Of a stretch of 64,000 nt of DNA, positions 1 through 64,000 are shown piece by piece. The DNA lies in the sequence record SRR20825019_2198, one strand, 5' to 3'. The notes beneath the pieces are model-generated. The model saw nothing but the letters and a program-made list of their open reading frames with translations, did not search any database and had not been told where the DNA came from. Every line of letters begins with the position of its first letter. The first letter of the stretch is position 1. The translations under genes and the position numbers were made by a program.

Positions 1-88
1 GAGAGCAAAATCAGCAAGTTCAAAAAGCGGGGCCGAGAAGGCGGCCAAGGACATCCGCCTAATCACCCGAGCACTTGCACAAGGCTGA
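1..88 (+). pseudogene. Remnant of the N-terminus of an IS3-family transposase OrfA (truncated; start lies just left of the window)
   Basis: Frame 2 reads RAKSASSKSGAEKAAKDIRLITRALAQG*. This resembles the alphaproteobacterial IS3-family OrfA start (..KS....AEK.VKDIRR.TR) and then stops. Confidence 0.5.
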
Positions 89-143
89 TCGCTACCCTGT
101 TTTATGCTGTCAGAAACCTAAGTCCAAGGTGGTACAAAACCAC

Positions 144-1403
144 TTATTCGGCTGATTGGTATTCAAGCTCAACGGCAAACGTGCTGCCGGTGGTGTATGC
201 CTCCACCCGCCAGCCCAAAACATCACAGATGCGCCGCACCAGATAAAGCCCCTGCCCGAGCCCGTTGCTGTGGCTGCCCTTGCTGTTACTCAAGAGCGGG
301 TCACTGGGAAGTGGTTCGCTCACCGGGTTCTGGAAAATGATCTTATGGTCATCCGCGAATATTGTGAGGGACGGGGCCGAGCCATGCGTGACAGCATTGG
401 TGAGGAGGTTGTTGAGCAGAAGGGTCAAAAGGTTGCGGTTTGCCCGAACCTGCAACGTGGCCGGAATATCGATACTCAGGTCAAAATTGTCGCTCGTCGC
501 CAAGTCCGGGTGGCGGATTACACTGCTTTCCAGCAGGTTCAGGAACACCACGGGTTCCATCATCTGGCTTTCTTCCCGCGCAAGGGCCAGGAGCGTATCG
601 ATGGTTTGCTCAAGCTCCTGCACGGCAGTTGATAGCTGCACGGCCTGCTTGGTGCTCAGCACCGTCTCGCCATTCGTTTGCTGCACTAGGTTTTTCAAAA
701 TGGTTGTGGGCGTTCTAAGCTCGTGGCTCACATCGCGGGTAAAGTCAGATTCCCGCTTGAGCATGGCCTTGATATGGAGAAGGCTGTGCTCGATCTCATG
801 CGCCAGATAGCCGATCTCATTCTCCGGGAAAGCGGCGGCAAAACCCGGCTCAACCTTGTCTAGATCAATAGCCTCCACCTTTTCCTTCAGCGCCACCAGC
901 GGCTTGGATGCAGCACTTGCCAAAGGCCATGCGATCAGGAGCGCGAGCGCCAGAAAAAGCGCCAAAATGCCCACAAGCGTGAGCGTAACGTAGGGCAGAT
1001 ATTCGCCGCCAACTTCAAAGGCACTGACATCTGCAACCAAAATCCGGACGTCATCCCCCAGCGTGATTGGATGCAAATGGAGCGTGCCTCCGTCGCTGCC
1101 CGTAAATTCAATACGTGCCGGGTCTTTTAAATGTTGCTGGTACATATCACCGGGCAAGGCAGCCCAGCTTTCATACAAGGCGAGGAAAGGCGCACGAGGT
1201 GCCACTATGTCGCCATTGGCTTTAAACTGAGTGGCAATGTAATACGCTTCATTGGAGACGATTTTGTTGAAAACATTGTCTTCCACCATCCAGGAATAGG
1301 CGAGAAGAAACAGGCTGTAGCAAAGACAGGTGAACAGCGTAAAAGCGGCAAAAAGCAGGTAAATGCGCCCTCTGATGCTATGTTTTTGTGTCACTGCCTG
1401 CAT
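144..1403 (-). CDS. Two-component sensor histidine kinase (HAMP-HisKA-HATPase)
   Basis: Two TM segments, H-box FTRDVSHELRTP, N-box LLNNLLTNA, G2 GLGQGL. ATG at 1403 overlaps the response regulator stop. Confidence 0.92.
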   Translation of the reverse strand: MQAVTQKHSIRGRIYLLFAAFTLFTCLCYSLFLLAYSWMVEDNVFNKIVSNEAYYIATQFKANGDIVAPRAPFLALYESWAALPGDMYQQHLKDPARIEFTGSDGGTLHLHPITLGDDVRILVADVSAFEVGGEYLPYVTLTLVGILALFLALALLIAWPLASAASKPLVALKEKVEAIDLDKVEPGFAAAFPENEIGYLAHEIEHSLLHIKAMLKRESDFTRDVSHELRTPTTILKNLVQQTNGETVLSTKQAVQLSTAVQELEQTIDTLLALAREESQMMEPVVFLNLLESSVIRHPDLATSDNFDLSIDIPATLQVRANRNLLTLLLNNLLTNAVTHGSAPSLTIFADDHKIIFQNPVSEPLPSDPLLSNSKGSHSNGLGQGLYLVRRICDVLGWRVEAYTTGSTFAVELEYQSAE

Positions 1404-2073
1404 CCAGTTTAAAACCAACCCCGTGAATGGTTTTGATCATAGCGTGATCAAACGCCTTATCGACAGCTTTCCTGAGCGTATAGATGTGCGAACGCAGGGC
1501 GTCACTGTCGGGGAAGTCGTCTCCCCACACTTTTGTCACCAGTTCATGACGGCTGACGGCGTTGGGATAAGCATCCGCCAAAGCCTTCAGGATGGCATAA
1601 TCTGTTGCACTCAGCTCAATGGGCTGGCCCATACGGCGAACCTGCCGCTGGCCCGTATCGATTACCAGATCACCGATCGTGAGGGTGGATGATTTATGCA
1701 ATTGATGCCTGCGCGCCAGGGCGCCGCACCGCATGGCAACCTCTGCCAGCTCAAACGGTTTGGTAAGATAGTCATCTGCTCCGGCTGCGAAGCCCAAACC
1801 CTTATCGGCAAGGCTGTCTCGCGCGGTGAGCATGAGAACGGGCATATTAACGCGGGCTTTTGCCTTCAACTGAGCGCAGAGGTCCACACCGTCTGCGTCT
1901 GGCAGCATCAGGTCAAGCACCACCACGTCAAAATCATGGTCATCAACAAGCGCAAGCGCGCGGCGTCCTGTGTCGGCATAATCCACCACAAACTGCCGTT
2001 CGCTGAGATAGTCATACAGCTGTTCGGCAATGGCGTGATTATCTTCAACAATCAGGACGCGCGTGTGGCTCAT
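1378..2073 (-). CDS. OmpR/PhoB-family response regulator
   Basis: VLIVEDN, VLDLMLP, LTARD, GADDYLTKPF and C-terminal wHTH (IKTIHGVGF). Likely start MSHTRV at 2073. Confidence 0.95.
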   Translation of the reverse strand: MSHTRVLIVEDNHAIAEQLYDYLSERQFVVDYADTGRRALALVDDHDFDVVVLDLMLPDADGVDLCAQLKAKARVNMPVLMLTARDSLADKGLGFAAGADDYLTKPFELAEVAMRCGALARRHQLHKSSTLTIGDLVIDTGQRQVRRMGQPIELSATDYAILKALADAYPNAVSRHELVTKVWGDDFPDSDALRSHIYTLRKAVDKAFDHAMIKTIHGVGFKLDAGSDTKT

Positions 2074-2110
2074 GGTTTTCCTTATCTGCAGTGGCCCCAT
2101 CAACAGGCCC

Positions 2111-2135
2111 AAAAAACGGGGGCCCGAAGGCCCCT
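2111..2135 (-). terminator. Intrinsic terminator-like hairpin after the S41 peptidase gene
   Basis: Minus strand GGGGCC-TTCG-GGCCCC followed by CGTTTTTT. Confidence 0.6.
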
Positions 2136-2139
2136 CATG

Positions 2140-3543
2140 TCATCGGCTTTCGTCTATCAGCGCAAGTGCTTTCTCAAGCTCTACGTCCCGGCCATCACGC
2201 AGCGTTACCTGGGTGGCGTGCACGCTATGGTCCGGCTTTACCCCACCGGGCGCAAGCGAGCCACTTGGGCGCACCAGCATGCGGGTTGTAATGTAGGCCC
2301 TCAACTGGGAGTGCGGTAGGTTAAAAAGGTTCCCCTGCGCTGTCTGGTTGGCGTTGCCGCCGGTTTCCTGCCCGATGAGTGTGGCGAAGCCAAAATCTTT
2401 CACCGTTGAGGCAAACACAATACCGGAGGAATAAGTGATCGGGCTGATAAGCACATAAGTGCTGCCACGCCAGCGTTTTGTGTCGCCCACGGGGTCGATC
2501 CAGTCGTCCCATGCGGTATCGATGACTTCACCAACCTCGCCCTTATAGTTCATGAAGCCGCGGTTATCGTGGTTCAATTTCTCCCGCATGCGGGAGATCA
2601 TACGGAAAGGCTTGTCGGCAATATAGCGCGCAAGATACATCGCCGTATCTGTGTTGCCGCCGGTGTTCTCACGCACATCGATTATAAGCGATGACGCACC
2701 CGCTTTTTGGAAAGCTGTAAAAGCTTCATCGGTAAAGTTCTCAAACCAGTCGGGGTCGATATCAAAATGCCCGATATGCAGGAAAGCGGTACCGTCCGGC
2801 AGCATGCGATAGGAGAAAGCCTGACCATTTTCCCCAGCCCCGCCTTTTACCTGCCAGTCTTGCGTGTTGGTGATGGTCTGCGAGACGGTATTCGCCCCCG
2901 TTTCAAGCTCCAGCGAAAAATCACCCGCAATGCCGTAAACAGCCCAGAGATAGATAGGGAACCGCCCCGCAACAAATTGCTTGCGCAGATATTCCGTTTC
3001 ACCGCCCACATAGCGCTGCATGGTATTGATCAACTGATCAGCCGGAATGCCGTTAATCGAGGCGATACGGCTGCCCGCAGCAATATGCACACCCTTGGCA
3101 TCGCTCTGCCCTTCCTTGATCAGAAGTTGGTCTTTCTGGTCGATATGAACCAAGAAGGGGAAGGGTTTGGTGCCTGCTTCCCGAAGCGCTTCATATTCCT
3201 GATAGGGCCAGATAAGCATGGAGTGACCATCGCCGAACTTATGGGTCAATTGCCCCACGTGGCGGAAAAACTCAAGCCGGGTGAGAGGCTCGCTGATACC
3301 CGCCTTGATCTCAGCCACCGCGGCCTTCAGCGCGGCCTGATCAGCATAATCCGCAAGGCTTGGGTGGCGTTCAAGCGCCCCATAATAGAAAGCGTCAACA
3401 TCCTCGCGCATCTTGTCAACCGCCAGCTTTTCGCTAACAAGCTTCGGGTCTTCAAGCGGGGGGAAAATATCCAGGTGAGGGTCTGAGCATGCACTCAGAA
3501 AGCATGCAAAAACCATGATATAAAGTGAGTTCATCCGTGCCAT
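2140..3543 (-). CDS. S41-family peptidase, lipoprotein
   Basis: Lipobox FLSAC, IIDVRENTGGN, TYSS, LIGQETGG, GVKPD. Start MARMNS at 3543 follows an AAGGA RBS. Confidence 0.85.
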   Translation of the reverse strand: MARMNSLYIMVFACFLSACSDPHLDIFPPLEDPKLVSEKLAVDKMREDVDAFYYGALERHPSLADYADQAALKAAVAEIKAGISEPLTRLEFFRHVGQLTHKFGDGHSMLIWPYQEYEALREAGTKPFPFLVHIDQKDQLLIKEGQSDAKGVHIAAGSRIASINGIPADQLINTMQRYVGGETEYLRKQFVAGRFPIYLWAVYGIAGDFSLELETGANTVSQTITNTQDWQVKGGAGENGQAFSYRMLPDGTAFLHIGHFDIDPDWFENFTDEAFTAFQKAGASSLIIDVRENTGGNTDTAMYLARYIADKPFRMISRMREKLNHDNRGFMNYKGEVGEVIDTAWDDWIDPVGDTKRWRGSTYVLISPITYSSGIVFASTVKDFGFATLIGQETGGNANQTAQGNLFNLPHSQLRAYITTRMLVRPSGSLAPGGVKPDHSVHATQVTLRDGRDVELEKALALIDESR

Positions 3544-4020
3544 CGTTGGTTCCTTCTTATTGATTTGGCAGGAGCCTAACGCGGGCGATGTGAAGCTTTT
3601 GTCAAGGCAGGCATATAGCCCACCGATGAAAGGCATCAGGAACCACAAGGTATTGACGTTGCCTGTTGTCGCCTCAAGCATCAACAAACTTATCGGCTTT
3701 CATAAGCCTAATCACATGGGTGTTGACCAGATTAGACCAAGGGTCGCCGATGGCGGCACCCTCCTCTGCATCAACGCTCTCAATGTATAGCCGACGTTGG
3801 CTAAGCCTGCACTAATTCATCGCTGTACAAGAAGGGTATCATTCAAAGAGGGCGTAGCGCCTGGCATAGCTTAGCCCTCCATTGCCCATTTATCAGCGGA
3901 TGACTATAGCTCAACTCTGACTATGATACTTTCTAGGTACTTATTGCCCAGAATTCCTGGGCGAACTGACATCCCCATCACTCAGGACAGTTGTTTCGGT
4001 CTCTTGACTAACAATAGAAC

Positions 4021-4782
4021 TCACTCTGCACCTCCCCAATTTACACGACAGTTCTTGGCCACAAAATACAGTGATAGATTGTATTCTGCTCTATAGATGT
4101 AGTGTATGCAGGTGGCGCAAAAATACAGTGCCCCCAGATGGATAATAGAGAACCCCGATGCTCCGTAAGTCAGGCCCCAAAAAGCCAGCAACCCAGGAAA
4201 CACGAACACAAGACTTTTTACCGCTATGGCCGAAGGAAGATTGACGTCCAGCAAACCAAATTTATATGCAAACTCTAATGGACCGACCTTCGACCTAGCC
4301 CTCATACCTCGAGCGGAGTAGGCGGTAAATGCAAACGAACAACTCATGAGCATTAAAAAGAACATATAGTAGAACTTGAAAATGTTCGGCAGCTCCAGTT
4401 CCAAAATTAAATAGATAACGGTGGGAGCAACTGAGACCAGGAAGGTAATAGCGTAAGTTAGAAAAGGCCTGTCCCGACGGCATACCTCTAGAAAATTCTC
4501 ACCTACATGAGCCCTATTATCGGTTGTAACCGCTAAGTAAATAGCTGTTGATCGTGTATTTGAAATCCAAGAAGTTTTCCCTAAAATATAATCAAACAGG
4601 ACTGCCAGCGGCAAAGAAAGGAGCGCGTAGACATCCGCCTCTTGCGAGAGTAGGGCTACCAATATCAACAACAAAAACATATGTCGCCTGATACCCTTCA
4701 CCAGTTTCAGGTACCAAGGCTGCCACGAGCCATCCTTTACCCATGTGGGCACCCCATCAATCTTTTGAGCGCTACCAGCCAC
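4021..4782 (-). CDS. Hypothetical multi-pass membrane protein in an AT-richer islet
   Basis: 253-aa ORF with about 6 hydrophobic segments. Its GTG start overlaps the upstream small ORF stop. Confidence 0.6.
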   Translation of the reverse strand: MAGSAQKIDGVPTWVKDGSWQPWYLKLVKGIRRHMFLLLILVALLSQEADVYALLSLPLAVLFDYILGKTSWISNTRSTAIYLAVTTDNRAHVGENFLEVCRRDRPFLTYAITFLVSVAPTVIYLILELELPNIFKFYYMFFLMLMSCSFAFTAYSARGMRARSKVGPLEFAYKFGLLDVNLPSAIAVKSLVFVFPGLLAFWGLTYGASGFSIIHLGALYFCATCIHYIYRAEYNLSLYFVAKNCRVNWGGAE

Positions 4783-4934
4783 TAGTCGCCTCCCAACTCA
4801 ATGACCGACTTCTCGCCTGTTTGCGGGTCGGTTTTGTGCATCTTGAGGCTTTTGCCTTTAAGGACACCGGTGATCAGATCTGAAAGGCAGACCTGTGCCA
4901 GCGTGCTTTTAACAGCTTCGATATTGCTACGCAT
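4782..4934 (-). CDS. Small hypothetical protein (50 aa) or gene remnant
   Basis: MRSNIEAVK...IELGGD; stop overlaps the next start (TAGTG). Confidence 0.35.
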   Translation of the reverse strand: MRSNIEAVKSTLAQVCLSDLITGVLKGKSLKMHKTDPQTGEKSVIELGGD

Positions 4935-5172
4935 GTTCGTTGTTTCCCGCCCCCCAAAACCTGAGCACAACACTATGAGTTGTGCTCAGCCCAAGTCAAG
5001 CGAGCAGGATTTGGTACCCTAAAGGCCAATCCTATGCCTTTTCGGTACTCGGCAGGTAATCCGCGACAGACCCATCAAAAGTTGGGTTTCCTTGCGGCAA
5101 GACCATACCTATAGTGCGGTAACGCAAAATCTCAGCCTTCATAAAAAGACGGCGATAAACGGCGAGGCTCGC

Positions 5173-7260
5173 ATGAGGAAACAACCGCACACAGCATGGG
5201 GTGCAGTGCCCCGGCACAGGTGCAGCGAAGACAGGCGCGCAAGGATTGGGCGAAGTTTCCGCGCAGCGTTGAACGCGGGCGCCCTCACCACCGGCATGCT
5301 GGCTGGCTCTCTCACTTGTGCAGCCGCTGCGGAGGATGTCGCGCCGGGCAGCGTTGAGGAAATCAGCGTTACTGCCGTCAGAAGCGAAGACCGCGCGCTT
5401 CAGCCCGCCCAGTCCCTGAATGAGCAGGATATTGAGAGCAGGCTACCCACTGATTTTACCGAGGTGTTCCGCGCTGTGATGGGCGTAGGCATTCGCACCA
5501 ACTCTCGCGGGGAAGCCGTGCTCAGGCTGCGCGGGTCTGAGGAGCGCCAGTCACAAATATTCATTGACGGTGCCCCCATCAGCGTGCCGTGGGACGGCCG
5601 CGCCGACCTCTCCCTCTTCCCCGCAAGTTTCATCAGAAACGTCAGCATCATCAAAAGCGCGGCACCCATTGAATACGGCGCCAATGCCGTACTTGGGGTG
5701 GTGGATATCTCCACCTTCGAGACGAGCGAAACTTTCAAGCTGAACGCCCGAAGCGAGGTGGGCAGCCATAATTCCTATCTGGTTGAGGGCGAAGTTTTTG
5801 TGCCCATCGGCGAGGTAGACGTGCAACTGGGGGCCAACCATTTCAGCCGGGACGCTGTCAGCGTCGCGAGCCGGGAGCCAATCCCCTATGACCCGCTTAC
5901 TGGCGACGGGCGAACCAACACGGACCTTGAGAGCACCAGCTTTTTTGCCGCCGCCGCTCTTGAACGGGAGTGGGGCACCCTCCGTGTCACGGCCATGGAT
6001 ATCGATGCTGATAAAGGCATTGCTGCCGCCGCCCATATTGACCCCGCAGAGGGCAACCCGCGCTTCTGGCGCTACCCCAACTGGCATATGACCCAACTGG
6101 GCCTGGCCGGGGATATCGCGCTCAGTGAGACAACCGGCCTGCGCATCAATGCCTGGCACCAACGCTTTGAGCAAAAGATCGTCTCCTACAGTGATGTCAC
6201 CTACAGCACGGCAGAGGACCGGCAGGATGACCGGGACCGTACCTATGGCGGGCGGCTGGTACTCTCGCACGACTGGCAAAGCCTGACCACACGCCTTGTG
6301 ACCTCCCTGCAGGAAAGCACGCACACACAAACGGAGACCGACCTCACGGCAAACACCAACAGCGTGCCGGAGCAGTTCCGCCAGCGGCTCATCAGCATCG
6401 GCGGTGAGGTGGATATCCCCCTTGGTAGCAGGGTGAAAAGCTCATTCTCGCTGGCGTATGACCGCGCTTCCACACCGCTTACCGGCGGGCGGCCAGTTCA
6501 GGCTGCCATCTCAAACTGGGCTGCAAGTGGTGCGACCGAATGGCAGGCATCAAACGAGCTGACGATCACCGCCACACTAGGCCAGCGCACACGCTTCCCC
6601 ACCATGCGGGAGCTGTACGGCAACGCGCTTGGCCGGTTCCTTTTGAACCCTGACCTCAAACCCGAAACCGCGCTTGTGGGCGACCTTACCTTCGCATGGG
6701 CACCCGCCACGTTACCGCTTGAGCTGACACTTACCCCGTGGTTCACCCGCATTGACGACACGCTTTCGCAGCGTAACGTGACGGTGGACGGTGTCTCGCG
6801 CAGGCAGCGCTACAATCTGGACGGCTCAAACGGATACGGCATTGAGGCCGGGGCAAGCTGGCAGACCTCTAGTGCTGTCACCTTTGAAGCCAATGCTTTC
6901 TGGCAGGAGTTGAAGGCTGACAGGCTTGATGACGGCACCCGCCCTACCCTTTACCAGCGGCCCAAGGGCCAACTGCTGTTGGCCGCCAACTATGGCTTTG
7001 CAAACGGCGGCAATGTGCGGGCAGAGATGAACCATCTGAGCCATGCCTTTGATGAAAATGAAGACGGCACGGTTGCAAGACTTAGTGGCTCAACCGAGTT
7101 CAATGTCAAATTTTATATGCCGGTCAAAATGACCACTTACGGCATCTGGCAGGTCTATGGCGCCCTCAATAATATCACCAATGCTGTAGTGCTTCCCCAG
7201 CTTGGCCTGCCGGACGCGGGCCGCACATTCAAACTGGGCCTTCGCCTCGTGAGCGACTGA
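5173..7260 (+). CDS. TonB-dependent receptor
   Basis: TonB box EEISVTA, plug motifs LRLRG/IFIDGAPI/YGANAVLGVV, NPDLKPET, NNITN. Start uncertain. Confidence 0.9.
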   Translation: MRKQPHTAWGAVPRHRCSEDRRARIGRSFRAALNAGALTTGMLAGSLTCAAAAEDVAPGSVEEISVTAVRSEDRALQPAQSLNEQDIESRLPTDFTEVFRAVMGVGIRTNSRGEAVLRLRGSEERQSQIFIDGAPISVPWDGRADLSLFPASFIRNVSIIKSAAPIEYGANAVLGVVDISTFETSETFKLNARSEVGSHNSYLVEGEVFVPIGEVDVQLGANHFSRDAVSVASREPIPYDPLTGDGRTNTDLESTSFFAAAALEREWGTLRVTAMDIDADKGIAAAAHIDPAEGNPRFWRYPNWHMTQLGLAGDIALSETTGLRINAWHQRFEQKIVSYSDVTYSTAEDRQDDRDRTYGGRLVLSHDWQSLTTRLVTSLQESTHTQTETDLTANTNSVPEQFRQRLISIGGEVDIPLGSRVKSSFSLAYDRASTPLTGGRPVQAAISNWAASGATEWQASNELTITATLGQRTRFPTMRELYGNALGRFLLNPDLKPETALVGDLTFAWAPATLPLELTLTPWFTRIDDTLSQRNVTVDGVSRRQRYNLDGSNGYGIEAGASWQTSSAVTFEANAFWQELKADRLDDGTRPTLYQRPKGQLLLAANYGFANGGNVRAEMNHLSHAFDENEDGTVARLSGSTEFNVKFYMPVKMTTYGIWQVYGALNNITNAVVLPQLGLPDAGRTFKLGLRLVSD

Positions 7261-7451
7261 CCACATAAGCACCTCGCGAATATGTGAAGTGCAGATGAAC
7301 TAAAAAATGCCAACATAGCGCCCGGTTCGGGAGCGCCATCTAGGTATTGAGTAACGTGTGAGATTTGTCTGACCATAGACAATCAAAGGGCGTTGGGGGG
7401 ACATCTTCCAACAGAGAATTGAAGAGAACCGATACAAACGGGGGGACACCT

Positions 7452-10400
7452 ATGAAAATCGGGATAAATATTGCACTTGCAATGATGCTCGCTGCCACAC
7501 CGGCGATGGGCGCAGACGACGCAGAACAGAAACCACAGAAACCAATGTCAGCCAAGACATTCGATGGCCTCAAGGTCAGGAATATTGGCCCGGGCTATAT
7601 GTCTGGCCGGGTGGCGGACATCGCAGTTGATCAAACCGCGCCAAACACATGGTATGTGGGCATTGGCTCAGGCGGTGTGTGGAAAACCGTAAATGCGGGC
7701 ACCACATGGACACCAATTTTTGACAAACAGGACGTCTATTCAATCGGCGATGTCACAATCGATCCAAGCAACCCGAACATCATCTGGGTGGGCACGGGCG
7801 AAAACAACGCGGGCCGCCATATCGCGTTTGGCGACGGTGTTTATAAGTCGCTTGATGGTGGCAAGACATGGAAGAACATGGGTCTCACCAAATCTGAGCA
7901 CATTGGTGACATCATTGTGCACCCCACCGATTCGAACACCGTCTGGGTATCGGCGCAGGGGCCTTTGTGGTCAAAGGGTGGCGAACGCGGCCTCTATAAG
8001 ACCACAGACGGCGGCAAAACATGGCGCAATGTGCTTGAGGGTGATGAATGGACCGGGGTTGGCTCTGTAGCCATCGACCCTCAAAACCCGGACAAGCTTT
8101 ATGCCGCCACATGGCAGCGCCAGCGCACCGTTGCAGCCCTTGTGAACACGGGGCCAGGTTCCGCGCTTCATACATCTGATGACGGCGGCGAAACATGGGT
8201 GAAACTGAAAAACGGCCTGCCCAAGGAAAACATGGGCAAATCCAGCATCGCTGTGTCACCGATCGATCCGAACGTAGTGTATGCCGCCATTGAGCTTGAC
8301 GAGCGCAAGGGCGGTTTCTGGCGGTCTTCCGACAAAGGCGCAAGCTGGGAGAAAATGTCAGACAAGGTCGCGGGCGGCACCGGGCCTCACTACTATCAGG
8401 AAATTTTCGCGGACCCTGACACGTTCGACATGATCTATATGTCCAACAATGCGAGCGCTGTCTCCAAGGATGGCGGCAAGACATGGGAGACCATGAACCT
8501 GAAGAACCGCCACGTGGATGACCACGCTTTTGCCTTCCACCCCACAGACCCTGATTTCATTCTCGTGGGCTCTGACGGCGGGCTTTATGAAAGCCGGGAC
8601 GACATGGCAACATGGCGCTTCATGCAGGGCATCCCGGTTACGCAGTTCTACAAGATCGCAGCCGACGACGACCTGCCCTTCTATAATGTTTACGGCGGCA
8701 CACAGGACAACTCCACGCAGGGCGGCCCAAGCCGCACCATGCGCGCAGACGGCATCAAGAACTCAGACTGGTTCCTGATCCTGGGCGCAGACGGCCACCA
8801 GCCAGCAACAGAACCCGGCAATCCGGATATTGTCTACGGCCAATGGCAAAAAGGCAGCCTTTCCCGGCATGACCGCAGGCTGCGCGAAAGCACTTACATC
8901 CAGCCCCAGGGCAAACCGGGTGATCCGGCCGAACGCTTCAACTGGGATGCGCCGATCAACGTATCGCACCACGACCCGAAGCGGCTTTATCATGCGTCAC
9001 AGCGCCTGTGGCGGTCAGACGACCGCGGCGATAGCTGGACGCCGATATCGGGCGACCTGACAAGGAACGGCAACCGGCTGCATATGCCGATGATGGACCG
9101 CACCTGGAGCCGCGAGGCAGGCTGGGACCTGTACGCCATGTCTGACTATCACACCATCGCAAACGTGGCAGAAAGCCCGGTTGACGAGAACATCCTTTAT
9201 GTGGGCACGGATGACGGCCTCATTCAGGTCACCACCGATGGTGGCCAGAACTGGACCCGCTATGAGATCGGCAAAATCAAGGGTGTGCCAGAGCGTGCGT
9301 ATGTAAACGATATCCGCGCCGACCGTTTCGACGCCGATACGGTTTATGCTGCCCTCGATAACCACAAGGAAGGCGACTACAAGCCTTACCTGATCAAGAG
9401 TACCAACCGCGGCAAGTCGTGGCAGATGATCACCGGTGGCCTGGGGGAGAAAAACCTCGTCTGGCGTATCACACAAGACCATGTGAACAAGGACCTGATG
9501 TTCCTTGGTACCGAGTTTGGCCTGTATTTCACGGTTGATGGCGGTAAAGAATGGATTGAGCTGACAGGCGGTGTGCCAACCATCTCCTTCCGGGATGTCC
9601 GCATCCAGCGCCGGGAAAACGACCTTGTGGCTGGTAGCTTCGGTCGCGGCATCTTCATCCTTGATGACTATACTCCGCTACGGGGCCTCAATGCTGCAGC
9701 CCTTGAAAATGAAGCTCTGTTGTTCGCCGACCCGGAGACACTGCTTTATGTGGAAGATGAGCTTCACAGCGACAGCCAGGGTGACGACCAATGGGTCGCG
9801 GAAAACCCGCCTTATGGTGCAATGCTTACCTATTACCTGAAGGACAACTTCAAATCAGCCAAGGAACAGCGTGTCGAGGCCGACAAGAAAGCTGTCAAAG
9901 ATGGCAAGGGTGTATTGTTCCCTGCGTGGGATGTGCTTGAAGCCGAACGCCGGGAAGAAGAGCCTGCTGTGTTTGTTACCATTCGCGACGGGGCCGGCAA
10001 TGTTGTGCGGCATGTGGCTGCGGCAAACAAGAAAGGCGTGCACCGGGTTGCATGGGATCTTCATCACGCGATGAAAACAGCCATCACCAATGAACCACGG
10101 CCAAGCTGGATGGGCGAGCCTAAAGGTGTGAGGGCGCTGCCGGGACAATATACCGCCACGCTCAATGTTCGCCAAAATGGTGCTATCCGTGAACTGGTTG
10201 GTCCTGTCTCGTTCAATGTTAACGAGCATGTCAAGCCAACGCTGGCCGGCGCCACACCGCAGGAGGCGCAGGCATTCCAGCAACGGGTGATCAAGGCACA
10301 AGCTGCCGTAAAGGCTGCCAGCATCACCATTGGCGACCTGCAGGAGAAGCTGAGCGGCTACCGCACGGCGCTTGACCGCACAGCGGACAGAGCAGCCCTT

Positions 10401-10721
10401 GAGGCACAGTTCGCAGCCATCCGCGCTGAGCTGTTCAGCCTTGAGGAAGCGCTTGACGGCCAGCAGTCCCGTAACCAGATGGGCGCAGCGCCTGAGACCA
10501 TCTCAAGCCGGGTCAGCTTCGCCAAGTCCAGCAGTTCAACAAGCTATGGGCCAACGCCTCAAAGCCGGGAGCAGTTGGGTTATGCACTTGATGCCTTCAC
10601 CGGTGTGAAAGCGCAGCTTGAAACGCTGATGAACACCACCATCCCGGCGTTTGAACAAGCGCTTCTGGACGCTGGTGCGCCATGGGTACGCGGTGCTGGC
10701 ACGCTGCCGGACGCGAACTAA
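7452..10721 (+). CDS. Secreted VPS10/BNR(Asp-box)-repeat glycosyl hydrolase-like protein
   Basis: Signal peptide, RNIGPGYMSGRV, many S/T-x-D-G-G-x-T-W Asp-box repeats, C-terminal coiled region. Confidence 0.88.
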   Translation: MKIGINIALAMMLAATPAMGADDAEQKPQKPMSAKTFDGLKVRNIGPGYMSGRVADIAVDQTAPNTWYVGIGSGGVWKTVNAGTTWTPIFDKQDVYSIGDVTIDPSNPNIIWVGTGENNAGRHIAFGDGVYKSLDGGKTWKNMGLTKSEHIGDIIVHPTDSNTVWVSAQGPLWSKGGERGLYKTTDGGKTWRNVLEGDEWTGVGSVAIDPQNPDKLYAATWQRQRTVAALVNTGPGSALHTSDDGGETWVKLKNGLPKENMGKSSIAVSPIDPNVVYAAIELDERKGGFWRSSDKGASWEKMSDKVAGGTGPHYYQEIFADPDTFDMIYMSNNASAVSKDGGKTWETMNLKNRHVDDHAFAFHPTDPDFILVGSDGGLYESRDDMATWRFMQGIPVTQFYKIAADDDLPFYNVYGGTQDNSTQGGPSRTMRADGIKNSDWFLILGADGHQPATEPGNPDIVYGQWQKGSLSRHDRRLRESTYIQPQGKPGDPAERFNWDAPINVSHHDPKRLYHASQRLWRSDDRGDSWTPISGDLTRNGNRLHMPMMDRTWSREAGWDLYAMSDYHTIANVAESPVDENILYVGTDDGLIQVTTDGGQNWTRYEIGKIKGVPERAYVNDIRADRFDADTVYAALDNHKEGDYKPYLIKSTNRGKSWQMITGGLGEKNLVWRITQDHVNKDLMFLGTEFGLYFTVDGGKEWIELTGGVPTISFRDVRIQRRENDLVAGSFGRGIFILDDYTPLRGLNAAALENEALLFADPETLLYVEDELHSDSQGDDQWVAENPPYGAMLTYYLKDNFKSAKEQRVEADKKAVKDGKGVLFPAWDVLEAERREEEPAVFVTIRDGAGNVVRHVAAANKKGVHRVAWDLHHAMKTAITNEPRPSWMGEPKGVRALPGQYTATLNVRQNGAIRELVGPVSFNVNEHVKPTLAGATPQEAQAFQQRVIKAQAAVKAASITIGDLQEKLSGYRTALDRTADRAALEAQFAAIRAELFSLEEALDGQQSRNQMGAAPETISSRVSFAKSSSSTSYGPTPQSREQLGYALDAFTGVKAQLETLMNTTIPAFEQALLDAGAPWVRGAGTLPDAN

Positions 10722-10763
10722 AACGTCGCTTGGTCGAGCCAGATAGCGGCTCAGAAAAACAAA

Positions 10764-10790
10764 GAACCACCGGGTTTCCCCCGGTGGTTC
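10764..10790. terminator. Hairpin terminator between convergent genes
   Basis: GAACCACCGGG-tttcc-CCCGGTGGTTC perfect 11-bp stem with an A-rich left flank. Confidence 0.75.
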
Positions 10791-10812
10791 ATGCTTTTAG
10801 GGGTAGCCACTT

Positions 10813-12273
10813 CTAAAAACCGATCTCTACCGCAACTGTCAGTAGCACCATCGCGATAAATGAGAAGATAAGCCACAGCGGGAAGATAAACTTCGCCCAG
10901 CGGCCCCACCCAACCTGCGCGGTGGCCAGATAGGCCAGCAACGTGCCTGACGTGGGCGTCAGCATATTGGTAAGGCCATTGCCAAACAGGAAAGCAAGCA
11001 CCGTTGTTTGTGGCGGCACGCCGGAAAGCTGGCCGATAGGCCCGAGTATGGGCATGCTCACCGCTGCCTGCCCGGAGGTGGACGGAATGAGAAAATCAAG
11101 CAGCAGCTGTGAGACAAACATGCCCTGCGCCGCCAGCACCGGGCCACCGCCACCCACCATATTGGTAAGGCTGTTAACAACAGTATCCAGCACGCGACCA
11201 TCCGCCAGCACAACAGACACAGCCGTCGCCACACCGATCAGCACACTGGCCATCAGTACTTTTTTCATCCCAAAAACAAAGGCATTCGCGGCTTCGCTGG
11301 CGCCCAAACCGCTGAGTGCCGCAAGCACAAGGCTAAGCCCGATATAGTAGGCCGACAAAGCGTCATGGTGCCAGTGCCACCGGTTGGATGCATAAACAAG
11401 AATGCCCACACCCATCACCAATGCCAGAAGGGAAAGCGTGTGACGAAGGGACAGGCGTTCAGCGCTAAATTCAACCACCTCCGTGCGGGAGAAACCCGCC
11501 CGGCGCACCATAACCATCATGAATGCGATCCCCACCGTGAGGAACACCAGATAACAGGCGAACCGAAAGCCCGCACCGCTGAATATCTGCAGGCCCACCA
11601 GCGGCTGCGCAATCGTCAGGGGGATGGGGTTGGTGACAGAGGTGAGGTACCCGACCTTGACCGACACCGTAACCACCGCAAGCCCAATGATACGGGACAT
11701 GCCAAGTCGCTCGGAAAGAGCGGCCATGATAGGGATCACCAGAAGGTACTCAGACGCAAGACCGAGGAAGCTGCTACCGGCCGAGAACACCACCATAAGC
11801 CCGGGCACCAGCACATACATGTTGCCTTTAAAGACGCTGAGCAGGCGCTCAAGCCCGGCGTCGATCGCGCCCGACCGGGTGAGAATACCAAACATGCCAC
11901 CAATAATAAGCACCATGAAGATAAGGCCGGAACCACGTGATAAGCCTTCCGGGATAGCCATAAGCGTGCCAATAAAGCTCACGGGGCGAGCCTCAGCAGC
12001 CCCCTTACCGTCATCCTCGCCGGGAATAGCAAACAGGTTGGCAAGCGAACGGTCTTTCTCGATCACCTCAAAACTACCGGGGACCACCAGGTTGCCCTGA
12101 CGCTCAAACGCGCCGGAATCAATCACATAGGTCAGCACCATGGCCAGCACAAGAATACCAAGCAGAATAACAATAGGGTTTGTTGTATTGCTGCGCGCTT
12201 CAGCCTTTATGGCGTCCACACTCTCGCGTGCTTCGGCTTCTTGCTCGTGAAGGTCTATTTTCGTTTTGCTCAT
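10813..12273 (-). CDS. YfcC/DcuC-like (C4-dicarboxylate anaerobic carrier family) transporter
   Basis: Multi-TM protein with TNPIPLTIAQ, IPSTSGQA..SMPI and GNGLTNMLTPT motifs typical of the YfcC family. Confidence 0.85.
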   Translation of the reverse strand: MSKTKIDLHEQEAEARESVDAIKAEARSNTTNPIVILLGILVLAMVLTYVIDSGAFERQGNLVVPGSFEVIEKDRSLANLFAIPGEDDGKGAAEARPVSFIGTLMAIPEGLSRGSGLIFMVLIIGGMFGILTRSGAIDAGLERLLSVFKGNMYVLVPGLMVVFSAGSSFLGLASEYLLVIPIMAALSERLGMSRIIGLAVVTVSVKVGYLTSVTNPIPLTIAQPLVGLQIFSGAGFRFACYLVFLTVGIAFMMVMVRRAGFSRTEVVEFSAERLSLRHTLSLLALVMGVGILVYASNRWHWHHDALSAYYIGLSLVLAALSGLGASEAANAFVFGMKKVLMASVLIGVATAVSVVLADGRVLDTVVNSLTNMVGGGGPVLAAQGMFVSQLLLDFLIPSTSGQAAVSMPILGPIGQLSGVPPQTTVLAFLFGNGLTNMLTPTSGTLLAYLATAQVGWGRWAKFIFPLWLIFSFIAMVLLTVAVEIGF

Positions 12274-14144
12274 GGCTTATGCCCCGACACAACAGGCAGG
12301 ATAATGTGTGACGGGCGCTTTCCGTCCATGAAAACCTTGTTGCGCGCACGCAATGTGGTTGTCCATGCGCCTTCAGGCTCGCCCGTGTTGGGGTTGATGT
12401 CAAAATGCGGGAAATTGCTGCTTGCGATATCGATACGCACCCGATGCCCCTTCTTAAACAGGTTTGCCGTGGCAAACAGTTCAACGCTGATCTCACAAAC
12501 CTTGCTCGGCTCCAGAAGTTCAGCCTCTTCCCAGCTATCACGGTAGCGCGCGCGCAGGATACCATCGGTGATATTCATTGCAAAGCCGTCTGGAAAATCC
12601 GCATTTGCGGGATGCACATCAATCAGCTTCACCACAAAGTCCGTATCCACACAGTCGGATGAGACCCATAACCGGGCCTGTACTGGCCCCGCGATTGTCA
12701 GGTCATCCGCAAGCGGTGGCGTTTCAAAAGAGATAACATCCGGCCTATCCTTCAGAGCCCGCCCCGGTGCCACACAGCCAAAAAACATATCGCTCTCACG
12801 CTGGTCAAACGCGCCACCAATCATCAACGGCTCACCTGATGTCACCGCACCGCCAATGGTGGGGGTGGGCTGGCGCGGGTCGTAGACATATTCAACATAA
12901 GCCTCGCCACTTTTGGGAGCCTGCCACGCAAGCGCGCCTCCCCTTTCAAGGTAAAGCGCCGTCGGTTTAGCGTCATCAAGCGGCCAGTCACTGAAGGATT
13001 GCCACCGCCCGCCATGCTCGAGCCGCCCGGCATTGTCTGCCGTGCTATCGCCGCCGCCCATCACAAAAAGAGTTACCGGATTTTCTTCATCAAAGGTGCC
13101 GGTACGTTTGCCCTTGAGATAATGGTCAAACCACGCGAGGCGATAGTTGAGATAGTCCATGCCAAAATGGTTTTCAAAAACCGCATCCGCACCAAAATCA
13201 ACGTCGCCTGAAAACGAGAACGAGCGCTGACCATGGGTCCATGGCCCCATCGCCATGAAGGTGGGGCTTTTTCGGCCTTCCTTGAGGCCAAGATAATTGG
13301 TCACCGATGTAGCGACATAGGGGTCATACCAACTGTTGAGGATCATCACCGGAATGTCGGGGACCTGGCTGTAATGCTCAAGCGCCGACAGCCCAAGCCG
13401 CTGCCAATAAGGGCCGTAAGTGCCGTTTTGCCACTGCTCGAACAAATAGGCTTCATACTCTGGCGCGGCGCTGAGCGGTGAATGCCCAGGCGTCCAGGGC
13501 ATGTCATGGAACCAGTCCCCCAGCACTACGTTCTCAAGCGCCTTCTGGCGCGCCGGGTCGGCTTTTGTCTTAGGGCTAAGGAGCGCGTGTTTATAAGCCC
13601 AGGTAACCTGCTTCAGCTCAAACGCACCACCACGGCGGATACCCCCGTGATACGCGCTGGCGAAGCCACCGGAATCGAGGAACATGCAGGCAAGCCCGGG
13701 CGGGTTAAGGCACGCAGCAGAAATTTGCGTGTGCGAACCGTAAGAAACACCAAAGGTACCAATCTGGCCGTCGCACCAGTCCTGCGCCACAATCCAGGCC
13801 ATGGTGTCATAGCCGTCTTCCGCCTCATGCAGGTATTTGGAGAATGTCCCTTCCGAGCCGTATCGGCCACGACAATCCTGCATCACCACCACATAGCCAC
13901 GGCGGGCAAACCAGCGCGCTATATCAGCGCGTGACCGGGCGGCAGGAAATTCAACCGACTTTTCAGACCTGTTGAGGCCCTGTTTGTTATAAGGGGTACG
14001 CTCCAGAAGCACAGGCCATTTGCCGCCGCTCTTTCGCTCAGACAAGGCATGGGGCAGGTACACATCGGTCGCCAGATGCACACCATCGCGCATTGTTACC
14101 ATTACATCCTGCATTATCGTCAACTCTTGAACGGCCTCTGACAC
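12270..14144 (-). CDS. CocE/NonD-family hydrolase (peptidase S15-like)
   Basis: MRDGVHLATDVYLP, RTPY, QDCRGRYGSEG, nucleophile GVSYG, GPWTH, SSNFPHFD. Start uncertain (GTG 14144; ORF open to 14192). Confidence 0.92.
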   Translation of the reverse strand: MSEAVQELTIMQDVMVTMRDGVHLATDVYLPHALSERKSGGKWPVLLERTPYNKQGLNRSEKSVEFPAARSRADIARWFARRGYVVVMQDCRGRYGSEGTFSKYLHEAEDGYDTMAWIVAQDWCDGQIGTFGVSYGSHTQISAACLNPPGLACMFLDSGGFASAYHGGIRRGGAFELKQVTWAYKHALLSPKTKADPARQKALENVVLGDWFHDMPWTPGHSPLSAAPEYEAYLFEQWQNGTYGPYWQRLGLSALEHYSQVPDIPVMILNSWYDPYVATSVTNYLGLKEGRKSPTFMAMGPWTHGQRSFSFSGDVDFGADAVFENHFGMDYLNYRLAWFDHYLKGKRTGTFDEENPVTLFVMGGGDSTADNAGRLEHGGRWQSFSDWPLDDAKPTALYLERGGALAWQAPKSGEAYVEYVYDPRQPTPTIGGAVTSGEPLMIGGAFDQRESDMFFGCVAPGRALKDRPDVISFETPPLADDLTIAGPVQARLWVSSDCVDTDFVVKLIDVHPANADFPDGFAMNITDGILRARYRDSWEEAELLEPSKVCEISVELFATANLFKKGHRVRIDIASSNFPHFDINPNTGEPEGAWTTTLRARNKVFMDGKRPSHIILPVVSGHKP

Positions 14145-14291
14145 GAACCCAATTCCATTCTTACTTGATGATGACACCCGGTTTAGGCGCAAGCCTCCAG
14201 GTCGGTCTTTTGGGGATGTTCCCCGTCTGATCTGAATACAGCCAGGACCAGACAGGGAACAGCAGACTTCAAAACCAGTACTGCCGTGTTC

Positions 14292-17000
14292 TTAACCGCC
14301 GAACCGGGCCGTAAAGCGCAGATACCCGAAGGTGCCTTTCGCGTTGTAGGTATTGATGTCAAAGTTCACATTGGTGTTCACAAGCGACACAGGCGGTTGC
14401 TGGTCGAAGATGTTTTCAACACCCATGGTGATGGACATCGCGTCATCCCGGAAGTGATAGGTTGCTGCGATATCATGATACCAGATCGCAGGGATATCAC
14501 CGGCGGTGGTGTCGCTTGGGTCTTCGTCCGTTGAGCCAATCATACGGGCCGAATAGTTGGCCGACCAGTTGCCCTTGTGCCACTGGATGGAGCCTTTGCC
14601 GCGCCACTTGGGAATGCTTTCCCGAAGTACGTTTGAAGTGCCTTCCCGTTCCTGCACGGTGATAGAACCGTCATCGTTCACCAGCTCGTCAGTATAGTTG
14701 GTGAGGTAAGACGCATCGATGAGGAAGGTAAAGTCTCCCATATCTGTGCCGTCCACCTGATACCGCGCGGTCATGTCCCACCCTTCAACAGTTGTGGTGT
14801 TGAGGTTAACCGGGCCGTCCAGCAGGTTGGTAATCTCACCTGCCGCATCGCGGCTGATCAGGTCGCATTTGTCACCCGTATTGGCACAGAGGTTGAGGAT
14901 ACGCTGTGAGCCAAGGCTGGTGATCGTGTCCGACACCTTGATACGGTACCAGTCTACGGAAAGAGAGAGCCCCGGCACGGCCTTTGGTGTCAATACGGCA
15001 CCGACCGAATAGTTGCGTGATGTCTCTGGTTGCAGGTCAGGGTTACCGCTTACCGTTGCTGTCACCGCGTTGCCCGCCTGCTCATAGGTTGCTGGCACAC
15101 GGGCACAGCCAACAAGGCCAGCACCGCCCCCGCTGCAGGGGTCGTTCGCCACAAGGTTGGTGGCCCGCTCTGCCGGGGTGGATTCGAGGATAGACGGCGC
15201 ACGGAAACCTTCCGCAAAAGTGGCGCGTATAAGCAGGTCCTCAACCGGGCGCCAGCCAATACCAAACTTGGTGTTGGTGGTGTCACCGAAGGTGCTGTAG
15301 TGCGAGTAGCGTACTGCTGCGTCGATATTCAGGTCATGTACCAGCGGCATGTCCTTCAGAAGCGGTACATTCAGCTCTGTATAAAACTCATAGAGATCAT
15401 AAGACCCGCTTGAAGCTTCGCGCGGCGCGGAAGATGTGGTGCGGTAGCTATTGAGCACAGGGCTCGCGCCAACAAAGTAGTCAGGGTTATCAAACGCGCT
15501 TTCACGGCGATATTCAAAGCCGCCCGCAAAACCAACAGTACCAGCCGGCATTTCAAACAGGTCACCGGTGATGTTTGCTGTCAAGTCATGCTGGCGGGTG
15601 CCATGCTCGTCATGGGCATCGTAGCGCAGATAGTCGGTCATTGCTTCTGTCAGCGGGCCGAAATAATTGATTGGCACACAATCAGATACCGCCGCGCAGG
15701 CATCGTTTGACCCGAGCCCAAGCGCCAGATGTTCCATATTGATCTGGTTAAGTGAATCGAACGTAGAATCGTTCTTGCCGTAGGAATAAAACACCTCCCA
15801 CGACCAGCCGTTCGAGAATTCACCGTCAAGGCCAGCAGCAAAACGCCATGTTTCAACATTTTGCAGGTTTACCCGCTGGCCAAGCTCATCCAGCTGACGC
15901 GTAAGGTTCAGGCTGGACCCGGTTTCTTCGCCAAACGGGTTGAACGGATGGTCTGCTGGCAGAACATAACCCTCACCGCCACGCACGCGCGGTGTGATGG
16001 GTGAGAACAACTGGTCTGAACGGCGGTTGTTATAAAGGATCTCCGCTGTCGCATGGATACCCTCGGTGATCTGATATTCAGCCTGCCCCCAAATAGCATA
16101 GCGGCGCAGCGGACCAGTAACATAGGTATGGTCATAAATATTGGTGCGGTCTGCCGGGTCAACATAAGGCCTGAAATCATCTACCGACGTACCGTCCCGC
16201 CCTGCGATGGTGGTGAGCACGCCGCCAAGCGGTGTGCCAGTATAGCGGCCATTAGGGTTTGTGGTTGACCAGCTGTTGAGCGGCTCGCGTGTCAGCTCCC
16301 GGTCTTCGGTGTAAATTTCCTGCTGGTCTGTATACATGGCTGACACGAGAACCGAGCCACGGTCAAACGTCTGGCCCCAGGTCAGGTCAAAGCTCATGCT
16401 CTCCCCATCCCCGCGAGAGGTGCTGCCGCCATAGGCGTTTACCTCAAACCCATCCATTTTTTTGGTGTGGATATTGATCACACCCGCAATTGCGTCTGCA
16501 CCGTAAATTGCGGTGGCGCCGTCCTTCAGCACCTCAACCCTCCCAACGATGGACTGCGGAATGGTGTTCAAATCCACAAAGTCACGGAAACCACGTGTAC
16601 CGGAACCCGCCACCCAGCGGTGCCCGTTCACAAGAACCAGCGCACGGTTTGCACCAAGGTTGCGCAGGTTAATGCTGCTGGTGCCGTGGCTAACGCCGCC
16701 AGACCCGTTCGAGTTCAGACTAAAGCCAACGCCGGGCAGCTCTTGCAGCATTTCACCCATGGACACAAGGCCCGTGGCGTTCAGGTCATCACCTGACAGT
16801 GTAAACACCGGGCTGTTTGATACCTCGTCCTGGCGCTTGATGCGTGAGCCAACGACCGAAACCTCTTCAAACACCATCGGCTCATCAGCTGACGATGCGC
16901 TTGTTTGTGCTTGCACCGATGCGGCAAAAACACTTGATCCCAAAATGGTGCCAAGCATCAACAGGCTATGGCGTGATCGTTTCATTACACAGTTCTCCAT
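14292..17000 (-). CDS. TonB-dependent receptor
   Basis: EEVSVVGSRI, INLRNLGANRALVLVNG, VEVLKDGATAIYGADAIAGVIN, GNPDLQPE. GGAGG RBS upstream. Confidence 0.95.
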   Translation of the reverse strand: MENCVMKRSRHSLLMLGTILGSSVFAASVQAQTSASSADEPMVFEEVSVVGSRIKRQDEVSNSPVFTLSGDDLNATGLVSMGEMLQELPGVGFSLNSNGSGGVSHGTSSINLRNLGANRALVLVNGHRWVAGSGTRGFRDFVDLNTIPQSIVGRVEVLKDGATAIYGADAIAGVINIHTKKMDGFEVNAYGGSTSRGDGESMSFDLTWGQTFDRGSVLVSAMYTDQQEIYTEDRELTREPLNSWSTTNPNGRYTGTPLGGVLTTIAGRDGTSVDDFRPYVDPADRTNIYDHTYVTGPLRRYAIWGQAEYQITEGIHATAEILYNNRRSDQLFSPITPRVRGGEGYVLPADHPFNPFGEETGSSLNLTRQLDELGQRVNLQNVETWRFAAGLDGEFSNGWSWEVFYSYGKNDSTFDSLNQINMEHLALGLGSNDACAAVSDCVPINYFGPLTEAMTDYLRYDAHDEHGTRQHDLTANITGDLFEMPAGTVGFAGGFEYRRESAFDNPDYFVGASPVLNSYRTTSSAPREASSGSYDLYEFYTELNVPLLKDMPLVHDLNIDAAVRYSHYSTFGDTTNTKFGIGWRPVEDLLIRATFAEGFRAPSILESTPAERATNLVANDPCSGGGAGLVGCARVPATYEQAGNAVTATVSGNPDLQPETSRNYSVGAVLTPKAVPGLSLSVDWYRIKVSDTITSLGSQRILNLCANTGDKCDLISRDAAGEITNLLDGPVNLNTTTVEGWDMTARYQVDGTDMGDFTFLIDASYLTNYTDELVNDDGSITVQEREGTSNVLRESIPKWRGKGSIQWHKGNWSANYSARMIGSTDEDPSDTTAGDIPAIWYHDIAATYHFRDDAMSITMGVENIFDQQPPVSLVNTNVNFDINTYNAKGTFGYLRFTARFGG

Positions 17001-17159
17001 CACAATTGGTCCTCCCTAGACCGGCTTGCATTGGGTGGGCACCCATGCATGTCTCTTGATTTTGAGAAGGCTAGTGGAGGCAGTGACAGGTATTCAATAT
17101 TATGAAAATATAGCGCGACCCTATTCCGAAATATCATGCCCGGAAGGAAAAAATGGCGG

Positions 17160-18050
17160 TTATCCGGCGCTGAAGTAGGCCTTGCAGTGGTCGAGAAAGG
17201 CAGCTGCGGCCCGCGACATGGGGATTTGGGATGATGTCACAAACGCATATTTATGATCAATCGCCGGGCGGAAAGGCACAAGGCTGACACCCAGTCCCTT
17301 ATAAGCCTGACCCATAAGCTCGTTTACAAAGGCCACACCAACGCCCTTTGCCGCCAACGCGCAGGAGGCGCCGATCGCATGGGTTTCCGCCTTCACATTC
17401 ATCCATACCTTGGCTTCGCGGAAGGCATCTTGAAGCTGACGCTGGAACGCCTTGCCCTTGCCAAGCAGCACCAGAGGCTCGTCCCGCAGGTCCTTGGGAG
17501 TCAGCACCTTTCGGCCCTCAAGGGAGTGGCCTTTTTTTAGCACACACACAGTACCGGCGGTGACAATATGCTCAACCGACAGATTGGGGTGCGAGACGGG
17601 CAATTTCAGAAAGCCGCAATCCACCGCGCGGCATACCGCCTGCTCAACAATGGTTTCGTGGTTTCGGGAATCAATAGTGAACTTGATATCGGGGTGTTGT
17701 TCCAGAAAGCTGGCAATGGCACCTGCAAGCACACCCTCAACAAAACTTGGCGGGCCAACAACACGCAGTTGCCCCTTCGCCAGGTTCCTAAGGTCCTCCG
17801 CCAGAAGGCCGATGCGGTCAAAGCTCGACAGCGCCAGATCAACTTCCTGACATAGCTCAACAGCTTCCGGCAGGGGCGTAAGCCGCCCTTTGTCGCGGTA
17901 AAAAAGCTCAAGCCCTAGCTGGTCCTCAAGTTGGGCCAGTTGCCTGCTCACCGCAGATTGTGTCAGGCCCAGATTATGCGCGGCATCGGTCACCGAGCCT
18001 GTGCGCATAATCTCGCGGAAGCTTTCAAGGTGCCGTGATTTGGGCCGCAT
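17160..18050 (-). CDS. LysR-family transcriptional regulator
   Basis: GSVTDAAHNLGLTQSAVSRQLAQLE HTH plus substrate-binding domain. Confidence 0.95.
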   Translation of the reverse strand: MRPKSRHLESFREIMRTGSVTDAAHNLGLTQSAVSRQLAQLEDQLGLELFYRDKGRLTPLPEAVELCQEVDLALSSFDRIGLLAEDLRNLAKGQLRVVGPPSFVEGVLAGAIASFLEQHPDIKFTIDSRNHETIVEQAVCRAVDCGFLKLPVSHPNLSVEHIVTAGTVCVLKKGHSLEGRKVLTPKDLRDEPLVLLGKGKAFQRQLQDAFREAKVWMNVKAETHAIGASCALAAKGVGVAFVNELMGQAYKGLGVSLVPFRPAIDHKYAFVTSSQIPMSRAAAAFLDHCKAYFSAG

Positions 18051-18065
18051 GTCGGTTCCTTTGCT

Positions 18066-18113
18066 GGGCTTGGCGCTAGGCTTAGTATTGGGCTTGGTAT
18101 TGGGCTTAAAGTC
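18066..18113. repeat. Degenerate 12-bp tandem repeat x4
   Basis: GGGCTTGGCGCT / AGGCTTAGTATT / GGGCTTGGTATT / GGGCTTAAAGTC. Confidence 0.6.
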
Positions 18114-18231
18114 TTGTTCAGCGCCACAATAAGCCAGCCGTTCACCTCATGCAAAAGCATTCCGATTTTAGCAAAAGCCATTCCTAAACATCATAGCATC
18201 ATAGCAAGCCAGAAGCAGCCGTGCCCGGGCT

Positions 18232-19962
18232 TTAGCCTTCACACGCGCCGCCGCCCGGCCAACCTGCCCAGCCTGCGCCCCGTAGGGCGCGCCCCGGTGT
18301 GGCGCCGGTGTGGCTGCCGCCCTCAACCACCTGCACACCGTTGATGAACACATCGCGCACGCCGGTGGCATACTGCTGAGAGTTTTCAAACGTTGCGTGG
18401 TCGGTGATTGTATCGGCGTTGAAAATAACGATGTCGCCATAATAGCCAGGCGCGAGCATACCCCGCGCCTTAAGGCCAAGGTTATTTGCCGGAAATGCTG
18501 TCATGCGGTGCACCGCACTTTCAAGCGTGGTTGCCCCCACCTCGCGCACATAGTGCCCCAGCACACGCGCGAAATTGCCGTACGCTCTCGGGTGGGTGTT
18601 TGATTTGAGGAACACCCCTTCCGCCGCCGGGGCGCCCGCGTCTGAGCCAAATGACATCCACGGCAGTGCCACCGCGCGTTCCACATTCTCTTCGCTCATC
18701 ATGAAATAGGCGACAGAAACCCGTGTGCCGTCTTCCACCACAAGGTCCATGGCGGTTTCTTCCGGGCTTGTGCCGCGCTTTGCGGCAACCTCAGCCAGTG
18801 TCATGCCGGTGTATTTTTTAAGGTCAGGGTTCTTGAAGCCCATCAAGAGCGCACCTTCCGCGCCGCCTGCAGCATCATAAAGGTTCTCCCACCCCTCACC
18901 CGGCGCTTTCATCTCCGAAGCCACACGGGCCCGAATTTCCGGGTCCTGCAGGCGTTCGCGCCATTTCTCAAACCCGCCTGCCTGCACCCATGTGGGCATG
19001 GCAGCATCAAGCCCGGTGGCGCCTGCCGTATAGGTATACATGTCTGCGGTGATACGAAGGCCTTCAGCCCGCGCGGCTTCAACCCGCGCGATAGCATCAT
19101 CGATTTTGTCCCAATGCGCCTGACCGGCTTGTTTGAAATGATAAATCTCTGCCGGGGCGCCGCTGTTGCGGCTGATGGTGATCAGTTCGTCTATGGCCTC
19201 CAGAAGCCCACCACCTTCAGAACGCATATGGCTGATATACATGCCGTCGCATTTCGCCGCTTCGCTCACCAATGCTGTCAGCTCCTCCGTGCTCGCGAAC
19301 GTGCCGGGCGCATATATAAGGGACGAGCCAACACCAAGCGCGCCTTCTTCCATCGCTTGCCGCACGAGGCCGCGCATGGTGGCCAGCTCCGCCTCACTTG
19401 GCGCCACATCGTCTTCGCCCAGTGTGTGCACCCGCACGGTTTCCGCGCCCACAAAAGACGCAATATTGGGCGAAATGCCCTTCTGCTCCATATAGTCGAA
19501 ATACTCACCCAAGCTTGTCCACTCAATGGGGAAGCGCAGGTCGCCCTGCTGGTCAATCTTGGTCTTTTTCATGGCGTCATTGAGCGGCCCCATGGAGCTG
19601 CCCTCGCCCATCACCTCAAGGGTAACACCTTGCAGCACGTCAGACATACCGCGCCCGTCCACAATAAGGGTGTGCGGCGCCCAGCTAAGCATATTGATAA
19701 AACCGGGGGAGACCACATGGCCGCTGGCGTCAATTTCCCTGGCGGCTTTCGCCGGGCTTGTGCCTTGAGTAACAGCAGTGATTTTGTCACCATCAACCAC
19801 CACATCACCGATGAACCCTTCAGCGCCGCTGCCGTCCACAATCAACCCACCACGGATGATGAGGTCATGCTGCTCATCGGTTGCGGGTGTGCACCCAACT
19901 GCTAAAGCTAGCGCCACAAAGGCGATGCCTGCGATCTGTTTGATACCTGCTGCCATTTTCAT
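18232..19962 (-). CDS. N-acyl-D-amino-acid deacylase (amidohydrolase family), probable lipoprotein
   Basis: LAVGC lipobox, DASGHVVSPGFIN, SHMRSEG, FGSD, HPRAYGNFARVLG, GATPGRAL. Confidence 0.9.
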   Translation of the reverse strand: MKMAAGIKQIAGIAFVALALAVGCTPATDEQHDLIIRGGLIVDGSGAEGFIGDVVVDGDKITAVTQGTSPAKAAREIDASGHVVSPGFINMLSWAPHTLIVDGRGMSDVLQGVTLEVMGEGSSMGPLNDAMKKTKIDQQGDLRFPIEWTSLGEYFDYMEQKGISPNIASFVGAETVRVHTLGEDDVAPSEAELATMRGLVRQAMEEGALGVGSSLIYAPGTFASTEELTALVSEAAKCDGMYISHMRSEGGGLLEAIDELITISRNSGAPAEIYHFKQAGQAHWDKIDDAIARVEAARAEGLRITADMYTYTAGATGLDAAMPTWVQAGGFEKWRERLQDPEIRARVASEMKAPGEGWENLYDAAGGAEGALLMGFKNPDLKKYTGMTLAEVAAKRGTSPEETAMDLVVEDGTRVSVAYFMMSEENVERAVALPWMSFGSDAGAPAAEGVFLKSNTHPRAYGNFARVLGHYVREVGATTLESAVHRMTAFPANNLGLKARGMLAPGYYGDIVIFNADTITDHATFENSQQYATGVRDVFINGVQVVEGGSHTGATPGRALRGAGWAGWPGGGACEG

Positions 19963-20225
19963 CTTGGGTCCCCCATATAGCCAAACTGCGCGTGTATTTG
20001 CGTGGTTCAGCATAAGGGCATTGGGGCACAAATGTATAGGCCGTGCGTATATGACTATGAGCAGTACATCCCGTGCATGCTAGGCCTTGCATCACCCGGC
20101 CCACATCTGCCATGATCCGCCCCGAAAATGAGGGGCACCAATGAGGCCCCCGTACATGAGAGAGCATACTATCTGCCTATTCCAGCAGGTAACCGGTTCG
20201 CAGGGAAAAGGCGTAGAGACACGGC

Positions 20226-21413
20226 ATGATACTGCAAGAAGCAAAAGAGACCATCGCGCGGGTCCTTGACCCCATCGGATACGATCAGTTTTTTGACGAG
20301 ATCTTTGGCCGCAAACATCTGGCCGTGATCGGAAATGATGTTGCTGATTGCCGCATGCTTTTGGGTGATGACCCCAAAAAAACCATCCTCAGTGGTTATG
20401 AAGATCATGCCCATACGCTGACCTGCCATATCCGTAATGCGGCCACGCCGCCGCCTATACCGCGCCGTGTGCCGGACGCGCAAGCCTATGCGGATCTGAT
20501 CAAGGAATATCACGAGCGGGATTATACCATCCGTGTGCCGGATGCCACGAACCTAACGCCGGAGCTTGCAGCGTTTAACCGCGCCATTGATATCGTGGTT
20601 GGCAATCCCACCGGCACCGTTATTTTCTGGAGCGAAGGTGGCGCTGAAGCCCCGGTCCATGACGATGAGGTTGATGTCATCATCATCCAGCTTCTCGGGC
20701 AGAAAAAATGGTTCATCTCAAACGACCCGCCGCGCCTGCCAAACGACTGGAAGGCCCTTGGCGCCGGTGAACCACCCATGGGGCAATACAGCACCTATGA
20801 CGTAAAGCCGGGTGACCTTCTGTATCTGCCGCGTGGGACCACGCACACGGTACAGTCCACCAGCGAAAGCATCCACCTTGCCATTGGCTTCAAGCCAGTG
20901 ACGGTGAGAGATGCGGTGATGTCCATGCTGGATTATTTGTCTGATCTTGATATGCCGCTTCGCACCCAGCTTGGTGCCCGCGCCGATGCGCTGGCGCACA
21001 ACCAGCTCAGCCAACTCATGGTACGCCAGATTGGCGAGACGCTTCAAAAGCTGCAGCAAGGCCTGCGCTCAGAAGCTTTCATCCGGGATTCGCTCGCGCA
21101 CCGGCACGCAAAAATGCTGATGGAACTGCCAACCCTGCCCAAAAACACATTGGAAAAGCCGCTCACCGCAAACAGCGTGGTGCGCCAGCATCCGCTCGCT
21201 GCCGCCCGGTTGTGCGTTACACCCAACATCCTTGATTTCCGCCAACCGGGGACCTACACGCTCGTCCACCTTGGGGTGGAAAGCTCCATGCGCTACCTGA
21301 TGAATACGCCTGAGTTTCGCGTGGGTGATATCCCCGGCGACGTGGGAGACGATGTGCGTATAGCACTTGTCAAAATGTTCGTGGAAAACGGCTATCTGAC
21401 AGTGGTTAAATAA
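20226..21413 (+). CDS. JmjC/cupin-4 (ROXA/NO66-like) 2OG-Fe(II) oxygenase
   Basis: PVHDDEVD (HxD), QLLGQKKW, KPGDLLYLPRGTTH; C-terminal winged-helix-like tail. Confidence 0.82.
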   Translation: MILQEAKETIARVLDPIGYDQFFDEIFGRKHLAVIGNDVADCRMLLGDDPKKTILSGYEDHAHTLTCHIRNAATPPPIPRRVPDAQAYADLIKEYHERDYTIRVPDATNLTPELAAFNRAIDIVVGNPTGTVIFWSEGGAEAPVHDDEVDVIIIQLLGQKKWFISNDPPRLPNDWKALGAGEPPMGQYSTYDVKPGDLLYLPRGTTHTVQSTSESIHLAIGFKPVTVRDAVMSMLDYLSDLDMPLRTQLGARADALAHNQLSQLMVRQIGETLQKLQQGLRSEAFIRDSLAHRHAKMLMELPTLPKNTLEKPLTANSVVRQHPLAAARLCVTPNILDFRQPGTYTLVHLGVESSMRYLMNTPEFRVGDIPGDVGDDVRIALVKMFVENGYLTVVK

Positions 21414-21445
21414 GGCCTAACCGGTCTCTCAGCTCTTGAGCCCAC

Positions 21446-22159
21446 CTATTGGGTCTTGCCCATTTGCGCCAGCGCACGACCGTAAAGGTCGGTCATATGC
21501 TCGAGGATAGTAGCAAAATCATTTGACCGGCACTTGCCGCCGGAGAGCACATCAATGCGCCCCGTTTGCGCAAGCGAAAGCGAGATTGAGCCAGACATCA
21601 TATGGTAAAACCAGTAGAAATCAGCGTCGGTCAGGTCAGGCCTTACCCTGTGCATCATCTTCACAAGGCGGTGCACCACACCGTCAAACGGCGTTTCCCC
21701 AATCTCCAGATCAGGGCTTGAGACAGTGCTATTCAGCTTGGCAACCAGTGCGCCATAATTCAGGTGCCCCGGTTCCCCCCGGATCATAAATTCAAATGTG
21801 GGTTTCAGGTAGGCGCTCACCAGCCCAACAGCGGTATACTCACCACCACATTCAGCTTCATAAGCATCAAGCGACGCCATGCGGCTATTGTTCACCATGT
21901 CCGCACGGCGGTCGATCACTGCGCGGAAAAGCGCGTCCTTGGTGCCAAAATAATAGTGCAGCAGTGACGTATCTGTGCCCGACGCCTTCGCGATCTCACG
22001 CAGCGTAACACCGTGAAATCCGCGCTGGGCAAACAGCTCCTCTGCTGCATCCAATATGCTTTCGCACGATTCCTCGCGCCGATCTGATTGCTTGCGGCGG
22101 CGCTGGCGCGGTTTCTTTATGTCTTTGTTTTCCGTCACGTGACCCATTGCGTCTGGCAT
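21446..22159 (-). CDS. TetR-family regulator
   Basis: ILDAAEELFAQRGFHGVTLREIA...LLHYYFGTKDALF. Start uncertain. Confidence 0.93.
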   Translation of the reverse strand: MPDAMGHVTENKDIKKPRQRRRKQSDRREESCESILDAAEELFAQRGFHGVTLREIAKASGTDTSLLHYYFGTKDALFRAVIDRRADMVNNSRMASLDAYEAECGGEYTAVGLVSAYLKPTFEFMIRGEPGHLNYGALVAKLNSTVSSPDLEIGETPFDGVVHRLVKMMHRVRPDLTDADFYWFYHMMSGSISLSLAQTGRIDVLSGGKCRSNDFATILEHMTDLYGRALAQMGKTQ

Positions 22160-22253
22160 ACGCTTCCCCACATACTGCTTGGCTGTGTACCGCTTCCCCT
22201 CGGCTCCTTTTATAAGGTGCGCAAAGCGCTGGCGGTTGGCAAGCCTTATCTAC

Positions 22254-22288
22254 ATTTATTTATTGGTCAACTAATAAATAAATTGACA
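22254..22288. promoter_or_regulatory. Inverted-repeat operator (likely TetR) abutting a TTGACA -35
   Basis: ATTTATTTATT-N8-AATAAATAAAT (22254-22283) and TTGACA at 22283-22288, between divergent tetR and TBDR. Confidence 0.65.
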
Positions 22289-22350
22289 ACAACAGCAAAC
22301 TCATTCATCTGAGAAGGTGGAAGATCACCGCCTTGGGAAGGGGAAAGTCG

Positions 22351-24699
22351 ATGAAGGTCAACGAATTTATCAAGCGGCAGCCGCTGCTTGTCGCCGCGAC
22401 ATCAATGATGGCGCTTATGGGCACCGGCGCGCCCGCCTTAGCGCAGGATCTGGCACAAACCAGTGCACAGGCTGATACGGTCTCTGACATCGATACGATT
22501 GTCGTAACCGCCCGGCGGCGCGATGAAAGCCTGATGGAAGTGCCCATCGCCGTGTCCACCCAAAGTGCAGAGCAGCTTGACCTCAGGGGCGCGGCAGACA
22601 TTACGGCGCTTCAGCGCACCACGCCAAACCTCACGCTGCAGGTTTCACGTGGCACCAACTCAACGCTCACCACCTTCATCCGCGGTATCGGCCAGCAAGA
22701 CCCGCTGTGGGGCTTTGAACCCGGCGTTGGCCTTTATGTGGACGATGTGTATATCGCCCGCCCGCAAGGCGCGATCCTTGATATTCTGGACATTGAGCGC
22801 ATTGAGGTCCTTCGTGGGCCGCAAGGCACACTTTATGGCCGCAACACTATTGGTGGCGCGGTTAAATATGTCACCGCCAAAATGAAGGGCGAGCCTACTT
22901 TCCGCGCGCGCGCCAACCTTGGCAGCTATGGCCAGCATGACTTTATTTTCGCGGGCTCCGTACCGCTCAGCGACACACTTTCAGTGGGTGGTGCATTCGG
23001 GCTTTATAACCGCAACGGGTACGGCGAAAACCTCTACACAGGCGCAGACACCAACAACAAGGACGCCTGGTCAGGCCGCCTGAGCGTTGAGTTCAGCCCC
23101 ACGCCGGACCTGTTTTTCCGTGCGTCTGCTGACCGCACAGTTGACACCTCAAACGCCAACCACGGCCACCGGGAGGCGGCATTGCCAGCAGCATATGCCG
23201 CACCACCCATCACCGACCCTTTCGGCTTTGATGTGCCTGCAGGTGCCTTTCCGGTGCAGGAAGGGGTTTATGACACATGGGCCGGGCTGGGTGACTACAA
23301 CAAGGTTGTGACCGAAGGCATCTCTTTCCTCGCGGAATGGACCGTGAGTGAGACGCTCACCCTCAAATCCATCAGCGCCTACCGAGACGGTGTAACCACC
23401 ACAGAAGGTATCGATTTTGATGGCACACCTGCCCCCATTCTTGATATCGCCGCGCCCGACACGGTGTATGACGACAACCAGTTCTCGCAGGAATTCCAAG
23501 CGCTATTGAGCTTTGGCGGCGTCAATGGTCTTGTGGGTGCCTATTATCTCGATGCTTCCGCCAGCGGGGGCTATGACACCATCATCGGGCTTGGCGCATC
23601 TGCCATCCCCGGTGCGCCAACACCAAACCTGACGCAAGGCACAAGCGGCACGGTGGATACCAAATCCTATGCCCTGTTTGCTGACTTTGACGTGGATATC
23701 ACAGACAGGTTGAGCCTTTCCGTTGGTGGCCGCTGGACAAGGGACGAGAAAACCGGCGTTGTGTTCAAGGCCAACTACCTTGGCCTCGGCAGCCCGCTTT
23801 CTGGCGGCAATGGCATCCAGATCCAACTGCTGACCGACTATACCAACTCGCTTGTATTTGAAGAGTTCACACCACGCGCCAGCCTTTCATATGCGCTGAC
23901 GGATGAGATGAATGTTTACGCTGCCTACAGCCGTGGCTTCAAATCTGGCGGGTTTGACATGCGCGGGGACGCCGTGGCCACACCAGACACGGTGAACGGC
24001 TATGAGCCTGAAACGGTAGACTCGTATGAACTGGGCCTCAAAGGCGCATTTTTTGAAAACCGCCTCACGCTCGCAAGCGCTGTGTTCTACGCGTCCTATA
24101 ACGGGCAGCAGGTGACAAGCCAGCAGGTGAACGCAACCGGTTCTGGCGTTGTAAGTTTCATCGACAATGTGGGCAGCTCCACCATCAAGGGCCTTGAGGT
24201 TGAAGGCACCGCGCGCTTCACCGATGCCCTGAGCGCTGACTTTGGCCTTGGGTATATTGATGCCCAGTTTGATGAATATCTGGCCTATGCGCCAAACCCT
24301 TCCGCGCCACCCGCTTATGTCATCACCGATGTGGCAGACAGCCGCCAGTTCCAGAACACACCAAAGTGGAACGGTAATTTTGCGCTGAACTACCGCTATG
24401 ACCTAGGTGATAACGGCAGCATCAACCTGCGCGGTGGCATGTCCTTCCGCAGCTTGTCATCCATGTTTGAAACACCCGCGCCTGAGATCGATCAGGAAGC
24501 TTATCAGCTTTATGATGTGAGTGTTGTGTGGACATCGGCTGACGACAGCTGGCGCCTTGGCGTGCATGGCCGCAACCTGGGCAACGAGAAATACCGCACC
24601 GGCGGGTATTATTTCCCCGGCCTTGCGTTTGGCGATTCGATCATCGGCTTTTACGGCCCGCCGCGCACCATCACCGCCTCTCTTGAATATCGCTTCTAA
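22351..24699 (+). CDS. TonB-dependent receptor
   Basis: DTIVVTARRRDESL, IEVLRGPQGTLYGRNTIGG, C-terminal LEYRF. Confidence 0.95.
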   Translation: MKVNEFIKRQPLLVAATSMMALMGTGAPALAQDLAQTSAQADTVSDIDTIVVTARRRDESLMEVPIAVSTQSAEQLDLRGAADITALQRTTPNLTLQVSRGTNSTLTTFIRGIGQQDPLWGFEPGVGLYVDDVYIARPQGAILDILDIERIEVLRGPQGTLYGRNTIGGAVKYVTAKMKGEPTFRARANLGSYGQHDFIFAGSVPLSDTLSVGGAFGLYNRNGYGENLYTGADTNNKDAWSGRLSVEFSPTPDLFFRASADRTVDTSNANHGHREAALPAAYAAPPITDPFGFDVPAGAFPVQEGVYDTWAGLGDYNKVVTEGISFLAEWTVSETLTLKSISAYRDGVTTTEGIDFDGTPAPILDIAAPDTVYDDNQFSQEFQALLSFGGVNGLVGAYYLDASASGGYDTIIGLGASAIPGAPTPNLTQGTSGTVDTKSYALFADFDVDITDRLSLSVGGRWTRDEKTGVVFKANYLGLGSPLSGGNGIQIQLLTDYTNSLVFEEFTPRASLSYALTDEMNVYAAYSRGFKSGGFDMRGDAVATPDTVNGYEPETVDSYELGLKGAFFENRLTLASAVFYASYNGQQVTSQQVNATGSGVVSFIDNVGSSTIKGLEVEGTARFTDALSADFGLGYIDAQFDEYLAYAPNPSAPPAYVITDVADSRQFQNTPKWNGNFALNYRYDLGDNGSINLRGGMSFRSLSSMFETPAPEIDQEAYQLYDVSVVWTSADDSWRLGVHGRNLGNEKYRTGGYYFPGLAFGDSIIGFYGPPRTITASLEYRF

Positions 24700-24749
24700 A
24701 AACAAGGGCGCCTGAAATTCATCGGGCACCCTGTAACTCTGGACGTTAT

Positions 24750-25631
24750 ATGAGCACTCAAGCTGATTTCACTGCCCTTCGCTGGCAATCCCATGACGGG
24801 CTGACGCTTGAAGCGCGGGACTATGCACCAGCCACACCAAGCGCTGAGGCCCCTATTATGTGCATTCCCGGCCTCACCCGCTCCGCGCGGGATTTTGACG
24901 AGGTGGCACCCTGGCTCGCAAAAAACGGGCGACGGGTGATTGTGGTAAACCTCAGGGGGCGCGGGCCATCGGCCTATGACCCCACCGGCCGCAGCTACAA
25001 ACCCGCCACTTATGTGCGCGACATGCAGGCGCTTCTGGCCGACCAAAAGCTTGAAGCTGTGCACATCATTGGCACTTCCCTTGGCGGCCTTGTGGCCATG
25101 GGCATGGCTGCATCGAACATTCGGCAAGTGGCAAGCGTCGTGCTTAATGATATCGGGCCTGCGGTAGACCCGGCGGGGCTAAAGCGCATCGCGTCATATG
25201 CCGGTAAAACACCGCCTGTTGCCACATGGGCCGACGCAGTGGCCTACGCCAAATTTACCGGCGAAGCAGCCTTCCCTGATTTCTCGGACAAAGACTGGAA
25301 GAGGCTCGCTAAACGCACCTTCAGGGTGGGTGATGACGGCGCACCGGCTTTTGACTATGACCCAAAGATATTCAAACCAGCCCCCGCCTTTGCCATCAAG
25401 CTGGCCTCATTCCTATTGTGGCGCAGGTTCAAGCATATGGCCCGTAAACGCCCCACCCTTGTGCTCCGGGGCGCGATCTCGGATGTGTTATCCAATGAGA
25501 CGGTCCAGCAGATGCATAAAGCGGCGCCAAGACTGGCCTCCAAGGAGATCCCCCATGTCGGCCACGCGCCAACGCTGGATGAAGCTGAAAGCCGGAAAAT
25601 CCTTTCCGCCTTTTTCTCTCTCACTCCCTAG
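24750..25631 (+). CDS. Alpha/beta-fold hydrolase
   Basis: PGLTR, GTSLGG nucleophile elbow, LNDIGP, GHAP. Confidence 0.9.
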   Translation: MSTQADFTALRWQSHDGLTLEARDYAPATPSAEAPIMCIPGLTRSARDFDEVAPWLAKNGRRVIVVNLRGRGPSAYDPTGRSYKPATYVRDMQALLADQKLEAVHIIGTSLGGLVAMGMAASNIRQVASVVLNDIGPAVDPAGLKRIASYAGKTPPVATWADAVAYAKFTGEAAFPDFSDKDWKRLAKRTFRVGDDGAPAFDYDPKIFKPAPAFAIKLASFLLWRRFKHMARKRPTLVLRGAISDVLSNETVQQMHKAAPRLASKEIPHVGHAPTLDEAESRKILSAFFSLTP

Positions 25632-25638
25632 GGCTGGT

Positions 25639-26556
25639 CTATTGGCTACTCTTTAAAGCTTGATTTGCCAGAATGGCCGCGCCGCGGCTGCCGCTTGCGT
25701 CGCCAAATTTCGCACGGCGGATGATGGGTGACTTTGCATTATTGAAAAGATGTTCCTCTATCGCGCCTGACAGGCGTTCGGGTATGCCGTCAATCAGCGA
25801 CACACCGCCGCCAAGCACAATGATATCCGGGTCGTGCAAAAGCACGAGGGTCGCAAAGGTTGAGCCCAGAATGTCGAGATAAACATCAAAGGTTTTCTCA
25901 GCCACTCCGTCACCTGCGCGCCACGCGCTCGCGAGCGTTGGCGCATCCGCAAAACTACCGCCAAAATACTGCTGCAGGAACATAAGGCCGGGGCCTGAGA
26001 TATACCCCTCAACACAGCTTGGCAGCCCGCACCCGCACTGCCTGAGCGGCAGGTCGTACCGCTGCTGCATCAGGGCAGGCAGTGGAATATGGCCATATTC
26101 ACCCGCGATGCCTTGCCGCCCCGCCTCCAAAACACCATCAACCACAAAGCCGCCTGCGGCCCCGGTGCCAAGCACAGCACCATAAACATTGCGAAAGCCT
26201 TCGCCTGCACCGCCTGTGGCCTCAGAAAGTGCAAAACAGCGACAGTCGTTCCCGATAGTGACCTTGCGGCCAATGCGGGCGCTGAGGTCGCGCCGTACGT
26301 TGCGGCCATTGGCAGCGGGGATATTTGAGCTAAGTGAGCGGCCCTCCGCGTCAATAAGACCAGGGATACCGAGGCCCACTGTGCCCTCAACCCCGAACTT
26401 GGCGTCAGCTTCACCTATAAGGTTCGCCAGTGTTTCAATGAAGGCATCATAGCTTTCCGTTGGTGTTGCTGTGCGCCACCGGTCCACAGCATTGAGATCA
26501 TCTGCGTAAACCGCGATCTCAATTTTTGTGCCCCCAACATCAATGCCGTAGATCAT
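25639..26556 (-). CDS. agaK: ROK-family sugar kinase (GalNAc kinase by context; NagK-like)
   Basis: GIDVGGTKI, GNDCRCFALSEA, GEYGH, CGCG Zn motif; located in the aga operon. Confidence 0.8.
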   Translation of the reverse strand: MIYGIDVGGTKIEIAVYADDLNAVDRWRTATPTESYDAFIETLANLIGEADAKFGVEGTVGLGIPGLIDAEGRSLSSNIPAANGRNVRRDLSARIGRKVTIGNDCRCFALSEATGGAGEGFRNVYGAVLGTGAAGGFVVDGVLEAGRQGIAGEYGHIPLPALMQQRYDLPLRQCGCGLPSCVEGYISGPGLMFLQQYFGGSFADAPTLASAWRAGDGVAEKTFDVYLDILGSTFATLVLLHDPDIIVLGGGVSLIDGIPERLSGAIEEHLFNNAKSPIIRRAKFGDASGSRGAAILANQALKSSQ

Positions 26557-26559
26557 GCC

Positions 26560-27681
26560 CTATCCTTCAAAGTCGTATATTGCCACACCCTGCACCACCC
26601 GGTTTACCTCACCGCTTGGGCAGGGGTTATCTGGTGTCACACCATGCGCGAGCGCGGTGTAAAATGCCAGCAATTGACAGAAAACGATATAAGGCAGCCC
26701 GAGCCAGATATCTTCAAGCCCGGTTTGCTGCACGGCGGGCAGCTCGGACAGGTCCCTCAGCGCCTTGAACTGGTTATCGCGCCTGAGCTCATCGATCAGA
26801 TCATTATCATATTTGCGGGTATAAGCGTGGCTGCTCGGCAGTACCACCACGGCAGTGGTATCGTCCACCATCGACTTGGGGCCATGCCTGAAACCAAGCG
26901 GGCTTTCCGCATAGCAGTCAACACCGCCAGCGCTCAGCTCAAGCATCTTGAGCGCCGCTTCTGTTGCCACACCCATGAGGCAACCACTGCCAAGGTAAGC
27001 AATGCGCTTGAAGCCCGAGCCCGCAAGCGCACGGATATCATCCAGCTCGTGCAGGAGCAAAGCTTCGGTCACGTTTGAGGCGCTTTCAAGCTGAGTGCCA
27101 CAGCCGGTAAATACACACAGCGTTGCCACAAGCATGGAGGTGTAGCTGCTGGTCATGGCGAAGCTTTGGTCCAGCGTGGCCTCAGGCATCAACAGGCAAT
27201 AGCTGTTCTTGGCTTGCTCAGCCGCTTTCGCAAGCTCACCGTCCTTGTTGCACACGATCACAAGGTGGAAGCAGTTTTCAACAATCTGGTCAGCCAGTTG
27301 ATACGCGCCCACACTTTCCGGGCTGTTGCCTGAGCGCGCATAAGAGATGAGAAGCGTGGGTTTATCCCGCAGCAACCATCCGTCCGGGTTCGCGACAATA
27401 TCGGTGGTGCTGATATCCTCTACCCGGCGCGAGAGTGTTTTGCTGAGGTGCGGCGCAAGTGCTTTGCCCACATAAGCCGACGTGCCTGCGCCGGTGAGGA
27501 TGATGCGCAAGCCTTCATGCGCCAGCACACCATCAAGCCAGGCGTCAAGCGCGGTACGGTTGGCCGCGATATCCTTGCACACCTGCTGCCAGGCGTCTGG
27601 TTGCTGGGCAATCTCACGCGCGGTCCAATATGCGCCGTTCGCACGCAATGTCTCTTCAGTGATGTTTAGAAATTCAGTCAT
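26560..27681 (-). CDS. agaS: SIS-domain galactosamine-6-phosphate deaminase/isomerase
   Basis: TAREIAQQP, GAGTSAYVG, ARSGNSPES, FAMTSS, GFRHGPKS, PDNPCPSGEVNRVVQGV. Confidence 0.92.
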   Translation of the reverse strand: MTEFLNITEETLRANGAYWTAREIAQQPDAWQQVCKDIAANRTALDAWLDGVLAHEGLRIILTGAGTSAYVGKALAPHLSKTLSRRVEDISTTDIVANPDGWLLRDKPTLLISYARSGNSPESVGAYQLADQIVENCFHLVIVCNKDGELAKAAEQAKNSYCLLMPEATLDQSFAMTSSYTSMLVATLCVFTGCGTQLESASNVTEALLLHELDDIRALAGSGFKRIAYLGSGCLMGVATEAALKMLELSAGGVDCYAESPLGFRHGPKSMVDDTTAVVVLPSSHAYTRKYDNDLIDELRRDNQFKALRDLSELPAVQQTGLEDIWLGLPYIVFCQLLAFYTALAHGVTPDNPCPSGEVNRVVQGVAIYDFEG

Positions 27682-28990
27682 AAACGGGTGTTTTTCTTTC
27701 TGGCCAGGCGTGCTCAAGGCCGCACGCTTCGGCATATGTTGCTGTCACCTGCCTGATTTTGGCTTTCACCAATTCCTTTGCCTTCAGCTCCAGCCGCCCG
27801 GCTCTCACCTCCCCATACTCAAGGGGCATAAACTGGCTGATGAGCGGCAGCGGAATGGTGGTGGCATCCAAATTGGTAAACAGCTTTTCCACCGCCTCAG
27901 CCACATCACTTTGCGGCCAATAGTAGCGGATACGGTCGCTATAGCTATAGCGGCGATAAAGCGCCTGCCGCTCCGGTGTGCCTTCATAAAAGCGCTGCCA
28001 GTTCTTCGGCTCGCGCAGCATGGCCGCCTCGCACACGTCACGCAGGTTTGAGCGAGTGCCCGCGGGGATGATGGCGTCCTCAATATAGCTCAAGGCAAAC
28101 AAGGCTTCCCTCAGCGCAAAGGTAAGCTGTGGCCCCACCTTCAAAATCGCAAAATGATCGCGCACCAGCGCCTTATAACTCTCCGGCGCCTGATAATCGG
28201 TGGAATGCGCTTCAAACACCACATTGTCCACCGTATCAATCAGGCCCTTGAGGGCGGTCGCCGCCTCCGGCACATAATCAATGACGGCAGTGTGATCAAA
28301 TTCAACACCCGGCTGGACGACAAGCCCGACCACACGGGTCCAGACCGATGGGAGGCCCGCCGCCTCAAACGCCTTCTTATGGGCTTCAAGCGTGAGACGT
28401 GCGCGGTCTGGGGGGGTGACCTCGATGGTTGTGATCTCCTCATCCGCCCCGCCGGGTGGCGGCACTTCCGTGCCAATAATGTAGACGATATCGCTATCGC
28501 CAAACTTTGATTTTGCGGTGCTCTCCGCCACAGCGCACAGCCGTGCGGCCCGGTTCGCGATCACGGCATCCGAAAGCGGAACCTCATCACCCGCGCAGGG
28601 CATGGAGCAGTCCAGATGGATCTTCTTGAACCCCGCTGCCACATAGGCTGCGATCAGCGCTTCTGACTTTGCCATGGCCGCATCCGCGCCCTCAGCCTGC
28701 CAGCACACCGGGCCAAGATGGTCCCCGCCCAGCATCACGCGGTTCATGGGGAAGTTTTTTGACGCTGCGATGCGCGCAACAAAGGCAACAAAATCGGCCG
28801 GTTTCATGCCGGTATAACCGCCAAACTGGTTTACCTGATTGGCCGTGGCTTCAATCAACACGGGCGTGCCATCAGCCATCGCCTGCTCGATCGCGGCTTC
28901 AATCACCAGCGGATGCGCGGAGCAAATGGAATAGATGCCCTTAGGCTCCCCCCGCCTGTTCGCCGCAACGATGTCTCTTATTGCCTGCAT
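27674..28990 (-). CDS. agaZ: AgaZ/KbaZ/GatZ family protein (tagatose-6-phosphate pathway)
   Basis: SICSAHPLV, EATANQVNQFGGYTGM, GGDHLGP, GTEVPPPGG, FEAHSTDYQ, YSYSDRIRYYW. Confidence 0.93.
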   Translation of the reverse strand: MQAIRDIVAANRRGEPKGIYSICSAHPLVIEAAIEQAMADGTPVLIEATANQVNQFGGYTGMKPADFVAFVARIAASKNFPMNRVMLGGDHLGPVCWQAEGADAAMAKSEALIAAYVAAGFKKIHLDCSMPCAGDEVPLSDAVIANRAARLCAVAESTAKSKFGDSDIVYIIGTEVPPPGGADEEITTIEVTPPDRARLTLEAHKKAFEAAGLPSVWTRVVGLVVQPGVEFDHTAVIDYVPEAATALKGLIDTVDNVVFEAHSTDYQAPESYKALVRDHFAILKVGPQLTFALREALFALSYIEDAIIPAGTRSNLRDVCEAAMLREPKNWQRFYEGTPERQALYRRYSYSDRIRYYWPQSDVAEAVEKLFTNLDATTIPLPLISQFMPLEYGEVRAGRLELKAKELVKAKIRQVTATYAEACGLEHAWPERKTPVYD

Positions 28991-29039
28991 GTCGTAATCC
29001 TTGAATTTATGGTGCGGCTGGTGGCTTCTCGCTGCGCGG

Positions 29040-29807
29040 TTAATCTGCCGCGATGATGATGCGTACACCTGCTTTCTCTAGCGACTGGGCGAACGCATCC
29101 GGTATGCCTGTGTCGGTGATCAGTATGTTGATATCGGGAAAGCTGCGGATTTTGTGTACGCCCGAGCAATTGAACTTGGACGAATCGGTCACCACGATGA
29201 TCTCTTTGGAGACCTCGCACATCAGCCGGTTCAAAATCGCCTCCGGCTCAAAATGCGTGGTCAGCCCGGCCTGGAAATCAAACCCGTCAACACCCAGAAA
29301 TACCTTATCGAAGTGATAGCGCAGCAAGCTTTCTTCCGCCTGCCGCCCGTAAAATGACTGTGACTTTTTACGGAGCGTGCCGCCGGTCATCAGCACTTCA
29401 ACGCCCGCATGGTTCATCAGGTTTTGCGCCACGTTGAGGCCGTTGGTCATGACCACCAGACGCTTGAAAGCCTGAAGCGAGTTTGCGATCTCTGCTGTGG
29501 TGGTACCCGAATCCAGAAGGATAGCCTCACCCTCTTTGATCAGCTCACACGCCTTGCGGGCAAGGCCGCGCTTGGCATTCAGATGCTTTGAGTGTTTCTC
29601 ATCGATCGACAGTTCCTGCGTGAGGCGGTTGCTGGCCACAGCGCCGCCACGGGCACGCACCAGAAGGCCCTTCTCATCCAGAATGTTGAGGTCAGCCCGG
29701 ATCGTAACGTCAGAAACTCCATATTTGCGGGCAAGATCAGGCACCTGCACTTTGCCTTTCTTGAGGGCCACCTGCACAATGTCGTGCCGTCTTTCGATCG
29801 TATTCAT
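29040..29807 (-). CDS. agaR: DeoR-family repressor of the aga regulon
   Basis: MNTIERRH, VSDVTIRADL, LDSGTTT, VMTNGLN; heads the aga operon. Confidence 0.9.
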   Translation of the reverse strand: MNTIERRHDIVQVALKKGKVQVPDLARKYGVSDVTIRADLNILDEKGLLVRARGGAVASNRLTQELSIDEKHSKHLNAKRGLARKACELIKEGEAILLDSGTTTAEIANSLQAFKRLVVMTNGLNVAQNLMNHAGVEVLMTGGTLRKKSQSFYGRQAEESLLRYHFDKVFLGVDGFDFQAGLTTHFEPEAILNRLMCEVSKEIIVVTDSSKFNCSGVHKIRSFPDINILITDTGIPDAFAQSLEKAGVRIIIAAD

Positions 29808-29808
29808 G

Positions 29809-30050
29809 CTTTCGATTCCCAACCAATGTCTTTCGCATTTTTGTATGAGGTAATTTTCGAAAGCTTTCAATCCAAAAAAAATTTACACCACCTTTCAAAA
29901 CTTCAACATTATGAATTTAAATATTTTTTTGTGCGTATTTTTTTGACAATCCCGATTTTCGCCGTTTTATTCGAAAGCTTTCGAAAGTTTTTTTGCTTGT
30001 TTTTAGGATTTCATTGGCCTTTTCTTTATCGAAATTAAACAGTTTCGAAA
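29809..30050. promoter_or_regulatory. Divergent aga promoter region with multiple CTTTC/GAAAG AgaR-type boxes
   Basis: Perfect palindrome TTCGAAAGCTTTCGAA at 29970-29985 and a near copy at 29856-29870. CTTTCG at 29809 and 29830; TTGACA at 29943-29948. Confidence 0.78.
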
Positions 30051-30082
30051 TCACACGAAACATTTGAGATAAGGGTGAGGGA

Positions 30083-31480
30083 ATGGATCGTTTGAACCGC
30101 CGCAAGTTTTTGCAAACAGCGTCAGCGCTTGCCGCTACCGGCATGGTGGCCGCATGCGCGTCGGGTAATACGCCTACAGCGACGGCGCGCGCACCGAAGG
30201 GGCAGCAAAGCGTGATGGGCCTTGTTGTGCCCAACATGACCACCGTGCGGGTCGGCTTTATTGGTGTGGGTCAGCGCGGCAGCGGGCACGTACGCCACTT
30301 TTGCCATCTGGACGGCGTTGAGATCAAAGCCGTCTGTGACACACATCAAGCCGCTGTTGACCGGTCATTAAAAACAGTGGCGGACGCTGGCCTCACTACC
30401 CCCACAGCCTATAGCGCGCACGAATACGCGTACCGCGACATGCTCTCGCGTGATGATATCGACCTTGTGATCATCTCCACCCCGTGGCGCTGGCATACCC
30501 CCATGGCGGTAGATGCCATGAACAGTGGCAAACATGTGTTTGTTGAGGTTCCCGCCGCCACCACGGTTGAGGAAGCATGGCAGCTGGTTGATACGGCCGA
30601 GCGCACACAGAAAAACTGCATGATGGGCGAGAACGTCTGTTACGGGCGGGATGAACTGATGGCGCTAAACATGGTGCGTCAGGGCCTGTTTGGCGACCTG
30701 TTGCACGGCGAAGCAGCCTATATTCATGAACTGCGCTGGCAGATGAAAGAGGTTGAACACAGCACGGGCTCATGGCGCACGGGCTGGCACGCAAAGCGGA
30801 ACGCCAATCTTTACCCAACCCACGGCCTTGGCCCCATCGCGCAATATATGAATATCAACCGAGGTGACCGGTTCGATTACATGAATTCCATGAGCAGCCC
30901 GGCGCTTGGCCGCGCAGCCTATGCGGAACGCGAATTCCCTGCAGGCCACGAGCGTAACCAGCTCAAGTATATCGCGGGTGATATCAACACCAGCATCATC
31001 AAAACCAAACTTGGCCGCACCATCATGGTGCAGCACGATACCACCACCCCGCGCCCCTACACGCGCCATAACCTCATTCAGGGCACCAACGGTGTGTTCG
31101 CAGGTTTCCCCAACCGCATCGCCCTTGAGAATGGCGGCATGATGGACCCTGAGACAGGCAAACCAAAAAGCTACCACTCATGGGACCATGACATGGAGCC
31201 CTGGTACAAAAAGTTCGAGCACCCCTTGTGGGCACGTATGGGAGCGGAGGCCGAGAAAAACGGCGGCCACGGCGGCATGGACTTCCTGATGTTCTGGCGC
31301 CTCGTTTATTGCCTCAGAAACGGCGAACCACTTGACCAGGACGTTTATGACGCCGCCGCATGGTCTGTGGTGACCCCACTGTCGGAACAGTCGGTCAACG
31401 ACAGAGGAAACAGCAAAGATTTTCCTGACTTCACTCGCGGCATTTGGAAGACCGCCAAACCGCTAGGAATTGTCAGCTAA
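30083..31480 (+). CDS. agaO: GH109 NAD-dependent alpha-N-acetylgalactosaminidase (Gfo/Idh/MocA fold), Tat-exported
   Basis: NRRKFL Tat signal, [40 protein letters not shown]. Confidence 0.92.
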
Positions 31481-31572
31481 AGAGCAACCACCCGTGGTCG
31501 AGTTGGAGACGACGGACGGGTGAAGTGCGCCCAAAATCCACCAAAATAGCCAAAAATAGGGAGAGGAATGAC

Positions 31573-34326
31573 ATGAAACGCAACCTGAAAGGGTCTTTTA
31601 CGGACCGAATTTTAACGGGCGGCCTTGCCAGCACCTCAGCCATCGCGCTGATGGTAAGCGCAAGCACCGCCGCTTACGCCCAAGACACAGATAGCCCGAA
31701 CACAGATAGCCAAGCCGCAAACAGTGTGGCATTTGAAGAAATTGTCGTCACCGGCGTTCGTGCAAGTATCATCTCGGCACGAAACCTGAAGCGCGACGCC
31801 GTTGGCGTAAGCGACGCCATCTCCGCAGAGGATCTGGGCAAGTTCCCTGATCTTAACTTGTCGGAAACGCTGCAACGCATCCCTGGCGTCACCCTCAACC
31901 GCTCAGACACCGGCCAGGGCTCTACCATCAACCTGCGCGGCCTTGGTGCCAACTTCACCCGGGTTCAGATCAACGGCATGACAGCACCAAGTACCAACGC
32001 TGCTGGTGGTCGCGGTTTCGATTTTGAAATTCTGCCTTCCGAGCTGTTCACCACCGTTGTTGTCAACAAGTCTGTCTCTGCCCGCCATGCAGAAGGTGGC
32101 CTTGCCGGGCTTGTGGAAATGAGCACACCGCAACCTTTCAGCTACCCCGGTTTCAAGCTGGCGGCATCAGCGCAGGGCAACCTCAGCAAAACAGCCGACA
32201 ACCTGGGCGGGCGAGGGTCACTTCTTGTCAGCAATAATTTCAATGACGAATTTGGTATTGCCGCAGCGGTGGTTTATGCGCGCGGCAAATCTCAATCCAA
32301 CCGCTCAGGTGGCTTTAACGTTCGCCCCTTTGGCCTCACAGCCATCAAAGACGATGACGGCAACCCCGCCATCGGCACCGCTGAAGAACAAGCGGCTTAT
32401 GTGAACAATATCCCGCACTATATCTGGAACATCTCGGACACGGAAAGCGTGAGCGGCAATCTGGCTGTGCAGTGGCGCCCGTCTGATGACATTGAGGTCA
32501 GCCTGAACGGCCTCTATTCCACGCTTGATGCCACGCGTTTCACCACGCGTTTTGATGCGCCAAACGAAAGCAACGTAACGTCCATTGAAAATGCTGTGGT
32601 TGAAAACGGCGTTATCACCTCCGGCACCTTTGGGGGCGTGCAGCAGCGGGTTGGCGCCAACAATCTTTCGCGGGATGATGAGCTTTATCAGGTGATCGGC
32701 TCCGTGAAATGGACACCTACGGACGATTGGACCATCACGCCATATATGGGCTACACCAAACGCTCAAGCGACGGCCTTGGCGCGCTATTATCCTATCGCC
32801 GCGCCGACCTTGATACCGGTGAGTTTGTTCTGGGTGACGTAAGCTACACGCACCAGGGCAAGCATGTTGACTGGTCTACATCAGGCACGGATTTCTCCGC
32901 CAACCCGGAAGAGTTTTTGATCAACGTCTTTTACCTGACACCAACAGAAAGCCGCGACAGCGACTTCACCACCAAGCTGGATTTTGAGCACACCTTCCAT
33001 GACAGCCCACTGAAGGCCATTGATTTTGGTGCTCGTTACTCGGTCCGTAAAATGGTCAATGTCAACCACGGCGGTGTGATCGTGCGTGCGGATACCGGCG
33101 TAGACCGCCGCACACTGCCCAGCCTTGCAGACAATGTCTACCTGATTGAAAACTTCAATATATCAGGCGCCCCGGCAGGCATCCCGGAAACGCTGAACAC
33201 GGCAGACATCGACAAGGCCATCGCACTTTGGCTGCCTAACGGCCTCGACGGTGCAGCAATCGACGGCGTGGCAGTGACAGACCGCGCCCTCAACGGTCGC
33301 CAGAACAGTTATGACCTGCGCGAGGCCACCTTCAACGCGTATGCGGAAACAACGTTCGAGGTAGACAGGCTGCTCTTCAACGCGGGCCTTCGTTTCCTGC
33401 GCACTGAGCAAACCACCAATGGTACCTCTGTCACCAATGGTGTGCCCTCCGCCGTTAACAACGTGCGCACCTATCACGACTTCCTGCCAAGCGCGAGCTT
33501 GCGCTATGAGGTGCAGGATGACCTCTATATCCGCGCGGCATATTCCCGCAGCTACACGCGCCCAACGCTGAGCGATCTGGCACCAACGGAAAATATCAGC
33601 GGTGTGGACGAAGGCGGGGGCTTTGGCAGCCAAGGCAACCCGGGGCTTCAACCTTTCACTGCAAACAATATCGACCTTGGCTTGGAATGGTACTTCGGTG
33701 ATGAAGGCCTGTTGTCGGCGACGCTTTTCTATAAAAGCCTCGACGGTATTATTGACACTGAAACCTTCACCGAAGACCGCACCTTCCCACGTCAGCGCGA
33801 CGGCGTACTTGTTACCGCACCTGTGGTGATCACCCGCCCCGCCAACGGTGCTTCGGCGGAGATCAAGGGCCTTGAAGTTGCAGGCCAGATGCGCCTGACA
33901 TTCCTGCCAGAAGGCTGGATGCAGAACTTTGGCGTGCAGGCGAACTATACGTTTGCGGACAGCTCGGCTGACTTTAATGCTGAAGATGATGTGCGCAGCA
34001 CCGGCCTGCCGGGACTTTCCCGCCACAGCGCCAACGCATCGCTCTATTACGATGACCAGCGCTTCAGCGCCCGTCTCGCCTATGCGTGGCGGTCTGAGTA
34101 TCTGCATGCCTTTGCTGGCGCATGGGGCATCCCCCGGTTCCAGAACGCATTTGGACAGCTCGACTTTTCAGCCAACTATGAGGTGATCAGCAACGTACAC
34201 CTGCAACTGCAAGTGCTCAACGTTACCAATAATGTTGTGTCTTTCACTTCAGACGCCGTGAAAGCTCCCAACAATGTCACGCAGCTTGATCGCCGCATCC
34301 TGTTTGGGGCCCGTGTCAGCTTCTAG
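31573..34326 (+). CDS. TonB-dependent receptor (sugar type; aga locus)
   Basis: EEIVVTGVRAS, DAISAEDLGKFPDLNLSETLQRIPGV, GNPGLQPF, terminal ARVSF. Confidence 0.95.
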   Translation: MKRNLKGSFTDRILTGGLASTSAIALMVSASTAAYAQDTDSPNTDSQAANSVAFEEIVVTGVRASIISARNLKRDAVGVSDAISAEDLGKFPDLNLSETLQRIPGVTLNRSDTGQGSTINLRGLGANFTRVQINGMTAPSTNAAGGRGFDFEILPSELFTTVVVNKSVSARHAEGGLAGLVEMSTPQPFSYPGFKLAASAQGNLSKTADNLGGRGSLLVSNNFNDEFGIAAAVVYARGKSQSNRSGGFNVRPFGLTAIKDDDGNPAIGTAEEQAAYVNNIPHYIWNISDTESVSGNLAVQWRPSDDIEVSLNGLYSTLDATRFTTRFDAPNESNVTSIENAVVENGVITSGTFGGVQQRVGANNLSRDDELYQVIGSVKWTPTDDWTITPYMGYTKRSSDGLGALLSYRRADLDTGEFVLGDVSYTHQGKHVDWSTSGTDFSANPEEFLINVFYLTPTESRDSDFTTKLDFEHTFHDSPLKAIDFGARYSVRKMVNVNHGGVIVRADTGVDRRTLPSLADNVYLIENFNISGAPAGIPETLNTADIDKAIALWLPNGLDGAAIDGVAVTDRALNGRQNSYDLREATFNAYAETTFEVDRLLFNAGLRFLRTEQTTNGTSVTNGVPSAVNNVRTYHDFLPSASLRYEVQDDLYIRAAYSRSYTRPTLSDLAPTENISGVDEGGGFGSQGNPGLQPFTANNIDLGLEWYFGDEGLLSATLFYKSLDGIIDTETFTEDRTFPRQRDGVLVTAPVVITRPANGASAEIKGLEVAGQMRLTFLPEGWMQNFGVQANYTFADSSADFNAEDDVRSTGLPGLSRHSANASLYYDDQRFSARLAYAWRSEYLHAFAGAWGIPRFQNAFGQLDFSANYEVISNVHLQLQVLNVTNNVVSFTSDAVKAPNNVTQLDRRILFGARVSF

Positions 34327-34364
34327 GTGCGCAACGCCTGAGAATACGACACGAGCGATCAACT

Positions 34365-34392
34365 ATAGCCGGGCTTTTGCCCGGCTATTTTT
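34365..34392 (+). terminator. Intrinsic terminator
   Basis: ATAGCCGGGC-TTTT-GCCCGGCTAT followed by TTTT, directly after the TBDR. Confidence 0.8.
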
Positions 34393-34486
34393 CCGCTTTA
34401 TCACGTTCGGTTAATAGTAGAAAAAATACACTCTTTGATATATATTGGGAGACCTGCATGAACTCTGGCAGGCAGCACGGCAATAT

Positions 34487-35335
34487 ATGTTCAAACACTG
34501 GGCTAAACATATCACCCTCGGTATTGCAGCAGCGCTTGCTGCTTTTGCGCCCGTCTATCCCGCGTATGCCTCGCAAGAAGAATCTCCCTCTTCCCAATGC
34601 CCTGAAATCATCGCCACCGGCCATCCAGATTATGTGCCGATCTCCTGGCAAAAGGGAGACTTGCTTGTGGGGGCCGCGCCCGACCTTCTAGCCCTGATAT
34701 CAAGCGAGATTGGCGTACCCATCCGCACGGTACATAGCGGCGGCTGGAAGCGCGCGCAGTCACAGGTGTTTGCCGGCGAGATCGATATGATCGCAAGCCT
34801 CTACCGCACAGCGGAGCGGGAAACCCTGCTTGAATATACCAGCGCCTTTTCAAACGAGCCCGTTGTTGTCATCACGCTGGTAGACACGGACCTGCATTTT
34901 CGTGACCGCAACGACCTTTCGCCCTATCAGGGTGGTATGGTGATCGGCGACTCTCTCGGGCAGGAGCTGGACGACTTCAGCGCAACATCATTAAAACTGC
35001 ATACTGTGCCGTCGGTTGAACATCTCCTGAACCTTCTGGACCATAAGCGCATTCAATATGCCATTCATGGCCTTTACCCGGTGATGGTAACTGCCCATAA
35101 ACTTGGCATCGCGCCACGTATCCGCACCCACGTGCCGCCCTTAAGCCAAGAGAGCATGCATCTGGCGATCTCGAAAAAATCATCCTGCCTGCACCTGCTA
35201 CCAAAGATATCAGCGGCGATTGAGAGCTTGCGCGCCACAGGCCATGTGGACAATTTGCTGAAAGAAAACTGGGCCAAGTGGGCAAAAACGGAAAATGTTG
35301 GCATGGCGCCCCCTGAAATATCGCAGGACAGGTAG
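34487..35335 (+). CDS. Stand-alone family-3-like periplasmic solute-binding protein
   Basis: Signal peptide, PDYVPISW, GWKRAQ, GEIDM, YRTAERE. Confidence 0.8.
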   Translation: MFKHWAKHITLGIAAALAAFAPVYPAYASQEESPSSQCPEIIATGHPDYVPISWQKGDLLVGAAPDLLALISSEIGVPIRTVHSGGWKRAQSQVFAGEIDMIASLYRTAERETLLEYTSAFSNEPVVVITLVDTDLHFRDRNDLSPYQGGMVIGDSLGQELDDFSATSLKLHTVPSVEHLLNLLDHKRIQYAIHGLYPVMVTAHKLGIAPRIRTHVPPLSQESMHLAISKKSSCLHLLPKISAAIESLRATGHVDNLLKENWAKWAKTENVGMAPPEISQDR

Positions 35336-35358
35336 CGCCACACAGTTCTCATCACTCG

Positions 35359-37563
35359 CTAGAAGGAGAACGACGCCTCAAGTCCATAACTTCGCGGCTG
35401 AAGGCGAGCCTCAGTGATCGTGCCGAAAAAATCACGGATGCTGGATGTCACTGCATCATCCTTCAGGATGTTTTCTGCATAAATTGCCAGCCGCCAGACG
35501 CCATCGTCGCTGCCCACGCCAAGTTTCATATCAAGAAGATCACGCGCGTCCAGCCGCCCGTAAGGCACGCTGGCCCCACCCAGAAGCGGTTGGCTGGTGA
35601 TATTGTCGGGCGTGACGTACGACCCGCCTGCGTGGGTAAAGCTCGCATGCACAAACCCGAGCAAGCTGGCATTTAAGCTACGCTCATAATCCACCACAAC
35701 ACCTGCTTCAAAGTCTGGCGCATCAAGCTTATTGCCGGAAACATCCGTGCCGCCAACACCACCTTCCGCAAATTCGCTATAGGTCGCATCCAGCACCGAT
35801 GTCCATGCCCGCACGCTTAGGCCTTCCGCGAGTTCAGCTTGCACCTCAAGCTCAACGCCCTTGGTGCGTACTTTGGCAGCGTTTGAAATCACAATCGCCG
35901 TACGCCCACCCCCAAGGTCACGGAACTGGTTGACCTGAAAGTCGTCATAGTCCACCCAGAAGGCCGTGGCCGAGAACCAAAGCGTGCCATCTGCCACGCT
36001 GCCCTTAAGCCCTGCCTCATAGCTGCGTGCGCTTTCTTTCTCGAACGCCACGTCGCCGGGAAAGATGCCTGCGCTCACGTAATCGAGGTTGAACCCACCA
36101 CTTTTATAACCTTCCGCATAACGCACAAAAGCCGTGATATCGTCTGAGGCCTGATAGCTCACACTGAAGGTGGGGGAGATATCGTCATCTGTGCGCTCTG
36201 CATTCAAAGTGCCAGTTGCAAGGCCAAACACCGGGCCTTCCAATGTGTTGATCGTCCAGTCCGCGACCTTCTTGTCGTGCGAGTAGCGCAGCCCCGCGCG
36301 CAGGCTCAGCCGCTCTGTCACCGCATAATCTGCGTTTGCGAAAACGCCCCAGGCCGTGGTGTCTACCTGGCCAATGTTTGAAAGGTCCGCGCCCGGTAGC
36401 ATACCAAGCATGAGGCCGTCCGCGCCCGCAACCGCATGCCGGTCTGTTTTCGCGCGTTGGTCGAGGTAGGTAACACCCACCATATAGCTGATGGCCGCGT
36501 TCTGGTTTGAAGCATACCGCACTTCCTGACTGAAGTGGTTATAGGCCTCGTCATAGTCGATATGCAATAGGTCGGCGGGTGTATAGTCGGTGTCGTTTAC
36601 CATCGCCACGTCTGTTGAGCGAAGGCCGGAAAGTGTCTGTATGGTGCCGCCGCCCGTCAGCTCATAACTGAGCGTCAGCCCCGCGCCTTTCGCCACAAGG
36701 CTTTGCCTCGGCGTGGTATTGAACGCCACCTCAAAGTCATTTGGTGCGAAGCCCTCCGGCGCAATGCCCAGAGTTTCAGAAAGCGGGTCCCCGATCAATG
36801 CACGCTCATCAAGCGAGGTACGGTCAAGGCTCAGGCGCACCTCAAAACTGCCACGGCTATAGACTGCTTGTGCACGCATGCTGTCCCGGTTGCGATTGTC
36901 AATTTCGTCACCCGTTACTAGGTTATCGGTCAAGCCGTCCCGGTTGTTCAGCCCCGCGGATAAGCTGATGGCCAGCTCATCGCTCACAGGCGTGGAAACC
37001 AGCCCTTGCAGCACACGTTCACCCACACCGCCGTAGCGCGCACGGCCCATGACCCGAAGCTCGTCGCCCGGCTTCTGACTTTTGAGGTTGATAGCACCCG
37101 CGATAGCGTTACGGCCAAAAAAAGTGCCCTGCGGCCCCCGCAACACTTCAACCTGCGCAAGGTCCAGCAGGTTCTGGTTCAGGCCGTATGATGGGCCGAG
37201 GTAGATGCCGTCCAGATACAGACCAACACGTTCGTCAAAGCCCACGTTGCGGCTAAAGGTGCCCACACCGCGCAGCGTGACCGTGTTGTTGTAAACAAAC
37301 TGGGAGAAGAAACTGAGCCCCGGCACAACAGCGCCTAAATCCTCAAGCGAGGTGAGGTTGCTGTTTGCCACCCATTCGCTGCCCACCACGCTGACTGATA
37401 CGGGCGTATCGGTCAGGCTTTCGTCCCGCTTTTGAGCGCTGACGACTATTTCTTCTACGGTGCCTTCGGCATAGGCCGCAGGCACAGCCAGCATAAGGCA
37501 AACAGTGCCCAATAACTGCGTTTTCCGTCGGTGGTGAACCCGGCTTTCTCTGGTGATATTCAT
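35359..37563 (-). CDS. TonB-dependent receptor
   Basis: EEIVVSAQKRDESL, VEVLRGPQGTFFGRNAIAGAI, GYKSGGFN, terminal FSF. Confidence 0.93.
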   Translation of the reverse strand: MNITRESRVHHRRKTQLLGTVCLMLAVPAAYAEGTVEEIVVSAQKRDESLTDTPVSVSVVGSEWVANSNLTSLEDLGAVVPGLSFFSQFVYNNTVTLRGVGTFSRNVGFDERVGLYLDGIYLGPSYGLNQNLLDLAQVEVLRGPQGTFFGRNAIAGAINLKSQKPGDELRVMGRARYGGVGERVLQGLVSTPVSDELAISLSAGLNNRDGLTDNLVTGDEIDNRNRDSMRAQAVYSRGSFEVRLSLDRTSLDERALIGDPLSETLGIAPEGFAPNDFEVAFNTTPRQSLVAKGAGLTLSYELTGGGTIQTLSGLRSTDVAMVNDTDYTPADLLHIDYDEAYNHFSQEVRYASNQNAAISYMVGVTYLDQRAKTDRHAVAGADGLMLGMLPGADLSNIGQVDTTAWGVFANADYAVTERLSLRAGLRYSHDKKVADWTINTLEGPVFGLATGTLNAERTDDDISPTFSVSYQASDDITAFVRYAEGYKSGGFNLDYVSAGIFPGDVAFEKESARSYEAGLKGSVADGTLWFSATAFWVDYDDFQVNQFRDLGGGRTAIVISNAAKVRTKGVELEVQAELAEGLSVRAWTSVLDATYSEFAEGGVGGTDVSGNKLDAPDFEAGVVVDYERSLNASLLGFVHASFTHAGGSYVTPDNITSQPLLGGASVPYGRLDARDLLDMKLGVGSDDGVWRLAIYAENILKDDAVTSSIRDFFGTITEARLQPRSYGLEASFSF

Positions 37564-37657
37564 GATGCCCCAATCGTGTCGAGTTGGTGAAAACTCTTTA
37601 CGGTTACTCAAAAAATGGTCGAGGCATCAGGTTGCCCCGACCCGTGTCAGACTGCTG

Positions 37658-39724
37658 TTATTTATATTTATCAAACCATGCGAGGATGTTTTCCACCTTC
37701 GCAACAAGGCGTGATGGCCGCCCCGCGATCCCGTGCGGGCTTTCCGGCACGCGTACCATCAACGTATCCACTTTACGAAGCTTGAGCGCCTGGTAGAACT
37801 GCTCGGTTTCCGAGATCGGCGTGCGGCGGTCTGCCTCCCCGGTGATCAGAAGTGTTGGTGTGGTCACATTGCCCACAAGGGAAAGCGGTGAGCGTTTCCA
37901 GTAATGCTCAACATTGTCCCACGGCATGCCGGGGAACTGGAACGGGATCTGGCCGAGATAACTATCGGCGGTCAGCACCTTGGATATCCAGTTGATCACA
38001 GGTTTCGCAACCGCTGCCGCGCGGAAACGGTCCGTGAGGCCAATGGCATAAGCGCTTGCGATACCACCCGCAGAACCACCGGTGATGTAAAGCTGGTCAG
38101 CGTCCGCGATGCCTTTCTCGATCAAGGCATCAAGGCCAGACATATGGTCAGCAAAGTCATATTCGCTGGAATATTTGTTCTGCAAGAGAAGCGCAAAACG
38201 TTCGCCATATGATGTGCTGCCCCGGTGGTTATCATAAAACACCACATAACCCTCAGCGGCAAAACGCTGCATCTCAGCCGAGAAATGCGGGCCATAACTC
38301 AGGTGTGGGCCACCGTGAATTTCAAGAATGGTGGGATATGCTTTTGATGGGTCATAGTCAGGCGGCGTCATATACCAGCCCTGAATTTCTTCCCCATCGA
38401 TGGAGGAGTTATAAATAATCTCCTGCACCTCACCGAGGGTTTTATGCCCCAGCGCATCCTCATTCAACGCGGTCAATTGGCGTGGCATGGCCTTGCCGCC
38501 ACGGGCGACATAAAGGTCTGCCGGGCGCTGTGGTGTACCCTTGGTGAAAGCAACAGTGCCGCCAGCCGCCGAGTAGCTACCGCTTTCATAGGGCCGACCA
38601 AGCGTGGTGCCACCAAGCCCATATGCCACGGGGCGATGTTTGCCTGCGAGGTCAGCATAGCCCACCTGCGCCACACCACGTACCGTCATCTGGTAATAAA
38701 GACCCTTGCTCTTTTCATCCCAGGTGAGAGATTCGAGCGAATTATCAATGTCTGCGGAAAGGTTGCGGTCGTCCGTGCCGTCCACCTTCATCACATGCAA
38801 AAATTTGTTCCGGTAGGCGAGCTTCTCGTCATCCATCTTGAGATAGGCGATATATTTGCCATCTGGTGAAACGGTGGCGCCATATTCAGCGCCCGGCGCG
38901 CTCGTTATCTCGCGCACGCTGCCGTCCATTTTAAAAGCATAGAGGTTGCTTTCACGCGCCTCATATTCCCAGTTATCGCTGCGGTTGGCAGAGACGACAA
39001 CTTCCGCACCGTCCGCTGTAAAACTGATGGGGCCACGGTGGTTATAGTTGCCGTCCGTAAGCTGGCGGGCTGTGCCGCCATCTGCCGGCACAATAAATAC
39101 ATGGGTGTATGCGGGCTCTAGAATACCGCGGCCGTCAGCCTGATACCGCGCTTTGGAAACATAAGTCACGGCAGGCGACCAGTCCGCGCCCTTCGGCTTC
39201 GCAGGCATTTTCACTTTCAGCGGTTTGCCCTTTTCCTTCACGCTCATGGTGAAGGCGATCTGGCTACCGTCAGGCGACCATGTGATGGCCGACGGGCTTG
39301 ATTGCAGGTTGGTCACCAGCGCCGTTTGGCCCGTATCCATCCAGCGTACATAAAGCTGGGTTTTACCGTGTTCGTTCGAGAGGTACGCAATTCGTTTGCC
39401 GTTCGGCGACCACACAGGCGACCGGTAGCTTTTGGTGCCAGAAAGCAGCGGCCTATGGTCGCTGCCGTCCGCCGCCGCTATCCAGATATTGGAGCGGGTG
39501 CCATCTGTCATGATGTCGTTTGAGCGCCGCACATAAAGCACAGACTTACCGTCCGGCGAGACAGCAGGGTTATCCGCATACTCAAGCTCGAACACATCTA
39601 CGCTTTCAAATTTTGCTGTAGCTGCCGGAGCCATGTCCTCAGCATCATCCTGCGCCCACACAGGAGCCTGAAGCGACACTGCCGCCAACAAACCAAGCGC
39701 AAAGGGCTTTTTGAGAATATTCAT
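37658..39724 (-). CDS. S9-family (prolyl oligopeptidase/acylaminoacyl) peptidase, secreted
   Basis: Signal peptide, PD40 repeats, IHGGPH, GGSAGG, D-R-R, HG catalytic motifs. Confidence 0.93.
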   Translation of the reverse strand: MNILKKPFALGLLAAVSLQAPVWAQDDAEDMAPAATAKFESVDVFELEYADNPAVSPDGKSVLYVRRSNDIMTDGTRSNIWIAAADGSDHRPLLSGTKSYRSPVWSPNGKRIAYLSNEHGKTQLYVRWMDTGQTALVTNLQSSPSAITWSPDGSQIAFTMSVKEKGKPLKVKMPAKPKGADWSPAVTYVSKARYQADGRGILEPAYTHVFIVPADGGTARQLTDGNYNHRGPISFTADGAEVVVSANRSDNWEYEARESNLYAFKMDGSVREITSAPGAEYGATVSPDGKYIAYLKMDDEKLAYRNKFLHVMKVDGTDDRNLSADIDNSLESLTWDEKSKGLYYQMTVRGVAQVGYADLAGKHRPVAYGLGGTTLGRPYESGSYSAAGGTVAFTKGTPQRPADLYVARGGKAMPRQLTALNEDALGHKTLGEVQEIIYNSSIDGEEIQGWYMTPPDYDPSKAYPTILEIHGGPHLSYGPHFSAEMQRFAAEGYVVFYDNHRGSTSYGERFALLLQNKYSSEYDFADHMSGLDALIEKGIADADQLYITGGSAGGIASAYAIGLTDRFRAAAVAKPVINWISKVLTADSYLGQIPFQFPGMPWDNVEHYWKRSPLSLVGNVTTPTLLITGEADRRTPISETEQFYQALKLRKVDTLMVRVPESPHGIAGRPSRLVAKVENILAWFDKYK

Positions 39725-39954
39725 GATTGACCTCCCAATCGTTATTGTTTTTCTGGGCTGGGTGAAACAGCCCGATCCACCCACAACTACCCCGTTATCG
39801 CGCGACACTCTGAAGTGAAAAACAGGGGCTGCCAAGGTCAAAAACGGATTTGTGACTACGCTTCAACCATTCCGGGTATAGCACACTGCAAGCAGGTTGG
39901 CCTGAGCGCCACAAAAGGTTATGATGCCGCCCCATAAGACGGAGAATTCCCCAT

Positions 39955-40704
39955 ATGACGTTCAAAGATCATTTCTCGCACGACAGCAGTGCCTACAAAA
40001 CTCATCGGCCACAATATGAGGTTAGCCTGGTGGACCATCTGGCCGCAGGCCTTGATGTGCGCAAACTGGCCGTTGATGTAGGTTGTGGCAGCGGGCAATT
40101 TACCCACGTGCTGGCCGAGCGGTTTGACCATGTTATCGGCTATGATGGCAGCGCCTCCCAGATCGAGAATGCGGAGCCAAACGACCGCATCGACTACCGC
40201 GTTGGCAAAGCGGAAGACCTCAAGCTGGAGCCCCTAAGCGTAGATATGATCACCGTTTTGCAGGCCGCGCACTGGTTTGACCTGCCTGCCTTTTATGCCC
40301 GCGCAGACAGGGCCCTGAAACCCGGTGGGGTGCTGGCACTGGTGGCTTATGGCCTCGCGCGGATCACGCCTGACATTGATGCGGCGGTTGACGATTTCTA
40401 CACCCGCGGCATCGGCGCTTACTGGCCGCCAGAACGCGCGCATTTTGATGATGAATATGCGAGCCTGCCCTTCCCGTATGACGAACCGCCCATGCCGCGT
40501 TATGAAATGAAGGTGGAATGGACGTTTGACCAGCTAAAGGGCTATCTGGGCACTTGGTCAGCAGTGGGTGAAGCCAAAAAAGTACTGGGCTTCAACCCGC
40601 TTGATGCTTTTACCGCCAAGCTGCGGGAGGTGTGGGGCGACGCGGAAACCCACACCGTGTGCTGGCCGCTTTTCATGCGTTACGGGCGTAAGCCGCTGGT
40701 ATAA
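39955..40704 (+). CDS. Class I SAM-dependent methyltransferase
   Basis: FKDHFS, VDVGCGSGQ, QAAHWFD, LKPGG. Confidence 0.9.
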   Translation: MTFKDHFSHDSSAYKTHRPQYEVSLVDHLAAGLDVRKLAVDVGCGSGQFTHVLAERFDHVIGYDGSASQIENAEPNDRIDYRVGKAEDLKLEPLSVDMITVLQAAHWFDLPAFYARADRALKPGGVLALVAYGLARITPDIDAAVDDFYTRGIGAYWPPERAHFDDEYASLPFPYDEPPMPRYEMKVEWTFDQLKGYLGTWSAVGEAKKVLGFNPLDAFTAKLREVWGDAETHTVCWPLFMRYGRKPLV

Positions 40705-42609
40705 TTACCAGCCGCCACCGCCACCGCCACCGCCGCCACCACCGGAGAAACCGCCACCACCCGAAAAGCCGGATGACCCGCTTGAGGACGGTGGTGTACT
40801 GGCCGCCGCAATGGAGCTTGTAACCGTGCTGGCGATAACACCGCCAAGCGTACCGGCCATAAATCGCCGGGCACCATAGCTGCGGCCATAACCTCTGTGG
40901 CTATGGTACCAAACCGGGTGATATTCACTTTCACCCCGCGCTTCAGCGGCCCGCCTCAACACGTCATCAAACTGGTCGCCCCATTTGTTTTCAACATCAA
41001 GTGCAATGGCGTAGGGCAGCAGCGCCTCATAATGCTCGGGCGTGCGCTCTGGCGGGTTATGGAAATTGAGCCGGTCTTTTTCCGCCACGCTCATATAAAG
41101 CTTCAACCCCTCAATCTCATCCAGCATCTGGCGGCCAAATTTAGTGCGCGCAGGCATGAGCACAGAAAAGATGATGGTGGGCGCGAGCGTGAGCACCAAA
41201 AACACCAGCATGAATGGCGCAAGCCGCGCCTCACCCCCACCCAACACGGCCGGGAAAAGCATCAGGATCACCAGAAGCGCACCCACCGAGTTTACAAGCG
41301 CATTGCTTTCATGCCGTTCCCGCACCAGCAGGCTTTTCACGCCCCAGAAAGCGAAAGCCGCGATGAGGCCAATAGCCACCAACGCCCAAGGAAGCTGGTA
41401 AGATGCCGTCACCATAGCCAACAAGCCCGAAACCGCTACCGAGATTGTGGTCATCACCACACCCCGATTGCGGGTAAAATATTTGGCTTCCCCGCGCTCA
41501 ACTGCGGCATAAAATCGCTTGAGCCCCAGTGCGAAGGTTTTGTCAAACTCACCACCAATTTTGAAGTATGGCGCACCGTGCAGAAACTCCCGCGCAATAA
41601 CCGCTTCGCCCGGTGCGAGCTTGGCGTTATCAATCTTTTCGCCCACCCGCTTGAGCGTGATGACCTTGTCATGCTCTTCAATCGTAATTAGCCCTTTGGC
41701 TGCCATGGAAACCACGGCGGCGGTGAACACTGTCGCGTCTGACCCCATGTGGTTTACAAACCGGCACAAGGCGGGCGACATGGGTTTGCCGTCACCGCCA
41801 ATGGGCGCGCTATATTGCGCAATAACGGCACCGCCTTTTGGGTCTTTGCCCACGGCGCGCCACGCGTTAAGGCCATAGAGGAAGGTGATAAGCGCCGCAA
41901 GCGCGCCCACCAGCATCCAGCCATTGGCCTGCACCAACCGGGCGGCTTTATCGGCTGCGCTTGGGCGGGTAACAATACCAGCCTGCCATTCCAGAAGCAC
42001 CGTGAGCCCGGCCCGTGAACTCAGCCGCCTGTCAGTGCGCACCTCAAGTTTATTGTTCGAGAGTTGGCGCAATGTTGCGTCACTTGCATTTGAGCCAAAG
42101 CGCCCGGTATAGGCGGCTGTGCGCTCCAGCATCGCCCCCTCAGGCAGGGTGATCATCGCGCTCGCGCTATCGATCACAAAGTCCCAGCCGTTGCCGGTAA
42201 TGTTGAAATATAGCTCATCGGTTTCCGGCAAGTGGGTGAGCTGGTGTGTGGTCTCATAGGTGATTGTATAGGTATGCTCACCGCGCCTGACCATGGTGTC
42301 CGGGTCGCCAATGCGCACGCGCCAGCCGTTATTAAGCCACTCCATATTGTAGGGCACATTCCCACCGTCCAGCTGCACGTCTTTGACATCAAAGCTGAAG
42401 TTGACCGTGTTGCTGTTCCGGTCCTTATAGCGGGTGGGGAAATCACGAAAGATGCCACGCCGGATGCGGTCATGCTCCACATTCACCGTGATGCTTTCCG
42501 TTACCTCAAGCACACCGTCTGTACGCACGGTAATGTCACTGTGAAACTGGCGGATCGTCTCTGCCGCCGTTGCATGTTGAGTGACAGCCAACATACACAC
42601 CAAAAACAA
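40705..42609 (-). CDS. DUF2207-family membrane protein, copy A (natural start may be 42666, interrupted by an in-frame TAG)
   Basis: FHSDITV..DG.L.V.E, RGIFRDFP, DELYFNITGNGW, YEALLPYAIALDV, Gly/Ser-rich tail ending GGGGGW. Confidence 0.85.
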   Translation of the reverse strand: MFLVCMLAVTQHATAAETIRQFHSDITVRTDGVLEVTESITVNVEHDRIRRGIFRDFPTRYKDRNSNTVNFSFDVKDVQLDGGNVPYNMEWLNNGWRVRIGDPDTMVRRGEHTYTITYETTHQLTHLPETDELYFNITGNGWDFVIDSASAMITLPEGAMLERTAAYTGRFGSNASDATLRQLSNNKLEVRTDRRLSSRAGLTVLLEWQAGIVTRPSAADKAARLVQANGWMLVGALAALITFLYGLNAWRAVGKDPKGGAVIAQYSAPIGGDGKPMSPALCRFVNHMGSDATVFTAAVVSMAAKGLITIEEHDKVITLKRVGEKIDNAKLAPGEAVIAREFLHGAPYFKIGGEFDKTFALGLKRFYAAVERGEAKYFTRNRGVVMTTISVAVSGLLAMVTASYQLPWALVAIGLIAAFAFWGVKSLLVRERHESNALVNSVGALLVILMLFPAVLGGGEARLAPFMLVFLVLTLAPTIIFSVLMPARTKFGRQMLDEIEGLKLYMSVAEKDRLNFHNPPERTPEHYEALLPYAIALDVENKWGDQFDDVLRRAAEARGESEYHPVWYHSHRGYGRSYGARRFMAGTLGGVIASTVTSSIAAASTPPSSSGSSGFSGGGGFSGGGGGGGGGGGW

Positions 42610-42772
42610 CGCAACTTGCGCAAGAAAACCCTACGGGGGGTTCGATAATTCCAAGTAAGTTTTCATCGTTGACGCTTTCCTTTGGTCCGTTTTCGAGCAT
42701 GATCAAAAAGGTGAATAATCTCGTGTCCTGCAGAGCAATTCCCGTCACAGCGACCACACGAAGAGCCGAGCA

Positions 42773-44491
42773 CTATTCGCCTTTACCTCGCTTTTTGGCG
42801 AGTTGCCCAAGCACATCATCAAACTTGTCGCTCCACTCGGCCTCAACATCAAGCGCAACGGCATAAGGCAGCAGAGCCTCATAATGCTCTGGCGTACGCT
42901 CTGGTGGATTATGGAAATTGAGCCGCTCTTTCCCCGCCACGCTCATATAAAGCTTCAGCCCCTCAATCTCATCCAGCATCTGACGGCCAAATTTTGTGCG
43001 TGCGGGTATGAGCACAGCAAAGATGATGGTGAGCAGAAGCTCGAGCACACAGAATACCAGCATATAGGGCAGGAACCTTATTTCATGCTCCGCCAATACC
43101 ATCGATGTAAGCATCATAAGTGTGCTTGAAAACCCGGCGTTTGCCTCACGGATGGGCACTTTCAGGTGTTTCTCTCCAAAAAAACAATAAACGGCAACCA
43201 GACAAATGGTCACCAGTGCCCAAGTAAGCCAGTAAGATGCCGCCGCCATAGACCACAGACTGAAAAGTGCCACAAGCGCGATGGTTATTTGCACATCGTA
43301 GTTGTGGAGGAAATATTTGTTCCCCCTGCGCCGAACAACGGCAAAAAACCTATTTAGCTTTGGTATGAACGTCCTGTCATACTCACCACCAATTTTTGTA
43401 GAATCATCGACCTCAAAAAATTCCCGCGCGATAATAGCTTCATCCGACGTAAGCTTGACGGTATCAACTCTCTCGCCCACGCGCTTGAGCGCAATGATAT
43501 CGTCAGTTTCCTCAATAGTGATCAGCCCTTTGGCAACCATCGAGATGACCGCCGCGGTGAACACGGTCGCGTCCGCGCTCATGCGGCTCACGAACCGGCA
43601 CACGGCGGGCGACAGAGGGGTGCCATCATCAGCAATCGGCGCGCTATACCGCGCAATAACGACACCGGCTTTTGGGCCTCTGCCCACAGCGCGCCAAACT
43701 TTGACGCCATAGAGGAAGGTTATAAGCACCCCAAGCGCACCGACCAGCATCCAACCATTATCACTAATGACCTGCACGGCTTTATCTTCTGTAGTCGGTC
43801 GTGTAACAACACCGGCTTGCCACTCTAGTAGCACCGTAAGATCAGCCCCCGGACCAAGTCGACCGTCAGTATGCACCTGAAGTTGGTGAGGTGCTAATGA
43901 GCGTAGCGTTGCATCGCTTGCTCTTGAACCGTTACGTCCTGTGTACGCCGCCGTGCGCGTCATCTTTGCGCCTTCCGGTAGTGTAATTATCGCGCTTGCG
44001 CTATCGATCGCAACGTCCCAACCATTGCCAGTAATGTTGAAGTATAGCTCATCGGTTTTCGGCAGATGAGTAAGCTGACGTGTGATCTCATATGTGATTT
44101 TATATGTGTACTCACCGCGCCTAACCATACTGTATGGGTAGCTAATGTGCAGACGCCAGCCGTTTGTTTGTCGCTCCATGGTGTAGGGTGTATGATTGCC
44201 ATCAAGCCTGACATTTTTCACCTTAAAATTGAAATCGACTTTGTTACCAACCCAGTCTTCATAGCGGGTGGTGAAATCCCGAAAAAAGCTATGCCTACTA
44301 GTGCGGTCGTGTGCCACATTCACCGTAATACGCTCAATAACCTCAAGCGCGCCGTCTGTTCGCACGGTAATATCGCTACGAAACCGACTGACAGTTTCGG
44401 CAGCTACAGTCGGCGCGGTGCTTGCAAACGTAGCAAGCCCCATGAGTACAGCAATCAGCGCTCGAGCGTGCAGCTTGCCGATCTGTCTCAT
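42773..44491 (-). CDS. DUF2207-family membrane protein, copy B (lacks the Gly-rich tail)
   Basis: Collinear paralog of 40705-42609 sharing DELYFNITGNGW and NFHNPPERTPEHYEALLPYA. Confidence 0.85.
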   Translation of the reverse strand: MRQIGKLHARALIAVLMGLATFASTAPTVAAETVSRFRSDITVRTDGALEVIERITVNVAHDRTSRHSFFRDFTTRYEDWVGNKVDFNFKVKNVRLDGNHTPYTMERQTNGWRLHISYPYSMVRRGEYTYKITYEITRQLTHLPKTDELYFNITGNGWDVAIDSASAIITLPEGAKMTRTAAYTGRNGSRASDATLRSLAPHQLQVHTDGRLGPGADLTVLLEWQAGVVTRPTTEDKAVQVISDNGWMLVGALGVLITFLYGVKVWRAVGRGPKAGVVIARYSAPIADDGTPLSPAVCRFVSRMSADATVFTAAVISMVAKGLITIEETDDIIALKRVGERVDTVKLTSDEAIIAREFFEVDDSTKIGGEYDRTFIPKLNRFFAVVRRRGNKYFLHNYDVQITIALVALFSLWSMAAASYWLTWALVTICLVAVYCFFGEKHLKVPIREANAGFSSTLMMLTSMVLAEHEIRFLPYMLVFCVLELLLTIIFAVLIPARTKFGRQMLDEIEGLKLYMSVAGKERLNFHNPPERTPEHYEALLPYAVALDVEAEWSDKFDDVLGQLAKKRGKGE

Positions 44492-44545
44492 AAGTTTCCC
44501 CTCAATTGCGAATTTGCCAAAACTCGCATCCGCATACTGAGGCAG

Positions 44546-45112
44546 CTAGAACTCAACCTTGGGGGCTTGTTGCACGGCGATGTGCTCATTCTCTTCCAGC
44601 TCAAAAAACTCTGATAGGGTAAAGCCAAACATGCCTGCGATAATGTTGGAAGGGAACTCCTGCACCGCTGTGTTCAGCTCACGCACGTTGCCGTTATAAA
44701 AACGCCGAGCCTTCTGGATATGGTCTTCAAGGGCGGCAAGCTCTGCGGACAGATTGTTGAAATTGGTGTTGGCTTTCAGGTCCGGGTAGGCTTCGGAAAG
44801 CGCGATCAACTTGCCAAGCGCCTGGCTGAAGATATTCTCATTCGCGGCCTGCTCGTCCGGGCTGCCATTGCTCGCAACCGCTGCGTTGCGGGCATTGATC
44901 ACGCCGGTGAGGGTTTCTTTCTCATGCGCGGCGTAACCTTTCACGGTTTCAACCAGATTGGGCACAAGGTCGTACCGGCGTTTCATTTGCACGGTGATGT
45001 CGGACCAGGCTTCGTTCTTGCGCACACGAAGGCCCACAAGCTTGTTGTAGATCGCAATACTGTAAATAAGCACAAGGGCGACAAGGCCCAGAATGATGTA
45101 AATCGCTGTCAT
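44546..45112 (-). CDS. lemA: LemA family protein
   Basis: N-terminal TM, YNKLV, AWSDI.VQMKRRYDLVPNLVETVKGYA.HE, EAYPDLKA, FPSNIIA. Confidence 0.95.
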   Translation of the reverse strand: MTAIYIILGLVALVLIYSIAIYNKLVGLRVRKNEAWSDITVQMKRRYDLVPNLVETVKGYAAHEKETLTGVINARNAAVASNGSPDEQAANENIFSQALGKLIALSEAYPDLKANTNFNNLSAELAALEDHIQKARRFYNGNVRELNTAVQEFPSNIIAGMFGFTLSEFFELEENEHIAVQQAPKVEF

Positions 45113-45152
45113 AATATCCCCCATCTATTGGCCGCTGGCGCGGCAGTGTGGC

Positions 45153-45779
45153 CTACCGCTCAGATAACGCGAGCTTGAGGGCCAACCCTAAAAATATGGT
45201 GCCTGCAACGCGGTTCATCAAGACCTGCGCCTTTGGTGAGTTCGACAGCCGCGCCCCAATTTGCCCCGCCATAAGCGCGATGGACGAGAACACAATAATC
45301 GTAACAACAAAGAAAAGCGTGGCCAGCGCAAGCATTTGCGCCGCCGTATTTCCAGCGCCCGCATCAACAAATTGCGGCAGAAAAGCGAGGAAAAATATGG
45401 ACACTTTCGGGTTCGTAACGTTCATGATAATACCGCGCCGATAATATTGGCCGAGACTTGTGGCTTTACTCTCTGTCGCCTCGATCGCTTCCGGTTTTGC
45501 GCGGAATGCCCCGATAGCGAGATACACAAGGTAAGCCGCGCCAACAATCTTGAGCGCCGTGAACGCAAGCTCGGATACAGCAATGAGTGCGGCAAGGCCC
45601 AGCACAACAGCGGCTGTGTGCACAACAAGCCCGGTGGCCAAGCCAAAGGTGACAGCAATCCCCGCCTTGGGGCCTTTAAGCGCGCTTTGCGTGAGCACAA
45701 AAATATTATCCGGCCCAGGCGCAAAAGCCAGCACCACAGACGCCAGTGTAAACGCCACCACCGTATCAACTGAAAGCAT
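45153..45779 (-). CDS. LysE/RhtB-family exporter
   Basis: APGPDNIFV, GAAYLVYL, NVTNPKVSIFFLAFLPQF. Confidence 0.93.
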   Translation of the reverse strand: MLSVDTVVAFTLASVVLAFAPGPDNIFVLTQSALKGPKAGIAVTFGLATGLVVHTAAVVLGLAALIAVSELAFTALKIVGAAYLVYLAIGAFRAKPEAIEATESKATSLGQYYRRGIIMNVTNPKVSIFFLAFLPQFVDAGAGNTAAQMLALATLFFVVTIIVFSSIALMAGQIGARLSNSPKAQVLMNRVAGTIFLGLALKLALSER

Positions 45780-45943
45780 AAAATCCCCCGCACTGCATCA
45801 CCATATGACGCCAGAATACAGCGCGGGAAGCAGCCGTCCATATATTATGAGAATTCCGGTAAGCTTGACGGGGATGCCAAAATCACGCAGCACCACAAAG
45901 CGGCAGAATAGCCGCTGAATTAATACCGCCAATATGCCTGGTC

Positions 45944-46054
45944 TCAGTGACCTGAAAGATAGAAAGCCACGGAAAACAACAGGCTGACCGCAAGCGCCCA
46001 CAAAACAGTGGGATACCGCAGCTTCAGATCATGAGATCTTGTCTGTTCAGTCAT
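45944..46054 (-). CDS. Unannotated 36-aa single-TM peptide or decayed membrane-protein gene
   Basis: MTEQTRSHDLKLRYPTVLWALAVSLLFSVAFYLSGH* follows a GGGGGCGAG RBS-like sequence. Confidence 0.35.
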   Translation of the reverse strand: MTEQTRSHDLKLRYPTVLWALAVSLLFSVAFYLSGH

Positions 46055-46251
46055 ATACTCGCCCCCAAAGCGTGTAATGGAACACAATATTTACACCAAT
46101 TAAGTGTAGTATACAAGAAATGGTGTTTTACCTTGCTTCGCGGAGCGAAAGGAAAGCGGAAGCCGGGCGCAAATAGAGATGCAGACCAGCGGCATAAATC
46201 GGCCAGTTTCACTTTATAAAAGAGGGAAAGGTGGGAAAGCTTGGCAGCCGC

Positions 46252-46467
46252 TCAGGCTTCTTCTTCGTCCAGTGTGTCTATGGGGCGCGAATCGGTCATC
46301 GCCCACTTCAGGAAGCTTCCGATAATGAGGAAAAGGCACACACCAAACATACCACCAGCCACGGCCAGAAACACACCACAGCCAATAAACAGCAGTGCCA
46401 CCATGACTTTGAGAAAAGCGTCACAGCTCCAGTCGAGCCAATTAAACAGGCGGTTGATCATCCCCAT
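46252..46467 (-). CDS. Small two-TM hypothetical protein (71 aa)
   Basis: GGAGG RBS before ATG 46467; hydrophobic hairpin and acidic tail. Confidence 0.6.
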   Translation of the reverse strand: MGMINRLFNWLDWSCDAFLKVMVALLFIGCGVFLAVAGGMFGVCLFLIIGSFLKWAMTDSRPIDTLDEEEA

Positions 46468-46501
46468 ATCCTCCGGTCGGGGATCATACCGATATTGACG
46501 C

Positions 46502-46533
46502 AAAAAAAAAGCCCCACGGTTGTCCGTGGGGCT
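46502..46533 (-). terminator. Intrinsic terminator ending the three-gene operon
   Basis: Minus strand AGCCCCACGG-ACAA-CCGTGGGGCT followed by a T run. Confidence 0.88.
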
Positions 46534-46680
46534 GAGGGGCGCACCGCGTAAGGGGAGATGCGGTGCTTAGGGTAAGGAACAAGGTGAGATTCCTTTGGCA
46601 AAACTATTTGTGTTCAGGCCGTCTATGTTCAGGCCAGAGGGACGATGTCAGCTCCCCCCCCAAAGCCCGAACGGGAGCTG

Positions 46681-46926
46681 TTACACGCGGGCAAGTGCGC
46701 CTTGCGCCTGGCGCCAGCCAGCGACAATCACCGTGTCACCCGTGTGGTCGAAAATATCCGCGTCAAGATCAAGAAGCGTGGATGCACCTGTGCTCGCATG
46801 CGGGAACTCAACGGTGTAAACCCGTTTGCGTAGCTTGTTGATGCCAATGATCGCACCGGTCGCGCCTTTTTTAAGGCCGAACTGGCTTTCATCTCGCGGC
46901 AACATCACATCATGAAACTTATGCAT
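46681..46926 (-). CDS. DUF4926-like small protein
   Basis: HDVMLPRD..FGLKKGATGAII...YTVEF pattern recalled for DUF4926. GAGGAG RBS; start overlaps the upstream stop. Confidence 0.65.
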   Translation of the reverse strand: MHKFHDVMLPRDESQFGLKKGATGAIIGINKLRKRVYTVEFPHASTGASTLLDLDADIFDHTGDTVIVAGWRQAQGALARV

Positions 46927-47389
46927 CTCTGGTCTCCTCAAGCGTATTATTTGTTGTTTGTGTCAGGTCATGAAAATCAACGTCCAGCGTAATCCCAAGC
47001 GCCGCCATGCGTTTCATCTGCTTTGGCGTTAGCGTGAGCGCGGGCACTGCTTTGTGCGCATAGGCCTCAACAGTGACCCAGGCGTTTTTCGCCCATTTGC
47101 GCACTGGCTCTTCGCGGCCTTCAAGCTGGCCAAGAAGCGCATCAATCTGCGCAGATAGCGGTGTGTTTTCTGCCGCCAGGCCCGAATGCAGAACCCACAG
47201 GTTCTTGGTGGAAAGCGGGCCGAAATCTTCCGCGAAGCTTTCCACGCCCGAGGCGCATTCCTGCTCGCCCTTGCGGCTCACCCGGCTGGGGAAAAGACCA
47301 AGCGACTTGGTCACCGCGTCAGGGGAGCTTTCAAGGCTGTTAATGCGCAGGCTTGTATAAATCTCAAAATCTGGTGCTGGATGATTCAT
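46919..47389 (-). CDS. DUF4279-like protein
   Basis: SLRI....PDAVTKSLGLFPSRVSRKGE...WVLHS...LGITLDVDF pattern recalled for DUF4279. AAGGAG RBS. Confidence 0.7.
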   Translation of the reverse strand: MNHPAPDFEIYTSLRINSLESSPDAVTKSLGLFPSRVSRKGEQECASGVESFAEDFGPLSTKNLWVLHSGLAAENTPLSAQIDALLGQLEGREEPVRKWAKNAWVTVEAYAHKAVPALTLTPKQMKRMAALGITLDVDFHDLTQTTNNTLEETRDA

Positions 47390-47411
47390 GATCCTGTCTC
47401 CTTCATCTGCC

Positions 47412-47900
47412 CTAAGCGGCTTTATAAAAACGTCGTTTGGGGGAGTAGGAGAGCACGTCCCGCTCACCATGCTTGAAAAGCATGAAGAGGTCTGCGTCCG
47501 CATCAAACCCATAGAAATCAGGGTCGATGTTGAGCGTGAACCCGCCAGTGAAGGTCAGCTCGAAACAGTCATCCGTTTCATCGTAGGCGATGCTTGTGAG
47601 TGTTTCGCCTTCAAGCTTGTTGAGGATATGATTGGCGCGGGCATTGTCGCTCTCGCGGCGCCACAAAAGCCGCGACTGATCGAGGTAAAGATCCCAATCG
47701 CAACTATAAACCCACAAGTGCCATTCCCATTGCGGTTCACCGGTCACCGCATCATCCGCGCGGGGTTGCCCGAGGTCGAGCGTAATAAAGCCGCCAAAGC
47801 CCCGCCGCGCGCGGGCCACCTTCAGCGGCAGGCTCTCTCGGAAGCTGTTGTACCTTTCTTCGCCGGTCTCACCCGGCCTTAATGTGTATATGGCTGACAT
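47412..47900 (-). CDS. Hypothetical acidic/aromatic protein, immunity-protein-like
   Basis: 162 aa with G.FITLDLG...EWHLWVYSCDW...LTF..GF.L motifs. AAGGA RBS. Confidence 0.7.
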   Translation of the reverse strand: MSAIYTLRPGETGEERYNSFRESLPLKVARARRGFGGFITLDLGQPRADDAVTGEPQWEWHLWVYSCDWDLYLDQSRLLWRRESDNARANHILNKLEGETLTSIAYDETDDCFELTFTGGFTLNIDPDFYGFDADADLFMLFKHGERDVLSYSPKRRFYKAA

Positions 47901-48169
47901 CGTTTTATCCTTTAGCCCTAGGGTCTCATTTTAGTTCGGCAGTATTTCAAAGCTCTTTCACTGCCGGTTCTCTCTCAGTTTTCTCACGTGAAGCGGCTTT
48001 CCGCCTCCTCTACCCCGTTCCTGTTCCCCCGCGCCTTCGGGCTTTTGCCTTCAACTTGACCCGGGGGAACCATACCAGGGGGTTATTTCGTCCTCGCTTT
48101 TCTTCTCACTCAAAACTTGCCGTACTCGGGTTGGTGTCTCATCGTTTTTCGGTACTGCGTTTGGCCATG

Positions 48170-48208
48170 AAAAAACCCCTCCGGGGCGCTGCTCCGGAGG
48201 GGTTTTTT
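48170..48208 (-). terminator. Attenuator terminator in the 5' leader
   Basis: AAAAAACCCCTCCGG-N9-CCGGAGGGGTTTTTT, about 270 nt upstream of the first gene. Confidence 0.85.
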
Positions 48209-48238
48209 GAACCTTCGATCTCTTTTTGGCGTTTCGCC

Positions 48239-48340
48239 TTAGAGTATCTCCCCCTCTGGAACAGCAAGCATCTGACGGACGCAAATAAATTTCGCGCCTT
48301 TCACGGATGCTGCGGTTGTTAGGTTCCAAAGGGTATACAT
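48239..48340 (-). CDS. Putative 33-aa leader peptide MYTLWNLTTAASVKGAKFICVRQMLAVPEGEIL
   Basis: ATG 48340 with TAGGA about 10 nt upstream; TAA at 48241-48239. Overlaps the alternative helices. Confidence 0.6.
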   Translation of the reverse strand: MYTLWNLTTAASVKGAKFICVRQMLAVPEGEIL

Positions 48341-48387
48341 CGGTCTCAAATCCTAAGTCGGCCCACCTCGGGCCTGTTATGATCAGA

Positions 48388-48416
48388 GAATTACGGAAGG
48401 CACACGCAACTGTCAA
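48388..48416 (-). promoter_or_regulatory. Sigma70-type promoter
   Basis: TTGACA (48416-48411), 17-nt spacer, TAATTC (48393-48388). Confidence 0.6.
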
Positions 48417-48593
48417 CAAGAATTATGCGCCTTTATATAATTTTATTTCAAGCATCGGACACAAAAGGAAAAATCACGCTACCAAAAGGTCAGGATTGCC
48501 TAAAAAATGTGAATTCTCCTTCTCGACTCTTGATGCGCAGCTGCTCATGCAGGTGTATACTGTACGCTCAGATTCACAACCGTTTGGATCAGC

Positions 48594-49376
48594 ATGCGCA
48601 CATGGACGCTTTCGCTCGCACTCTCTCTGCTTCTGCTTTCCGCAGCGCCGCAAGCCTGTGCCGATAGTGCCAAAACCGACCGCCACCATATCTTCGCGAC
48701 AGATTGGGGTCTCACGCTGAAATCTGACGGCACTGGTTTCTATAACGACCTCGCGCAGTTGCTGTTCACCACCGACATGGGTGCGATTGATTATGAAATC
48801 CTGCCCTACAGGCGGGCAAAGCGGCATTTCTTTGAGGAGTTTGGCTCCTGCCTTTACCCCAGCTCCACCGAGTATCTGACCGCAACGGGAGACATTCAGG
48901 CAGCGGATAGCTTTATTGGAAGCCGCAGCGTTCTCAGCAACAAGATCCACATTTTCAGCAGGCATGGCACAATGCCCCCCGCGAACTATAGCCTGCTGAA
49001 GGACAAACGCATTGCCTATGCCATGGGGTCGCGCATCCCCTTTGCGCTTGAAGGCACCAACGCCTTTTTCATTGCGGTCGCGGATGAGGTAGACAAAGCA
49101 GAGATGCTGCTTTCCGGCCGGGTCGATATGATCTCTGCTGCCATGCCTGATGTGAAATTCGTGTTCGACAGCCTGGGCGTACCGCTCGCCCCCTATGATG
49201 AAACGCTGGTGGTTGCTGGTTCCGGCATCGGTCTTGTGTGCCATAACTCTCGGGAGAATGTGCTGTTTCTCACGTCCTTCGAGGCCCGGCTTGAGAAACT
49301 TCTCAAATCGGGGGAGTTGCAAGCTTTTCTCAGAAGTCAGGGGCTTAACCCCAGTGACTATCTGAAAAAGCCATAA
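48594..49376 (+). CDS. Periplasmic solute-binding-like protein (family 3-like), paralog 1
   Basis: Signal peptide; WGLTLKSDGTGFYND, PYRRA, MLLSGRVD. Confidence 0.7.
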   Translation: MRTWTLSLALSLLLLSAAPQACADSAKTDRHHIFATDWGLTLKSDGTGFYNDLAQLLFTTDMGAIDYEILPYRRAKRHFFEEFGSCLYPSSTEYLTATGDIQAADSFIGSRSVLSNKIHIFSRHGTMPPANYSLLKDKRIAYAMGSRIPFALEGTNAFFIAVADEVDKAEMLLSGRVDMISAAMPDVKFVFDSLGVPLAPYDETLVVAGSGIGLVCHNSRENVLFLTSFEARLEKLLKSGELQAFLRSQGLNPSDYLKKP

Positions 49377-49515
49377 CCCTACCCCGCACATCCTAACCAA
49401 ATTTTAAGCTCAGGTGCCTACCGTGTGCCCATGGGCGAGGCAAAACCGCCCGCACGACCTTTGGGGGTCTGGCTTATTTTTCGCTCAAACAGCAGCCGAG
49501 CGCATGGAGAAGTTG

Positions 49516-50307
49516 ATGCTGAGGCATTTCCTCGCAACCCTTATGGTCAGCCTTGTACCCGTGATACCGACTGGTTCAGCCCGCGCGCATGACGACGCGC
49601 TGACCCCGCATATCTATGCCACCAGTTGGGGCCTTACTTTGAGCGCGGATGGCAGCGGCTTTTATAACGACTTCGCCCGTTTCACCCTCGGGCCCGAGGA
49701 AACTCTCGACCACTATTACGCCTACCCCTACAAACGCGCCATGCGGCACTTTGAGGAAGAGAATAACGCCTGCATCTACCCCAAAAGTATAACTGCACTT
49801 CAGCGCACCAGCGCGGTGCCCAAAAACGCGAAGCTTATTGAGAGCGAAGCCATGATGCGTTCGCCCCTACGGGTCTTCACGCCACCTGGCACCAACCCTG
49901 TACGCAACGAATATGACCTCCACGGCATGAGCATCGCGTACGCGCTGGGGTCAAACCTTTCCAAAACCATCAAGGCATATGGCAGCCGGTTTGCTGCCAT
50001 CGCTGATGAAACCGACAAAGCCAAAATGCTTTTGGGTGGCAATGTCGACGCCATGCTCGCAAACATGCCGGACGCATATTTTGTCTTCCAGCAGCTAGAG
50101 GTTCCCTTACCGCCAAATGACCCGGCATACATCCCTGTGCCTGCCGCTCATGCGCGCATCGTTTGTCATGACACCGAGGAAAACCGTGCGTTTATCACCC
50201 GGCTAAACCAGCGCATAGAAATGCTTGTGAAAGACGGCGAGATGGCTGCCTTTCTGAAGGCTCAGGGCTTGAACGCGGAAGAATACTTGCCACCTATGGA
50301 GCGCTAG
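49516..50307 (+). CDS. Periplasmic solute-binding-like protein (family 3-like), paralog 2
   Basis: Signal peptide; WGLTLSADGSGFYND, PYKRA, MLLGGNVD; collinear with paralog 1. Confidence 0.7.
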   Translation: MLRHFLATLMVSLVPVIPTGSARAHDDALTPHIYATSWGLTLSADGSGFYNDFARFTLGPEETLDHYYAYPYKRAMRHFEEENNACIYPKSITALQRTSAVPKNAKLIESEAMMRSPLRVFTPPGTNPVRNEYDLHGMSIAYALGSNLSKTIKAYGSRFAAIADETDKAKMLLGGNVDAMLANMPDAYFVFQQLEVPLPPNDPAYIPVPAAHARIVCHDTEENRAFITRLNQRIEMLVKDGEMAAFLKAQGLNAEEYLPPMER

Positions 50308-51251
50308 ACCACGCCTGTGGCACGGCGCCTGAACATCCGGCCATTGATGATAAGAAGCCCGAGGCCAATACACACAAGCCCAAGCCCATGTGTGGGCTCC
50401 AACACCTCGCCCAGAAACCCGATACCCAGCGCAGACGCCGTCACGGGGATGGTAAGTGTCACCAGGGAAGCGTTGGTGGCGCCCGCGTTTGCGATAAGCC
50501 GGAAATACAAGAGATAGGCAAAAGCCGTTGAAATGGTCGCGAGTGAAATGAGCGCCAGAATCACGCCGGTTGACGGCATCGCCAGCGCATATGATTTCTC
50601 ATACAGCACAGCAAACGGGGTGAACATGACCGCCGCCGCCAGTACCTGCCCAAAGGCGATCTGCATGGGCTTGAGGCCTAGGCGCACAAAGCGCCGGCCG
50701 ATCACCGCGGCAACAGCGTAAGACGCCGCGCCACCAAGAACCGCCGTTTGCCCAAGAAGGCCCGATGTCAGCCCCTTCAATGCGGCAGGCCCCACAATTA
50801 GCACAACACCACCAAAACCGACCAGCACACCAATCAGGCGGTTAGCTGTCAGCTTCTCATCGCTGGTGAAAAAATGCGCGATAAACACTGTAAAAATGGG
50901 CATGGTGGCGTTAAGGATTGATGCCAAGCTTGAGGTAATGTGGGTTTGGCCCCATACGATCAGGCTTTGCGGCACGATGTTGTTGAAAAAGCCCATGAGC
51001 GCCATGGCAAAGATCACCTGCCCCTTGTAGCTACGCCCTTCAAACGGCAGCGGAATACCTTTCGCCCGCATATAGAAAAACAGCGCGATAGCGGCTAACC
51101 CAACCCTGATTGAGACAATGGTGAAGGGAGGTAGCTCGGTCACGGCAATCTCGATCGAGAAGAAAGACGCGCCCCACACGACGGAAAGTAGCGCCATTGT
51201 CAGCCAGTCTTTCACTGTCATCTGAATGCCCGCAGGACCACCGCTCGCCAT
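50304..51251 (-). CDS. DMT/EamA family transporter
   Basis: WGASF, about 10 TM segments, SILNATMPIF, AYLLYFRLI. Confidence 0.92.
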   Translation of the reverse strand: MASGGPAGIQMTVKDWLTMALLSVVWGASFFSIEIAVTELPPFTIVSIRVGLAAIALFFYMRAKGIPLPFEGRSYKGQVIFAMALMGFFNNIVPQSLIVWGQTHITSSLASILNATMPIFTVFIAHFFTSDEKLTANRLIGVLVGFGGVVLIVGPAALKGLTSGLLGQTAVLGGAASYAVAAVIGRRFVRLGLKPMQIAFGQVLAAAVMFTPFAVLYEKSYALAMPSTGVILALISLATISTAFAYLLYFRLIANAGATNASLVTLTIPVTASALGIGFLGEVLEPTHGLGLVCIGLGLLIINGRMFRRRATGVV

Positions 51252-51410
51252 ATGATTTCCTTATCCTCGCCCGTGACCCGGCGCTTTTGATTGGCCTTTT
51301 GATTGATCGGGAGCTTAGCCAAAGGGCGAGTTCGGTGCATCCCGTTTCTTGCTGCCCGAATTCACTTCTTCGGCATTGGAAGCTGGCTTGGCAGGCGCTG
51401 GTTCTGCCCT

Positions 51411-53318
51411 CTATTCCAGCGGGTCCAGAGCTTTGGCAATGTTGATAATCTGCTCGTCGCTCAGGTGGTCAAGTTGCACCAGTGTGGGCCGCGTCCGGTC
51501 AAAAGCGATAACTTCGGCCGGGTGTTTCTCCATCCACTCAACAAAACCTTCGAGCACTCTGGCGTTCGCTTGCCCTTCGGGCGTATCACCGCCAATACCG
51601 GGCAGGAGGATAGCCCCCGCAAGCGCGAAACGTGGCCGGGGGCTTTTAACAATCATGGCAAGCCGGGCGTGGTACTCAAGGGTGGCAGCGGGTGTGTTTG
51701 CAAACTCGTCCCCAAGCCGCGCACGCTCAATGGCAAACCGCGCCTGATACCCGTTCACCTGTCCCTCCGTGATTGCAAAATCAGCTTCAGCGGTGAAAGC
51801 GCCTTCAATACGCTCTTTTTCAAGCCCGGAACGCTTGAGCATATGCATCAGCCCGTGGCAGGCCTGCCATTCAAGCCGGGTTTTAAGCCCCGGCAAATAG
51901 GCGACTGTTTTATTACCCATCAATGCGGCATCGCCGAGGGACATATCCCTGATTTCATAAGCCCGCTTAACAGGGTCGACGCCCGCGCCACACCGCTGCC
52001 ACAGTGCCGCCCCGGTTTGAACGCCACCCGCCTCAGCCGCCTCACTGCCCGCAAGTTGCACAGTGCCTTCCTCGCTGTTCCAGCCGCGACCGGATGCGTT
52101 ATCCCCCAGCACAAAAAACTCTAAACCCCGCGCGGCCATAAAGCCCACGCTCAGCGCTGTCACATCAGCCTGCACACCATGTTGGCTAACGGTGGTTGTC
52201 TCGGTTGCCAACTGGTGGCCAAGTTTCAGCTCGGTGCCGTTTTCGTCCCAGTTCAACAAAGCCCCAAACCGGTTGCGGATATAGCTGGTAAAGCTTTCCC
52301 GGTCATACGCCTCACCGCCGAGTGCATTCGGTATTTTCGCTGCAAATGCCTTGGCCGCTGCATCGAAGGCTGTGAAGGCCCGACCTGAGGTATCTCCGCC
52401 CGCAACCCGCGCACGGTATATCTCCTCAAGCGAGGCGTTGAGCGTATCAAGGAATGAGGCATAAGCGACAATCTCGGCGATGCCGTCTTCCGCCAGAAAA
52501 TCTTTCTTCCCTCGGCTCGGGTGTTTTTCCGCAATCAAGGCCGCCGCCTGTGCGAGGCGTAGCTCCGCCAGCGCAAACACTATTTTGCGCCGCCGCTCGG
52601 GTACAAGCGTTGAGCCTAGCCAACCGGAAAGCTCTTCCTTGAGTGTATTGAAGGGCGCTGCAAATTGCCCGCCAGAGACACGTTCTGTTGCCGGGATCAG
52701 AGCCGTGAGCGCCTGCAGCATGGTATCCCCGTCCCCTAACCGTACGGAGAAATCAAACAGCATTTTGGCCGCAGCCTGTGAGCTTGGGTTATCTTCAAGC
52801 GCCATGCGCAGCGTTTGTGCATTGATCGCCAGCGCCCGACGCGCAAGCGACGCCGTGGGGCTGTCATAAGCTGCCATCAGGCTTTCAGCGTACAGAAGCG
52901 TCCGGGCTTCCGCGCGCTCAGTTGCTTCGGCCAGCTCATTGGCTTTAAGGGCAAAGGTGATGGCTTTCCTCGGCTCACCCCCCTCAATCAAGGCGCGGGC
53001 TTTGGCGGCGGCCACGCCTTCCGCCTGGGCGCCGTAACGCTCAGCAATGCTGACCCAGTTCATGGCGGCAGCCATGTCCTTGTCCATCCGCGCGCTCATG
53101 TCCGCAAGGAAAAGTGCCGCTTTGGCCCTATCGTCAAATGGCGCGCGTTCGTTCCCCGCAAGGGCCACCATGGCGCGGCGCCCTTCAACTACATGCAGCG
53201 CAAAAAGCTCAGCCTGTGCTTTATCAAATTCCGGCCCCGCATGAACGGGAGCGCTGAACGAGATAACCGCAATGGTAAACGCGGCGGCGCAGCGGCGCAA
53301 AGAGTATGAAGTCGACAT
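51411..53318 (-). CDS. Secreted helical (TPR-like) hypothetical protein
   Basis: Signal peptide (PVHA), Ala-rich helical repeats, long ORF with host-like codon usage. Confidence 0.75.
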   Translation of the reverse strand: MSTSYSLRRCAAAFTIAVISFSAPVHAGPEFDKAQAELFALHVVEGRRAMVALAGNERAPFDDRAKAALFLADMSARMDKDMAAAMNWVSIAERYGAQAEGVAAAKARALIEGGEPRKAITFALKANELAEATERAEARTLLYAESLMAAYDSPTASLARRALAINAQTLRMALEDNPSSQAAAKMLFDFSVRLGDGDTMLQALTALIPATERVSGGQFAAPFNTLKEELSGWLGSTLVPERRRKIVFALAELRLAQAAALIAEKHPSRGKKDFLAEDGIAEIVAYASFLDTLNASLEEIYRARVAGGDTSGRAFTAFDAAAKAFAAKIPNALGGEAYDRESFTSYIRNRFGALLNWDENGTELKLGHQLATETTTVSQHGVQADVTALSVGFMAARGLEFFVLGDNASGRGWNSEEGTVQLAGSEAAEAGGVQTGAALWQRCGAGVDPVKRAYEIRDMSLGDAALMGNKTVAYLPGLKTRLEWQACHGLMHMLKRSGLEKERIEGAFTAEADFAITEGQVNGYQARFAIERARLGDEFANTPAATLEYHARLAMIVKSPRPRFALAGAILLPGIGGDTPEGQANARVLEGFVEWMEKHPAEVIAFDRTRPTLVQLDHLSDEQIINIAKALDPLE

Positions 53319-53664
53319 AAGGCTCCCAGGCATGATTGCGGTCGAGGCATGAACCTATCACCATTTGGTTTTACCAAACAGCGGCCCCAACTCAAACCCT
53401 GAGTTGTCACTGGCTATTGGGATTCAATTCACCGCACAAACAGAACGACTGGTCGCAAAAAGCGGGTTGCGCAAATCGTTTACCCATACTACACATGTAG
53501 TACTAAGCGCCCAGACAATTGGAATATTTTCACACTCAGACGAAAGAGAGCGGGAAGGCTTTCTCTTTGGCCACGGTGAAGGCTAACCCAAAGTCAAAAA
53601 ACACAAAACACTATAACGTTAAAGAACTGTGCTCACACACAGGCGAATATGAGGGAACGAGTAT

Positions 53665-55749
53665 ATGAGGGGGAGGCTTACGAGCCCGGCACTAAGCCCG
53701 GTGCTGGCGCTGTTTTCGCTGGCGCTAATCACACCAGAAGTTTTTGGGCAAACAGCGACAGAGGCAGCAACCGCGAGCTCAAGCGCCGCAGAAGCGGGAT
53801 CAGAAAACTATACTGCCAGCTTCTTCGCGCAATATACCCCCCAAAACGCCTATGACATGGTCCAGCGCCTGCCCGGCTTCATGTTTGATGAAGGCGAAAG
53901 CGCGCGGGGCTTTGGCGGCACAGCCGGTAACGTGCTGATCGACGGCGCGCGCCCCACCTCAAAATCAGGTGGCCTTGTGGAAGCGCTGCGACGTATCCCG
54001 GCAGCCCAGGTTGACCGTATTGAGCTGCAGCGCGGCGCGTTCGCGGCGGGCGAGGCCGCAGGCCAAAGTGTGGTGGCCAATGTGATCCGCTTCAAGGACA
54101 AAAGCTCAGGCACCTGGGCGCTTGAAATGCGCCGGGTCGGCAACAATAAAATCCTGCCAATGGTGGACGCTACGTTCACCACCAATATTGGCGGATGGGA
54201 TACTTCCTTCCAGCTTGATACGTTCCTGCTGTCCACCAACCGTGATGCCGTAATCAGCAAACGAGAAACAAACGGCACGCTCACCAGCCGTACAACCGAA
54301 GACCGGCAGGAGGAAGAACGTTTTGGCGCGCTTTCATTCGACGCAGGGCGAAACGCGTTTGGCGGCAGGTTGCAGCTTAACGGCAGGTTGAAATTTTTCC
54401 GCTGGGCGGGGGATACGAAGCGCCGCAACCGTGGCCTTGGTGCGCTTGATGGCCCGGTCATTGACCGGTTCGACAACCGCCATGTGGAAGAGGAATACGG
54501 TGGCGAGCTGGGTGCAGATTGGTCTCGCACCTATGCCTCAGGCTGGAAATGGCGCCTGATCGGACTTGGCACATATGAACAGGAAACCAACACGGATAAC
54601 TTCAACTTCAATATGCCCGCTAGAACACTGCTTGAGCTCGGCAATATCCGTGAAGTTGAAAAAGAGACCGAGACCATCCTGCGCACAACCTTTGGCCAAA
54701 CCACAGGAAGCCTGAAGCCGGAATTTGGAGTTGAAGGTGCTTTCAACCGGCTTGATACGTCTATCGAGATAGCGATCGAAGACGGCGCAGGCACACCAAC
54801 CGAGGTGCTACCAGAAGACACCGTGCGCGTGCAGGAAGTGCGGGCCGAAGCTTTTGGCAACCTTGTATGGCAAGCCAGCAGCAAACTGACAGCAGACGCA
54901 GGCATCAAGGCCGAGGTTTCCCGCATCGCAACCCGTGGCGGCAATGCGCAGACCTTCAAGTTCCTGAAGCCGTCTGCCGGGCTTACCTATACGGTATCAG
55001 ATCAACTGCGACTGGGCCTCAAGGCAGAACGCAGCGTTGGCCAGCTTGATTTCTCTGACTTCGCAGCGTCGGCTGATGCAATTGATGACCGTGTGTTCGC
55101 GGGCAACCCAGACCTGCGCCCCGACCGAACAGACAGACTTGAAGCCAAAATCGACTATACCTTCGGGGAACGCGGTGCGATCTCCACCACACTCTTTTAC
55201 GAGTGGAAGGACGATGTGCTTGAGCGCACGATTTTGGAATCCGGCGGCGAAGCGCTTGCCAACATCGGTAGCGCCAAGCGCTGGGGCTTGAATGCAAACG
55301 CAAACCTGCCGCTTGATTTCATCCTCAAAGGCGGCCTTCTCGAGGTAGACGTATATCTGAAGGAAAGCGATTTCCTTGACCCCATCAGCAACAAAAGCCG
55401 CCGCGTGCATGACTTCGTGCCAAGCGAATTTTATATCGATTTCCGGCACGATATCCCAAACAGCAACTGGGCATGGGGGCTGGAGTATAATTCAACCCAT
55501 AATTGGCACGGCTATTTCATTGATGAATTTGAGGAATTTAGCCCCAAGGCCAACTATAATGCGTTCGTGGAAACCACCCAGTTCTTCGGTGTAAAAACAA
55601 CGCTGCTGTTCTATGACATCACCGGCGGTGAATATAACCGCATGCGCCACTTCTACGGCCCCAACCGGGGCGGCGATAAAGTTGGCACAGCACTGTCTGA
55701 GCGTCGGCGCGACATGGGCATCAAATTTGTGATCAGCGGGCAGTTTTAA
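53665..55749 (+). CDS. TonB-dependent receptor (short-plug type)
   Basis: FFAQYTPQNAYDMVQRLPGF, GNVLIDGARP, GNPDLRP, terminal SGQF. Confidence 0.88.
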   Translation: MRGRLTSPALSPVLALFSLALITPEVFGQTATEAATASSSAAEAGSENYTASFFAQYTPQNAYDMVQRLPGFMFDEGESARGFGGTAGNVLIDGARPTSKSGGLVEALRRIPAAQVDRIELQRGAFAAGEAAGQSVVANVIRFKDKSSGTWALEMRRVGNNKILPMVDATFTTNIGGWDTSFQLDTFLLSTNRDAVISKRETNGTLTSRTTEDRQEEERFGALSFDAGRNAFGGRLQLNGRLKFFRWAGDTKRRNRGLGALDGPVIDRFDNRHVEEEYGGELGADWSRTYASGWKWRLIGLGTYEQETNTDNFNFNMPARTLLELGNIREVEKETETILRTTFGQTTGSLKPEFGVEGAFNRLDTSIEIAIEDGAGTPTEVLPEDTVRVQEVRAEAFGNLVWQASSKLTADAGIKAEVSRIATRGGNAQTFKFLKPSAGLTYTVSDQLRLGLKAERSVGQLDFSDFAASADAIDDRVFAGNPDLRPDRTDRLEAKIDYTFGERGAISTTLFYEWKDDVLERTILESGGEALANIGSAKRWGLNANANLPLDFILKGGLLEVDVYLKESDFLDPISNKSRRVHDFVPSEFYIDFRHDIPNSNWAWGLEYNSTHNWHGYFIDEFEEFSPKANYNAFVETTQFFGVKTTLLFYDITGGEYNRMRHFYGPNRGGDKVGTALSERRRDMGIKFVISGQF

Positions 55750-55760
55750 GCCCTTCCCCC

Positions 55761-55840
55761 AAAAGAAGAACCCGTGCGCTGATGGGGGGGAGCGCACGGG
55801 TTAAAGCCGGGGTAATAAGGGGGAGGAGTGGGCCCCCGGC
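55761..55840 (-). ncRNA. Candidate 3'UTR sRNA: two hairpins with C-rich (anti-SD-like) loops, the last a terminator
   Basis: GCCGGGG-(GCCCACTCCTCCCCCTTATTA)-CCCCGGC, then AACCCGTGCGCT-(CCCCCCCATC)-AGCGCACGGGTT-CTTCTTTT. Confidence 0.5.
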
Positions 55841-55885
55841 AAGACTACAGATAAGGTGCCTTGAAGCTGCTTTTAAGGGGGTGCG

Positions 55886-56806
55886 TCAAAACTTCACACT
55901 CTGTTGATCGGTGACCGTATTTTCCGTGATCGGGCGCGAGCCGCCATAGGCTGAAAGCACCGCCGCCATAAGGATCAAAAAGCCGCCACCCCACACCATG
56001 ATATCCGGCATTTCACCAAACAGAACGACCCCCGCAACTGCCGCCACCAGCAGGCGCAAAAAGTCTACCGGCAACACAACGGTGGCGTCGGCCGCCGCGA
56101 AGGCGCGAGCCATTGCGCTTTGCGCCACAGTAAAACCAAGCCCCATCAGCGCCATCAGGCAGAAGTCTGCGAACGATGGCCAAACCCAGTGATTGAGCGC
56201 AATGATAAAACTGACCGGCAACAGAAGCACAAATTGGGATACCACCATGGTGCCCATATCTTCGGTGCGGGAAAGCATCTTCACGCTAACGAACGCGCCT
56301 GCTGTCATCACAGCACCCACAAGGGCCGCAGCGACGCCAAAGGTTGCCCCCGAGGCATGAGACGGCTGTACCACTATCAGCATGCCAATAAAGCCAAGCA
56401 CCAACGCGATATAGCGTGCGGGCCCTGCCCGTTCCCCCATAAACAACACAGCAGTGATGCCAGAGAATATGGGGGCCAGGTAGGTGATGGCCACAACAGT
56501 GGCAAGTGGTGCGGTGCTGAGCGCATAAAACAGGCTATAGACCCCCACACAAGCCACCAACCCCCGCACACCATGCATAAGCGGGCGTGAGGTTTTCAAA
56601 ATGCCCGGCCCACGGCTGATGATCAGCGGCATCATGGCGATCAAGCCAAAGAAGTTGCGATAAAACACCAACAACTCAGGTGAGTAACGCTCGGCCAACA
56701 ACCGGACAGCCACCCAGATAAGTGATTGGCAAATAGCGTAGGTGGCCATGAAGGCCACCCCGCGTAAATTGTTATTCCCCCCCGCCGTCAGGCTGGATGT
56801 GGTCAT
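55886..56806 (-). CDS. DMT/EamA family transporter
   Basis: About 10 TM segments, FYRNFFG, YLAPIF, LPVDFLRL. Confidence 0.9.
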   Translation of the reverse strand: MTTSSLTAGGNNNLRGVAFMATYAICQSLIWVAVRLLAERYSPELLVFYRNFFGLIAMMPLIISRGPGILKTSRPLMHGVRGLVACVGVYSLFYALSTAPLATVVAITYLAPIFSGITAVLFMGERAGPARYIALVLGFIGMLIVVQPSHASGATFGVAAALVGAVMTAGAFVSVKMLSRTEDMGTMVVSQFVLLLPVSFIIALNHWVWPSFADFCLMALMGLGFTVAQSAMARAFAAADATVVLPVDFLRLLVAAVAGVVLFGEMPDIMVWGGGFLILMAAVLSAYGGSRPITENTVTDQQSVKF

Positions 56807-56812
56807 GAACTA

Positions 56813-57766
56813 TCACTCCACAGTGGGGTTCAAAGCTGTTACCCGCCAGTTGAAGATATCGCTCACCAGCACACCGCCACCGGGTCTGAGCGCCAGACCA
56901 TGCAGCGAGCTATATTGCCCAACTTCCTTGCCTGCTTCACCCGTGCGGCTCAGCACTTTGCCGTCGTCACTCAGCGTTACAAGGTTCTCGTTGCGGGCGT
57001 CGGTCATCAGGAAACCACCGCCCGGCAACAGGACAAGACCGTAAGGGTAACCAATGCCTGTCCATTCCTTCTTGAAATTGCCTTCAAGATCGAAAAGCTG
57101 AATGCGCTGGTTTTCACGGTCTGCGACATAGAGAGTATCGCCCTTCACCACCACAGAGTGCGGGAAGTTGAACTGGCCTTCGCCCTCACCCTTTTCGCCA
57201 AACATCTTGATCATGTTGCCGTCGGGGCCGAATTTCACGACACGGAAGTTGCCCCCATCCGCCACATAGAGGTTGCCGTCCGCATCGAACGCTACGTCGT
57301 TTGGTTTATCAAAAAAGGTGAAATTATAGTCGCGGTCAAACCAACCTGGGCTCGCCGTGTTTTTCTTGCCGTACACCCGCAGAACTTTGCCTTCGGGCGA
57401 GAAGCTCAGCACAAGATGGTTGCCCACGTCTGTTGTCCAGATATTGCCGTCCGCGTCAAAGCGCATGCCGTGGGGGCTGGAGAACAGGCCCGCGCCAATC
57501 TCGCGCTCAAACTTGCCATTGGCCTTGAACTTGAGAAGTGCATGCTCGCTGCGGTTAAAAACATAAATCGGGCCAGGCTTGCCGCTATTTGTTTCCGCCT
57601 GCAGCACCGCAGGCACTTCCACAAGATGCCAGCCGTCAGGCATTTCAAGGTTGGGAATGGTCGCCTGCCAATGTGTATCGTCTGCTACCACCGAAGTGGA
57701 CGTGACCGCCGCCGTACCAAGAAGGGTGAAAAGCCCCGCTATGCCGATCAGGTGTTTAACTTTCAT
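56813..57766 (-). CDS. Secreted NHL-repeat beta-propeller, peptidyl-alpha-hydroxyglycine alpha-amidating lyase (PAL)-like
   Basis: PHGMRFDADGNIWTTD, FDKPNDVAFD, FNFPHSV, YVADRENQRIQ. Confidence 0.82.
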   Translation of the reverse strand: MKVKHLIGIAGLFTLLGTAAVTSTSVVADDTHWQATIPNLEMPDGWHLVEVPAVLQAETNSGKPGPIYVFNRSEHALLKFKANGKFEREIGAGLFSSPHGMRFDADGNIWTTDVGNHLVLSFSPEGKVLRVYGKKNTASPGWFDRDYNFTFFDKPNDVAFDADGNLYVADGGNFRVVKFGPDGNMIKMFGEKGEGEGQFNFPHSVVVKGDTLYVADRENQRIQLFDLEGNFKKEWTGIGYPYGLVLLPGGGFLMTDARNENLVTLSDDGKVLSRTGEAGKEVGQYSSLHGLALRPGGGVLVSDIFNWRVTALNPTVE

Positions 57767-57859
57767 CTCGCTTATCCTTTTATCGCATCAGGTTGTTGAT
57801 GTTGCCCGCAAGATCAGCGTTTCACACTGATTATTCAAATATTTAGTTTTTATAGTTTT

Positions 57860-57876
57860 GATAGATTTTAATTATC
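57860..57876. promoter_or_regulatory. LysR T-N11-A box
   Basis: GATA-GATTTTAAT-TATC dyad between the divergent NHL and lysR genes. Confidence 0.5.
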
Positions 57877-57891
57877 AATTAACTTGAAGCC

Positions 57892-58779
57892 ATGGACCTG
57901 AAACAACTTCGATATTTTGCGGCCGTGCTGGATGAAGGCGGCATGCGCAAAGCGGCAACCGCACTGCACGTAAGCCAGCCTGCCCTTACGGTGGCAGTAC
58001 AAAACCTTGAGGAAAGCCTTGGGGTGAAACTGTTTGTACGCACCGGTCGCACCATTGAACCCAGCCGGGAGGGATACCAGTTTTACCAGCATGCCCGCGC
58101 CATCCTCGCACAAGCCGAGAAGGCGAAAAGCGAGATGCGCGCGCTTGGGCTTTTGGAGCAAGCCAGTCTGCCCATCGCCGCCACCGGCTTGATCGCCAAC
58201 CATGTGCTCGCCGCACCGCTAAGTGACTTTCTGGCCACCAACCCAGGCGTCAAGCTTTCCCTCAGGCAGCTCGCTGGCCAGTCGGTGGAAAGCGCGCTTA
58301 AGGTGGGGGAGATTGAAGTCGGTTTCACCACGCACCGGCTGGATGAAACCTTTGAGCAGATACCGCTTTTTACCCAGCAGGCGGTTGCATGCCTGCTAGC
58401 AGATCACCCGGCGGCAAACGCGGCGTCTATCAGTTGGAAAACCCTGCTCGATATGCCCCTGGCCACGCTGCCCAAAAGTTACCTGATCCACGAGAAGCTG
58501 ATCCGTGAGGCGGCACGGCACAGAAAGTCTGTCAATGTGGTGCTGGAGACAGACGTGATGTCCCTTCTGGCCTCGGCCATTGAAGCGGGCACAGCCACGG
58601 GTTTGCTGATTGAGGCCGCGAAACCGAAATCAAACCGGGTTATGGCCCTGCCGATCGCAGAGAACAAGGGATATCATTTCACGGTAAGTGCATGCTGGCG
58701 GCGCGACATGCCGCTATCCGTTGCGGGGCGCGCGCTGATAGATTTCCTCAAACGCCAGCAGGGCGTGGCAGAAGGCTAG
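57892..58779 (+). CDS. LysR-family transcriptional regulator
   Basis: MDLKQLRYF...AATALHVSQPALT...LEESLGVKLFVR. Confidence 0.95.
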   Translation: MDLKQLRYFAAVLDEGGMRKAATALHVSQPALTVAVQNLEESLGVKLFVRTGRTIEPSREGYQFYQHARAILAQAEKAKSEMRALGLLEQASLPIAATGLIANHVLAAPLSDFLATNPGVKLSLRQLAGQSVESALKVGEIEVGFTTHRLDETFEQIPLFTQQAVACLLADHPAANAASISWKTLLDMPLATLPKSYLIHEKLIREAARHRKSVNVVLETDVMSLLASAIEAGTATGLLIEAAKPKSNRVMALPIAENKGYHFTVSACWRRDMPLSVAGRALIDFLKRQQGVAEG

Positions 58780-59201
58780 ACGGACAGCATCCTGAGAAGG
58801 TGGGTCTTGAGCGCAACTGCGTTGATCGGCTTCAGGAGATAGCCTTTAATACCAAGCCCTTTTGCACCGAGAATGTCCTCTTTCTCTGCACTACCGGTCA
58901 AAAACAGCACCGGCGTGCGGGAACGCTTGGCATCGAAACGGATGTTGGCACCCTGACGCAGGCGGGTAACAAAATCGAGGCCACCCATGGGCTCCATATT
59001 GATATCACAAATGATGACATCAAAACCGCGACGATCTAGTTGTTTGAGGGCATCTGAGCCATCTGTTGCTTCAACCACCTCTGCAAAACCAAGTGCCCCC
59101 AAAAGCTTTGTCAGCATGGTTCTGATCAGTTCCTGATCATCCACTATGAGCACTGTCTTTCGTGCAAACGCGGCCATACGAGTGATTTTTTCGTCGCTCA
59201 T
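58776..59201 (-). CDS. Single-domain CheY-like response regulator
   Basis: LIVDD, ICDINMEPMGGL, FLT, YLLKP. Confidence 0.9.
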   Translation of the reverse strand: MSDEKITRMAAFARKTVLIVDDQELIRTMLTKLLGALGFAEVVEATDGSDALKQLDRRGFDVIICDINMEPMGGLDFVTRLRQGANIRFDAKRSRTPVLFLTGSAEKEDILGAKGLGIKGYLLKPINAVALKTHLLRMLSV

Positions 59202-59488
59202 CGCATCCCTGATTAGTTGCCTTTAACTATGGGAATAAACGCTACAAGCGTTTTGGGTTTCTGACAACAGCTTCATTGCGACGTTGCCTTGCAACAGGCT
59301 CTCGCTTAACGTGTTTGGAGAGGACGCAGAAGCCGATTTGGGCAGCTTCACCAGGGACAACGTGCATTAATCTGTTTTAAACGAATGTCCTATAAATTGC
59401 CCAAATGCGCAGCCTGCTGTGGGGTCAGGCGCGACCCGATATCTTAACCTTGTTTCGATTATGCTTTGTTCAAATAGGGAGTGGATGG

Positions 59489-60196
59489 ATGATCCTTCAC
59501 CGCACCAAAGCATTCCTTCTTGGGGCTGCAATTTCACTGGCGGGTTTCACAAGCCCGTCGCTTGCCAATGACGATGGGCTGCAAATATGGGGCGCCAAGG
59601 TATTTGATGCTTTTGCCTCCAAACAGCGTTACCCGCGCCGCGCCGTGGATGATAATCTTGAAGGCACCGTCAAAATCCAGGTAACTGTCGCCAAAACTGG
59701 CGCGATCATCGGTTTTAACATCAACCGGTCTTCCGGGCACGAGATACTGGACGCCGAGGTTCTCGACCTTCTTGGGCGCATCAACCCACTACCGCCGCTG
59801 CCCGAAGGCAAGGAAACTTACGTATTTAAAATTCCACTTCGCTTCCAGATGGATGAGACGGAAACACGGATGGACGCATCCGTCACCGTTGATGCTGCAA
59901 CATCTAACTGGAAAGACTGGCAGCGTTCGGTACAGCGTACCCTGGCACGCAACCAGGGCTATCCAACCCAGTTGATTGAGGAAGGCATTGAAGGTCAGGT
60001 TAAAGTGCAGGTGAATGTGGCGGCTGACGGCACCATCACCGCACAGAATATCGTGCAGTCTTCCGGCAGTGACATTCTGGATGACGAGGCGCTTGACCTT
60101 ATGCGCCGTATCAACTTCCCCGCGCTGCCTGACGCGCAGGAAAGCATTGCACTAACCATTCCGCTTAACTACCGCCTGGACGGTAGACGCGGATAA
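59489..60196 (+). CDS. TonB-family protein with two TonB C-terminal domains
   Basis: YPRRA...LEGTV...SSGHEILDAE and YPTQL...IEGQV...SSGSDILDDE. Confidence 0.85.
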   Translation: MILHRTKAFLLGAAISLAGFTSPSLANDDGLQIWGAKVFDAFASKQRYPRRAVDDNLEGTVKIQVTVAKTGAIIGFNINRSSGHEILDAEVLDLLGRINPLPPLPEGKETYVFKIPLRFQMDETETRMDASVTVDAATSNWKDWQRSVQRTLARNQGYPTQLIEEGIEGQVKVQVNVAADGTITAQNIVQSSGSDILDDEALDLMRRINFPALPDAQESIALTIPLNYRLDGRRG

Positions 60197-60218
60197 CACC
60201 CGAGGCCACGACAGACAG

Positions 60219-60253
60219 AAAAGCCCGACGGGAAACCGCCGGGCTTTTGCATT
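60219..60253. terminator. Terminator hairpin, copy 1 of a 35-bp direct repeat
   Basis: AAAAGCCCGACGGGAAACCGCCGGGCTTTTGCATT. Confidence 0.8.
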
Positions 60254-60372
60254 TTCCCACGCGCCCCAACTTCATCTTTATTAATCTTTGTTTGGGCGCA
60301 AGAAACGGATATCTGCCTCAGGCAGTACCATGGTCTATCTCGCGCTCCTTCCAACAAAGAGCGAGAGAACCA

Positions 60373-61134
60373 ATGGTACTTCAAAACAAAGTAGCCCTTA
60401 TTGTGGGGGCAAGCGCAGGCATCGGGCGCGCCACTGCCCTGCTTTTTGCAGAAAAAGGTGCCCATGTTGTGGTGGGCGCGCGGCGGCAGGACGCGCTAGA
60501 TGAACTGGTGGCGGAGATCACCGCCTCAGGCGGCACAGCATACGCGCTCGCGGGTGACGCAAGTAATGAAACCTATGCCCAAAAGCTGTGCGAGGCAGCC
60601 GTCGAACGCTTCGGCGGCCTTGATATCGCCATGCACTGCGCAGGCGCCCTCGGCAAATTGGGCCCCACCGCTGAGATGAACGAAACCAACTGGCATAATG
60701 TCATCAACGTGAACCTGACCGGCGCCTTTCTGGGCGCAAAACATCAATTGCCCTTGATGGAGAAACGCGGCAGCGGCTCGCTTATCCTCACATCGTCCTT
60801 CGTTGGTTACACGGCGGGCATGCCCGGCATGGCCGCTTATGCTGCGGCAAAGGCTGGTATGGTGGGGCTGATGAAGTCGCTTGCTGTCGAGTATGGCCCT
60901 AGGGGTGTGCGGGTTAACGCGTTGCTGCCCGGCGGCACAGACACAGATATGGCGGCCGAGTTTGCCAGCACACCGGAAGAGAAGGCATTCGTGCGTGGCC
61001 TGCATGCTCTTGAGCGTATCGCCACACCGGAGGAGATTGCCCAAAGCGCACTCTATCTTGCGTCCGACGCCTCAAGCTTCACAACAGGCCATGCCATGCT
61101 TGTGGACGGCGGTGTTTCCATCAAAAAGGGTTAG
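60373..61134 (+). CDS. Short-chain dehydrogenase/reductase
   Basis: GASAGIG, NVNL, YAAAK, VRVNALLPG, VDGG. Confidence 0.95.
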   Translation: MVLQNKVALIVGASAGIGRATALLFAEKGAHVVVGARRQDALDELVAEITASGGTAYALAGDASNETYAQKLCEAAVERFGGLDIAMHCAGALGKLGPTAEMNETNWHNVINVNLTGAFLGAKHQLPLMEKRGSGSLILTSSFVGYTAGMPGMAAYAAAKAGMVGLMKSLAVEYGPRGVRVNALLPGGTDTDMAAEFASTPEEKAFVRGLHALERIATPEEIAQSALYLASDASSFTTGHAMLVDGGVSIKKG

Positions 61135-61161
61135 GCTGCCCTATAACAAAACCCAATAACA

Positions 61162-61196
61162 AAAAGCCCGGCGGGAAACCGCCGGGCTCTTGCATT
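61162..61196. terminator. Terminator hairpin, copy 2 of a 35-bp direct repeat
   Basis: AAAAGCCCGGCGGGAAACCGCCGGGCTCTTGCATT. Confidence 0.8.
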
Positions 61197-61214
61197 CTGA
61201 GTTATAACGCCTGT

Positions 61215-62318
61215 TTATGCGGCGTTGGATAATTTCTGAAAACGCTTGAGGTGATGGTCCGTATCACCAAACCAGTGGTCGATCATCACAAGCCTCTTGG
61301 CCACATGCGCGAGCGTCAGCTCCCACGTCACACCAATGCCGCCATGCATCTGCACAGCCTCTTCCGCCACCATGCGACCGATACGGCCGGTGAGTGCCTT
61401 GGCTGCAGACAAATGCTTCTCGCTGTCTTCGCTTTCCAGCTTTGACGCCGCGAGCAGCACGATCGAACGCGCCTGTTCGATCTCAAGGCACATATCCACC
61501 ATGCGGTGTTGCAGCACCTGAAACTTGCCAATTGGCACACCAAACTGGGTGCGGGTGCGCAAATACTCAAGCGTGGCGTCACGCGCGTTTTCCATTGCGC
61601 CAAGGCTTTCCGCACATAAGGCAAAGGTGCCTCGCGCGATGGCCCGAGCGAGAATACCCTCTGCCGCCGCGCCGGTTGCCAGCACATCGTCGGCGTTGAC
61701 CGCAACACCGTCAAAGCTGACTTCAGCAGCAGAGAAACCGTCATGGGTTTTATAGCTTCGCAGGCTCATGCCGTCCGCATCTTTGGATACAAGAACAAGC
61801 GCAAGGCCATCATCGCCTTTGGCGGAAACGATAAGCGTATCTGCCTGCCCGCCACCAATCACCACAGATTTAGCGCCAGTAAGTTTGCCACCCTTTAGGC
61901 TGCAATCCACCTTGTCCGCATTATAGCGGGCGCCGGGTTCATAGTGCGCGAGCGCAAGCAGATGTCCGCCCGCAACCACATCATCCAAAAGCGCGGGGCC
62001 ACGGCCCGCTGCCTCTTCTTCCGCCAGCATGCCAGCGCCCAAAACGGCGGTCGCGAGGAAAGGTTCCACCACGATGCCGCGGCCCAGTTCTTCCATCACC
62101 ACCATGATATCGATACCGGTGCCGCCAAGGCCGCCAACACGTTCCGGCAACACAGCAGCTACAAGGCCAAGCTCAGCTAGCTCAGCCCATATCTCAGGCG
62201 AATATCCGGCCTCAGACTTGATGATTTTGTCGCGGGTTTCAAAGTCGTACTTCTGGCGCACAAATTTGGCGACCATGTCCTTGAGAAGGCTGTGGTCTTC
62301 AGAGAGCTTAAAATCCAT
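61215..62318 (-). CDS. Acyl-CoA dehydrogenase, small (PimD-like) subunit
   Basis: RTQFGVPIGKFQVLQHRMVDM, AVQMHGGIG; adjacent to the partner ACAD. Confidence 0.9.
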   Translation of the reverse strand: MDFKLSEDHSLLKDMVAKFVRQKYDFETRDKIIKSEAGYSPEIWAELAELGLVAAVLPERVGGLGGTGIDIMVVMEELGRGIVVEPFLATAVLGAGMLAEEEAAGRGPALLDDVVAGGHLLALAHYEPGARYNADKVDCSLKGGKLTGAKSVVIGGGQADTLIVSAKGDDGLALVLVSKDADGMSLRSYKTHDGFSAAEVSFDGVAVNADDVLATGAAAEGILARAIARGTFALCAESLGAMENARDATLEYLRTRTQFGVPIGKFQVLQHRMVDMCLEIEQARSIVLLAASKLESEDSEKHLSAAKALTGRIGRMVAEEAVQMHGGIGVTWELTLAHVAKRLVMIDHWFGDTDHHLKRFQKLSNAA

Positions 62319-62335
62319 TGTGTGTCACCCTTCCC

Positions 62336-63535
62336 TTAAAGCCCAAGGATCATCTTGGAGATGATGTTGCGCTGAATCTCGTTCGAGCCGCCATAGATGG
62401 AATATTTCCGGCGGTTGAAATAATGGCCCGCGAAGCTGTTCGCGCCCTCTGGCCCGACGGGTTCCTCGTTGGACCCTGGCAGCTCCAGCTCTGGCATGAA
62501 CGGCAGGGCGTATGGGCCTACTGCGCGGCGCAAGAGGTCTGAAATTTCCTGCCGGATGACCGAGCCCTTAATCTTGAGCATGGAGCTTTCCGCCCCCGGT
62601 GCACCACCGGCTTGTGCCTGTGCCAGCACCCGCAGGTTGGTGAGCTCCATCGCCATCAAATCAAGTTCAACGTTGGCAATACGGGTTGCGAACGCGGGGT
62701 CGTTGATCAGCATGGTGCCGTCGCCCGCGTCTGTCTCGCCCGCGATACGCTTGAGCTTCTTCAGGCCTTCTTTGGCTGCTGCCACGCCCGCGATGCCAAC
62801 ACGTTCATGCTGCAGCAGGTATTTTGCGTAGGTCCAGCCCTTGTTTTCTTCACCCACCAAATTCTCGGCAGGGACTTTCACGTCAGAGAAGAAAACCTCG
62901 TTAACTTCATGCCCGCCCTCAATGGTGATGATGGGGCGCATTTCAACACCCGGGGTGTTGATATCGATCAGAAGGAAAGAGATACCTTCCTGCGGCTTGC
63001 CTGTCGCGGATGTGCGCACAAGGCAGAAAATCCAGTCCGCATACTGGCCCATGGTTGTCCATGTTTTCTGGCCGTTGACGATATAATGGTCACCGTCACG
63101 CACCGCCTTTGTCTTGAGGCTTGCGAGGTCTGAGCCTGAACCTGGCTCGGAATAACCCTGACACCACCAGTCGTCACAATTGAGGATGCGAGGCAGGTAA
63201 TGGGCCTTCTGCTCTTTTGACCCGAAGGCAATGAGCACAGGGCCCAGCATGTTGAGACCAAAGGGTGGCAACTCGGGCGCACCGGCCTTCACGCATTCCT
63301 CTTCAAAAATGTGCTTCTGAAACGGTGTAAACCCGGACCCGCCATATTCCTTTGGCCAAGTGTGTACCGCCCAGCCCTTTTCAACCAATATGCGTTGCCA
63401 GGTAATATAGTCCTCGCGCGCTGGCATCCGGCCCGCTTTTACCGCTTTTGAGATATGAGCCGGTAATTTTGCTTCCAAAAATGCCCGGACCTCCTCGCGG
63501 AAGTTCAGATCTTCCTGTGTATATTCAAGACGCAT
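62336..63535 (-). CDS. Acyl-CoA dehydrogenase, large (PimC-like) subunit
   Basis: WCQGYSEPGSGSDLASL, NGQKTWTT, SIYGGSNEIQRNII. Confidence 0.93.
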   Translation of the reverse strand: MRLEYTQEDLNFREEVRAFLEAKLPAHISKAVKAGRMPAREDYITWQRILVEKGWAVHTWPKEYGGSGFTPFQKHIFEEECVKAGAPELPPFGLNMLGPVLIAFGSKEQKAHYLPRILNCDDWWCQGYSEPGSGSDLASLKTKAVRDGDHYIVNGQKTWTTMGQYADWIFCLVRTSATGKPQEGISFLLIDINTPGVEMRPIITIEGGHEVNEVFFSDVKVPAENLVGEENKGWTYAKYLLQHERVGIAGVAAAKEGLKKLKRIAGETDAGDGTMLINDPAFATRIANVELDLMAMELTNLRVLAQAQAGGAPGAESSMLKIKGSVIRQEISDLLRRAVGPYALPFMPELELPGSNEEPVGPEGANSFAGHYFNRRKYSIYGGSNEIQRNIISKMILGL

Positions 63536-64000
63536 GTCTGCCCATCCATTTGTTGTGGTGTTTGTTGTTCCATCAAGTAGAACGACAAACGAGGCCTTCA
63601 AGCCCGAAATTCACGTATAACTGATTCGGCTATCCGCGCGCAGAGCAGTGTATCAGCCTTAAGGCTGCATTTCTTGTCTCGTCATGGCCAAATCAGCTCA
63701 ACTGAGGGTTTATAGTTTTTCTTTATGAAATACGCGCCCAAGCCGATCTTTACTTAAAAATTTACCAATATACAGCCAAATCATCGTAATTGATGATGAA
63801 ACAATTAACGGTGTCGTTATAGTATTTACCGAAATTTAACTATAATCATATAAAATTTAACTAAATATTAAGTGAAAAATAATTCTGATCCAAATAAACT
63901 GGATTTTCGTACCAAATTTGGTTATGAATTACTTGATGAATATAAGCCTATTCATTCCATGCCCTGAATAAAATCCGCCGGCTAGCTGAAGGGGTCACAA

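Follow-up and report, generated by a model that had tools for sequence, protein, structure and literature searches.

Does the short transcription unit that stands before a gene for a 162-aa protein in a Kordiimonas genome simply end upstream of that gene, or does it decide whether the genes that follow are transcribed, with a ribosome making the decision? The question is raised by a stretch of 64,000 nucleotides from the sequence record SRR20825019_2198 (here the window), in which an earlier note, made from the letters of the DNA, had recognized an unannotated leader peptide overlapping mutually exclusive RNA pairings. Based on comparison of related loci, we consider it probable, if well short of certain, that this unit is a ribosome-dependent transcription attenuator of the trp-leader design, controlling whether transcription continues into the operon headed by the 162-aa gene.

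As to the layout, positions 48170-48420 (minus strand) of the Kordiimonas window represent a complete promoter-to-terminator transcription unit of approximately 210 nt, flanked by a divergent plus-strand ORF (48594-49376) on one side and by the minus-strand ORF for the 162-aa protein (47900-47412) on the other. All the features that follow are on the minus strand. The sigma-70-type promoter (48388-48416) consists of a perfect TTGACA -35 box (48416-48411), a 17-nt spacer and a TAATTC -10 box (48393-48388), with an A/T-rich stretch upstream. A simple promoter scan, whose rule demands T as the last base of the -10 hexamer, missed this promoter. All 38 distinct leaders possess, 61-116 nt ahead of the start codon, a TTGACA followed 16-18 nt on by a -10-like hexamer. 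Next come a 5' UTR hairpin predicted by RNAfold (GGCCC-GAGGU-GGGCC, 48360-48374) and a Shine-Dalgarno-like AGGA (48351-48354), 10 nt before the ATG; GGA or GAG is present 4-20 nt before the start codon in all 38 leaders, mostly at -12 or -13. The earlier note had placed the element at 48170-48360, and, while all of its coordinates check, the unit reaches further, and the promoter, the 5' hairpin and the AGGA had been missed.

The leader ORF (48239-48340; ATG 48340-48338, TAA 48241-48239) has 33 codons plus the stop and would encode the peptide MYTLWNLTTAASVKGAKFICVRQMLAVPEGEIL. Segment A (CCCUUUGGAAC, 48323-48333), the putative anti-antiterminator strand, occupies codons 3-6, including the sole Trp codon (codon 5), and segment B (GCUGUUCCAGAGGGG, 48251-48265), whose partner may be either A or the 5' arm of the terminator, occupies codons 26-30, exactly as first described. 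An inner hairpin, GGCGCGAA/UUUGCGUCC (48276-48298), recognized through both RNAfold and comparison, is near-invariant in clade 1 of the leaders, to which the window's leader belongs, and other clades keep a GCGCA/UGCGC hairpin. Another hairpin predicted by RNAfold contains the stop codon (48220-48244; CUCU...AGAG around GGCG/CGCC), and it covaries inside clade 1, where CUCU/AGAG and CUUU/AAAG versions can be read from the alignment. An AAGGUUC motif (48209-48215), also near-invariant in clade 1, is positioned just 5' of the terminator and is complementary to the bases directly before the start codon; pairing of the region around the ribosome-binding site with the bases that precede the terminator is not established, as 1094 of 20000 permutations of these segments are as good. 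The intrinsic terminator (48170-48202) is composed of a 5' arm, CCCCUCCGGAGC (48202-48191), a loop, a 3' arm, GCCCCGGAGGGG (48187-48176), and a U run (48175-48170), with the 5' arm plus loop spanning 48202-48188.

The mechanism that we propose would involve four segments, A as region 1, B as region 2, the 5' arm of the terminator as region 3 and its 3' arm as region 4. If no ribosome is present on the leader, A would pair with B once B is made, the terminator would form, and transcription would stop. If a ribosome reaches the stop codon, it would cover B, and the terminator would form as well. If, instead, a ribosome is slowed or stalled in approximately the first two thirds of the ORF, A would be kept from B, and B would be able to trap the emerging 5' arm, resulting in read-through. 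The parts, their conservation, the linkage to the downstream gene and the co-evolution of the three pairings are observed, whereas conditional termination, the identity of the read-through state and the type of the signal are inferred.

How widespread is this arrangement? A DNA search of 61 related genomes detected the element in 12, all belonging to one genus, Kordiimonas, and it is single-copy in the window's own genome. Each of these 12 loci retains an ORF of 30-33 codons, and in each the 162-aa ORF follows the terminator in the same orientation, at a distance of 212-305 nt, with the sequence upstream of the leader promoter varying from locus to locus. The window's own genome and 30 of the 31 others of the genus encode the 162-aa gene itself, 31 of the 61 in total, as opposed to none of the 29 genomes outside the genus. 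The 19 genus genomes missed by the DNA search all (19/19) possess a leader ORF and a terminator upstream of the 162-aa gene, and a same-strand leader precedes this gene in each of the 31 genomes carrying it. The same linkage is seen in a collection of genome contigs (14 of 14 loci, one of them cut by the locus edge) and in metagenomes, where the leader is present in 16 of 20 loci, the other four having from 2 to about 900 nt of upstream DNA, which is too short. A covariance model built for clade 1 has a single full-length match in the window's genome, and all of its full-length matches in the 61 genomes adjoin the 162-aa gene. A literature search, which did not extend to supplementary files, found no paper joining Kordiimonas and a leader peptide.

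The leaders fall into three clades. Clade 1, the window's type, starts with ATG and has 30-33 codons, clade 2 (MTNLWTYKP...) has 33-41 codons, and clade 3 starts with GTG (VTTLWTYQ...) and has 35-37 codons. Clade-3 loci carry, between the leader and the 162-aa gene, a gene for a NADAR-domain protein (PF08719, E 2e-30) and one or two small ORFs, and in several of them the distance from the terminator to the next ORF is 27-61 nt, leaving little room for a separate promoter. The spacer in clade 1 (212-305 nt) could hold a promoter that escapes a simple scan.

As to the genes presumed to be regulated, the 162-aa gene (47412-47900, minus strand; designated fam4) starts 270 nt after the terminator, and the operon in the window also includes a DUF4279 gene (46919-47512) and a DUF4926-like gene (46681-46941; the DUF4926 match is below the cut-off), with a terminator-like hairpin (46503-46563) at its end. 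The 162-aa protein has no match in Pfam or NCBIfam, resistance families in these collections included, and its 41 database relatives, of 162-197 aa, are all hypothetical proteins. Its AlphaFold model is confident (pLDDT 89.3), and Foldseek found no match to it in the PDB at E 0.001 or better. The best structural likeness by VIA-align was to an immunity protein (8owu_E; Z 6.9, rmsd 3.1 over 91 residues), followed by NFACT-N domains (Z 5.3-6.6), but such Z values are within the range common for unmatched models, and so no fold is named here.

Is the leader ORF maintained for its product or for its translation? Conservation of the ORF in homologs, on which the earlier note had made its reading depend, turned out to be complete: all 38 distinct leaders keep frame 0 open (29 starting with ATG and 9 with GTG), even though nine different lengths are represented, between 30 and 41 codons. 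Length changes between lineages have therefore all occurred in whole codons. Frame +1 is interrupted in all 38 leaders and frame +2 in 23 of the 38. At the same time, the variable sites are spread evenly over the three codon positions (29, 27 and 28, respectively), with no excess at the third. An open frame combined with even substitution suggests that the frame has been selected and that the amino-acid sequence has not been, at least not in the way of a working protein, and a regulatory leader ORF would be expected to show just this pattern. Conservation is strong at the N-terminus (M-T-x-L-W-T), and its well-kept codons, T-x-L-W, are those of the A strand of the A:B helix. The leader peptides carry K, R and E throughout, and no long hydrophobic run is recognized when the sequences are read by eye; a type I toxin or another membrane-active small protein was rejected as a candidate on this ground and for the missing third-position excess. 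A profile of 30 leader peptides, compared to 1.84 billion proteins, produced 13 matches at E 0.001 or better, and all 10 of those that were fetched were the leader ORF itself, some of them as N-terminally extended gene calls, suggesting that the family is small and lineage-restricted. A few database records carry gene calls for homologous leader ORFs.

These data bear directly on the competing explanation that survives best, of a stand-alone small gene, whose constitutively ended 210-nt transcript would act as an sRNA, as an mRNA for a protein of 30-41 aa, or as both, with the 162-aa gene expressed from its own promoter and being a mere conserved neighbour. We consider this explanation unlikely. 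It would be in agreement with the unit having its own promoter and a strong terminator, with the clade-1 spacer of 212-305 nt, with the conserved N-terminus, with the prediction of the leader ORF by gene callers in a few records and with the contig from one run that covers 48174-47822 without the leader. However, a protein under purifying selection should not accumulate substitutions evenly over the codon positions, and the conserved N-terminal codons coincide exactly with the A strand of the helix. Neither do the clade-3 loci, with the next ORF 27-61 nt after the terminator, agree with a neighbour transcribed separately, nor does the fact that all full-length matches to the RNA model, along with the other leaders found, sit upstream of the 162-aa gene.

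The second line of evidence comes from the pairings proposed for the terminated state. RNAfold of 48165-48395 (minus strand) reproduces the 11-bp A:B pairing of the earlier note, closing the GCAGCAUC/GAUGCUUGC branch, together with the inner hairpin and the terminator, at an MFE of -95.3 kcal/mol compared to -66.8 ± 5.1 kcal/mol for shuffled sequences (n=200; z -5.63; none of the shuffles as good). The spacer between the terminator and the 162-aa gene (47895-48172), taken as a whole, is not significantly structured (z -1.54). For clade 1, the consensus fold obtained by RNAalifold contains A:B, the terminator and both the intermediate and the inner helices, and at two of its pairs, 5 of the 12 sequences show changes on both sides. 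When all clades were aligned (MAFFT) and submitted to RNAalifold, A:B was lost, as its register is offset by one base pair between clades, and because of this shift register-free duplex energies and a separate alignment of clades 2 and 3 were employed. The clade-1 covariance model finds clades 2 and 3 weakly (E 4.6e-5 to 0.1), and an alignment made with it mixes in reverse-strand matches to the terminator; this alignment was left out of the pair counts.

In the separate alignment of clades 2 and 3 (27 sequences), A:B, the inner hairpin and the terminator are, jointly, 95.7% paired, versus 25-53% for slid partners, and 6 pairs are changed on both sides, a number reached by none of 500 shuffles. 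Pairing reaches 97.7% in the inner hairpin (helix 2) and 98.5% in the terminator (helix 3), which have 3 and 2 pairs, respectively, that are changed on both sides. In a permutation test over 16 lineages, 0 of 20000 permutations were as good as the native A:B combinations, and 3 of 20000 were as good as the terminator's own arms. Covariation, which the earlier note had named as a check of its pairings, is thus found for both A:B and the terminator, and, as detailed below, B tracks the changes in the 5' arm. A comparison to Rfam (a scan at E up to 10) returned no family near its gathering score; the earlier note had named this comparison as a check against known riboswitches. The best match was to His_leader (RF00514), at 25.5 and 23.8 bits versus a cut-off of 49, aligned mainly to the terminator, and the other sub-threshold matches in the interval, to NsiR1 and Phe_leader, are also all on the terminator.

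The same helices may be read as those of a riboswitch-like or protein-binding RNA, in which A:B would be the P1 closing a sensor domain, with B also serving as the antiterminator strand and the ORF being there by coincidence. A P1, inner hairpins, a 3' strand of P1 that may alternatively pair with the 5' arm, and an intrinsic terminator compose a topology common among transcriptional OFF riboswitches. Conservation of the third codon positions at the level of the other two, as well as near-invariance of the inner hairpin in nucleotides inside clade 1, would also be consistent with such an RNA. Still, we find this explanation improbable. Unlike in OFF riboswitches, the sensor region here is an in-frame ORF, open in 38 of 38 leaders over nine lengths, always equipped with a start codon and a GGA motif and closed by a stop codon just after B, and no Rfam family is matched. 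Moreover, the region between A and B differs strongly among the clades, with its length changing in whole codons, quite unlike a ligand-binding core, which would be conserved. As to a chance arrangement of functionless hairpins in an intergenic region, this has next to no plausibility, given the z of -5.63, the conservation in 31 of 31 gene-carrying genomes and the covariation of the helices.

The pairing that distinguishes an attenuator from a plain terminator is the one between B and the 5' arm. In the window, B is able to pair with the 5' arm plus loop at 14 of 15 positions, as originally proposed. Among all windows upstream of the 5' arm, B ranks first as its partner in 23 of 26 leaders and second in the remaining 3, in which the top window is 12 nt further on. 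If the two segments evolved independently, a B and a 5' arm from the same lineage should have no advantage in pairing over combinations from different lineages. For 16 lineages, the sum of the duplex energies for own B and own 5' arm is -296.4, compared to -253.4 ± 8.3 for permuted combinations (0 of 20000 as good), and for 8 clade representatives it is -147.0, with 0 of 7391 derangements as good. In the controls, 3571 of 20000 permutations were as good for A with the 3' arm, 12121 for A with the 5' arm and 135 for B with the 3' arm, the low count for the latter probably being due to the palindromic CCGG core that is common to B and the 3' arm.

The outcome of pair counting depends on the register. 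In the contiguous register, B and the 5' arm are 83.2% paired, and 4 pairs are changed on both sides, as in 0 of 500 shuffles, with slid controls showing 0-2 such pairs. In a register with one bulged base, pairing is at 90.7%, with no pair changed on both sides, and the shuffles equal it in 500 of 500 cases. The four compensatory pairs each occur in a single sequence (two in the leader L072, one each in L070 and L066). In the case of L072, as well as of the clade-1 leader L012, a change in the 5' arm is met by a Watson-Crick partner in B, while the 3' arm offers only a wobble or a mismatch. A constitutive terminator of a stand-alone gene does not need B to follow changes in its 5' arm. Selection on B to pair with both A and the 5' arm thus appears to be real, with the support coming from few events, and the locus would add to attenuation a case in which the antiterminator pairing, besides the terminator, is backed by compensatory changes.

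The spacing of the elements also makes sense in terms of a ribosome. The stretch of B that pairs with the 5' arm has its 3' end 3-21 nt ahead of the stop codon, at a distance of at most 16 nt in 37 of 38 leaders, and the 5' arm starts 27-42 nt after this codon, suggesting that a ribosome at the stop codon would cover B and leave the terminator untouched. A ribosome on codons 2-8 would cover A. The placement of the stop codon just after B is left unexplained if the unit is a stand-alone gene. When A is masked, as by a ribosome, and the nascent RNA is folded without the 3' arm, at least 7 bp of the pairing between B and the 5' arm are formed in 26 of 26 leaders. Folding with A masked had been suggested in the earlier note, and its outcome is divided: the antiterminator pairing forms before the 3' arm is available, in 26 of 26 leaders, but the MFE structure of the full-length RNA keeps the terminator in 25 of the 26. 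At full length, with A masked, the antiterminator state is worse than the terminator by 6.1-19.5 kcal/mol, and an earlier variant of the masking had produced a switch in 3 of 12 leaders. That the terminator wins at equilibrium even with A masked would suit a stand-alone gene; for an attenuator, it means that any switch must be kinetic. Without a footprint, the nascent equilibrium fold contains A:B and no pairing between B and the 5' arm in 5 of 26 leaders only, and thus termination in the absence of translation, as the earlier note had it, is not guaranteed.

Overall, the attenuator reading of that note is backed by the conserved frame of the ORF, by the covariation in A:B and the terminator, by B tracking the 5' arm, by the placement of B before the stop codon and by the linkage to the downstream gene. 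In classical attenuation, a leader with alternative 1:2, 2:3 and 3:4 pairings sets termination depending on the position of the ribosome, and in the trp leader of E. coli the terminator is more stable than the antiterminator, the choice between them being kinetic. The Kordiimonas unit resembles the trp, his, leu, thr and phe leaders in possessing a short ORF with its own ribosome-binding site, in the exclusive 1:2, 2:3 and 3:4 pairings, in the location of region 1 early in the ORF and of region 2 where a finishing ribosome would cover it, and in the terminator that precedes the presumed regulated genes. It differs from them in having no codon run, its lone Trp codon doubling as a part of the A:B helix, and in its downstream genes, which are non-biosynthetic (the 162-aa gene, of no family, the DUF4279 and DUF4926-like genes and, in one clade, the NADAR gene). 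The Kordiimonas leader is also longer than the classical ones (30-41 codons), with an extra hairpin between regions 1 and 2, and it has no similarity to them, in sequence or in Rfam comparison, beyond the terminator. An amino-acid biosynthetic leader was considered and rejected, as there is no cognate codon run and the downstream operon is not biosynthetic. Among Alphaproteobacteria, a trpL attenuator with two products, rnTrpL and peTrpL, is reported for Sinorhizobium meliloti (PMC6614838; PMC7298713).

The leader of the window has a single Trp codon, and no tandem repeat of any amino acid is found in any clade, in accord with the first description, which had noted no run of one amino acid. 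The lack of a codon run implies that the signal is probably not one amino acid. Our guess would be a general slowing or stalling of translation, in response to stress or to a ribosome-targeting compound, or else a lag between the ribosome and the polymerase. Leader attenuators that sense ribosomes stalled by antibiotics or by poor translation are known, such as vmlR, bmrCD and yxjB of Bacillus subtilis, and the Term-seq survey of Dar et al. from 2016 reportedly provides an example. To our knowledge, attenuators without amino-acid codon runs are poorly catalogued outside of Firmicutes. The unit considered here is similar to the stalling-sensing attenuators in that its upstream ORF has no amino-acid-specific codons and its outcome would be set by the position of the ribosome, but, unlike in these systems, none of the downstream genes is known as a resistance or ribosome factor. 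A precedent for monitoring translation efficiency in Alphaproteobacteria is the upstream-ORF attenuator of a DUF1127 gene of S. meliloti, as presented in a preprint (bioRxiv 10.1101/2025.01.31.635925). According to its abstract, C-rich codons that are accessible early in the upstream ORF are central to the model, whereas in Kordiimonas a trp-like 2:3 antiterminator would compete with an intrinsic terminator.

These comparisons support a place for the Kordiimonas leader, as judged from its sequence relatives, as a candidate lineage-restricted addition to the ribosome-dependent attenuator class, one that has no Rfam model. It is confined to one alphaproteobacterial lineage and absent from Rfam, and yet it is kept in 31 of 31 genomes that carry the gene. 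The operon is core to the genus, and a condition that relieves termination would point to the role of the 162-aa protein and its neighbours.

A more specific version of this proposal, which we hold to be rather doubtful, is that the leader senses ribosome stalling, caused either by a ribosome-targeting compound or by nascent-peptide arrest involving the conserved motifs M-T-x-L-W-T-Y or A-Q-x-F-M-R-R, and thereby switches on a lineage-specific response operon. If this were true, a translation-stress signal would be tied to a new rescue or repair function. The core protein of the operon bears a weak fold likeness to the NFACT-N domain of ribosome quality-control factors and to an immunity protein of a polymorphic toxin. 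In one clade, NADAR, an ADP-ribose-processing enzyme, is part of the operon as well.

Contigs from public sequencing runs were also compared to 47400-48600. These originate from four runs, all represented by Logan contigs, three of them with a guessed RNA label and one a metatranscriptome of a relative. The segment 48384-48600 is covered by no contig, absence of cover being uninformative. One contig covers 48174-47822 and does not include the leader, and another, at 48119-48374, bridges the terminator by 51 nt. In two studies, the leader is covered by contigs with a common end at 48374, 14 nt downstream of the -10 box. As weak hints, the contigs fit a transcription start near 48374-48381 and some read-through.

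Just 5' of the leader terminator lies a nearly invariant AAGGUUC (48209-48215, minus strand) that can in principle pair with 48341-48346, the bases immediately before the start codon of the 33-codon leader ORF, which are its complement, and in several lineages the counterpart of this stretch has the GGA motif itself as its complement. The ribosome-binding site may in this way be masked in the finished RNA, with weak support from a permutation test of the pairing, in which 1094 of 20000 permutations were equally good. At the other end of the leader unit, contigs from two separate public studies both end at precisely 48374, where the 5' hairpin begins, 14 nt past the -10 box, and no public-run contig placed on this region covers 48384-48600. 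This shared end could reflect either the 5' end of a transcript or a break in the assembly.

A second conserved block is found on the minus strand, in the spacer that separates the leader terminator from the gene for the 162-aa protein, presumed to be the regulated gene. This feature, at 48090-48132 and 48024-48083, reads ACCCGAGURCGRCAnGUUUUGAGUG...GCGAGGAC, with a long CCCCC/GGGGG hairpin following. The block is present in 11 of 12 loci in the alignment of clade 1, the ATG-start leaders to which the one studied here belongs, and a motif search recovered a similar stretch in only two (L033 and L040) of 15 other loci. The spacer as a whole shows no significant structure (z -1.54).

The 162-aa protein gene itself (47412-47900, minus strand) is present in 30 of the 31 other genomes of the genus and was found in none of the 29 genomes from outside it, and the protein has no family match. 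Its predicted model is confident (pLDDT 89.3) and shows only weak resemblance to other structures: Z 6.9 with an immunity protein of the polymorphic-toxin type and Z 5.3-6.6 with the NFACT-N domains that occur in ribosome quality-control factors. In clade 3, whose leaders start with GTG, the leader terminator is separated from the 162-aa gene by extra genes (loci L039-L045 and L049), making for a longer operon. These include a small ORF with the C-terminal end ...GG(C/Y)RGKN(T/S)PANW(R/K)(R/K)FNP, found in four loci, an ORF of 71-98 aa with the motif AASFDLFD.LAARH, and, immediately upstream of the 162-aa gene, a gene for a NADAR-domain protein.

On the plus strand, two neighbouring paralogous ORFs (48594-49376 and 49414-50307) match nothing in Pfam, even with E-values of up to 0.1 allowed; both possess signal-peptide-like starts and share motifs such as ATxWGLTLxxDGxGFYND. 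On the minus strand, a strong terminator-like hairpin (46503-46566) is located 3' of a DUF4926-like ORF. The Rfam scan matched it below threshold to two Burkholderia sRNA families, ncS54 (28.8 bits versus a cut-off of 43) and anti-hemB (25.9 versus 49.5), and it is probably just the terminator of the operon that begins with the 162-aa gene.
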